Source: Ministeria vibrans ATCC 50519 (Eukaryota > Protista > Filasterea). From it: 60,722 nt of DNA. Shown one piece after another: positions 1 through 60,722 of this stretch; the stretch's first letter is position 1; each line of letters begins with the position of its first letter. The notes beneath the pieces were generated by a model. The model saw only the letters and a list, made by a program, of their open reading frames with translations, searched no databases and was not told the origin of the DNA. The DNA lies in assembly GCA_943704425.1 (NCBI GenBank), contig CALSCP010000313.1, positions 108,249 through 168,970 on the forward strand. The letters run 5' to 3'. The translations under genes were made by a program, and so were the position numbers.

Positions 1-79
<79 letters not shown>
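1..79. repeat. (CT)n microsatellite, intronic in WDR37, runs off the window start
   Basis: Perfect CT dinucleotide run seen directly. Confidence 0.97.
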
Positions 80-82
<3 letters not shown>

Positions 83-143
83 CTTTGTTTGTGTTTCTCC
101 CTCCCTCCTCTCTCTCTCTCTCTCTCCCTCGTTCTTTCTGTAC

Positions 144-1134
144 AGGCTGGTCGTGACCACGCAGTATCTGCAGCTGCCGGCCCTGACGTGTGTCCCACAG
201 CATCACTGTCCCGTCCCACGACCCACTCGCCACCCGCTCACTACAACCGTCAGAATCACCATTACCAACCCCTTGATTCCTTTCTCCCTCTCACACTCTT
301 AAGTACCCGTCGGAGAACCACTCGGCCGCAACCACAGGAGCGGTGTGGCCCTCAAACGTCGCCAAGTGCGAAGTACGCGGCGCCGCCTCTGTGTCTGCTG
401 CACGCCGCGACGACGACGTTTCAAGGCTAGTAACATCGCTTGCAGAGCCGGCACGTGCACGTCCCATCAAACTCAGTTGTGTCGACGCGTCGGGCGCCGT
501 GAGAGACGGCGATGTCCACAAGTGCACAGTGCCGTCGCCCGACGCTGTACACGCCTGCGAGCCGTGCAGTCGAATCGAGTTGACGCTCCCCCGGTGGCCC
601 GTGTACGTACTCACACACGCACCCGATAGCACGTCCCACAAGCGGGCCACACCGTCCGCTGACGCGGTGCCCACAATCGCAGGATTCTGTCGATGACTAC
701 TCACCTGCACACATCAACACAAAATAAGCGCTCCCTCCTCGTCGCCCGACGTCTGCTCCTACCTCCCAGGCCCCATCGGGAAGACTCAGTCGCGATACAA
801 CTGTGCACGGCGCAGCCTTGGACTTGCTTGCACCCGCAAGGCGTCGCGTCGGATTCTTGAAACTCACACGACTTCGTCGACTGGCATTTCCGCCAAACTC
901 GTCCTCTGCCATTGCCGGATTGGACGCACTTCGACTTCGCCCGTTTCCACTTCCACCTGCGCCCCCGCCTGCCTGGCCCAGCGCGGCTTCCAGCTCGCGA
1001 ATCCGCTCGCGCAACAGCGAGTTCTCATGCAGCACCCGATTGAACTCCTCGGCAATTCCCGAAAAGTGCGCCCCTAGCCGTTTGTGAATGACATAGTCGC
1101 GCTCCGCTATCGTTGCCGATCCTTCCGTCAACAT
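144..1134 (-). CDS. WDR37: WD repeat protein 37-like, 3' truncated by window edge; exons 1134-763, 704-307, 240-144
   Basis: N-terminal coiled coil FSGIAEEFNRVLHENSLLRERIRELE, then WD40 repeats GTASADGVARLWD, YTGHRGSVNSIR, TASGDGTVHLW, GHTAPVVAAEW, ASGSWDGTVMLWD in WDR37 order. GT-AG introns keep the frame. Confidence 0.85.
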
Positions 1135-1291
1135 GAAAAGCTAAGAAAGAAAGTAGTTTCTTTTTTCAATTTTTGATGTTTCTGGAGTGAGGAATCTGGA
1201 CGGAATCTAGCAAAAGAAAGGCAACAAAGGTTTTGGACTTTTGGTTTATTATAATTATTATTATTATTTTTGTACTCCCCATTAATTTAAT

Positions 1292-2840
1292 TTATACATT
1301 CGAATGGACAGTTCGGTACTCTAAAAAAATGTCACGCGCAGTGAGAAGGGAGGTGGTGAGGAGGGGTCCTGTGAGCACACCGACGGGCCCAAAGGCAGAC
1401 ATGCCAGCCGGAATGGCAAGACCCACGATGTAAATGTGCGCGGGAATGGCACCGTAGAGCAGCGGCGTCAAATACCACGTGGTAGCCATACAGACGGTGA
1501 CCGCACACGCAAGAGTCGAATAGGCACCGTCGACGTAAAGCGCAATGCAGACGGGCGCGTACACGAGCCAGCTCGACGCGACCGGAATGATGGCAAGGAA
1601 GCCCGCCACCACCGACAAGAGCACGACGACAGGGAACCCCGTCAGCGTGAGCACAAGGAAAGTTGTCAGCGCATGCGCAGCGCCCACGAGCACCGTCGAC
1701 TGCACAATGCGCAAGACTGACTTCTGCACCCCCCCCAGAAGCCGAGCCGTGTCGCGTCGAGGAAGGGGCGACAACGCTCGCAACTGAACCAGCAGTGGCT
1801 GCTTAAATACCAGCATGTAGTACAATGCTGGGTAGAACACGATAAGCGACGTCACAAAATTGCTCACGTTCTGTGCCACTCGTAGGGCACTGGTGAAGAA
1901 GGCCGATGCATTTGCGCTCGCCAGACGTACCAGCTCCAACGGATCAAACGCCCCACTGCTGCTGCCCTCAAGCAGACCAAACATCTCCACGGTGTCAGTG
2001 ATGCGCGCATGCACATCCGCGATCAGACTCGCGTGGTGTGACACATACACTTGTGCGTGTGCGGTGAGACTAGCCGCGTCGCGCGCACACGCACGTAGCA
2101 CAAAGTAGATGGGAAAGAGTGACAGGAGAAACACAAGGAGACTCATGAGCAACGCCGATGTGTAAATAGGCGCAATGCGTGCCATGACTAGGCAGAGTAT
2201 GCTCGCCACAAGTGTGCCGAACGCCGCACTTGTCAAGTCAGCATGACTGGTGGACATGAGCACACTCACACTCGTCGCGGAGACGGCAACGAGAAACCCC
2301 CGGGCTTGCCAGTACAGGCGAAGTTCGCAGCGGACACGGGCAATGATCGCCAGCAGTCTGGTGTGCACACGGTCGACGCAGATGGCCGTGTACGCCGCAA
2401 ACAGCAGCGGCGCAAAGACAAGTTGCAACATGACAAAATTGAAGTACACCAGAGCGACAAACAGAGCCGCAATCGTTCCGCGCGACAGCCATGAAAAGGT
2501 CGTGACGGTATTCACTTGTTGTAACTGTTCGAGGCGTCTCAATTTTGCCCTCTTCACCGAAAGAAAACGTTTTGTTGTTCAACTTTGAACTTGTCTCTCT
2601 CTTCTTTACCTCTGTGAGTCTCTGCCACGCCGAAAAAACGTAACGTTTCGCTTGAAGGTTCCCACCCGTCATAATAATGTGTCTGTCCAAGCCGCCTTCC
2701 GTTGCGGCGGCCATGGGTGTTTGAGAGTCGGCCGGAAAGGGTTTGGAGTGCAACGGCGTCGCTGTGCCCGCCACGTCCCCACGCTCCCTTCTTCTCCTTC
2801 CAGGTGATTTGGTTCGTGACGGTGACGGAGATCGAGGCAT
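1292..2840 (-). CDS. TMEM245: TMEM245 / AI-2E (UPF0118) family multi-pass membrane protein; exons 2840-2610, 2551-1292
   Basis: Many hydrophobic helices; family-like segments FYPALYYML, GFLAIIPVASSWLVYAP, GLAIPAGMSAFGPVGVLTGPLL. Confidence 0.75.
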
Positions 2841-2924
2841 AATAGCATAAAAATAAGGTTATTAAGAATCAATCAGTCGTCAAAAAATGAAAAATCATAT
2901 ACATATTACAATCACAATTTTTCA

Positions 2925-4642
2925 ATGCTCGCTGATTTTATCGCCTCGCAGTGCACAGCACTAGCGCAATGGAAAGGATGGGGCATTGAAAAAGATCTGA
3001 CGATCAGTGTGCACTCCACACACGGAGGGTAAGCGTATCTGTTCCAGTGTGCAGCCATTTCATCCCCTCGTCCTCTCTCTCTCTCTCTCATCCACGCAGC
3101 GGTCTTGCGTTCAACGACGGACCACACGACCGTGTTGTGTTCAAGGTGCCGTATGCGCACGAAACGCTGCTGTGGGAGTTTATCTTTGAGGCGGCAAACC
3201 CCTCCAGTGTGCCCGACATGGTGTTCCACGGCGATGCGGCGTACGTCCCGTCGCGCCGCGTCACACGCGCCCTCTTCCAATGGGACTCCACCACCCACGC
3301 GCTCTTGCCGATTTTTGAGGCGCTCTACACGGTACGCATCTGGTGGAAACAAAGCGGATTCGCTGAGTGTGTGTATGTGTGTGTGTGTATCTGTGTCCTT
3401 TTCTTTCCTTTTGCAGGATTTTACTCTCTTCCAGCTCGCACAGGCACGCGACGTCGAACACCAACGACTACAAATGGACCTGAACGACACTCATCAGCTT
3501 GCCGACAACGTCGAAGTCTTGGTCCGTCCAGTACCGGTGCCCATCGATGCTGCGTACAACCTCGCCTCAGGAGACATTGTGGGCGCCGATCAGGCGTCCA
3601 TGACCGCCTCTATTGCTGCCGCCAAGGCCGCAGGGCGAGCGTCCACCATCGACTCGCTCGACTCGCGAATTGCCGCCGGCGGCTCGGGTCTTGCCACCGC
3701 CTCAAATGTCTCCGTGTCGCTCCTCATCAGAGTCCCTATGCAGCTTGCAGGTCTTCCTCACTACCACGCCGCCACAGACGACACGCGCGTCTCGTGTGCC
3801 GTCCGCGCCTTCTACTCCTTTGAGCATGGTGCATGGCAGGCGCCCAACGAGCGCCAGGCGACTATTAAGTCTCAGGTGCTCATGAGCCGCCACGCCGTCA
3901 CACTCATGCGCGCCTCCATCACACACATTGTCACCACGGCAAAGTTCACTCTCAACGACACCCTTGCACAGTATGCGGTTGCCGTGGGGCGCGACGTCAA
4001 CGAACGCGTGCAACTCATGCAAACGTCCCACCGTGCCTGTGTTGCCTTCATTGGCACCGCCCTTGGTGTCTTCGCGGCAGACCTCGTCGAGGCTGACCTC
4101 ACGCACTACCGCTCGCTCGCCTTTGTCGCTCAGGTTTCTCCCAACACATCTGCCCATCAGTCGGTCGTTGTCATCATCTCGCTTCCCGACGACTTTCCCA
4201 CCGCCTGCCCCCTTCTCACTCTCCAGTCATCCTTCTACTCCGAGAAGGGTCTCCTCTACAAGCGCGACTTCCGCAACAATGCCGACGCCTCTCTCGGCTT
4301 TCCTTACTCGCCCCGCTGGGACCCTACCACCATCACCGAGCGCATCAAGTACGTGTCACATCCAACATATCCAGTTTCAGAGAGAAAGTAGAGAGAAACA
4401 ATCAAGAGTGATGGAAAACAATCAAAAGTGAGGGAAAGACTGTGGAAAATTGCATGTAATCCTCCTGTCCAAAACAAACTCAAACACCATTGAAATGTCA
4501 CTAATAATATGTCTTGTTATTATTCTTTCTAATTATGACACACCTCTCACTGCCACTCTGTAGAGAGTGGCTCCCCACCATTCTACCATGCTTTATTGCG
4601 GACGCAAAGGCAAAGTTTGCCGAAGAAATTCGAAGGAAGTGA
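2925..4642 (+). CDS. BABAM2: BRISC/BRCA1-A complex member 2 (BRE/BRCC45); exons 2925-3028, 3100-3331, 3417-4348, 4564-4642
   Basis: DRVVFKVPYAHETLLWEFIF...P...PD and ISLPDDFPTACPLLTLQS...FPYSPRWD match the two UEV-like halves of BRE. Splice phases are consistent; last exon gives KEWLPTILPCF. Confidence 0.88.
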
Positions 4643-4922
4643 ATTCACCCACCAACCACCCACCTCCGATTACCACCATCTACACCACACACATTGTACT
4701 ATAAAGCTAATAATGAATAAAAATCGTTCCTACTGCCTCCCTCCCTCTCGAATTAATAAAAAGATTAAGATTGATCATTTTTTGTAATTTTTCGTACACC
4801 TCTTCCCTTTCCATCTCAAACACCTCTCTCTCCATCTCCTCCTCCTCTTTCTCCTCCTCTCTCTCGCTAATAGTCTCTCTCTAGCTAATAGTCTCGCCTC
4901 GGCTACCAAAATCANNNNNNNN

Positions 4923-5008
<86 letters not shown>
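4923..5008. repeat. (CT)n microsatellite next to an N gap
   Basis: Seen directly. Confidence 0.95.
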
Positions 5009-5009
<1 letters not shown>

Positions 5010-5024
5010 GCTAATAGTCTCTCT

Positions 5025-8000
5025 CTAGCTAATAGTCTCGCCTCGGCTACCAAAATCAACAGCAGCCACCGTCGTAACACGAAGCGGCTGAGCCCCATTC
5101 GTAGATGTGTTAGGTCGCACGTGCGCCTGCGAGTACATATCGCTGACAGCGCTGTCGACGGCCGGCGTCGGGACAGGCTGACGTACATCCGAAAGAGGCG
5201 CATAGTCGTCGTTGGCCGACGACGGCGTTGGGGCTGGCTGGCGTGCCTCCGATAGCGGCGCATAGTCGTCGGCGACCGACGACGGTGCGCTCGTCTGATA
5301 CACATTGGATTCGAGGTCAATTTGGTCACGCAGATGTGATGGGTCCTGGTAGTCTCCCGTAGCCGCGTTGGGCGTAACAGTCGTCTGGTATGACTGAGAG
5401 TCAAACGACCGCGCCTGTCCCGTGCCTATACCAGTGTACACGGGCGCTTCCGCACCACCGCTCACCGAACTGTACGCCGTCGGCATAGACGGTCGCAACG
5501 TCGTCGGCTGATACGACTGGCTCGTAAACGACTTGGTCGTCGCCACGTCTGCATAGACGTCGCCCCCGACCTGCACGCCGCCCGCAAGCCCAGAGTACGC
5601 ATTCGATGGGCCGTCGCGTGACATGCGCTCCGCTCCTTCGTACTGCGATGCCGCCTGACCGCGCGTCTGGCTGGCCGTGCTGTAGCCCAAGCCAGAGGCA
5701 ACGTGGTCGTACGACGACTCACTCGCATTGTCGCCTTGCCCACCAAACCGCGCGTAGGCCGACTGGCTCGCACCCGAATCACCAAACGGCGCAAAGCTCG
5801 CGTCGGACGCGGGTGTTGTGTCGTACACACTCGATGCCGCCGCCGTGCTGCCGCTGGCACTTAGGAAGGGGTTTGCCTTGGGCTGACGCGACTTTCCACT
5901 CGAGACAATCAGTCGCGTTTGGCTCGAGCCCGAGTCGGCTCGGAACACCGGATTGGCCACCGAACTCGAACCACGCCCGCCACGCAACGAACTAGTGCTC
6001 TGGCGATTGGGTGCAGTAGTCGTGCTCCTCAGTGTGTTGTGGTCGTACATGTCCTCCGCCTGCTGTGCATCCACAAAGAGTGCGTTGATTTGCGAATCTT
6101 CGCTGGCCGTCATCGTTGCCGCCGCCTTGTCGTCGTAGTACTTGCCAAAGCCCAGAGACGACGTGGAAACCATCGAGTCCGACCGCACCGGAGTGATTTC
6201 ACGTTTCGCCTGCGAGTTGCGCCGACGTCGCCACAACACCACGAGCACAATCAAGAGAATAACCACGGCAACAGCCACAATCGCTGCAATAATAGGCAAG
6301 CTCGACGACGAGCCCGACGACTGACCACCCGTCCCACCCCCTCCGCCGGGCTGATCCAACGCATCGCTGTCCGTCATCACTGCAAGCGCATACGTACCTG
6401 TCTGTCGTGTGAGACACGTTACACTCTCGCTGCTCCCCGCGAGACGCTTCGAACCCGACGGAGTCCATGAACCACTCGAGGGACTCCAGCGCACACAACT
6501 GATTGTTTGGCCTGCGGGCACAGTGCTGGCCGTCGTATTGCTCGTGATGGGCAGGGTCAATTGAATACCGTACTCATCCATGTCGACGGGCACGCTCAAT
6601 TGCGGGCTGGCCGTGTCACGCAGAGACACGTCGTAGTAGTCGGACACAATGGTACGCGTCGACGCCACAGCTTCGGGGTTGCTCGTGAACACAAGCCAAA
6701 TGGCGGCCAGGGAACAGCCTGAAGTGGTCGAGCAGCTCGTTGCCGACGATACCGTCTCAATGAGCTCATCCGCGTCAAAGAGAGCACGCGTATTGCACGT
6801 GCCCGAGTGCGACAGGGCACAGAGACCCGCATAGTCGACCACGTTGTTGAAGGGTGCAGTCGCATACACAACGGCGCGTCGTCGGCCTGTCGCTGTGCTC
6901 ACAGTGGGCGTCGCTGTGCGCACGCCGACAAGAAGGCGCGTCATACCTGCGTCCACTACCAGAGGCATCACACCTGGCGGGAGAGTAGCGGCAACACTGG
7001 CGCCCACATCACGCATGCTAGCAATTACGGTACTCGTCGTTGTCGTCGTCGTCGTTGTCGACGACGCCGCGCGAGCCAAATGAAGACTCAGTGGTCGCAT
7101 CAGCTGACCGGCCAGGTCCGTGTCAAAAGGCGACGCACCGCTCACTTGCCATGTGTCCGCGTCTGTGAAACGCGCACGCGCCAGCTCAATAGCCTCGTAC
7201 GAGGCATCAAAGGTTGCGTCGGCAATACACTGGGACGTGTACTCGAGCGCCGCGCCGACAAACGCCGTGAGACGACGCGAGCTCATCTCGCCCTCGCTAA
7301 TGGTCACCGAGTCCAAAGTTGCCGTCGAACCACTCACCACTACCTTGTTGAGCAACTGTTGGGCAAGCGCGACCACACTGGTGTGTGCACACGCATCGCC
7401 TACTGTCGTGTCCCAATAGGCGTTCAGCGTGGCAAGCGCCGCCACAAACTCACTCAAGGCCACCTGAACATTGCCCGACGACGCAAGCTGTGTCGTGGTG
7501 TTGGCAGCCACCTCGCTCGCGTACGCTGCTACACTCGCCTCGGCGGCGGCGGTACTCACACCGCTTGACGCAACCATGTTGTCGGTGCGCACCGTTACGC
7601 TTGAGTCCGATACCGCTCGAGAGCCAAATCGGTTGGTGATGCGCGCGCGCACAGTGACTGTCGTGCTCGACTGATCGGTCGGGCTCGGCAACAGCGACGT
7701 GATCGTCGAGTCCTGTGACTCGCCAGGTAATGGGATCCACGCATCGCGTGCGCCCACAAATCCAAACGAGAATGAAAGAGGTGCATTGTCGGGCGAGTCA
7801 ATCCAGCCGCTCGCCGTCAGCGTCGACTGCGAGAGAAGTGCAAAAACATCGCTGGTTGGCACCGTCACGGAGCCAGTCGATGGGCTGTTGCGCGTCGGCA
7901 GCGACGTGGACGCAGTCACCGACCCAAGCTGATCGGTGACCGTGATGGCAATGAGGTAGGTGACGCCCGGCGAGAGCACGTCAGCACGCAAACACAAGGT

Positions 8001-11000
8001 TGCCATCTCCCGCGTGAACCCCGTGCAGTAAATGCTCAAGTCAGACATATCAAGTGCGGCAGCGCCTGAGCCTGAGTTGCTCCACTGCGTCAGGAGCGTA
8101 GCCGGAAACGACGACTCTATCTCCGTGTCCACAAACACACGTTCGCTCACGTCAACTTTGCCGTCGGCACCGAGACGCGGTACCACGCTCACAATGGGCA
8201 GCGCAAAGGTGCTCGCTGACACAATGTGCGTCGCGGTGGCAGTGCGCGTGTCGCGTGAGACCTCCACCTGGAAACGATATGATCGCAACGAAAAGAGTGA
8301 GTCCGCTGGCAAAGCCAAGACAGCCTCGTTGCGCACGGGAACGACCGAACTGAAGGAACCCGCCGTCGTGAATGTGTTGTCACAGTCGATGCAGGTCCAG
8401 GCAAAGGTGCAAGGCGCACCGCCCGTGCCGTCGTTGTCGACACACTGCGCCGTCAGAGTGAGCGCAAACTGCGCTCCAATCGTAGTGGGGCCAATGATGG
8501 AGGCCAGCAGAGGCGTCTGCAACACCTCAAGCTGTTGCTGCGCCGATCCATACACCGTCGAGTCTGTGGCAAGCGTCGCCACTACAGAAAGTGTGTATGT
8601 GGCGGCACGAGCGAGCTCATTCGCACCGATGACAAGGATGGGAGCGGTCGCCGAGGCACCCAGCGGAATCGAGGGCTCAATAGACCACTGGTACAAGATG
8701 GATGAGGCATCGGCAATGCCAGTGCAAGACGACGGCAGCACCACCGACACGGAGAAGGAGTTGACAACGGAACGTGAGACAGCGGTGTTCGCCTGTGGAA
8801 ATGTCACGCTTGGCACAACTCGACTTGTCACGTTCATGTGTGTCACCACAGGCAAGCTAGAAGTGCCCAAAAAGTTGGTCACCACCAAAGAGATGGCGTA
8901 GCTCGTGTCGACCTGAAGCGCCGACGCAATGGGTACAGCCGTGAGCGGTGTCAATGCGCTTTGTCCGTCCAGCAGCGTCTGCAGCGCCCCACCATCGTCG
9001 GGCATCACACTGGTCACTTGCCACGCCAGTGTGACGGATCGCCCACCACTGCCGCTGTCCACAGCGTACGCCACCGTGGTGGCCGTGTCGCAGGCGCTCA
9101 CCGTGTCTGGCAGTCCAACAATTCGCACGACGGGCACCAGAGGTGGCACACTCGTGGCGCCGGCAGGCGTGTAGCCATCGACAGTGACGGAGCCACTCGC
9201 GGCAAACGAATAGGGTGTGCTCGCAAGGAAGAGAACACTTGGGTTGCGTCTAAGCACGAGGGTATCGTCGGGCATCAGGGTGCTCGTAGTGCTCAACGTG
9301 ATTTGCATGGTCGACAACGACGACCACCGACACTCGGCGGTCGCGCCGAGTTGCGTCGCCGCGTCCACAAACACGGCCGCGCACAGCGCCACAGTCAAGA
9401 AAGGACCGCCTTGAACACGCACGCTCACGTCGAAGACCACATCAACACGCAAGTAGTCGGGAGAAAACATAGCCGACGTGAGTGTGGGTGCGGGTGCAAG
9501 CCAGACAAGTCCAAGTGACAGCGAGGGCGCCGTCACAATGGTGACCGACACTCCATTGAGCGTGAGCGAAAGCGGCCGTGCCTGAGCCACGCCAATGGCG
9601 TCCACTGTGCACTCGAGACGCGTCGACGAGACACGCACCGCCGACGATGACACGATGGCGGAGGCGCCGTCCGACGCGACAAATTCACATGCCCAGACGC
9701 CAGTCGCGTCAAAGGTGCCATTCAGAACAATGACCACCGAAGTGCCAATGGATGTGACCAAAGGAGTCTGCGAATTGACAAACACCGTCACAACGGGCGG
9801 TGTGCCGGGTGTCGGAGACGGAGAGGGCGCGACCGTGGGTGCAACGGAAGGAAGCGGAACACACGAGGTGCGATCCGTGCCCAACTCGGTGGTCGGGTCA
9901 GGACAGGAGCACACAAAGCCAAACGGTACATTGGTGCAGGTGCCTTCGCAGCCGGCGTTCGCACACAGGTCGGGCAAGGCACATGCACTGGCACCGTCCG
10001 ATGCCAGACCCGATCCCTGGTAGCCGGGTGAACACGAGCACAGCACATGACCGTCCGTGTTCGTACACACCTGTGCACATCCACCATTCGCCGTTTGACA
10101 CTCGTCCACATCAACACATAACACCGAACCGGTCCACAAGCCCGAGCTGGCGCAAGTCACGCCCGTGTCGCCAGGCGACTGCAACACATAGCCATCGTCG
10201 CACGTGGCCGCACACACGTCTTGAAAGACGCCCGTCGAGCAGGCGTACGAGCCGTGGACAAGTGTGGGCACAGTGCCACACGATTGGCGAGCGCACGATG
10301 CAACGGGAGCGGGCACCAGCAAACCGGTCGCGTCGCATGTGCTTGTCAACGTGGCCACATTGGTCGCGGCAAACACATAGCCGGCGGTGCACGTCCAGGT
10401 GACCATCTCGCCAAAGGCAAGCGCCACGCCAATCTGCTGCGAAGACGAAGCACTCGTCACAAGCGGTGTGATTCCGCACGAAATAGGCAGACACGAATCG
10501 CCCGTCGAAAAAGCGCCCGTGTGCGTGCAGTTGCGCTCAATAAAGGTCGGGCCGCCCAGAACGCCGGTCGTCGTGTAGCCTGTGAGGCACTCGTACACAA
10601 TCTCGCCCGTGTACGAGATTGTGTCAACAGCCTTGGGGGAAACGAGACGCGCGTTGCTCTGGACCGGTGGCACACCGCATACAATTGCCTCGCACAGCGG
10701 GACAAACGAGGCAAACGAGCCCGACGATTCGCACGCCACAGAAAAGGTTGTCAAGCCTGTCGACTTGATTTCGTAGCCCATGTCACACTCATACTGCACC
10801 ATGGTGGGATAGATGACGTTTGGGGCGCCAGGTGCACTTACAATAGAGGCCAGACCGGCCACGGGAGGGATGCCGCAGCGCACAGCGGTGCAAGTCTGAA
10901 CGCCCGTCAGCTGACCGTTGGTCTGACACGTCGCGTTGAACGTGGTGTGCGTTGCGGTGTAGCCCGCAGCGCACGTGTAGGTAGTGCGATCATTGAACAG

Positions 11001-14000
11001 CAGAGGTGTCGTGCCGGTCGAGATGGCTGCATTGGAAACAACGGTGGCAGCTCCACACGAAATGGGGTTGCAGCTGGCCGAGGCCGGACCAAAAGTGCCG
11101 TCGGCATCGCATGTGCGGTTGAACAGAATAGCGCCGCCGAAAAGACCACTTGTGGTGTGGTACGACTCACAGTTGTACTCGGCAATGGCCGGGTACGAGA
11201 CGGGAATCGAAGGAGACAGAGCGGTCGCATGCGATTCGCTGGGTGGCAAACCACACGAGACCGGCACGCAGCCAACAGTGGAGGCCGACACGGTACCACC
11301 GGCGTTGCACGAGCGCGTAAACTCGGCGAGTTCGCCTGCCACACCGGTCGTGGTGTAGCCCGATTCACACGTGTACACAACACTCTGACCAAACGAAAAG
11401 GTGCCTGAAAGGCTTGCGGTGGCATACTGTTCGGTGGGAATGGCCCCACAGGCTTGCGGCATGCACATGCCCGGGGTCGAAAAAGTGCCGGACAAGTCAC
11501 AGTGCACGTCGAAGGAGCGATCGCCCGTCACGCTCGAGTCATTCGAATAGCCCGACAGACACGTGTACGTGACCGTCTGGCCGGCAGTTTGCACACGCGT
11601 GTCCTGTGCCTGAGCATTGGCCACAGTGGGAGGCACGCCGCAAGCAATGGCCTCGCAAGTGCTGTTGTCTGGATGGTCAAACTCGCCACTGGCAAGACAT
11701 GTACGCTGGAAAGTGGAAGCGCCAAGTGATGTGCCAGTCACCGAGAAGCCTGGGTTACACGTGTACGTGACAGATTCGGTAAATAGCACATTCGCCGGAT
11801 CGCCTGAGGTGGTCGCGACGGCCGACGCCATGCTGGGCGTCGGGCCGCAGTTGACGGGCTGGCAAGAGATGGGCGAGCCACCTACCCACTGCCACTGGCT
11901 ATTGGCACACTCACGAGCGCGCGCGGTGCCGCGGTAGCCCGTCACACAGGTGTAGTCGCATGACTCGCCGTGTGTCAACTGGTCACTCGTGCAAGTGCGT
12001 TCGACATGTGAGACGTCTGCGGGGGGTGCACCACACGACGTAAGGTCGCAAGCAAAGTCACTGTTGGTGTAAGTGCCGTCAATTTGGCAAATACGCTGCG
12101 TGTGGTTCGACGAGGGCGCGTAGCCGTCGTTGCAGGTGTAAGTGCAGCCTGAGCCAACCTGCGCACCGGTACAGATCGAGGTGGAGTCCGACACGGCGGG
12201 TACGGAGCCGGGGCATGACACAGTAATGCACGCTTGTACATTGAGAAACTGTCCGTTGGGGCCGCACGTGACGGTAAAGGAGGTGCGTTCGCTCGACACA
12301 AGCGACGGGGTCGGAAGACCGTCGGTGGTGTGACCGGCGGCACAGTAATAGACCGTGGAGTCGTTGTAGAATTGAGGGGCACCAAGGCTAATGGATGATG
12401 CGGACTTGATCGAAGGGAGCGTGCCACAGAAAATGCGAGTGCACACTTGCAACGGGGTGTACGTGCCGTCGGACTGACATGTGATGGAAAAAGTGCTGGC
12501 ACCGTCGACCGTGCCGGTAACGGTGAAGCCCGGGGCACACGTGTAAGCCACGTTCTGGTTATAGGTGACGGCTGTCGCGCTCCACGACGCGTCTGCAGCG
12601 GTCGGCGGCACACCACACGACACGGGAGGACACGTCGCCGAGGTGGTAGTAAGCATACCGTTGGCCTGACACACGCGTGAGAATGTTCCATCGACATTGC
12701 CACCGATCAGGGTGTACCCTGAGCGACAAGTAAAGCCAACAGCCGTGCCAAACGACGCGGTACTCGCCGTGGTGAGTGCTGTCACGGATGTTGTGTCGGC
12801 AGGAACGGGACATTGTACAGGCATGCACACACTGGCGCCCACATCGAAGGTACCGTCGGTCTGGCAGTTGACAATGAGAGGCGCCACATCACCCACAGTG
12901 CCGGAGAGGGTGTAACCCACATTGCAGGTGTAGGTCGCCGTCTGCGGGTACACCAGCGAGCTGCTACTCGCTCCGGAGCTCACAGTGGTGAAGTTGGCGT
13001 TGGGAACGGCGGGCGCACTACCGCAAACAATAGGCTGACAAGAAGCACCGGCGTTGGACCACGACTGATCACTCCTGCACTCGCGCGTGTACTCGACATC
13101 CGTGCTGCCGCCCACGACAAAACCAGCAAAACACGTGTAGGTGACAGTTTCTCCAAACACCTTGGTAGTGAGCGAACTTTCAGAAGCAGCAGGGTCATTT
13201 GGTGTCGATACGCACGCCTGCGGTGTGCAAGTCAAGGCCGAATTCGACCAAGACCACGAACCGGTTGAGCACGTTGCCGTGGCCGGAGACACTCCCACCA
13301 AGGCAGTGTAGCCTACAGCACAAGTGTATACACAGTTGTCACTCGAGGTGGCAGCGGTGCATGCCACGTCGGCGTTAGCCACAAAAAAGGGGTCTGGGCA
13401 GGCGGTACGAATGCACGCGAGGCCAGTGTTGTTCCATGCGCCCGTCGACTGACACACGCGACGCGTGTCCGCTGTGGTCGCTTCAAAGCCGGATTCGCAG
13501 GCGTAGGTACAGGTGTCGCCCTGTTCGAGCGAAGCTGGCGTGCACACTGGCGCGGCAGCATTGCCGACGGTAGGTACAGCATCGCAAACTCGCACGTTGC
13601 AACCAACAACGTTGCTGTACACGCCCGTATTGGTGCACAGCGCAGTGAAGGTGGTGACGGACGAGCCGAGCGTGTAGCCGGCGTCACATGTGTACACCAC
13701 GGACTCGCCGGCGTTGCGGGGTGTTGTGCTTGCGGCTGCCGTGGCATGGGCAGCAAGAGGTGGTACATTACATGAGATGATCTGACACGAGCTGGTCGCC
13801 GAGAAGGTACCCGAGGCAAGACAAGTGATGCTAAAAGTGGTCGCACCCGAGGCGGTACCGGTGAGCGAGTAGCCCGAATCACACGTGAACACGGTTTGTT
13901 CGCCAAAAAACGCGGATGCGCCAGGGCTCGTCGCGTGCGTCGAGCTGGGAGGAAACCCACAGGAGATTTTGGTGCACTGAGAGGTACTTGTCGAGAAAGA

Positions 14001-17000
14001 ACCGTCGGCAAGACACATGAGCGAGTAGGAAGAGGGATCGCCGGCGATTCCTGTCACTGTGTGTCCCGCGTTGCACGACACAACAGCAGTGTCACCCACA
14101 AGGTAGGGTCCCGCCAGCACCGATGCGGAAGCAGCGTCCACGGTGGGAACAGCGCATGTGATGGCTTTGCACACGGGAGCCACAGAAAAGGTGCCGTTGG
14201 CGTAGCAGTCGAGAGTGAACTGCGTGGCGCCACCCGACACACCCAGGATAGACGTGCCCGACGCACAGTTGTAGGTGGCACCCGAACCGAACGAAACGGC
14301 ACCGGTCGAGACGGGCGAGGCGCTTTGGATGTTCGGCGGCACACCGCAGCTGACGGGCAGACACGCAGTGGCATCGTTGGACAGTTGTCCGGAAGATTCA
14401 CACGTGCGCACAAAGGAGGCAACGCCATTTGAAAGGCCAGTCGTTGTGTAGCCAGTGCGACACTCAATGGTGGCAGTGTCGCCAAAGAAAAGTGTTGTGG
14501 GTGCTTGCGTCACCGCATTGGGTGTTGTAGGCAGAGTTCCACAGCTGATCGCAGTGCAAGTGAGTGCAAGGTTGTTGGTCCACGACCACGACTCGCTGAG
14601 GCACGTGCGCGTGGCCGGTGAGGTAGCGCCACCGGACACAGCCTCGTAACCGACCTGACACGTGTAAGTGCATGATTCACCATGAGCTAACGGCCCCGTG
14701 AGCGGCGAGGTACAGGCACGCGTGGAAAAAGCAACGGCCGACGGAGACGTGGCGCACAGTGTGGTGACGCAGGCAAGGTCGACGTTGTCCCACGCGCCCG
14801 ACGAGGTACACGTGCGAGTGTTGCTTGCAGACGGCGGATCTTGCTTGAACCCGGTGTTGCACGAGTAGGTGCACGCATCGCCGACAATGTTGCCCTGGGT
14901 GCACGAGCGTGCCGAGTTGGTGATGGTGGGTGCAATACCACAGGAAATGGTTCCACACACGCGCGTGCCCGCGTACGCGCCCGTCTGGTCGCAGGTGACC
15001 GAAAAAGTGGTGGCGCTACCTGGCTGACCGTCAACGGTGGCGCCCCCATCGCAAGTGTAGAGGACGGTCTGGGAGAAGCGAAGCGACGCAGTCGAGGCTG
15101 GTGTGGAACCCGATAGGATTGGCAGAATGCCGCAGCTGATGGGCAGGCACGAGACAATACCGGTGAAGGTGCCTGAAGGACTACAGCCAATGTTGAACGA
15201 TGATTGTCCCGACGTCTCACCTGTGACGGTGTAGCCAGTGTCGCAATCAATGCGACGCTGCACGCCAAAGAGAAGCTCGCCAGAGCTCGATGTCGAAAAA
15301 TCAATGGAAGGGGGTGTGCCACACGAGACTTTCTGGCAGACATTGGAGGCGAGGTCAAGCTGGCCGGTGGCAAGACACGCCGCAGAGAAGGCACCGTTGG
15401 TCGACGAGCTCACTGGGGAGCCGTCTGTCGAGAAGCCCTCGTCGCAGCTGTAGGTGATGGAACCGCCCACAGTCGCGGTGATGGCGGAGGCGGTGGCATG
15501 TTGAACGACGCTGGCGGTGCACTCAATGGCAAGACAGGACATACCGAGGTTGTCAAACGAACCGGAGGCAAGGCACGAACGGATAAACTTAGAGTTGACT
15601 GTCGTGGCAGGTGCACGATCCGTGCTGTAGCCCGTGTCGCAAGCGTAGGTGACTGCACCGCCAAACGAAACGGTATTTGTTGACGAGAGAGTCGCATGCG
15701 CGATAGGCTGCGGTATACCACAGCTGACTGGCAGGCACTCTGCGTTCGCGGGTGTTGTCGCCGAGTAGAGACCCGTGTCGAGGCAAGTGCGCTCGTAGAA
15801 ACTTGAAGCAGCCGGGATGCCACCGACGGTGGCACCCGTTTTGCACGACAATTGAACAGTATCACCAAAGTTGACCGATGCGGTGGGGCCGCTTGTCCAC
15901 GTATCCTGCGCCGGTGGGGGGCACTTGATACGCACACACACGGTTTCAACATTGTCGTAGGTGGCCGACTCGAGACAGGCGCGGGTGAAGGTGAAAATGC
16001 CACCCGCGGCCGCGGACAAACCGTTCGTGGAGTAGCCGGTGTTGCAGGTGTAGCTGGCTGCGTGTGCGTTTGAGGTGGGGTCAGCGTTGTACTGGCTAGC
16101 CGTCGACGTGATGGTCGCATCACTCACACTTGGTGGAGTGGGACATGTGACGAGGGAGCAGCCGGGAGCAAATGAAGTGCCGTCAAAAGTCGCGGCGGTG
16201 GTACAGGTGCGTGTGAATGTCTTTTGAGCACTCGAGCCGACCGGTGAGCCGTCAAGCGAGTATCCTGTACGACAGGTGTAGACGGCGGGAAATGGAGGCA
16301 AGTAATACCGAATGGAGGAGGGCTGGGACGCGTCGGCATTGGTCATGGTGGGAGGCACGCCGCAGCTGATGGCGTTGCACGAGAGCACGTTGGTGAAGAG
16401 ACCCGTGCTGGAGCACTGTGCGACAAAGTTATCGTTGGCCGACGTGAGCGCACCAGCGTCAGTAGTGTAGCCCGGTGTACACTTGTAGCTTGGTTGTGCC
16501 GCATCCAGTGCCGTGATAATGTCTGCCTCGAGAACGGTGCCGAGTGTTGCTTTGCTGATGACAGGAGCGACGCCACACGCGACGGGCACGCACGAGCCCG
16601 GTGTTGACCATGAGCCCGTACCCAGGCACGTGATAGTAAACTGCGTGGTGCCACCGACTTGGGTGCCCTTGCCTGTCGTGCTGTAGTTGTCGCTGCACGT
16701 GTAGGTGGCGACATCCTCGTAGACACCCGTGGTAAGACTGCGAGACGCGTGCGAGATGACTGGCGTTGAGCCACACGAGAGACGCGTCTTGCAGTTTGTC
16801 GACGGGGTGATATAGCCCGAGCGACAAACTTTGGCGCCCGTTGCGGAATTGCAGGTGTAGTGACCTTGAGCGTCCGAGTCTTGGGCGATGCACTGAAAGG
16901 TGCAGCCGCTAAAGGGATCGTTAGTGGGGTACCAGTTGGTGGCGCACACACGATAGCCATTGCTCGTATCGCACGTGTACGCGTTGTTGCTGGGCACGAC

Positions 17001-18017
17001 ACAGTAGCGACACTGGCTACCGTAGGCGTTGGCGTAGCAGTCAGCGCCAAGGTAGGCGGTGACCTGTCGAATCCCATCAACACTGCCTCGGTTGATGGTC
17101 GCTAAGAGCCAATTGGGGTCGTTGGCGGTCGTCGCTTTGCTTGAGTAGACCCTATGTGTATATGGCGACATGGATTGGGAGAGAAAAGGGGAGTATTGGC
17201 GGTGAGAAGGCGCTTAGAAGACGCTAAAAAACAGAACGAAAAAAAATATTTTTACGTTCCCATGTTGTCTGCGCCTGTGAGGAGATCCTCGTCCTTGCAG
17301 TTGACATAGTAGAATACACTGCCACCGTAGACACCTGTGTACGACTTGGATGCCATCACGGTGCCAAAGGTCCAGCTGAAGCGGAGGAGAGAGTGAGTGA
17401 GTGAGTGAGTGAGAGAGAGAGAAAGGAAAGAGACAAAGACAAAGAAGTGATGATGAGAAGGAAAAGCGAACCACACACGAAGGAGAGGGAAAGGATGCAG
17501 ACGCAGGCATGGTAGCGTGACTCACACGCAGTCAGGTGCGCTAGGAAGCGGAAGCGGGGCGCGCGGGAGCAGGCGTGTGCGCCACAGTGAAACAATGGGT
17601 TTTGTGGGTTTTTCGTTCTCTTTTTTTTCTGCTTTTTTTTTTTTTGTCTTTCTTCTTTTTGTGTCTCGATAGACTTTTCTTGGCGGCAGTTTGCCAAGGC
17701 CAATAGGGAACATGCACGGCGAGGGTGGGGGNNNNNNNNNNGGGGGGGGGTGGCGAGGAGGCGGGCCAGTCGGGAGCGGGCAGGACGTACGTCGCGGTGT
17801 TTTGGTCGCTGACTTCGTTCGAGTAGCCGCTGACAGCGTAATTGGACGTTGTCGATGACACGGCGATTCGGCACCGCATATCGCAGTCTTCGCTAAACAG
17901 GCCGTGGTAGCATTTGCCGGTGACGCTGGTGAGAACCGACCGCAAGAGGTAGGTATTCTGCGCATCTGCTGTGTGTAAGGCGCACAACGCCATCATCATG
18001 AGAAGCCACACGCGCAT
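5025..18017 (-). CDS. Giant type I membrane protein (~4157 aa): signal peptide, C2/MNNL-like, 2 DSL-like, ~35 Sushi/CCP, 2 EGF, IPT-like, REJ, GAIN/GPS-like, one TM, Tyr-rich tail; exons 18017-17791, 17375-17256, 17151-5025
   Basis: Signal MRVWLLMMMALCALHTADA; repeated CGxPP...YTCxxGY...CxxxGxF...C Sushi units; DVDECQTANGGCAQVCTNT cbEGF; REJ-type YQWS/FAWTC and GWIDSPDNAPLSFSFGF; GPS-like CVRWSPSSGSWTPSG; TM IIAAIVAVAVVILLIVLVVLW followed by RRRR. Exon lengths sum to 12474 nt in frame. Confidence 0.9.
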
Positions 18018-18227
18018 CTTTGAGTGTCACGAGACAAGGCACGGCTACGTGAATGGTCCCGCACAGAAAAGAGCGACGATGATAATAAAATTGTGTGTAA
18101 TAAATTTAAAATTACGTCTTATTTATATTTTATGTCACCGATAAGATAATGAATAGTGAATAATCAGAATTTTTATTATTTAATTCCTATAGAGTCTGTA
18201 TCACGCGGGACGGCGCGGCGCTGCTTC

Positions 18228-21200
18228 ATGGCCTTTTTGAGCAAGCAGGGCGAAGAAGACACCGTTGCCATGGAGCCGCTTCGGCGCGCGACACACACTA
18301 AAATGTTTCAAACGAGTGTTGCCTCTCCTGTGCGCCGTCGAACCATCGCAACCGTACCACAGGCGGCGTCGGAAGTTGAAGCGACCACAGTGAACATTGT
18401 TTCCTCCCCAACCATGGCAAAAATTGTCGAAGAGAAGGCGAGCGCGACAGAAACGTTGCCGACACGAACGCGACGCAAATGTCGCCTTTCCCTTGTGTCC
18501 TCCATCCTTCTCCTGCTGATCATTGTGCAGCTGCTGAGCTTGTGCATTGTTGCTGGCGTCTGGTACTCGCAGTACCTCGAGACTACCGACGTAAGAGTGG
18601 AACGTACCTATTCATTTTTGTTGAAACACAATGCTCTGCTTCACTCGTTAGAGCCTGCAATTGGGGCTGTTGCAGTCGTCGGCTGCTGCTATTTCCGTGT
18701 ATCTTGCGTCAGAGCTGGGTCGTTTTGACTCGTCTATTCTCACGGTGACAACGCTCGTCAACAATGGTATCCTGGAAGATGCCCTTCTGTACAGGGGACA
18801 GTTGACGTGCAAGAGTTTCTCGTGGAACGCCTCGGTGTACAGCGAGGAAGAGGTTGTCCAGCGGACGCTTAGCGGCTTCTCCAATGGCACTACCCTTGGC
18901 GATGCAATGCGTTCCCAATTTCGCATCTTGAGCTCCCTCTACTCGAGCGAATTCTCCGACACAGTGGTAACGCATTTAATTTTTTGTTGTTGCTTTTTTG
19001 TTTTTGTTTTGTGTGTTTCCACCGAGGACAGCGCTCTATTCTCTACGTAGTGTTTTTTTTATTTTTTTTTTGTATTTTCTTGTAGAATCCTTTTTTGTTT
19101 AATTCCTTTGGGCAGTTTGATGGCGGTACACTGCTGACGGTGCAACAGGCGGCAGTGCTGACGCGCGACAATGCACTGACGTCCACCTATCTGCAAAGCG
19201 CCGATTGCGAGGCAAACCCCGGGACGTTTACGTGTAGTCCTCGGCCGCCACAGTCGAACCAGCCGCAGCCTTATGATCGGTCTATTGTGAACACCTATGG
19301 CGTCCTTGATGTTGCATCACTCGACGACCCGGGCGCGTGGAACCGTGTAACCTATGAGCTGGGCAATGCCAGTCGGCTGTACCATGGGTTTGCAGCGACG
19401 CAGATTGTGGCACAATGGACTCCCGTGGATTGGTTGAGCACTTCTCCAGACGCTCCTGCTTGCCCCACTTTGACATGCCCATTCGACCTGAGTGGCCTGA
19501 ACATTGACAACCCCAGCGAACTGTACGACTTCCCTGCGTGTTTGCGAGGCGAAATGGCATCGATGCAGTCCACGGCACCTCTTGCCCCTGAGATTGTCTC
19601 TTTGCTTAAGAACCAGCCTCAGCGCAACGTTTCTACCGCCGTATATGTTCGCAACGGCCTCACCGATCCCTATTCCATCGGTACTGCCTGTGTTGTTTTT
19701 TTTTTGGTTATTTTTGTTTTTTTTGTTTTTTTTTTGTTTTCTTTTTTTTTGCATACTTTCTTTATTTTTTTTTGTTTTGTCTTTTTTTTCTTACACCTCT
19801 ATCACTTTGGTTTTTTTTCTTCCTACATCATCTCTTTTGTGTGTACATAGCGATTGTTGGACCGTCTTACAATGGAACGGGGTTCTTTGGAGTCTCATTG
19901 AGTTTGCGCGCAATAGAAACTGATGTGTACGAGCGAATGCTTCTTCAGTCTCAGACATTGCTGGTTATCCAATCCGATCGCTGTGCTCTTCCCGCCAGTC
20001 AGTCCTATATTTTAGTTGCAGTAACGTCAAATAATTAGTCGTACCGACGTCGGACAGTAATAATTAACTTTTTTTTTTCTCTGCGTGTGTGTTTGTGTGT
20101 GCCGCAGCAACAAGAGAGCGGGTGCGGGACACGACTGGACTGCATTGTGTCGCATGCAGTTGCGCCTAGTGTGCTGACGGCAGAACAGAGTCAGCTAGTC
20201 GAGTTTGTCTGTGAGCAGTTTGAAGCGAGCGAGTCGAGTGCCTTTAATGGAATGTGGATCAAGTCGAACAATTACATCGTGGCTACCAATGTACTTGGCA
20301 TGGACATCACCGACCGCATTGTTGTGCTCTTGACGCCCCGTGATGCTGCACAGTCCAGCGTTGAGACTGGCACGATTCGCGTATGTCTCTTTTATGGAAG
20401 AATGTTGAAGTGATTGTTTGTTTTTGTTTTTGTTTTTGACTTAGGCTGCCGGTGCGAGTCTCTCTCTTGTGGTGCTCATGGTTTTTATCTGTTTGCTTAT
20501 TGCCACATGGCTTGCCCGCAGGTTTAAAAAGATGCAGGTCAGTCAAATGCTTTCTCTTCTCGTCCCTTTGATATATAGTTAATTTCGTGTGTGCCACTGT
20601 GATATATTGTTGAAATTAACTTTATGGTTTCGTTTTTGTAGTCTCGCATGCGCAATATGGTGGAACGCATTGATGACGACAAGTTTGACGAATCAGCAGA
20701 AGACGAGGCACTCTTAGGAGGAGTACGATGAAAAACACAACACAAAATTTGTGGTTGTGCTATTTTTGACTCTTTTTGTACTCTGTTTGATAGTTTGGTC
20801 AACTGGCAATGCTGCGGATGATGTGGAAGCGACAGAGCCAGGACACACGTCTTCTTGTATATATATATATTATATCTCTTTATCACTTTGTTTCCCCTCT
20901 CTCTATCACTTTGTTTCTTGCTTCTCTCTTTTTCAATTTGTTCTTTCCCCTCTCTCTATCACTTTGTTTCTTTCCCCCTCCTCTCTCCTCTCTCTATCTA
21001 TTTCGCAAACCCCTTTGTTTTGTATGCGCGTCCCACCTAACTCTCTTTGCTTTCTGTTTTGCATTCTAGGCGATTGCGAATAAGCTGCGTGCTCAGTTTT
21101 ATCGCAGAAGGTCAGTTTGTTTTGCAGTTTGACTTTTTTCTTTTGTAATTCATTATTATTGTTCTGAATCGATTTTCCTTCTTTGTAGGTTTCTTGACAC

Positions 21201-23634
21201 CCGCGCTGCGCTGAATTCCGCTGTGACTGTACCCTGGCGACTTCCGTACGATGCACAATGCACATCCGGCAACTTTCTTATTGTTATTCCCCTCTTCAGG
21301 TACAAACCCGTGAGTGTGTACGTGGGCACATGGAACGTGGGGAATGCGGCTCCCTCGGCCGATCTGCGCGAGTGGATTCACGGCGATCATGACCTCTTTG
21401 TCTTTGGTCTTCAAGAATGCGTCTTTGGCAAGGGCAAGGTATTATTTTCCCTCTCCATCCACACACCCACGCGCAGCATAATTACATAATAGTCATTATT
21501 TCTTATTTTATTCATCATTATATAATATCGTTGTTCTCATATGCGAGTAGGAAGCGAGCAAGTCTGGTGAAAAGTTTGCCACACAAGTCCAGAAGCTTCT
21601 TGGTCCAGGTACTGCTGCTTCCCATCACTCAAGGAAGAATCACAACAAACTTTTTTTTTTTTTCATTTGCGTGTGATAGATTACATTCGTGTGTCACTTG
21701 TGTCGATTTTGCCGAGCAACGCTGAACGATTGATTGACGGCGCAACGAAAATGAGCGGATTGCGTGTGCTTGTGATGGCACGACGTGAACACGCGCTTTT
21801 CATTGACAATGTGAGTGTGGGGCGCGAAGGGACTGGAATTGCTCATATGGGATGGAACAAAGGTACACACACACACACACACAGCAAAAAAAAAAGCGTT
21901 TGCTGATTGTTGTTGCGGGAACAGGCGGAGTGGGTGTCTCGCTCTCTTTCTATGGACGTTCCTTCCTGTTTGTCAATGCCCATCTCGCAGCCCATCAGGT
22001 ACAATACATTGAGCGATGGATAAATGTACGAATAGCTGAATTGTGATGCACAGGGGAAACTGTCTGAGCGGAAGGACAACATTACTGAGATTCTGACGGG
22101 ACTCAATGCCAAACTGACTCCCTCCGACACTCTCACCTCTGCCTACGATTACTTCTTCTTTTTTGGCGTACGCTCGAAACTATCATTGCACGACTAACAC
22201 ACAGCTTGTTTTTTCGTCTTTTTTAGGACCTTAACTTCCGAGTGGTACCTGCGAATTGCTTTATTCCGTGTTTCTTCTGACGCTGTTTGTTTGTGTGTGT
22301 GTGTTTTTTTTTTTTTTTTTTTTGTAGGATTTGCCTCGAGAGGAAGTACTTTCGCTGATAGAGTCAAAAGAAGAAACGGGAATCACTCGACTGCTTGAAC
22401 ACGATCAGCTGAACATTGCCCGAAAATCGGCCTTTGCGCTTGCCGACTTTGACGAAGCCCCTATTACTTTTATGCCCACGTTCAAAATGGAGCGTCAGCG
22501 CCACCAGGTTTACGAAAGCAAAGTGAAGCGTGTACCCAGCTATTGCGACCGTGTGTTGCTTAAGCGCGCTCCACATCTGCCCGTGCGCTGCCTCGAGTAC
22601 GCCAGTGCGCCTCACATCCTTTCGTCCGATCATCGTCCCGTCTTTGCCACCTTCCTTCTTGACCTGCCGCTTCACTATGCGCCTCCTCGCCCGACCGAAT
22701 CATGTACCATTTCCATCGAGTCACTTCGTATCACCACAGTAAGACTGTGACTATCTTCTGATCGAAACACACACCTGATCGACCCTTTCTTTAGATTTTT
22801 GCTCCAGAAAAACCCAACTCAACAACGGCAGGAAAATTTCATGTGGGTGTCTCTGGTCACTGGGTACGTCAAAGGGCATTAATAACAATACGAATTTTCA
22901 ATTTACAATAATATTTTTTCTTTTTTTTTTCTTTTCATCAGTTCCAACCCACTGAGCTGTTGGCGTGCGAAGGAACCGAACATGTTCTGTTGTGTCCGCC
23001 TCTCTCTGTGCGTCCTGTCTTCTCTGATCGTCGATGGCTACGCGAACAGAGTTTGGTGATGTCGCTGACGCGCGAGAAGACTGCGTCTAAGCGCGATCAC
23101 TTTCAGGGCCGCCTTAGTCTTGGGCCGCTCTTTGATGCGCTTGCGTCGGCCGTCGCCACCGACTCTGCTGGTCTTGTGAGTGGCGTTCCGTTTGAATTGA
23201 CTCTGAGTCGTCATTCGCCACGCCGTTACCTTGCCAAGGGCATTATGCGCATTTCCATTTCGCCTTTGATTGCAACAACAGCAGTGCCGATCGAGTCGAA
23301 GGATGCTGACAGTGGCAGTGCCGACGAACACACCAACGCCGCCGCTACTGCTGCTGCTGCCGCCTTTACTGTTGCGAGCCGACGCAACAGCGATGCGACT
23401 GGCTACGGACCGGACGAACTTGCAGACTCACTTGAGTTTTCTGGGATGATTGACAGTGACCATTTCCGTGCGGCCCATCGCGAGTCTTCTTCCACACTTG
23501 CGTTTTCTGGGATGATTGACAGTGACTATTTCCGTGTGGCGCATCGCGAGTCTTCTTTCGCCTCCAACTCGGACACGGACACCAGCAGCATCACTGAGAA
23601 CAGCACGACTTTTGAATCAGAGTCCATTGTATGA
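18228..23634 (+). CDS. Receptor-type inositol polyphosphate 5-phosphatase (~1269 aa, 19 exons): TM1, Cache-like ectodomain, TM2, HAMP-like, 5-phosphatase, SHIP-type C2
   Basis: Exons 18228-18590, 18652-18966, 19086-19680, 19851-20020, 20108-20380, 20445-20537, 20642-20722, 20794-20856, 21070-21110, 21189-21245, 21300-21438, 21551-21608, 21680-21862, 21925-21998, 22054-22167, 22227-22244, 22328-22738, 22795-22863, 22942-23634. All introns GT-AG, phase-compatible, 3810 nt with no internal stop. Catalytic motifs GTWNVG, FGLQE, NKGGV, HLAAH, FGDLNFR, PSYCDRVL, SDHRPV. The phosphatase call is near certain; the single-gene fusion is a manual model. Confidence 0.82.
23429..23557 (+). repeat. 66-bp tandem duplication in the phosphatase C-terminal tail
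   Basis: Two near-identical copies starting at 23429 and 23495 encode LEFSGMIDSDHFRAAHRESS and LAFSGMIDSDYFRVAHRESS. Confidence 0.9.
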
Positions 23635-23684
23635 TTTGTGTACATGCACACATATTTTTATACTATTGTACACTCATGTTACTT

Positions 23685-25379
23685 TCACTCCATCCACTCG
23701 TATGCCATGGCCGCACTGGACTTCATGTTAAGCACAGCATGCCCCCACGTACGAGGGACAAAGACCACATCACCGGGCTCCTGAATGAACTCTAGCAGAG
23801 TCGCAGAATGCCGCTGCTTTTCTCCCATCCATTCTTGAATGTGAAGGGAACTGAAGTGAGCGTATTCGGGCGGTGTCAGGAACCAACGCTTGCGTCCAAA
23901 AACAAGGCCGTTAAGAGCGTGACCATGAAAATGAGGTGGTGCGCCGCTACCGGCGGGTCCTAACATGAACTGAGTCAGAACCGGCCGGTCGTGCTGGAGG
24001 GATGCTGGCAAGGGCGCGTCAAGTGCCATCTGGCGTGCCAGTGGTCCCGCGTCAAAAATGTACCGCGGCAGTGTCTGCGCGTCCGTTGCTTGTTTGTCGC
24101 GCGGAATCATTTCATCGCGAATAAACTCATGCAAGGGACAACGATGCGATGGTCGCCCATACAGCGACGCATACGGAATGCCGCCAACCTTCACATGCTT
24201 CGAACCGTGTTCCCGAATTAGATTGCTGGGCGTCCAACGACCGGTGGCAGGCCAATGCTTTGCCACGCCGCGCATGAGAAGTGGGCGTCCGACAATGACG
24301 TAGTCGCGCGTAAAGACGCTTGCTGACGGAAGATGATTTAAAGTGGCGATATTGAAAGAGTTGGACTCGTCGTCGTCGACGACGGTTGAGGGTGAAAGTG
24401 TTCTTGCAAGAGTGCTGTGAAAACTGCTGCGCGCACACATTTGTGGAGTGCGTGCATTCATGTCGACACTCTTGAGTTGATTTAGCCAATTGGCTGCGTT
24501 TCCTGCAAGCCGCTTCAAGACTGCGACACACTCCGCAAATCCATAGGCGGACGCCAAGTGCAAGGGTGTCTGTTGATACGCGTCGCGATGCCACAGACAG
24601 CCCTTGTCGCGCGCCATTGTTCCCACTCTTTCGCACGCTACAACATGACCGCTGCCACATGCTAAATGAGCGGGTGTTCGACCGTGGCGATCGGTGGTAC
24701 ACACATTAGCACCAAGTCGAAGAAGTATCTCGAGATCTTGGGTACCGGTGTGCCTCACAACATCAGAATACACGATGGACGATCGTTTGCTCGCAGGCAT
24801 ATCCATCGAAGTGAGATCAAGCGTTTTCCGATGTGTTTCGACGAGGTCAAGTGCATTGAGAAAGACGCGAGCAAGTCCACTCGCCTTCGCTTCCGCCACG
24901 GTGTGCAACGCGGTTGCATTGTGCGTGTCTCGCAGGTTCACGCAGTGTAGCTCCTCCGTCGACATGTCCGGTCCAAACCGGCTCTCCAAAGCCTTAAGAG
25001 CGGGAACAAGTCGATAGTGGGCTGCCAGATACAACGGACACGCAGCCAAGAGTGCTTCTGCGTCGGTGTGCTGCAGCAGCAACGCAAACGTCTCCTCGCA
25101 CCGTTGCAGTCTCAGTGCATCTCGAACCATTGCAACTCCGTGCCACTTGTCCAACACTGTATTCAGGGCATATGTCCCTGGCGCACGCTGGGCGTTTGCC
25201 AGGCCAGGCGACGCGTCAATCGACGATTGTAGCGAGTCAACATCGCACCGCTCGATCGCTCTCCAAAACTCGCCATTGGCACTATCGCTTTGTGAAGAAG
25301 ATACCGCTACCAACGAGGGCCACCATTTAATGAAAAGAATACTCGCCACACCCACCAGAGTGGCGGTGAGCAGTTTCAT
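23685..25379 (-). CDS. Signal/anchor + ankyrin repeats + JmjC (JMJD8-like) protein, intronless, 564 aa
   Basis: Hydrophobic N-terminus; ankyrin motifs GRTPAHLAC, QQTPLHLASAYG; JmjC GPAGSGAPPHFH...GRKRWFL...QEPGDVVFVPRTWGHAVLN. Confidence 0.88.
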   Translation of the reverse strand: MKLLTATLVGVASILFIKWWPSLVAVSSSQSDSANGEFWRAIERCDVDSLQSSIDASPGLANAQRAPGTYALNTVLDKWHGVAMVRDALRLQRCEETFALLLQHTDAEALLAACPLYLAAHYRLVPALKALESRFGPDMSTEELHCVNLRDTHNATALHTVAEAKASGLARVFLNALDLVETHRKTLDLTSMDMPASKRSSIVYSDVVRHTGTQDLEILLRLGANVCTTDRHGRTPAHLACGSGHVVACERVGTMARDKGCLWHRDAYQQTPLHLASAYGFAECVAVLKRLAGNAANWLNQLKSVDMNARTPQMCARSSFHSTLARTLSPSTVVDDDESNSFNIATLNHLPSASVFTRDYVIVGRPLLMRGVAKHWPATGRWTPSNLIREHGSKHVKVGGIPYASLYGRPSHRCPLHEFIRDEMIPRDKQATDAQTLPRYIFDAGPLARQMALDAPLPASLQHDRPVLTQFMLGPAGSGAPPHFHGHALNGLVFGRKRWFLTPPEYAHFSSLHIQEWMGEKQRHSATLLEFIQEPGDVVFVPRTWGHAVLNMKSSAAMAYEWME

Positions 25380-25515
25380 GATTAATTATGTTGATAGTTC
25401 CAACATTTGGCATCTTCCAATTTTTCATTTCCGATTAATTCCAATTATTTTGACTTGTCTCTTGCCTGAAATCGCTCACGCTCAACTCCCGCCCTTCTCA
25501 GTCCTTCGTGACAAG

Positions 25516-31067
<5,552 letters not shown>

Positions 31068-31490
31068 CCAAGAGAGAGGAAATAGATTCCCCCCACCCAA
31101 GGGAGAAAAACGGAATTTATGAAAAGGATAATAGAGAATAGAGAGATGTACTCAATGTCAATACAAGACGAAATGCAAAACAAAGAGCACCATTTCCGCC
31201 GTACACTTCTAGACGAGAATGTTCCGAAAGAACACCATATGACTTATACTATACACCCATGGTGAAAAATAAAAGAAGAACTATAAAATATCAAAAGATA
31301 TAAGAATGAGTAATTGTTGGTAATATTTTCAGGGCGGGGAGAAATGAAATAAATTGAGAAGAAAATAAGAAAGATTTCAGAAAATAGGTACGTGGTAGCA
31401 AAAGAGAAAGAAAAATAAAAGTGGACTGAAAAGTTATAAATATAAATCATTCTAATTTTATTTATCTACACAGTGTCTCTCATTCTCTCT

Positions 31491-31560
31491 CGTGCCATCA
31501 GACTCATTCAGGCGAAATATAACAAAGATCACTTTGTAAACGAGTCGTCATCAAGCAACG
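31491..31560 (-). promoter_or_regulatory. SECIS element in the SELENOO 3' UTR
   Basis: Minus strand reads CGTTGC-TTG-ATGAC-GACTCGTTTA-C-AAA-...-TGAATGAGTC-TGAT-G-GCACG: AUGA/GA core, 10-bp helix II, unpaired AAA about 11-12 nt after the core, and helix I. It lies ~200 nt downstream of an in-frame UGA. Confidence 0.92.
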
Positions 31561-31756
31561 CTGAAACAGAGGAGAGGGAAAGTGCCCTCTTCTTGTGGTC
31601 ATCAGACGAGATTGGAGAAAAAGGAGAGAGGAAAAGTGGAGGGGTGCGAGCACAGACACACACACACACTACACACACGTACACACAGACAGACAGACAG
31701 GCATACATACAATGTCTGTCTTTGTGGTGCGCGTGTGATTGGCGGTGCGGGTGCTC

Positions 31757-33994
<2,238 letters not shown>

Positions 33995-34130
33995 CAACAC
34001 AAAAGAATGTCGAATTCTTATTTCTTAATGATTAACCATAATAATTATTCTTATTCATTCTGAAATCTGAATAAACCATTTGTTCAGATTGAGCTCTACC
34101 TCATTTCAGTGATTAAGCGGTGATAGGGAG

Positions 34131-34305
34131 GCGACTCTGTCAAGTTGAAAGGACTTTATATATAAGCGACTCTGTCAAGTTGAAAGGACTTTATATATAA
34201 GCGAAACTGTCAAGTTGAAAGGACTTTATATATAAGCGAAACTGTCAAGTTGAAAGGATTTTCTATATATAAGCGAAACTGTCAAGTTGAAAGGACTTTA
34301 TATAT
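34131..34305. repeat. 35-bp minisatellite, ~5 copies (GCGA[CT/AA]CTGTCAAGTTGAAAGGACTTTATATATAA)
   Basis: Copies start at 34131, 34166, 34201, 34236 (37 bp variant) and 34273 (partial), head-to-tail with no spacers. Confidence 0.96.
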
Positions 34306-36605
34306 CTATACACTCTCTTGCTTGCGCAGCTCGTCACTATAGTAAGTACTCAAACCTGCAACCATTTCAATTGCAGGCACAGTGGAAATGTCGCCAAGGG
34401 CTGCCAACGACGGCTTGGAGCTGGAGATGAGCTTGAACGCGGCCGCACGTGCGCGCTCCACTGTCACCTTGTCAATGTTCTCCACCAACTCACGCGCACT
34501 CAGCCGATGGCCCATCTCCAGAACCTACAGAGCAAAGTTGGTCACACACAGCAAGACAGACAGACAGAGAGAGAATGAAAAACAAAGTGATAGGGAGAGG
34601 GCATGCGTGGGTGTGTGAGGTAGACCGACACACACGTGAATAAATAAAAAAAACTTACCTGACGGGCAATGTCTTCGCAGAGAATGGCGCGTGACTCAAG
34701 ATTCATCAGGACACTCGACTTGAGCATGTTTTTGGCACGCTCGAGCTCCACTGGATCGATTTCGCGGGCCATCATGGCCAGCTGGCCCATCATAATGCTA
34801 ACTGCCTGTGACGCACGAGGACCCGGAACCTACGCGGAGAAGAGGCGATGAGCGCAGAAAACTGGCAGAGAGTGATGGAAGTAAGTGCCTCTGCTGTGAT
34901 GCCAAAAAGCCCTGCGTCGGCATACGACTGGTTGAATGCGGTACACGACTCCATCCACGGGTAGTGTGCCAACACTTGAGTGTATAGGCGACTGTGTATA
35001 TGCAAACATTACAGCACAATTAAACAATCGCGTAAGTGAGTGAGTACAAGTCGGCGTGTGAGTGCGTGCGTGTGTCATACCTGTACATGCCTTTGCCTGG
35101 GCCGCCCGCCGAAAAAGATCCACCTCCACCCATCATCAACTGCAGTGCCGCAACTGCGAGAAAAATACACCATCAGACATGAGAAACAAAATACATACAG
35201 GATGCAGAGCAATAGGTTTACATGTGTAGAGTTCGGGATCGCGAAAGGAGACACTGTCAAAGACAAGACCAAGATAGACATTGCCCTCTGTGCCGCCATG
35301 GCTCACGCGCACATCACCACCAGCGTACACGGCCGGCGTGCGTGTAGGAAGAACCACATCCGACGGAGGAAACCTAGTTGTGTGAGCGTGAGCGGGAGTT
35401 GTGAGGAAGACCAGTCCGAGTGGGTACTTGGGAACGTGTTTGAAGTGCTCTTTGACGCTTGCAACCAGCTCGGCATGTTCCACTCCCGCGGCTGCCACCA
35501 CCATCCGTGACCTTTATACATACGTAGCTTGTGAGTAGCTCTTTCTTTTCTGTCTCTCTGTCTCTCCCTTTGTTCTCACCCGCAGTAGTATTGCTTCAGA
35601 TAGGAGCGCAGTTCGTCGGACGTCACAAGCGGAATGCGCTCGGCGGGACACTGCAGTGGCATGCCTAAAGAATGTGAACCATAGGCAGCAGCGTGGATAA
35701 GCTCGGGGAGTCGCGACTCGGGACGAATCAGTGGATTGGTCAGTTCCCACTCGACGGCACGTCGATTCCTTTCCATCTCTGCCTCCCCAGTCTTCTTTCG
35801 TGTCACCGCATCCGCCAGAACCTCAACAGTCTACAACAACACACAAAGACAAAAAAAAAACCACCGATCGGGTATGTTGAGTCAAGGATCAATGGGCAAA
35901 CGCACGTTCTGCGGCTACTTTGTCCAAGTGATGGCGAAACACAGTCGCCGAGTAGAGTAAGTTGTCGCGTGAGGCAGTGCACACCGCATTGCTTCCGCCC
36001 ATCAACTCCAATTGCTCAGTCACATCATCGTGCGACCGTGTCTCCGTATCCTAGAGAGAAGCGTCAGGCGCAAGGAGAAGCCAGGTCGACCGAATGGGCT
36101 CACATGAAAGGCCGACAGCTGAAGAAACTGCGAAACGCCACTCGTTTCGCGCGTCTCGTAGCGACTGCCCGCGTCAATGCACACACTGACGGCACATATT
36201 TGCCCGCTCACATCCTCCGAGGCAACGTGGATCCCGTTGTCGAGGACTGTGACCTGGAAACGGAGAGAATGAGTGATGATCAAATCCGTCTCTCTCTCGC
36301 TCTCTCTCGCTCGCTCTCTCTCTCGCTCTCGCTCTCTGCTCCATCGCTCACCTTGGTCGAGTGCTCAACAGCCTCATCAGACACTCGAAAGTATGGGCTG
36401 GGCACTCCCGGGAACTCCTGGGTCAACGGAACGGATCTGTGGAGTGCGAGAGCGAAACATGAAGACGCAAGACATTCGACACAAACGACAGGAGAAAAAG
36501 AAGAAGAAAAATATCTTCGTTCTTATATTACTGGTAGTTTCGTTGGATTAGCTTGAGTCGTCTCAAGGCACATGTCCCTCTCAAAAGCAGTCTTTGTGAC
36601 AACAT
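34306..36605 (-). CDS. PMPCA: Mitochondrial processing peptidase alpha subunit (M16B), multi-exon
   Basis: Presequence [10 protein letters not shown]..., [30 protein letters not shown], Gly loop [48 protein letters not shown]. Confidence 0.95.
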
Positions 36606-36711
36606 GCTCAGAAAATTTTGAATAATATAATTATTTTCGATTTTCATTTTTCATTTTTCAATCAATCTTTATTCTTTTTTGATCGTCTACACACTCCTCG
36701 TCACTCTGCTC

Positions 36712-36884
36712 ATGACTGCAGTAATGGCGGGCCCGTTTTCGGACGAGCAGAAACAGTCTGCACTGTCGTCGTTTGGCCTGGTGGACGCTGCGCAGGCCAA
36801 GCAGCAGGCCGAAGAGCAGCTGCAGACCAGCCGCTCACGTACGCCCTGTCTGCCGCTCCTGCTGCCGTCTGCTGACCCCCCACC

Positions 36885-36916
<32 letters not shown>

Positions 36917-37847
36917 GCTCTTCTTCTTCGTGATGCGACACACACACACACACATTCTCTCTTTCTCTCTTTCTCTCTCTCTCTCTCTTTTTTTTTCTCC
37001 AGGAACGGACACGTCGTCGTTCAGTTGGACGTTTACCGACCCCATGCTGCCCAAACAGCGTCGTCTTGTCTCCAAATGTGCCTTGGAAGTCTCCATGACA
37101 GCCAACCCGACGTCGCTTGGCCTACGGCGACGAAGAGGGCGCAGTACGCTGAGACTCCTTTCTCTCCCTCTCTCTCCCTTTCTCTCTCATCTCACTTCTC
37201 TCTTTCTCTTTTGCGCTAGTTCCCACCACGATTGTGGCTGCCTCAACATCAGTACCTATTCGACGACGACTCATCCCTATTCAGCTGGAAGCTCCTCCTT
37301 CAGACACATTTGAAGAGGTAACGAGCGTTTTTTTTGATCCTGTCGCATTGTGTCTCACGCGTTTCTTCAGCCGGACGAGCACGACGACTGCTGTGCCGCC
37401 TGTGGCGCCAATTCCCTGCCGATGGTTCCATGTGACACATGCGAACTGGTATTCCATCCCAGCTGTGTACGACCGGCACTACCGGCGGTGCCTGGTGCCG
37501 ATTCGGCATGGCGGTGCCCCCGCTGTGCGCGTCAGACCGCCGTGCGCATGGCCCCCACATCTCAAGCAGATCTGCGTGCCACCGCCAACAACTGCAACAT
37601 GGCGCTGTCGCGCGTGACGGATCGCTTCAAGGCGTACGACGCGGCCCGCAACGATCGCATTCGCGACTCAGACGCACAGTGCGACAAGATGCGCAAGCTC
37701 GAACGCAAACTCGAAGAAAAGTCGGACGAGACGGAAGAGGCCATCCGACGCACGCGTCAACGCACCGCCGAGACCGCCCAGGCAACCAAGCGCGTCCGCG
37801 AGGCCATTTCCGATATGATTTCTCACGCCAAGCGCGTCTGTATGTAA
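36712..37847 (+). CDS. PHD-finger + coiled-coil protein, PHF21/BHC80-like; 4 exons
   Basis: C4HC3 PHD DEHDDCCAAC...CDTCELVFHPSCVRPAL...WRCPRC followed by a coiled coil. Upstream QKQSALSSFGLV and TANP recall PHF21A segments. Confidence 0.75.
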
Positions 37848-37904
37848 TACTAATTTCTTTTGTTCTTCAAACATTTTCTCTTTTCTCTCTCTCTTTATTT
37901 TCTT

Positions 37905-40900
37905 TCACTCGTCGTCCTCCTCCTCGTCTTCGTCGTCTTCGTCGTCTTCGTCATCCAGCTCGTCAATAAACTCCTGGGCGCCCGGCAGCGACACAGCGGC
38001 GTGCTCAAGCCAGAAGGTGAGAGCCTCGTTGGAGACGAGATCCTCATTGTACAGCTGCGTGAAAATGCCCTTGTCGTCCACGTCGCTGTGTGTGTGCAGA
38101 AACTCAGCAATGTGATGCAGAAACGCAACCTATTACAACACACAAAAATCAAAATCAAAATTGTAAGTCTATACAGCTCGGCACACACTGGAAACCATAA
38201 TTACCTGCTGAATGACAACTCGGTGCTCCTTTTCCTCGTCCGATGCGCCTTTCTGACGCAGAACCATGCCCTTAAGCTGTTTGAGGATAGCCTTGAGAGC
38301 CTTCCAGGCGGCAAGCGTGCGTGCCTTGGAAGCCTTGCCGGCGGACGCGACAAGCGACTCGGACATGGCCAGCACACCAATGACTCCCGCTGCGTCGCCG
38401 TCGCACACATCCGTGTGTGCGTACCGCACCACTGCGTCCTTACCCTTGACATACAGGTTCTCGTCGGTGCGGTCCTCGGCAACGTAGGTCGCCCAGATCG
38501 CCTCAAGCGCCTCTTGAAAGGTCGTGGTCCACACGTCGCGGCCCACCGTGGCATGAGTCAGAGTCGAGAAAGACGTAAAGATTGCCTTGCCGTCGCGACG
38601 TAGACGACCAAGGAACTGCAGCAGATCGTCATTGGAAAGATGCTGGCCGAGGTCGTCGCACAGCACAATGGTGTCGACGGCTGGACAATCAAGACCGTAG
38701 ATGCTGCTGTAGTCGACAATGAGAACGTTGAGCGCCGGTTTCTTGGCCTTGTTGAGGCTGCTCTCGGGCACGGCCAGCACTGCCTCTTGGAATTGCTGGA
38801 TCATCAGCGGATCGGCCTTGGGGTGGGCAATGACAATACCCTTGGACAGGAACACACGCGTGTCCTCCTCCATTGCCTTGGCGCGTCCCAACGGCACACG
38901 GAAGTTAGAGCGCAGCTTGACCATGTCGTCAAAATCGCCGTCGCCCTGCGCCACGTCGTCCTTGTCAATCTTGGTCTTTTTGTTCGACAGCGACTGCTGC
39001 GTCTTCTCGTGCTTCTTGCGGTCCTCCTCCTTGTCGTTGACCTTCTTGCGCAACTCCTTGCGCTTCTCCTCAAAACCTTCCTCCGACAAACCACTGAGCT
39101 CGCGCGCAACCACGTCCGGGTGCAATGCCGCCACCAGTGTAATGCCTGTCGTGGAGATGAGCGAGCGCAGACCGGCTGCTTTCTCCTCTGCCGCGCGTGT
39201 CCACTTGGTGCGCATCTCGTCAAACTCCTTGTCGGTAATGGCACGCAGAGCAGGCTCGACAAACTCCTCGCGAGCACTGGCAGCGCTGGTGAAGAGCGCA
39301 TGCCAGTCACGTGGATCCACCTTGGTAATGGCGTTTGCGTGGCGCGACGAGAGATGCCGCATGAGGAGCACGAGCTTGCGCTGCGACGCCACCGAGTCGT
39401 CAAAGGTGCGCGCCAAAGCAGAGTACGAACCAAAGAGCGACAGCAAACTAAAGCTGTGCAATTTGTTGTTTTCAAAGAGGGCCAACTCGCAGGTGGGCAA
39501 GTCGTAGGGCTGTTGCGTGATGACAAGGCGGTTTGCCGGGCGTGCATGGCGACCCTTCCACCAGCTGGGGAGGTTCTCCCAGGTGCCAAGGGTCGCCGAG
39601 GCAAGGATACTTGTGGTGGGCAGCAGCGACATGGTCTGGCGGACCATTTTGCGGTGGCGCGCGTCAATTTCAATGCCCATGTTGGGCTCGTCAAAGAAGA
39701 GCACCAGACGATCCTTGTGGAAGGGGTAGGTAGCCGCGCACGAGTGAGCAATGCGCAGAATCTCGAGGGTCGCGGCCACGTCGGCAATGATGACGGCGGG
39801 CAGCGGACGCTTGTCCTTGAACTTCTTGGCAACGCTAATGTTGTCGTTGAGCATGTCGAGCATGGGCCCCGAGTCAAGATGATCCTTTTTGCGCTCGCCC
39901 GATCCCGGCGTACGAATGCTGTAGGGGCGACGAACCATAAAGGAGTTTTGCGTGCCGGCGACAAGCGCCGCCGTCCAGAAGCGCATTTCGTTGGCCTCGC
40001 AGTCGGAACCAACGCGCAACAGCACCTGCTTGGCCGGAACGGTGTAGATAAAGATGTGGCGCGACGAGAGACTGGGAAGAAACTTGTTGAGGAGGAGGAA
40101 GGAAAACGTCTTGCCCGAGCCAGTTGGCGTCGAGTAGATGACGTGCATTGGCAGCGTGGCGCCGGGCTCGGGTACCAATGCAATCTCATCCAGTTGTGTC
40201 TTGACAACGTCATTGAGCTGTGCCTGATGCTTGTGCATTTGCGGAACGCCCGTCGAAATAGACACCTTGTTGTCGCTTGTGTGCATCATGAGAAGCGCCT
40301 TCTTGCGCTCGTCCGCCAAAAGGCTCTTCCAGTGAATCACGGCCGCCTTCTCTTCAAGTGTGTCGTTGCCGTCCGCGTTGGTGCCAGCCGCGACGGCTGC
40401 GTGACGCAAGAAGAGTGCGTCTTGGGCGGTGCGACCCTCCAGAGCCTTGAGCCAGCGAGCCGTGAAAGGCGCCGTTTTGGCGAGACGGTTGCAGATCAAT
40501 TCGCGATGCTTCAACGGCGATGCGGGCACCGAGCCGCTCGCACCGCCGCCGTCAGCCGCTGGCAAGTACAGATTGAGGTCCGTCCAACGGTCGGGAGTAT
40601 CTGCATCGACACTCTCGGCAAGCGAGTCGATGAAAAGACGGACGCTGTCGAGCGCGGTGATTCGCACGGGGACCTTGTACAGTTCCATTTCGCTTTCGAT
40701 TTGTTGCAAAATCTTAAACGAGGAACTTTCACGAGCGGCACGCACCACTGAGTTCTCATCCATCGAGTCCCACTCACCCTTTGCAAGCACTGTGTTGAGG
40801 GTGAGGTTGAATCCCTCACCGCCAGCGTCGTCTTCGTCTTCGTCGTCGTCGTCGTCGTTGTCGTTGTCGGTCGCGGGCGCCAGCTGCTCGGATGTGGGGA

Positions 40901-41870
40901 TGTCGGGGTGGGCGGGCAGGAGGAGGGCACGTGCGAGCACGGGGTCCCACTGCGAGGCTGAGGTGCCGTGCATGGCCAGCGCGAGTCCAATACTGAGTGG
41001 ACGCGCGTGGCTCTTTGCGACGTCGCTAGTGGGCGCGAGGCCCAGTGCAAGCGGATGGGCAACCATCCAGTCATAGAGAGCGTTTGCCGTGGCAGTGGGA
41101 GATTCGCCGAGGGTAGGCAAGTCGTCAAAGGACGGAGCCGGCTGCACACGCACACCAAGTTGCAGGTCTGTGATACACTCGGGCTGAAACCAGTCGTCGT
41201 CGTCGTCATTGCCGGTGCTCGTTGAGGCGGTGGTGGTGGTGGTACCAATGGCGAAGAGTGACTTGGAGGGAGCATGGTAAATGTAGAGGGGGCGCTGATG
41301 TTTGGCGTCAACAAAAAGCGCGGGAGCACAGGCGGCAAGACAGGCGGCGGTGACGGGTTCGTAGCATGAGCAAATGCCACGCAGGGCGAGGCCACTAAAC
41401 GCCGAGACGGGACCATTGTGTTGGTAGAGACGCGCAAACATCTCAGGCTTGAGCCAGGGCACGTGGTGGGGCTTAAGACATATTTCATCAATGACAACTT
41501 GCGCGTCGATGGCAATAAGACCCGTGTAGGCATCGACAGCGTCGTGGAAGGCGAGCAGATCGACCTCGTTGAAGTTGGTGAGGCGGAGCGAGCGACGGAA
41601 GTAGTCAAGGGTGAGGGGTGCACTGCCCGAAACGCCCAAAAGCCACAGAGCGGCGCTGACAGGCGAACTGACGCGTCCACTGCTGCCGTCTCTGCGACGA
41701 CTCGCCATGCGCTTGCGCACATCCTTGCTCTTGTCGTTGCCCAGCAAGATGGCCGCCTCACACCGGCGCTGGATGGACACTGACCCACTGGTGGTGGAGT
41801 GGATTTGTCGCAGCTGTCTCCAGCACTGGTCGCTGAGGTAGATCGATACGGCAATGCCGCCCGTGTCCAT
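37905..41870 (-). CDS. SF2 helicase-like ATPase with C-terminal W2 domain; long exon ending 38205, last exon 38129-37905; true 5' end may lie in the N gap
   Basis: Walker A STPTGSGKT, motif II FFDEPN, motif III ASAT, motif V-like SIYGLDCP, motif VI QFLGRLRR. The spliced last exon gives IFTQLYNEDLVSNEALTFW...AQEFIDELDDEDDE (W2 AA-boxes). An acceptor-like sequence lies near 41896. Confidence 0.8.
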
Positions 41871-41944
41871 CGTGAGCTGGTTCAAAAAGATCACGCTGCA
41901 CAAACGAGAGAAGGAATTATTTTCAGTGATGGAAGCAAAAAAAA

Positions 41945-42141
41945 NNNNNNNNNNNNNNNNNNNNNNNNNNNNNNNNNNNNNNNNNNNNNNNNNNNNNNNN
42001 NNNNNNNNNNNNNNNNNNNNNNNNNNNNNNNNNNNNNNNNNNNNNNNNNNNNNNNNNNNNNNNNNNNNNNNNNNNNNNNNNNNNNNNNNNNNNNNNNNNN
42101 NNNNNNNNNNNNNNNNNNNNNNNNNNNNNNNNNNNNNNNNN
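41945..42141. other. Assembly gap (Ns); smaller gaps at 4915-4922, 17731-17741 and 45984-45992
   Basis: N runs seen directly. Confidence 0.99.
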
Positions 42142-42295
42142 TAGTGAAGAGAGATGAAATTTAGTGAAGAATGAAAGTCAAGAGTGAATACTGAATAGAG
42201 ACATTTTAGTCAACTTCGCTTTCGACTGACTACTGACTCGACCTGCGACTCAGTCGACCACTCAACCTTTTCCTTTCTTGCTCGACTTGCTTCCA

Positions 42296-43673
42296 ATGGG
42301 TGCCGTGTGGTCTAGGATACGACGGGTTTGGCAAAAGGTGCGTTGTGTCGAGGAGTGTTTCCGTCTCAAGCAAAACTCCCATTGTCATTGTGAGGATAGG
42401 AGAAAAGTTTCAAGGAAGTTCTGGAGAGTATTGATGAAGACATTCGATCGCTGGAGGAGCGGAAGAAGGAGCAGGTGCTGCGCGAACAGCGGCTCTCCTT
42501 CAATGCCATGGTCGTCTTCGTTGGTCTGCTGACCGTCGCAGCTGCTCTCTTTTGGTGGACGAGGTTTGATTTTTTTTTTTGTATGATTTGAAAAACGAAC
42601 GTAAGGACTAACTTGCGCCGTCTTCGCTTCTATTCGTGTTGCAGCACGCAAAAGAGCGTGCTGGAGAAGGCAGGGCTGTTTATCATACTGATACTGCTGC
42701 CGGCCATCTCGTACGTTGTGCTGCGACGACTGTTTGCGCTGTACTTTGTGCGTCGACGTCGACTGGACCAGCTTGAGCTGGAGATGCTTCAGGAGCGAAT
42801 GCGCAAGAAGATTGAAGAGCTCAAGAAGACCACAAGCTTTGACAGTGTCAAGGCACTGCTACTGCGCTACGACCCGGAGGAGAAGAAGCAACAGGCGCTG
42901 GCGGCCAAGACGGCAGCCGAACTGGCCCAGGCACGCCAGCAGGAGGCGCAACAGAAGAAAGCCGTGGGAGGCAATGGTAGGTGGAGGCACGCACGGAGAG
43001 ATGTGTATACTTATTACAATGTAATATTATATGTGTGTAGTGTCGAGAGCAGAGGCGGCGCGCGCATTGGCCGAGATGGACCGCACTCGGTTGTTGCGGG
43101 ATGCGAAGCTCATGCCACGACCACCACGACCTATTGTGGAGGCATCGTCGGGACTGTCTAAGGTGTGTTGTGGATGAGGCGATGACGAATGACTGGTGTT
43201 GATTTGTTGTTGCTGCTGCTGTTGTATGTGATAGGGCATTGACTATATTGTGGGCGATGGACTGTCCAACCGGTATGCGCTCATATGCAAACACTGTCAT
43301 GGACACAATGGGATGTCGCTCAAAGAGGAGTTTGAGTATGCCGGTGAGTGGCCACAGGGTGTAAAAGAGAAGAAGAGACTGAGGAGTGGTGACTCGTGTT
43401 TGTTTAGCCTACTTTTGTGTGTACTGCTGTGGTGAGAATGCAGCGCGCAAGACACGCCCGGACGGCAGTACTATCCAGTTGAACAGCCTGCAGGACGCAC
43501 AGGCCCCGGGCTCGGCCAATGCAAATGAGGCGAGTGTGGCACAGGAGCCGCCGAAGAAGGAGAGTGGCAGTGGGTTACGACGACGTGGACAACGAGCCGC
43601 AAGTAACGAGTCGGGTGGTGGAGGTGCTTCCGAGGACGATGGGGAGTCGGATCATGATGCCAAGAGAAGATGA
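42296..43673 (+). CDS. LNPK: Lunapark ER junction-formation factor, multi-exon
   Basis: MG myristoylation-type start, two TMs, KKTTSFDSVKALLLRYDP, Zn finger DYIVGDGLSNRYALICKHCHGHNGMSLKEEFEY...FCVYCCGENAARKTRP. Confidence 0.92.
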
Positions 43674-43783
43674 TGATTAGCACTTGAGTTTATAATTATT
43701 ATTATTAAATTTATAATTTTATATTCAGTTAAATAGTTAACTTTACTGAGTTTATCGTCGTCATTCACTCTTTTTACACTATT

Positions 43784-45522
43784 ATGTCTGCCGAAACATA
43801 CTCAGCAAGAGTATGTTTAATCATCCTGTTCAACCTGATGGTGGGCGTCGGATCGCTGGCCATTCCCGCCACCATCGCCCGGTGTGGACTTATCTACGGC
43901 CTTCTTTTGATATACAGTATTTTACACACTGCATTCTGATCGTTTCTCAGTCGTCTGTCTCTCTGACTCTCTTTCTCTCTTTCTCTCTCTCTCTCTCTGT
44001 CCACCCCAGTTGTTGGATTCGCGTCGTACATCACCACGACATTTCTTGTGGAGGTGACTGCCAGTGCCAATGCGGTCCTCAGCGTCAGGTCGGGCGCTCA
44101 GGTAATGCGGATGTCATCCTTTTGCCTCGCCAGTGTGTCAATGTCGTTCTTTTCTCTTTCGCTCTCTCTCTCCCCTCTCCCACATCTCACACCCGCCCGC
44201 CGCTTCCTCCCTTCCGAGTAGCCTTCCAAGGCGTGCTTTGAAATGCACCAGCGCGTTGAAGTGGGCCACATGGCGTCGATCTTCCTGCCGTCTGTTGGGG
44301 CGCGACTCTTTGCGCTTGTCCTCATCCTCTACTTGTATTGCGATCTTGCTATTTACGCGGTGAGTGTTGTCACGACCATCCAACGAGTGTACTTTCCCAA
44401 TTCCGGTAAGGGGGTCGACGCAGACGCGTGTGTGGCTGTGATCAATGCTCAACACAGCTGTTTCGCAGGAGACGACACCTTTCGGGCGATTCTGCTAGTC
44501 TTCTCGGTGCTCCTGGCCCCCTTTTGCCTGTCCAACTTCCAAAAGACGCGACACCTGCAATACGTGACGGTGACAACGCGAGTAGTGGCGCTGTTGGCAA
44601 TGCTTGGACTGGCGTGGAACATTGTGCGCACAGGCAGCGGCGTGCCTTTTGACGATGTGCCCTTGCGCGACTGGGACGGCCTCAAGACCGCCATTGGCAC
44701 GGTGGTCTTCTCGTTTATGCTGCATCACAGCCTACCGGGCGTCATGCACCCGCTCGAGCACAAGTCGCAAGCCACCAGTCTGATCCTTCTCTGCTTTGTT
44801 CTCATTGCATCCATCTACTCCCTCCTGGCCGCCTCCGCTCTCCTTGCCTTCCCTGCCAAGGCCCTCCTGCCCCTCTACACCCTCAACTTCAATCCCGCTC
44901 GGGCTCCCAATTTTGCTACCTTTCTCCGTCTCTTTCCCGTGTTCACGTAAGAAAATGAGAAAAACAAAATCAGGATGGATTCCATTGCATTTTACACTCT
45001 TGCCGCCACTCTTGTTGCAGACTGTCCTCCAACTTTCCTCTCATCTGCATCACACTGCGCAACAACCTCACTCAGTTTGTCTCCTTGCCAAGTACCTCCA
45101 CCATCATCACGCGCTCCGCCAAACCGCCCGCCCCTTCCCCTATTGACGCCACCGCACTTCCGCTTCCTCCTCCTCTCCCTGCCCTCCCTCCCATGGACCG
45201 TCGTCATTCCCGTACCACGTTGCTGGCGCATCTGATCCCCGCTCGCCGCGTCCTTCTTATGACCCTGCTCGCTCTTTTGCCGCCCCTCACCCTCTCCGCC
45301 ATCACCCACGACCTGCGCATGCTCATCAGCATCACCGGTAGCATGACCGGCATTGCCATCATGTTCTTCACCCCCGCCGCCCTCGTCGTCTTCTCCCGTC
45401 GCCTCACCGCCCGTCTCCTTCCCGACGTCCCCAACCCGTACCTCTCTCCCTTTGGCGGTCCCGCCGGAACCTCTCTCATTGTCCTTGTGGGTCTTGTCGC
45501 CCTCATTGTGCCCTCCCTCTAA
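43784..45522 (+). CDS. TMEM104: TMEM104-like amino acid transporter family protein, multi-exon
   Basis: FNLMVGVGSLAIP, RVEVGHMASIF, LYLYCDLAIYAV, NFQKTRHLQ, FSFMLHHSLP, LYTLNF, LFPVFT|LSSNFPLICITLRNNL. Confidence 0.9.
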
Positions 45523-45817
45523 ATTACGTACTCCTATCCACATTTCATTCCTCTGTAGTCTGTACAAACGTGTGTATATTCTGTAACCAAGCTACACTAT
45601 GAATAAGAAATAATCAGATTAGGAAAATAAATAGATAATCGAGAGCTGTACTCAATGTCAAAAGTCAAAGCAAAACTATAAAAAAAAAACAAAGAGCAGC
45701 ACAGATTAATAATTTCAGCTATTAACCAACTTTTGAGTTTTGACTAAACTCTAAATTAATTCTGAATCTAAATTGAATTCCTTCATTTATTTTGATTGCA
45801 CTCGCGCTTTTGTCTCC

Positions 45818-46225
45818 ATGTCTCTCATTCGCTTGACAACCCTCCCTCCGGAAGTTCCCGTACGATCCACCCTCCCCTCCTCCATGCCGCTCTGTCTGCG
45901 TGCCAATGCGTTGTGTTGTCCCCCCTCCGCTCGAATTCATGGTTTAGCCAGCATTCCGAAGAATATGCAACTGGAAGCGTCACNNNNNNNNNNCCCCCCC
46001 CCTCCCCCCTCTCAGACAGCGGACGTGCTGACTCCCGCGTCCGCTGGACTCGTCCGCATGAGCATCTCCGACACGCAGCTGTGGTTTGGTTCGCGCTCCG
46101 CCGGTACGTCTTCTTCTTGTGCATCCGCTACTGTTGCTGACTCGGTGTGTTGCAGGTGAAGCGGGGACCTTGTGCATCACTGAAAGGTTTCGTCGACTGG
46201 TCAACGTTTGACTTTTTCTTACCCC

Positions 46226-46260
<35 letters not shown>

Positions 46261-46295
46261 TACCTCTCTTCCTGATGAACGTAACGCGCTTGTGT

Positions 46296-46355
<60 letters not shown>

Positions 46356-47127
46356 GCAGTCGACTGATCTGGTGGAGTGGGGAATCGGGCCTGGCCATTC
46401 CGTATCCGACGATTGGTCTGCAGGCGGTGAGTCGCGACACGGCCGCCTTTGCCCATCCCTGCATTTACTGCCAGCTCACCGAGGGAGTCAAGGCACCCGC
46501 TCCCTTTGCCGGCCTCAATGCCAATGGTGATCCGTCCGATCCGTCCAGCGATGAGTCTTCGGCCACTGTTGAAATGCGCTTTGTACCTTCCGACACGGGT
46601 CTCTGTACGCTAGAGTGTGTGTATGTGTATGTGTGTATGTGTGTGTGATTGAATCTGTTTCTTTGGTCTTAGTGGACAACATTTACAATGCTATGGTGAG
46701 CTGCCAGGGTCTGCACCCAAGTGTCCTTGACGAACATGACGACGAGAATGGTCAGTTACATTGAGCTTTGATTTACACTTGATCTCAACTGCTTTTCTCT
46801 CTTGTTTCTCTTTCTACCCTTACCTCTTTCTCCTTTTCATCACTGTGTTTCTTTCTTCCTTCTCCTCTCTCTCTATCTCTTCATTACTTTATGTCTTTCT
46901 TCTCTCTCCCCCTTCTCCTCCTTCTTCTTCTCTCTCCTCCTTCTCCTTTCTCCTCACTTTTTGCAGCGGAAATGTTCTTTCAAGGTTCGCTGCCGGGAGA
47001 CGGTCCAATGGATGTGGAGGAGGTATGTGGTGGGGAGATCAAATCTTTCCAACTCCTTTACTGACAATGTACTTTGTGCGTGTTTTTGTAATGTCAGGGG
47101 CAATTTGACGATGCGGAAGATGAATGA
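45818..47127 (+). CDS. CLNS1A: Methylosome subunit pICln, multi-exon
   Basis: GTLCITE|RLIW, IPYPTIGLQAVSRD, PCIYCQL, EMRFVPSD, YNAMVSCQGLHP and C-terminal GQFDDAEDE. Confidence 0.9.
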
Positions 47128-47348
47128 TGACTGCTTGTAAAAACGAACTTGATTGTATTGTCTACTACTCTATATCGTACAATTTTGAAACAATAATCCT
47201 CACGTTGTGAAGTAATGACAGAGAACAGACAGAGTCTGCTGACAGACTTAACACAACTGATTCAACTCATTAGAGTCATTCAACTCACTCATTTTTTTCA
47301 TTCATTTGTGCACCGAGCTGCTCCGCATCGGAGTGCTACTCTGCGGAC

Positions 47349-50300
47349 ATGAGCATGGGGACGGACTTAATCGCACGTCCTCCGTCAGTGACATCCACCA
47401 CGTCCGCTCGACGACAGCTGCCCAAAACACCCGCGTCGCGTGTCCCTCCCACCCCGCCTCAGCCTCTAGTGCCAACTCCGCCCACGCCATCACAGCAGCC
47501 GTCAAGCACTCCAGGTAACACAGAGTCCTCCGTTTCCCGCCGACCTGCCAATTCATGTCACTCTCCAAAAAAATGTCTCGTTTGAGTTCGAAAAAAAATC
47601 GCAAAACATTGGCGCGCGCCGTCATACACCAAATTTGCCGAGCGGCTGTCTAATCGTCTGTTGACTTGATACGATACCTTTCAGATCAAAACGCGCCCTT
47701 AGAAGAGGCCACAGTGGATTCGCCAAAACCGCGAAAGACGAGTCATCACACTGGCGAACGCATTGGAGACTACATTCTAGGACGAACGCTCGGCCAGGTA
47801 ACTAGGAATGTGTATCCAGAGCTCAATCGCAAGTACCTGCAAGCATGTGCCTGTGCGCTACTGCGCGTTTTCCTTGTTCAGTCGTTCAAGGCGTCGCTGT
47901 CGCTTGAAACGTATCTCACCACGATCGAGAGCCATCCGGTCCTTTTGCCCACTCCGCTGCCCGCACTGTTGCCCATCATGGCATGTCGTTTTGATCCCCA
48001 CCGGCCAGGCCCGCTCGCCATCGACTTCAGTGTGTCCTACGGAGTTGTCCGACTCAAAATGCAAAAATCCGCGTCACCTTCTTCACACCTTCCCCCCTCG
48101 TCGCATATGCGCACTGTCCCTCTGGCAAATCCGCCGCCCACCTTGGCATCTACCTATTTGTGCGCGGCCGATGCCGTATTGGCCCGTGTCTTGTGCGTCT
48201 GGAATGTTGGTATGTTCGCTTCTCTTTTTTTTTTTCTCAGTCGGCGCTCGTTGCTATGATTCCGTTGTGTGAACGTGAACCCCTCATCCAGGACTCGTCC
48301 TCGCTCGCTGCGACGCTAACTGCTTTACTGTGGCACTAGGGTTCGTTTGCCAAAGTGAAACTGGCAACGCATGTCTATACTAAGGCGCGAGTGGCCGCCA
48401 AAATCATATACAAGAGTCGAATTAAGGTACGCTCGTGACAGTGATTGCGTGTGTCGTCGAATTCGATTTTTTTTTTCTTTTTCAGGACCAATACGTCAAG
48501 AAGAACCTGTACAGAGAAGGAAACATCCTCAAGGTATATAATATACTAATCGAGCGCAGTGGATTAATGCAGTGGGGCTCCTTCATCGTACCCATACTGA
48601 GCTCGTAACTGTAATGTTGCACAGAAAATTGAGCACGAGCGAATTGCGGGAGTGTATGAGATCATCGAAGATGATGTCTGCTATTGTATGATCCTTGAGT
48701 TGGTCAACGGTGGAGAAGTAAGACACGACGACACTAATAGCAAAATACTAGTAAAAGTTCATTATTTTTGATGTGCTTTATACTCTTGTTTACTTTAACA
48801 AAGGTGTTGGATTACATTGTGACGCACGACCATTTGTCGGAGCGGGAGACGCGCAAGTACGTGCAACAAATGGTCCACGCACTGGACTACCTGCACGCCA
48901 TTGGCGTGTGCCACCGCGACCTTAAGGCCGAGAACCTCATGCTCGACGACAACATGAACATTAAGATTATAGGTGAGAATACACTCTTATTAATCTAATA
49001 ATTATAAAGAGTTTTGACACTGAGTGCACGTGCTGTTCGAATTCTGGATATATTAAATTATTATTGTAATAATAATCTTAATTGTTCTAGATTTTGGGCT
49101 GAGCAACGAGTTTGACCCCACATCCTTCTTGAAGACGCGGTGTGGTTCGCTCAGGTGAGGAAATGATTTTATAATTCAATCACGTCTTGTTGTCACTGTT
49201 TTGTATATGTGTAGCTATACTTCGCCTGAGTTGCTTATTGGAAAGCGCTATGTTGGGCCTGAGATTGATGCATGGGGAATGTACAGAGAATCAATAAGAA
49301 TGCGTGTGAGTAAATATTGTGAGTTGCTCACAATGCCACGTTGTTTGTATTGTGTATGGGTGTGTAGTGGAGTCAACATGTATGTGATGCTGACGGGACG
49401 GCTGCCCTTCAAGGGCGACAACATTATCAAGCTCCATGCACAGATGCTCGAGCACAAGTTTAGCATTCCCGACAGACTCTCCCCAGGTAATTATCATGAC
49501 ATTTTTCTTTAATAGTACTGCAAGTTCGTGTTCAATGTACGTACGCGTAACGCGATAATTTAAATTAATATCTGCTAGAATGCGTTGACTTGTTGCACAA
49601 AACCCTTGAAGTGGATCCCGAGAAGCGATGGAAAACGAGCCAAGTACGTGTCAATATTAATATGATCAAGCTTATGATATAAATTGACTTTTGACGTGCG
49701 ACGTGGCTCAGATCCTGAAGCACGCGTGGTTCCAGGGGGACGGGTGCGACGTGGGGTTGGTGGGACATGACCGCAGTGCGGCGGGATTGCTTGCGCGCAA
49801 AGGGGTACCGCGAGAACACGTAGACATGGGCGTGGTGGAGCGCATGGCGGGCGAGTGGGCGCTGGGCCCACGCGACGCCATTGTCGATAGTGTCGTGGCG
49901 CACCGCTGCGACCGCTTTGATGGCTGCTACCACTTGGCGGTGGGCAAGACACGCTCGCTTGCAACTGCAATGCGCCGCGACATTGCTTCTGCCACCAAAA
50001 GTACGCAGGTACTCCGTCACCAGAGCGACCGTGACTTTGCAGTATATCTTAATGCGCCAGTTGTGGTATGATTAGAACGTGTGTGTGTGTGTAAATCAAA
50101 TTCATGTCTAATATCACAGTTATGCACCAATTTAGACAAAGAAAAAGTCCAAGTCAACGGTAACGCCGCAGTCACTTGCCAAGTCCAAGGCGGCCGTTGA
50201 GTCAACGCAGCCAACGTCGCACCCCGCCGTTGCCTTTCACGAGGTCTGTGAACTCTCATGATGACACACACACACACACACACACTTATATATGACCTTT

Positions 50301-51988
50301 TATGCACACGCACATGGCAATGATTGACACGCTTCATGTGCAGGACACTGTGCATGTGTGCGTTCCAGTGACAGAAAAGAGCGCACGAGAAAAGTCAGAG
50401 AAGAGGTCGAACCGGCCGCCAAAAAGACGATGTACGTATATTGTTTCACGCAGATCTCATTCACTCACTTGCACACATGGTCACTCACTCAATATTCATT
50501 CAGCGTCGGATGGAGCAGATACCCGACACAAGATTCCGCCGTCGTTGGCCGATGAGCGAGGCTCGCCCTTCAGCCCTATGTCGCATGCCATTGACCAGCA
50601 GGCCCGCCAGCGCCGCAAGAAGTACCATGACGACGATGACGGTGCGTCGTGCACAATATGATGCGCTCCTCACTCGTTCACTGACTGACTCACGCTCAAC
50701 ACAATCATGTAGACTACTCACAGGCAATGTCGAGCGACGACGACAACGCATCAACAGAGGACAGCGGCAAAGGGCGACACAGCACCCGTCGGCGCACCAA
50801 GTCCTTGCGCGAGTCGTCGGACAGCAAGTCGCGTCGCAAGCATGCACTCTCCAAACACCTGCTCGACTCCGATGCGGCCGGTGCCCGTGTGCCTGTCATC
50901 CGTCGTGCGTCCAGTCTCAAGGAGCGTCTTCAGGACAAGGTTGGGCCTCCACCTGTCGTGCCCGTCGAGCCCGGCAAGAAGCTGCGTCGTCAGTCCACCG
51001 GTGGCTCAGTACGTTATACGATACCAATCGAATGCGTCGTAGTCACATATATAATTGCTACGTTTTTTCTTTTCTTCTATATAGCGTGACTATTTGGGCT
51101 CAAGCAACTCACTGCTGGCTCAGCGTGCGCTGCGTCGCGACAGTTCCCTGGAAGTGCTCTCTGTCTTCTCTGTCGACTCCTTTGACACTCCACCCACTCC
51201 CACCTCAACCGCTCCCTTTGCCCTCCCCCAGATCGTCTCCGGCACCAGCGGCGATCCGGCTGCCAAGCCACCCGCACCACCACCTGCGGGCCCATCCTCC
51301 CGCTCACTTGTCACCCCCCGCTCCTCCAACACCACCTCAGTCGTTCCCGTGCCTCCACCTGCCCGTCGCGCCAGGGCCCTCCCACCCTCCCCACGTCCCC
51401 GTCCCACCCCACCCAAAGACAATAAGAAGGATGTCGATGCCCCCTCCACCGCCACCGCTACCACCGCCGCTGCCGCCGTTGCACAGACGCCTCCTTCGTC
51501 ATCGTCTCACCGCCCCACTCATGTCTACGAGGAGGGCATCCGCACCATGCGCATGCCTATGAACTCGGCTCTCATTTCCGACAGAAAGCCCAAAGACCTT
51601 TTGCGCTCGGTATTAAAAATAATTAATTATATTAAAAGTCTTATTGACTATTGTTATATTTTTTGTTTGTCTCACGCTTTGTGTGATAAAAATCAAATAT
51701 AGCTCCGTACGATTTTGCGCCAAGAGGACGTTCAGCTTGCGGCGTCGTCTGCCGCCAAGTACTGTCTTCTGTGCAAGTTCAAGGTATCAATCATTAAGTC
51801 TAAAATGTTTTGACACACACCATCATCTTGCTGTGCAGGGTCTTCAATATGAAGCGGAGGTGTGTGAGATTCTTGGACTGAAGATGCGGGGAATGCGTTT
51901 CAAACGACTTTCGGGGGACGTGTGGGCGTACAAGAGCCATTGCCAGAACATCATTGACAAGCTCAATCAGCCTTCGACTCTCGTGTGA
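47349..51988 (+). CDS. AMPK-related (HUNK/MARK-like) Ser/Thr kinase with C-terminal KA1 domain, multi-exon
   Basis: LGQ|GSFAKVKLA, VAAK, YVKKNLYREG, HRDLKAEN, DFGLSN, LKTRCGS, SPELL, GVNMYVMLTG; KA1-type RFKRLSGDVWAYKSHCQNIIDKL. Confidence 0.9.
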
Positions 51989-52120
51989 TGGAAGTCATTC
52001 CAAAATTGTAAATACCTATTGCACTTTTTAAAAACTCGAAACGCGAAGAGCGAGGCAAAGCGAAGCACACAATTATGAGCGCGAATCGATTTTAATCATT
52101 CAAAACATAAATATTTTTTA

Positions 52121-53838
52121 ATGGCTCAATTTTCGGGCGTTCTTCGCCTCACCGACCTAGACGACTTCGTAGCGCCGTCCCTGGAATGCATCAAACCTGT
52201 ACCCGTCCCCAAAACCTCCACGGTAAAAGCTGCTGCAAAGCCGGTTGCCCGATCACTGATCACACACCGTCGTTGCAGAATTCCGTCTCGGTTGTCGCCA
52301 ACGAGCGCGGCTTAGTGACCCAAATCGGCAAGGATGGGTCGGAGAGGGCGTTGGACAAGGCGCAGATCACGCTGGCAGACTGTCTCGCCTGCAGCGGGTG
52401 TGTCACGTCGGCGGAAACCGTCTTGATCGCGTCGCAAAGTCGCGAAGAGTTTATGCGGCGCTTGCGACAGATTACCGGCGAACCAGCAGAGCTGGCCGAG
52501 TCTAAGCCGGTTGAGGGAGCCGTTGTTGTGTCGTTGTCGCCTCAGTCGTGCGCTTCCATTGCCGTTCGCTACGGCATGGAGGTCGACGAAGCGACCTTGC
52601 GACTCGCAGGGTTCTTTCACTCGCTCGGCGTCGCACGCGTCCTCGACACCAGCGTCTCGCGCGAACTGTCACTCTTGGAATCGTGTACGGAGTTTGTGAC
52701 GCGCTGGAAAGCATCGGGTCGTCCGCCAAATGCGAATGCCGCCACTACATTGTCGCCATCGACGTCTGCGGCGTCGGCGCCCCCGTTGCTGCCCTTGATT
52801 GCTTCTGCTTGTCCCGGATGGGTGTGCTTTGCCGAGAAGACCGACCGCAAGAACACTCGCTCAATATTGCCGTTGATCAGTTCGACGCGGTCGCCGCAGC
52901 AGATAATGGGAGCCGTCGTGAAGCAAGTGGTCGCGCAGCAACTTGCAGTGCAGCCAGCGCACGTCTTTCACGCCACCATCATGCCCTGCTACGACAAGAA
53001 ACTCGAAGCGTCACGACCTGACTTTCAAAGCAGCAGTGATGACAGCCGCGACGGCGACGCTGTCGTTCACGACGTTGACTGTGTGCTGACCACGGGCGAA
53101 GTCGAGTCGCTTTTGCTCGAACATGGTGTTGCTCATCTGCGCGACTGTCCTCTCCCGCCTCCTTCAGCATGCGGCGTCTTTCCTCCGTCGCCTTCTTCTG
53201 ACGATCCTGATGCCACTGCTGCTGTTGCGTCGCTCGGGAGCGTGCGCCATTCGGGTGGCGGTTCGGGAGGCTATGCCGAGACGGTCTTTCGGTATGCGGC
53301 GCGTGTGCTCTTTGGGCGCACCGACTTGCCGAGTGTGCTCGAGTACCGAGTGCAGCGCAACAAGGATCTTAGACTACTTGAATTGGAACACAACGGGGCT
53401 ACGGTTCTTCGCTTTGCCGTCGCCCACGGCCTACGCAACATTCAGAACCTCGTTCGCAAGCTGAACCGCGGCGCCTGTCCTTACGACTACATCGAGTTTA
53501 TGGCGTGTCCCTCGGGCTGTCTCAATGGCGGCGGTCAATTACCTCCCACCACCACCGCCACCGCCAACAGCGGTGGCATCACTGCCGAGAACGAGCCCAA
53601 CATGTCCCTTCCAGCCGTGTCGAGCATCAGCGCGCAGCGTGCACTCGTGGAACGACTCGAGGTTGCCTATGAGAGCACACGACATGTGGGCGAGCCTGGC
53701 GCACACTCGGACGTGCAACGCCTCTACCGCGACTGGGTCGGAGCCCCACCCGACGCCGACGCTGCCCTCAAACCCATGCTGCACACTCAGTACCATGTGG
53801 TGCCTGACTTTGAGTCTGCTCTCACCATGAAGTGGTAG
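52121..53838 (+). CDS. CIAO3: Cytosolic Fe-S assembly factor Nar1/NARFL; intron ~52223-52279
   Basis: [75 protein letters not shown] and a terminal Trp. Confidence 0.96.
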
Positions 53839-53922
53839 AGCGCAACACACGCAAGTCACTCACTGTACAATAAAAGATGATGAATACAAACGCGAATAGT
53901 GTACAATTATACAATTGACCTT

Positions 53923-56672
53923 TCAAAAAAGCTTTTGAAAGGACGCAACAAAGGCATCGAGAGCGTGCTTGGTGGTCTGATGGGTAACGGTGAGGGGTCG
54001 TCCAGCAGGAAAGGCACGCGCAATAAACTGTCGCATTGCGCTTGTGGGAATGAGTGAGGCGGACAGGCGTTTGAGGTGCGCTTGAAGTGTGCGCCGTGAA
54101 GACAGACGTTGAAGCATGTCAGCAAGTGGTGTGCGCACAAGTGCAAAGGCGCGCGACGACTCAAGACGCACCGCTTCATCCATGAGTGCACGCCACACAC
54201 GCAAAAATGTGTCCTGGTTATCGATGCATTGTCGTGAGAAGACATCACGTTCGTCGCCAAGCGACAGAGCCGTGTCGAGCAGGCGAGCAAGCGTCTTGAT
54301 GACCGGTGCCGAGGCGTTTGTACCAAACGCAATCAGTTGAAGAGACTCGGCGGTGGGACGTGCGGGAAAGAGACTCTCCAAAAAGGTCAAAAGCCGTCCA
54401 TGATTGACAGAGGCATGAGCCACAAGCAGAGGGCGTTTGCCCAGAGAGAGCGCAAGAATGTCGAGAGCTGTCTCAAAACGCAAGCGAGGCGGTATGGCCG
54501 CATGCTCCAGAACGGTACGCACAACCTGACCATCGTGAAAGGTCGCAGGCAGGGCAGTGAAGCACGCTGCGTCCACAGACGCTTGTTCAAGAATTCTAAA
54601 GAGCAACAACATTTCGTTGCCGAGCAAACCTGTTTCGCGTGAGCTCACCAATTTCACAAGCTATGCACACAAAGAAGAAAAAAAAAAGATATTAAAGTCG
54701 CGTGTATATACACTACGACACTGACACGTGTATTTTTTTTTCTGACCACGGGCACAAGAGAGGGGGCACGTTTGAGGACAAACGAATAGGATGCGGAGCA
54801 GCCTACAAGAGAGCCCATGAGGTGGAGCAAGCCGATGAGGAGCGAGTGATGAGTGTCGGCCGTGTCGTTGGCGGTGCGCTGGAGAGTACGTTCGACGTCG
54901 CCAACAAACTCGGCAAATGCATCGACGCAGAGAGAGCCGGTGGACGTGGCAGCGACAAGTCGTGCAACAAAGACCGGGATCTCTTCGAGGGCAGTTGCGA
55001 CTGCATGTAGCAAAGCTGCGCGCACCGTATCCGTGGTTGACACAGCAATGACACGACGCAGCTTCGACCAGGCGGCGGCCGTGCCACAGTCAAATACGAG
55101 CGGGTAGGCATGCGAGAGCTCTTCATCCGTCGCAAACGGTATCTTTCGCATGCACCGTGCCACGACAAGAGCCGCCTGATCAATGGCCGAGTCGGGTGCA
55201 CGCAGCTCGCCACCACCACCAGAAGCGCCCACACCGACACCCTCTTGACTGGGCGACGATAGCAAAGTCTGCTGGTGAAGAAGCCAGGCAAGAAGAGGAT
55301 CGGAAACGTGGCGAGTGGCCATACTAGACAAATCCAGTCGAATTGTTCCATCGGCACGAAAAATCCACTCGAGTAGACATGGTCCAGCCTCACTGTCGAA
55401 CGGAGGCGTTGTCAGAGCCTGAACAGCAAGACACAGAGCATCGGTGCCAACACTAGTTGCTGATGTGCCGTCCCTCTCGGCTGCTCTTGTCGAATCATCG
55501 GTCCACGCAAGTGCGGCACTGGCAAATGCTTCGGGATCGTTGGTTGAGAGACAGAGACGATTAAGCAAGAAGAATGTCATTGCAGAGGTGGGAGCAGAGA
55601 GAAGGCGATGGACACGTCCGGAGAGGTCACACTTGCGTTTGCGTGGCGAAGGTGACTCGACACGGTTACGTTTTTTGGAGGGCGACGTCAACGGACTGAT
55701 TGTCGCAAAGGGTACGCGGCATGCATCAATCATGTCCGTCGCAAGCTGTTCGCATTGGCTACGAGCGTGAGGCAGGGACGAGCGAGCAAGCGCAAGCCAG
55801 GCGTCCACAAAGGGAGCGGGACACGGACAGGATACCACCTGATCGTGTTGCGACGACCAATCGATCATGTCGCGTTCGGAGCTGTGATCAGAGGTAAAGA
55901 GGGAGACGTCGACAGATGCGAACACGATCAGCAGTTTAGCGCTGAGCATTTGAGGGTGGGACGACACGGTTCGATGCAAAAGTTGAAAAAGCGCATCACG
56001 ATGCTCGACAATGAACGATCGCATCGCCTCGGGACGAGTACGAGACGATATTGCTTCCAGGAGAGACCACAATGGCTGGATGGGTTGGTCAAAGTCATGC
56101 TGGTGACTGCCTCCAGTGAGTAGCGATCTCAACAGCTCATCAACAAGGTGGAGGTCGGCGGCGTACAAGGCACGCTCAACAAGACGCTGTACGTCGACAC
56201 TGAGCCACTGAGAGGCGCGAATGGCGAGGTATAGCCCGCGAGTGAGGAAAAAATCGCGCGGCGAGGAGAGTGACTCGAGTTTGCTGGGAACGCCGCTCCA
56301 GAGCGCGGCGCGAACAATGTCGTTGGGACAACCAGAGAGATCACGTAGTGCTACTGTCAACATGGTGTTGGCGAGCGCTTCGGCGCTTGTGGGCGACAAT
56401 AATGTAGCAAACTTTCGTCGAGCGCGCGCAAACACCGCCATGTCGGAGGGCGTCGACTCAAAGAGGGGGGTGTTGCTGCCTGGAAGAAAGGTGGGAGGAG
56501 CAGGAACACTGTCGTGGGAAGGCTGTAGTAGAGGCAGGAGAAGCGGCGACGCGTTGGTGAGTGACAGGACGCGACGCGTCGCAGACAAGTCGTCAAGGGG
56601 CGAACTCGACGACAACGACACCCCCGCCAGGGACGAGGGCACTTCCTCCACTTCCTCACACGAAGATGCCAT
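53923..56672 (-). CDS. Hypothetical helical (ARM/HEAT-like) protein, ~890 aa; intron 54746-54661
   Basis: Two long ORFs joined in phase 0 by a GT-AG intron; Leu/Ala-rich; NLS-like PSKKRNRVESPSPRKRK. No family recognised. Confidence 0.7.
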
Positions 56673-57809
56673 CAAGAGTCGAGACTCGACCTGGAGGGCG
56701 CGTCTGCGCTTGTACAGAAGAAATTAAAATAAATGACGACGAGGGACGGAGGGGAGTGATGAAAATTTGAATTTAGTCATCATCAGCTTCATTATTAGAA
56801 AGAAGAAGAAGAAGAATACAACCCTGTCAACCCATTTATTAAATGATTAATGATACCAGATACACTATTAGAGTAGCAAAATAGTAAAAGTTTTCATTGA
56901 TCACGTCGGTGAAGGAAAAAGATAAATAATTCGGAAATGATACAGAAATGATATTAATTTATATCTCCGAAAGATCTCCTACACAATGGTATTCTGGCGC
57001 CGTTTTCTCGTACGGCATCACCCCATATGGTTACTAGATAGTGCATAGTATACGTATTACTGGTTAGAGAGCGGACAACCTGTTGCATTTTTGGCATCTA
57101 TTAGTCACAAAAACAAAATTGGGCCCGCACATTTCCCGCACATATCATTATCTCCCTCGTGCTTCAAAGTACCAAGCCACGTTGAAACAGTGCCAAATAT
57201 GCGTCAAAGAGCGACGAAGATGATATTTTCTTCACGGATACATGAAGAATAAGCGAAAACTGTATAAAACCCATGAAGATATTTCGAAGAACGAATAATT
57301 TACAAAGATAATTTATGACGAATTAGTAGAAATGGGTTTTTTTAGAGAGTGAACCCTTGCGGTTCGAAAACCAATCATTTTCCTCATTTTTCTCTCAATA
57401 TTTCAAAGTAAGTTTTCTTTCGCTACTGGGGTGCAGGGGTTGCGTAATGTGTTGGGAAAATTGCCACTCCATTGCCACGACGCCAAAAATCGAAAAACGA
57501 GAGAATCGCTGATACGTCCGTACCGTATGGTCTCAGGTCATTCTTGTGTAAAGTGTGTTGTTTGTATGATGGTGGTGGTCGCGTACGGTGGGGTGGTGCA
57601 GGCCGTGAATTTGCATGAGCTACTTCGGAGCTACTTAGACCATCTTCAGACCGTCCCCTTTATGCTTCGTTTTCGCGTCGTTTTGTTCCGCTGATCCGCA
57701 GGCGAATTTCTGCGTGTTGGGTGGTCCCAGGGGCTGTGTACACTGTACTGTGCTGGAGTTGCAGTGGCATGGAGGGCATGCCGTTTTGATAATGTTATTT
57801 TCCAGGGGG

Positions 57810-58805
57810 ATGCTTTTCCATGTGCTTGCTTTTTGTCTTTGCGCCACCGCCATGGCAAACGACGCCGATATTGTCAACGATGACGGCAACATTGTTATCA
57901 GGCCCGCCGATGGTTGCTCTGTCATTGTCAACGGGGATCTCTACGTCGACGGGGTCAAGGTGGCTACTGAGGAGGACATGTCTCGTTTGGAGGCACTTGA
58001 GGGAAGAGCTACTAAGCTTTTGGCTCGTGTTGAGTCGTGCTCATGCAACGCGAGTAGCCCACCCACCAGTGTTGCAGAGAATGTCATCTTCCCAAACTGC
58101 AGTTCGACTCCGCGAGTCAACTCCAGTGGCATATATCAAGTCAATGGAACTGATGGGGTTGTGTTTGAAGCATTTTGTACGCACTCGTATGGCGCTGGTG
58201 GTTGGAACCTTGTGGCTGTTTCAAGTGATGACAACGTTAACACATGGACATGGAACAGCCGTCACCTGTGGGACACAGATCACGCTACATTCGGAAATGT
58301 GACGGAGCGCGATAGTGACTTCAAATCACCCGCTTTTCACACCAAACAATTCAAAGATGTGCTCTTCGTCCATTTCCCATCCTTTATATGGGCCGAATAT
58401 GATAGCGTCAGTGATGGGGCCCAGTCATTTGGCCAATTCATTGAGTCGTTTGGTGGGTCTGTTTGCTATGCGACAAGTTCACACTCTGGATTCCCCTTGT
58501 CGGCGGGGAATCTCACAAAGTCGGGAAAATTGTGCAACACCCGCCTATACATTAACGCGAAGGATCAAGATGGTAAGAATACGTGCAGGGACTCAACTGG
58601 AGATCACACGTACGGTCCCAATTGGAATTCTTGGAACAATGCGCAATGTTCCTTCGATGAGCCTACGTTTGCGAGTCTGGGTCCTGATAATGACAATGGA
58701 AAACAGGCCATTGAACGACGTTCCTTTGGCTACGGTGGTCCCAAGGGTCTCAACACGGGTGTGGCCGGCCAACGGCAGATATACATGCACGTCTATATCC
58801 GGTGA
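57810..58805 (+). CDS. Secreted fibrinogen/intelectin-like domain protein, intronless CDS
   Basis: Signal MLFHVLAFCLCATAMA, short beta-rich segment, coiled coil, then SGIYQVNG...FEAFC...GGWNLVA (FBG-type start) and W...TFG...DFKSPAF (intelectin-like). Confidence 0.75.
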   Translation: MLFHVLAFCLCATAMANDADIVNDDGNIVIRPADGCSVIVNGDLYVDGVKVATEEDMSRLEALEGRATKLLARVESCSCNASSPPTSVAENVIFPNCSSTPRVNSSGIYQVNGTDGVVFEAFCTHSYGAGGWNLVAVSSDDNVNTWTWNSRHLWDTDHATFGNVTERDSDFKSPAFHTKQFKDVLFVHFPSFIWAEYDSVSDGAQSFGQFIESFGGSVCYATSSHSGFPLSAGNLTKSGKLCNTRLYINAKDQDGKNTCRDSTGDHTYGPNWNSWNNAQCSFDEPTFASLGPDNDNGKQAIERRSFGYGGPKGLNTGVAGQRQIYMHVYIR

Positions 58806-59044
58806 GTGCATGAAGAAGAGAAGAGAGAATGAATTTGATCATGTTTACAAGGTCTACAATACACAGACTACAGAGCGTTTCACAATTAAAGCTAAACCTG
58901 AATTCATCTCATTGATGAATGTCGAATGATGTCCCATGTCTGGAATAGGGAGTGTTGTGAATATTTCTCTCTGAACCCAGTTTATTTGACAGATCTGACC
59001 CAAAGCCGAAGTTAGTGATTTTTTTTTTCATTTTGATAGAAACC

Positions 59045-60722
59045 ATGAGCTTAATCCGAGAGCGCATTGGAGAGCTCGACCTGGTACTGCAGCAAGTAGT
59101 TGCGTCCACGGAGAAAGCGCGCGAAGAAAAGATTGTTGCCGTTGCCACGTTGGAAGAAGAGTTTCAAAAGCGAATGCAGGCCGCTCAACAAGCACTGGAG
59201 GATGAGAGGCAGGCAAACGAGGCAACGTTGGCGCGTCAGCGAGAGAGGGCCACGTCGGAGATTACCGCGCTCAAGGCAGAATTAGATAAGCACAAAGAAT
59301 CGACACTGCACACGATCGAGGCTGAGAAGCAGAGCCACCAGGACGCTTTGGCGCGTCAGCGAGAGTCCGCACTTGAAGAGATGTCGGCTTTGGCGACGGA
59401 GATGGGTGAACGACGCGAAGCACTTGAACAGGAGCTCAGAGTGCGTCGCCAGCAGTTTGACGCGGACTTTGCCGTCCTCAATGCGACCTTGGTGCGCGAT
59501 CAAGAGCAGCTTGAGCGTGCCCGAGCGAAGATTGAAGACGCCAGTCGTCGCCAGCAAAAGCGAATCAAGTTCATCGTTGGCGATCGCTCTTTCACCCTCT
59601 CACACGCAACGGCGACGGAACGTGAGCCCGGCTCACTCTTAGCCAACATTGCCGAGGGGCGCGTCCAGTACGAGTCGGGCGAAGGCGACGACAACGCCAT
59701 CTACTTTGACCGTGACAGCGAAATTTTTGGGCGACTCGTTGCGTGGCTGCGCACCGGCATTTCGGTGAAGGCCACCTCGTCAGACGACCTCGCACGCCTC
59801 ATTGCCGAGGCGGAGTTCTTTGAGATGGACAAACTGTTGCTGCTGCTGCGCGAGCAGCGCCGCTTCACTCTTGTTTCGGACGACTGTATGGTACTCTCGC
59901 TGGCTACGCTACCAACTCGTCTGCCCGCCTGCGACTTGCGCGCACTCACGCTGACTTATTTTGACTTTGGCATGGGCGCCCAGATGCCTAAGTGTGTCCT
60001 TTCGCACATGGACTTGCGCGGTGTGCGCCTTCAGAAGGGCTGTCTGCGCGACGCACGTCTAGATGGCGTGGACCTGCGAGGTGCCGATCTGTCAGGCGCA
60101 AATCTGAGCGGGGTGGACTTGTCAGGAGCGAGATTGCACGGCGCGATCATGGACGGTGCAAACCTCGAGGGCGCACAGCTGGTTGGTGCGCAATGTAGTC
60201 GTGTGTCACTGGTGGGCGCCCAATTGCACAACGCTGACCTCACATTGGCCGACCTGAGTCATGTCTGCGCCCGCGAGGCGACATTTCGACGCACCAAGAT
60301 GGATAACGCGAAGATGATTGAGATGGACGCGTCGCATGCAGCGTTTGTCAACATTTTTGCCACGGGAGTTGACTTCTCAGGAGCGAAATTGCATGGTGCG
60401 ATGATGATGGGCGCAGATTTGACGAACGCTACCTTGACCAACGCCGACTTGGTAGACGCCAAGGTCAACTGGTCTCAGGTGCCCAAGTTGTTGATCGGCG
60501 TCAACCTGACTGGACAAGATGTTTCTGGAGTTGACTGGTCATCTAAGGACCTAAGTTGCGCAACTCTAATTCGCGCAACTCTTACCAACGCCAACCTCTC
60601 CAAAGCCAACCTCTCCAACGCTAACCTATCCAGCGCCAACCTATCCAACGCCGGCCTTTCCAACGCAAACCTGTCCAATGCCACGCTCACCAAAGTCAAC
60701 CTCACCCACGCTATCCTCACTG
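59045..60722 (+). CDS. Coiled-coil + BTB (KCTD/T1-type) + pentapeptide-repeat protein, KCTD9-like, truncated at window end (absent from the ORF track)
   Basis: Open frame from ATG 59045; RIKFIVGDRSF, PGSLLA, YFDRDSEIFGRLVAWLRTG, AEAEFFEM; then A[D/N]Lxx repeats, visible as 15-bp repeats near 60585-60700. Confidence 0.88.
   Translation, partial: MSLIRERIGELDLVLQQVVASTEKAREEKIVAVATLEEEFQKRMQAAQQALEDERQANEATLARQRERATSEITALKAELDKHKESTLHTIEAEKQSHQDALARQRESALEEMSALATEMGERREALEQELRVRRQQFDADFAVLNATLVRDQEQLERARAKIEDASRRQQKRIKFIVGDRSFTLSHATATEREPGSLLANIAEGRVQYESGEGDDNAIYFDRDSEIFGRLVAWLRTGISVKATSSDDLARLIAEAEFFEMDKLLLLLREQRRFTLVSDDCMVLSLATLPTRLPACDLRALTLTYFDFGMGAQMPKCVLSHMDLRGVRLQKGCLRDARLDGVDLRGADLSGANLSGVDLSGARLHGAIMDGANLEGAQLVGAQCSRVSLVGAQLHNADLTLADLSHVCAREATFRRTKMDNAKMIEMDASHAAFVNIFATGVDFSGAKLHGAMMMGADLTNATLTNADLVDAKVNWSQVPKLLIGVNLTGQDVSGVDWSSKDLSCATLIRATLTNANLSKANLSNANLSSANLSNAGLSNANLSNATLTKVNLTHAILT

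What the first reader, a model, noticed from the sequence alone, without database searches (positions are those of the whole stretch)
18228..23634. Candidate new receptor class: two-TM Cache-like sensor wired to a SHIP-type phosphoinositide 5-phosphatase
Seen: 19 GT-AG exons join in one frame (1269 aa), which the ORF track does not show. Order is TM1 (LVSSILLLLIIVQLLSLCIVAGVWY), a ~460-aa domain with Cys residues and N-glycosylation sequons, TM2 (ASLSLVVLMVFICLLIATWL), a helical linker, a complete 5-phosphatase with all catalytic motifs, and a C2 segment (RPVFSDRRWLREQSLVMSL) resembling the SHIP1/2 C2. The ectodomain has dCache-like hallmarks: a long first helix, FLFNSFGQFDG, IVGPSYNGTGFFGVSLSL..I, LLVIQSD and IVVLLTP. 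Established: TM-Cache-TM-HAMP is the chassis of bacterial chemoreceptors, histidine kinases and some cyclases, while characterised 5-phosphatases (SHIP, OCRL, synaptojanin, INPP5) are not ligand-binding integral receptors. Inference: a small-molecule-gated PIP3/PIP2 phosphatase, possibly for chemotaxis or nutrient sensing.
Basis: partly seen in the sequence, partly recalled or inferred. Interest (0 to 1): 0.92.

Follow-up and report, generated by a model that had tools for sequence, protein, structure and literature searches.

The report
Receptor-like membrane SHIP-type lipid phosphatase
A protist gene, confirmed by RNA to be one 19-exon transcript, joins a large outward-facing domain of unknown fold, held between two membrane helices, to an intact SHIP-like phosphoinositide 5-phosphatase; this layout is not described for the enzyme family, and the proposed Cache sensor fold could not be confirmed.

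Summary
RNA contigs from two studies give one spliced transcript, and the 19 GT-AG exons (18228-23634, + strand) read as 1269 aa.

- **Topology:** there are only two hydrophobic segments (aa 87-113 and 576-596), and the flanking charges fit N-in/C-in. The 462-aa loop between them carries 10 Cys and 5 N-glycosylation sequons.
- **Catalytic half:** it is a 5-phosphatase with all catalytic motifs. It sits closest to SHIP1/2: these are the best PDB hits, and a SHIP profile beats a synaptojanin profile on every exon. A weak, collinear match to the SHIP C2 follows.
- **What is missing:** the SH2 domain of true SHIPs is absent. The same genome has a separate true SHIP orthologue.
- **Outer domain:** it is an orphan. 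The largest exon found no relative among 1.84 billion proteins, and no exon gave a Pfam, PDB, atlas or paralogue hit.
- **Cache and HAMP:** neither gained statistical support in exon-wise profile tests. A low-confidence fold of one exon is an unspecific alpha/beta sandwich.

By operator rule the joined protein was never searched, so the fold question stays open. The verdict is a new receptor-like variant of a SHIP-type phosphatase, with the sensing mechanism unproven.

The parts
18228..23634 (+). Whole coding region: 19 exons, 1269 codons plus stop. Exons: 18228-18590, 18652-18966, 19086-19680, 19851-20020, 20108-20380, 20445-20537, 20642-20722, 20794-20856, 21070-21110, 21189-21245, 21300-21438, 21551-21608, 21680-21862, 21925-21998, 22054-22167, 22227-22244, 22328-22738, 22795-22863, 22942-23634.
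   Evidence: Spliced RNA contigs and joints. Frame and length check.
18228..18485 (+). N-terminal cytosolic segment, aa 1-86. It looks low in complexity and ends in a basic cluster (TRTRRKCR).
   Evidence: Translation. Flank charge +4. No Pfam hit.
18486..18566 (+). TM1, aa 87-113; a signal-anchor type first membrane helix.
   Evidence: Hydropathy maximum 2.99 over 19-mers.
18567..20453 (+). Outer (luminal or extracellular) domain, aa 114-575. It is encoded by the end of exon 1, exons 2-5 and the start of exon 6. It has 10 Cys and 5 NxS/T sequons and is an orphan at sequence level.
   Evidence: for composition. No relatives or families found.
20454..20516 (+). TM2, aa 576-596.
   Evidence: Hydropathy 2.78. 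It aligns to TM2 of bacterial sensor profiles at 12.5 bits and at hhalign P 0.003, as any TM helix might.
20517..21245 (+). Juxtamembrane linker, aa 597-684, built from the end of exon 6 and the small exons 7-10. It is proline-free up to aa 679. It reads as an amphipathic helix, an acidic connector ending in GG, then a long second helix.
   Evidence: A 100-degree hydrophobic periodicity peak for aa 597-614. The HAMP tests were not significant.
21300..22666 (+). Inositol polyphosphate 5-phosphatase catalytic domain, aa 685-992, exons 11-17, with all catalytic motifs intact.
   Evidence: Pfam PF22669. PDB hits SHIP1, SHIP2 and OCRL. Collinear exon-wise hits to the SHIP HMM.
22227..22244 (+). 18-nt microexon encoding DLNFRV, most of the GDLNFR catalytic motif.
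   Evidence: It is the only exon chain that fits the RNA contig length and keeps the frame open.
22697..23268 (+). C2-like region after the phosphatase, aa about 1003-1148: the end of exon 17, exon 18 and the first part of exon 19.
   Evidence: The exon 17 alignment to the genome's SHIP orthologue runs on into the first C2 strand. Exon 19 residues 23 to about 110 align to the second half of the C2 in the SHIP HMM at 2.5-3.1 bits, above all 300 shuffles. Pfam gives no C2 hit.
23269..23634 (+). Apparently disordered C-terminal tail, aa 1149-1269, plus the stop codon. It contains a tandem 22-aa duplication at 23431-23562, each copy with an F-x3-H spacing.
   Evidence: Translation. The duplicated motif is visible in the DNA.

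Best explanation
This is one expressed gene for a two-pass membrane glycoprotein. Both ends are cytosolic, and a 462-aa domain of unknown fold faces outward. An 88-aa, largely helical linker follows TM2 and leads into a catalytically intact SHIP-family 5-phosphatase plus a C2-like module.

In true SHIP enzymes an SH2 domain brings the catalytic module to the membrane. Here that N-terminal part is replaced by a permanent membrane anchor, an outer domain and a helical linker. The most likely mode of action is therefore a receptor-type lipid phosphatase. The enzyme sits at the inner leaflet and removes the 5-phosphate of PI(3,4,5)P3, and possibly of PI(4,5)P2. Its activity or clustering would be set by what the outer domain binds or touches, passed through TM2 and the linker. 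This would resemble receptor guanylyl cyclases or receptor tyrosine phosphatases.

Shown here: the transcript, the exon model, the two hydrophobic segments, the catalytic motifs and the SHIP affinity. Inferred: the orientation, the substrate, and any control from outside.
For: - Single spliced transcript in two studies.
- Unique 19-exon open frame.
- Only two hydrophobic segments, with positive-inside flanks of +4/-2 and -1/+5.
- Ten Cys and five sequons in the loop.
- Pfam 5-phosphatase at 92 bits, with all motifs present.
- SHIP1/2 are the best solved relatives.
- The SHIP HMM beats the synaptojanin HMM on every catalytic exon, and the hits are collinear, including the C2.
- The genome keeps a separate classical SHIP orthologue on contig C883 (E 7e-82 to SHIP2). 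This gene is therefore an extra, remodelled copy rather than a mis-joined SHIP.
- The linker is proline-free and its first helix has a clean 100-degree periodicity.
- Direct receptor-to-5-phosphatase fusions have a published precedent in the GPCR-INPP proteins.
Against: - No ligand, no fold and no homologue is known for the outer domain.
- 5-phosphatases act as monomers, so control by a dimeric helical linker is not an obvious mechanism.
- A tethered enzyme could simply be constitutive.
- Orientation and glycosylation are untested.
- Substrate preference is inferred only from family affinity.
- The OCRL, INPP5E and INPP5K families were compared only through PDB ranking, not with profiles.
- The C2 signal is weak, at about 3 bits.
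Confidence: 0.5

Rival explanations
1. Anchor only. The two membrane helices and the outer glycoprotein domain merely place a constitutively active SHIP-like phosphatase at a particular membrane, such as the plasma membrane, a phagosome or a contact site. They may also serve adhesion. There would be no ligand-dependent switching, and control would come from expression or trafficking.
For: - SHIP enzymes are regulated chiefly by recruitment to the membrane (established knowledge), so a permanent tether may be sufficient.
- The outer domain is a lineage-restricted orphan with no recognisable binding fold.
- No significant HAMP or other transducer signal was found in the linker.
Against: - A 462-aa Cys-paired domain and an 88-aa linker built from five conserved-frame exons are costly for a mere anchor.
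- The linker's first helix starts directly at the membrane with a regular amphipathic pattern, as in signal-transmitting receptors.
Confidence: 0.3
2. The outer domain is a double Cache (PAS-like) small-molecule sensor. The linker is a HAMP plus signalling helix. The gene would then be a bacterial-type chemoreceptor chassis gating a SHIP-type phosphatase.
For: - The position between two TM helices.
- Non-significant but collinear best placements on my dCache-TM2-HAMP profile. The exon 5 residues 51-85 land on the last strands before TM2, with the right spacing. The exon 6 lands on TM2. The start of exon 8 (FGQLAM) lands on the HAMP 'lgqlaa' column block within one residue of the ungapped register. 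The exon 7's best ungapped placement falls inside HAMP.
Against: - No Cache or HAMP profile reaches significance on any exon.
- The placements above have P of 0.26 to 0.7.
- AF2 on exon 3 failed, with pLDDT 30.6.
- The genome shows no dCache_1 or sCache_2 match and no HAMP match above cut-off (best 17.4 bits against 25).
- The domain would need about 200 extra residues compared with dCache_1.
Confidence: 0.17
3. Artefact. Two neighbouring genes, a membrane protein and a phosphatase, have been wrongly joined. Alternatively, the upstream half is non-coding.
For: Assembled contigs can merge overlapping transcripts. The same contigs do run on into the convergent downstream gene.
Against: - Every junction between the two halves (20537|20642, 20722|20794, 20856|21070, 21110|21189, 21245|21300) is a GT..AG splice present in RNA contigs of two studies and absent from DNA.
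- The frame stays open across all 18 junctions.
- Both halves lie on the same strand with no intervening stop or terminal exon.
Confidence: 0.02

Closest known systems
SHIP1/SHIP2 (INPP5D/INPPL1), the SH2-containing PI(3,4,5)P3 5-phosphatases
   Same: The catalytic domain is closest to SHIP in PDB ranking and in profile scores. It has a GTWN-x-G type first motif. A C2-like module follows the phosphatase directly, with a SHIP-like KP-I-L-x-D...L-x-x-Q segment.
   Different: There is no SH2 and no recognisable PH-R domain or NPXY tail. The whole N-terminal recruiting part is replaced by TM1, an outer domain, TM2 and a helical linker. The same genome has a separate classical SHIP orthologue.
GPCR-INPP bigrams of oomycetes and Nannochloropsis (PMC5784254)
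   Same: A membrane receptor module is fused directly to an inositol polyphosphate phosphatase domain. Those fusions too are known only from sequence.
   Different: They have a seven-helix GPCR module and no large outer domain. This gene has two helices and a 462-aa loop. It also sits in a genome that carries a metazoan-like SHIP orthologue; first-stage notes (unchecked) report animal-type receptor domains.
Voltage-sensing phosphatases (Ci-VSP, TPTE); comparison from my own knowledge
   Same: A membrane-embedded sensor directly controls a phosphoinositide phosphatase that removes the 5-phosphate.
   Different: VSPs use a four-helix voltage sensor and a PTEN-fold (Cys-based) phosphatase, not an Mg-dependent 5-phosphatase. 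They have no outer domain.
Bacterial TM-dCache-TM-HAMP sensors (chemoreceptors, histidine kinases)
   Same: The order of parts is the same: TM, large outer domain, TM, helical linker, output. Several best local placements are collinear.
   Different: There is no significant sequence or profile similarity. The output is a eukaryotic lipid phosphatase. The outer domain is about 200 residues longer than dCache_1.
Receptor-type enzymes of animals (receptor guanylyl cyclases, receptor protein tyrosine phosphatases); comparison from my own knowledge
   Same: The logic is the same: an outer domain coupled through the membrane to a cytosolic catalytic domain.
   Different: Those are single-pass type I proteins with a cleaved signal peptide. 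This one is two-pass with a cytosolic N-terminus, and its substrate is a lipid.

Membership tests
Inositol polyphosphate 5-phosphatase (Pfam PF22669 Exo_endo_phos2 / IPPc) | Profile match above the curated cut-off | tested here: met
   Exon 17 scores 92.1 bits against a 27-bit cut-off. Exon 11 scores 19.2 bits over the first 37 profile positions. The own-genome scan finds the same place.
Inositol polyphosphate 5-phosphatase (Pfam PF22669 Exo_endo_phos2 / IPPc) | Catalytic and metal-binding motifs: WN-x-G/N, GLQE, N-x-H, GD-x-N-x-R, P-x-W/Y-CDR, SDH-x-PV | tested here: met
   All six can be read in the translation. They align to the SHIP1 and SHIP2 motifs.
SHIP subfamily (INPP5D/INPPL1) | Catalytic domain closer to SHIP than to other 5-phosphatases | tested here: met
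   PDB ranking puts SHIP1 at 66.5 bits, OCRL at 57.1, SHIP2 at 55.9 and INPP5E at 48.9. SHIP2 and SHIP1 top the list for exon 11. The SHIP HMM beats the synaptojanin HMM on exons 11, 13, 14, 15 and 17. No profiles were built for OCRL, INPP5E or INPP5K.
SHIP subfamily (INPP5D/INPPL1) | C2 domain directly after the phosphatase | tested here: inconclusive
   The hit to C2 positions 767-850 of the SHIP HMM is collinear. It scores 2.5-3.1 bits, above all 300 shuffles. Neither Pfam nor the PDB search gave any C2 hit for this region (PF24147 was not among the matches). Pairwise BLASTP to the paralogue's C2 finds nothing.
SHIP subfamily (INPP5D/INPPL1) | N-terminal SH2 domain | tested here: not met
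   No SH2 on any upstream exon. The N-terminus is a cytosolic tail followed by TM1.
Cache sensors (dCache_1 PF02743 and relatives) | Profile match to a Cache family | tested here: not met
   No Cache family in Pfam at E up to 10 on exons 2-5. My own dCache profile gives -1.1 bits at best, and hhalign P is 0.26 or worse. The six-frame scan of the genome has no candidate. The joined domain was not searched, by operator rule.
Cache sensors (dCache_1 PF02743 and relatives) | PAS-like alpha/beta fold with a long N-terminal helix | tested here: inconclusive
Cache sensors (dCache_1 PF02743 and relatives) | Location between two transmembrane helices | tested here: met
   Hydropathy analysis. This feature is shared with many other sensor folds.
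HAMP (PF00672) | Profile match of about 50 residues directly after TM2 | tested here: inconclusive
   The region is split over exons of 31, 27 and 21 aa. Pfam gives nothing. In my own HAMP HMM only the TM2 exon scores, at 12.5 bits. The placements of exons 7 and 8 fall in or near the expected register but are not significant. The genome has no HAMP above cut-off.
GPCR-INPP bigrams | Seven-helix GPCR module N-terminal of the phosphatase | tested here: not met
   Only two hydrophobic segments occur in 1269 aa.

The most novel reading that the evidence does not exclude
A eukaryote has wired a bacterial-style sensor chassis to a SHIP-type PIP3 5-phosphatase. The chassis would be a two-TM Cache/PAS-like ligand-binding domain plus a HAMP-like linker. 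An outside small molecule would then switch phosphoinositide breakdown directly, with no kinase, G protein or adaptor in between.
Probability: 0.15. Interest if true: 0.85.

Novelty: new variant of a known kind. Interest (0 to 1): 0.6.

Why it matters
PIP3 turnover by SHIP enzymes is normally controlled indirectly: a receptor is phosphorylated and the SH2 domain docks on it. A SHIP-type catalytic module built into a membrane protein with a large outer domain would be a one-protein route from the outside of the cell to phosphoinositide breakdown.

Outside the 7TM GPCR-INPP predictions of oomycetes, no such layout is described. Here it occurs in a genome that also carries a metazoan-like SHIP orthologue; first-stage notes, unchecked here, report animal-type receptor domains. 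It therefore bears on how PI3K/SHIP signalling was assembled before animals.

It also offers a compact experimental object. The cytosolic half can be assayed on its own, and the outer domain can be swapped or cross-linked to ask whether a 5-phosphatase can be gated across a membrane.

If instead the outer domain is only an anchor, the gene is a lineage-specific curiosity.

Tried and rejected
1. **Relatives of the outer domain.**
   - HMMER of exon 3 against 1.84 billion representative proteins gave two spurious hits: a translated tandem repeat, and a 26-aa repeat motif.
   - The JGI metagenome scan with exon 3 found nothing.
   - The word-index search with exon 5 found nothing.
   - The own-genome searches with exons 2, 3 and 5 returned only themselves.
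   - Metagenome loci found with exon 17 are ordinary 5-phosphatases with no upstream match to exons 1-10.
2. **Family libraries.** Pfam and NCBIfam on all outer exons at E up to 10 gave only chance hits: gerPA, MUCL1 and RluE.
3. **PDB sequence search.** Exons 2, 3, 4 and 5 gave nothing meaningful.
4. **ESM atlas.** There was no usable hit for exon 5. Exon 3 gave sub-threshold carboxypeptidase rows at 0.79 or below.
5. **AF2 without an alignment.** Exon 3 failed. The exon 5 model was of low confidence, and the fold searches on it were unspecific.
6. **My own dCache+HAMP and HAMP profiles.** They were built from bacterial genomes reached through a 16S primer pattern. Only the TM2 exon scored.
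7. **F&H motif idea for the duplicated tail.** F and H have the right spacing, but position 9 is Ser, not hydrophobic or Arg as the published consensus requires. I dropped this to a passing note.
8. **Literature.** No paper describing a two-TM 5-phosphatase was found.
9. All searches and folds of the joined spliced protein were omitted under the operator's rule. I did not run complex prediction, because no binding claim is made.

Full report
**Scope and rule followed**

All database searches, family scans and folds were run exon by exon, by window reference. The joined spliced protein was built only inside scripts. There it was used to check frame, length, hydropathy, charge, Cys and sequon counts, and helix periodicity. 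Searches or folds of the joined ectodomain, linker or whole protein were left out. That is the main limit on this report.

**1. The observation**

The region reads as a chain of short GT-AG introns (54-213 nt, 34% GC) between exons of 54% GC.

RNA evidence settles the model:
- Runs X1 and X3, from one study, each hold a single spliced contig (5590 and 5511 nt). Each starts at 18213/18217 and covers every exon to beyond 23900.
- Run X5, from another study, holds a 1270-nt contig that begins in the TM2 exon and runs to 22661. It also holds a 429-nt contig joining exons 4 and 5 and the first letters of exon 6.
- Twelve GT..AG joints are listed. The 18966|19086 junction shows as pieces adjacent in the contig record; 20380|20445 rests on the X5 loose end.
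- DNA run X11 covers the region without any of these joints.

For the stretch 21856-22332, only one combination of GT..AG introns fits both the contig length and an open frame. It includes an 18-nt microexon (22227-22244) that encodes DLNFRV. The contigs run on into the convergent downstream gene. That reflects overlapping 3' ends, not a shared transcript.

**2. Anatomy**

Two hydrophobic segments stand out and nothing else does: aa 87-113 and 576-596. Flank charges of +4/-2 and -1/+5 fit an N-in, C-in topology with the 462-aa loop outside. The loop has 10 Cys and 5 NxS/T sequons. The 673 cytosolic residues after TM2 have 6 Cys and 4 sequons.

After TM2 come about 88 residues without proline up to aa 679. 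They read as a first amphipathic helix with a clean 100-degree periodicity, an acidic connector ending in GG, and a long second helix. Five small exons encode this linker.

Next is the phosphatase domain, exons 11-17. Its motifs GTWNVGN, GLQE, NAHLAAH, GDLNFR, PSYCDRVL and SDHRPV are all intact. It matches Pfam PF22669 at 92 bits. A beta-rich region of about 145 residues follows, and then a tail that looks disordered and contains a tandem 22-aa duplication.

**3. Which phosphatase**

- Against solved structures, exon 17 ranks SHIP1 first (2.6e-17), then OCRL, SHIP2 and INPP5E. Exon 11 ranks SHIP2 and SHIP1 first.
- The genome holds about six 5-phosphatase genes.
- Contig C883 carries a classical SHIP orthologue (7e-82 to SHIP2, including the C2). 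Contig C1735 carries a synaptojanin-like gene.
- BLASTP of exon 17 gives 75.5 bits to the SHIP orthologue. That alignment continues into the first C2 strand. The synaptojanin-like gene gives 68.9 bits.
- I built profiles from 22 SHIP-family and 24 synaptojanin-family proteins. The SHIP profile wins on every catalytic exon: 95.8, 25.9, 19.0 and 10.2 bits on exons 17, 11, 14 and 13, against 69.0, 16.2, 11.9 and 6.9; exon 15 gives 5.1 bits with no synaptojanin hit. All hits are collinear.
- Exon 19 residues 23 to about 110 align to the second half of the C2 in the SHIP profile. The score is small (2.5-3.1 bits) but exceeds all 300 shuffles.
Pfam's SHIP C2 model does not reach it.

I accept 'SHIP-type phosphatase plus C2-like module' as moderately supported. 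The protein is not a SHIP in the full sense, because the SH2 domain is absent.

**4. The outer domain**

Every route gave nothing:
- The largest exon (198 aa) has no relative among 1.84 billion representative proteins or in JGI metagenome contigs.
- Exons 2, 3 and 5 have no paralogue in the 29.7-Mb genome.
- Exon 5 shares no words with any protein of comparable length.
- Pfam, NCBIfam, PDB sequences and the ESM atlas give no lead.

The library may withhold this genome's own proteins. The absence of a self-hit therefore means nothing, but the absence of any other relative stands for exon 3.

To test the Cache idea directly, I reached bacterial genomes through a 16S primer pattern. I fetched 30 dCache_1 sensors and built a dCache-TM2-HAMP profile from 19 of them. 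With HMMER and hhalign, only the TM2 exon scores, at hhalign P 0.003.

Some best placements are collinear with the bacterial layout:
- Exon 5 residues 51-85 fall on the last strands before TM2.
- The start of exon 8 falls on the conserved HAMP 'lgqlaa' block, within one residue of the ungapped register set by exon 6.
- Exon 7's best ungapped placement lies inside HAMP.

None of these is significant, with P between 0.26 and 0.7. A separate HAMP profile of 27 sequences again scores only the TM2 exon. The genome shows no dCache_1 or sCache_2 match and no HAMP match above cut-off (best 17.4 bits against 25).

The Cache reading is therefore neither confirmed nor excluded. I put it at about one in six.

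**5. How it most likely works**

True SHIPs are regulated by being brought to the membrane. This copy has exchanged the recruiting half for a permanent anchor, a large outer domain and a rigid-looking helical linker. The economical reading is a receptor-type lipid phosphatase. It would act on PI(3,4,5)P3, and perhaps on PI(4,5)P2, at the inner leaflet. The outer domain would set its activity or clustering through ligand or contact.

The main rival is an anchor-only, constitutive enzyme. A mis-joined gene is practically excluded by the splice evidence.

**6. Comparison and novelty**

- The nearest published idea is the 7TM GPCR-INPP fusions of oomycetes and Nannochloropsis (PMC5784254), which are themselves uncharacterised.
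- Voltage-sensing phosphatases share the logic but use a different sensor and a different catalytic fold (my own knowledge).
- Three literature searches found no two-TM 5-phosphatase.

I rate this a new variant of a known kind. The enzyme family is known, and the receptor-like architecture with an orphan outer domain is new.

First-stage notes on this window mention the same linker idea (s1-768507). That note comes from the same reader and is not independent evidence.

Noticed in passing
window 20857-21069 (intron 8): A CT-rich, low-complexity stretch inside the longest intron. It attracts contig depth in the thousands in all four runs and gives many false joints in the DNA run. It behaves like a dispersed simple repeat of this genome.
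   Followed up: no
window 21246-21299 (intron 10): This 54-nt intron is in frame and free of stops (ORF 21223-21489). Retaining it would add 18 residues just before the phosphatase domain. The RNA contigs show only the spliced form.
   Followed up: partly
window 23431-23562: A tandem duplication of a 22-aa unit in the C-terminal tail. Each copy carries F-x3-H, the spacing of the OCRL-binding F&H motif. Position 9 is Ser rather than the hydrophobic residue or Arg that the published consensus requires.
   Followed up: partly
L164 (G000:C883:39568-42984), ORF 292-2382 on the minus strand: This is the classical SHIP orthologue of the genome. Its C2 domain is interrupted by an insertion of about 290 residues that looks low in complexity: SHIP2 aligns to residues 13-322 and again to 612-690.
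   Followed up: partly
window 23635-23900 and beyond: RNA contigs of this gene continue into the convergent ankyrin-JmjC gene (23685-25379, minus strand). The two 3' ends are about 50 nt apart at the coding level, and the transcripts evidently overlap.
   Followed up: no
window 21348: A single exonic difference, G>A, between the window and DNA run X11. It falls at a third codon position and is synonymous (Ala). Two further differences are intronic, at 20582 and 21912.
   Followed up: no
window 19272-19360 (exon 3, residues about 63-88): A 26-aa stretch, IVNTYGVLDVASLDDPGAW, is 53% identical to a thrice-repeated unit of an unnamed 196-aa database protein (P0002). This is probably chance but was not examined further.
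   Followed up: no
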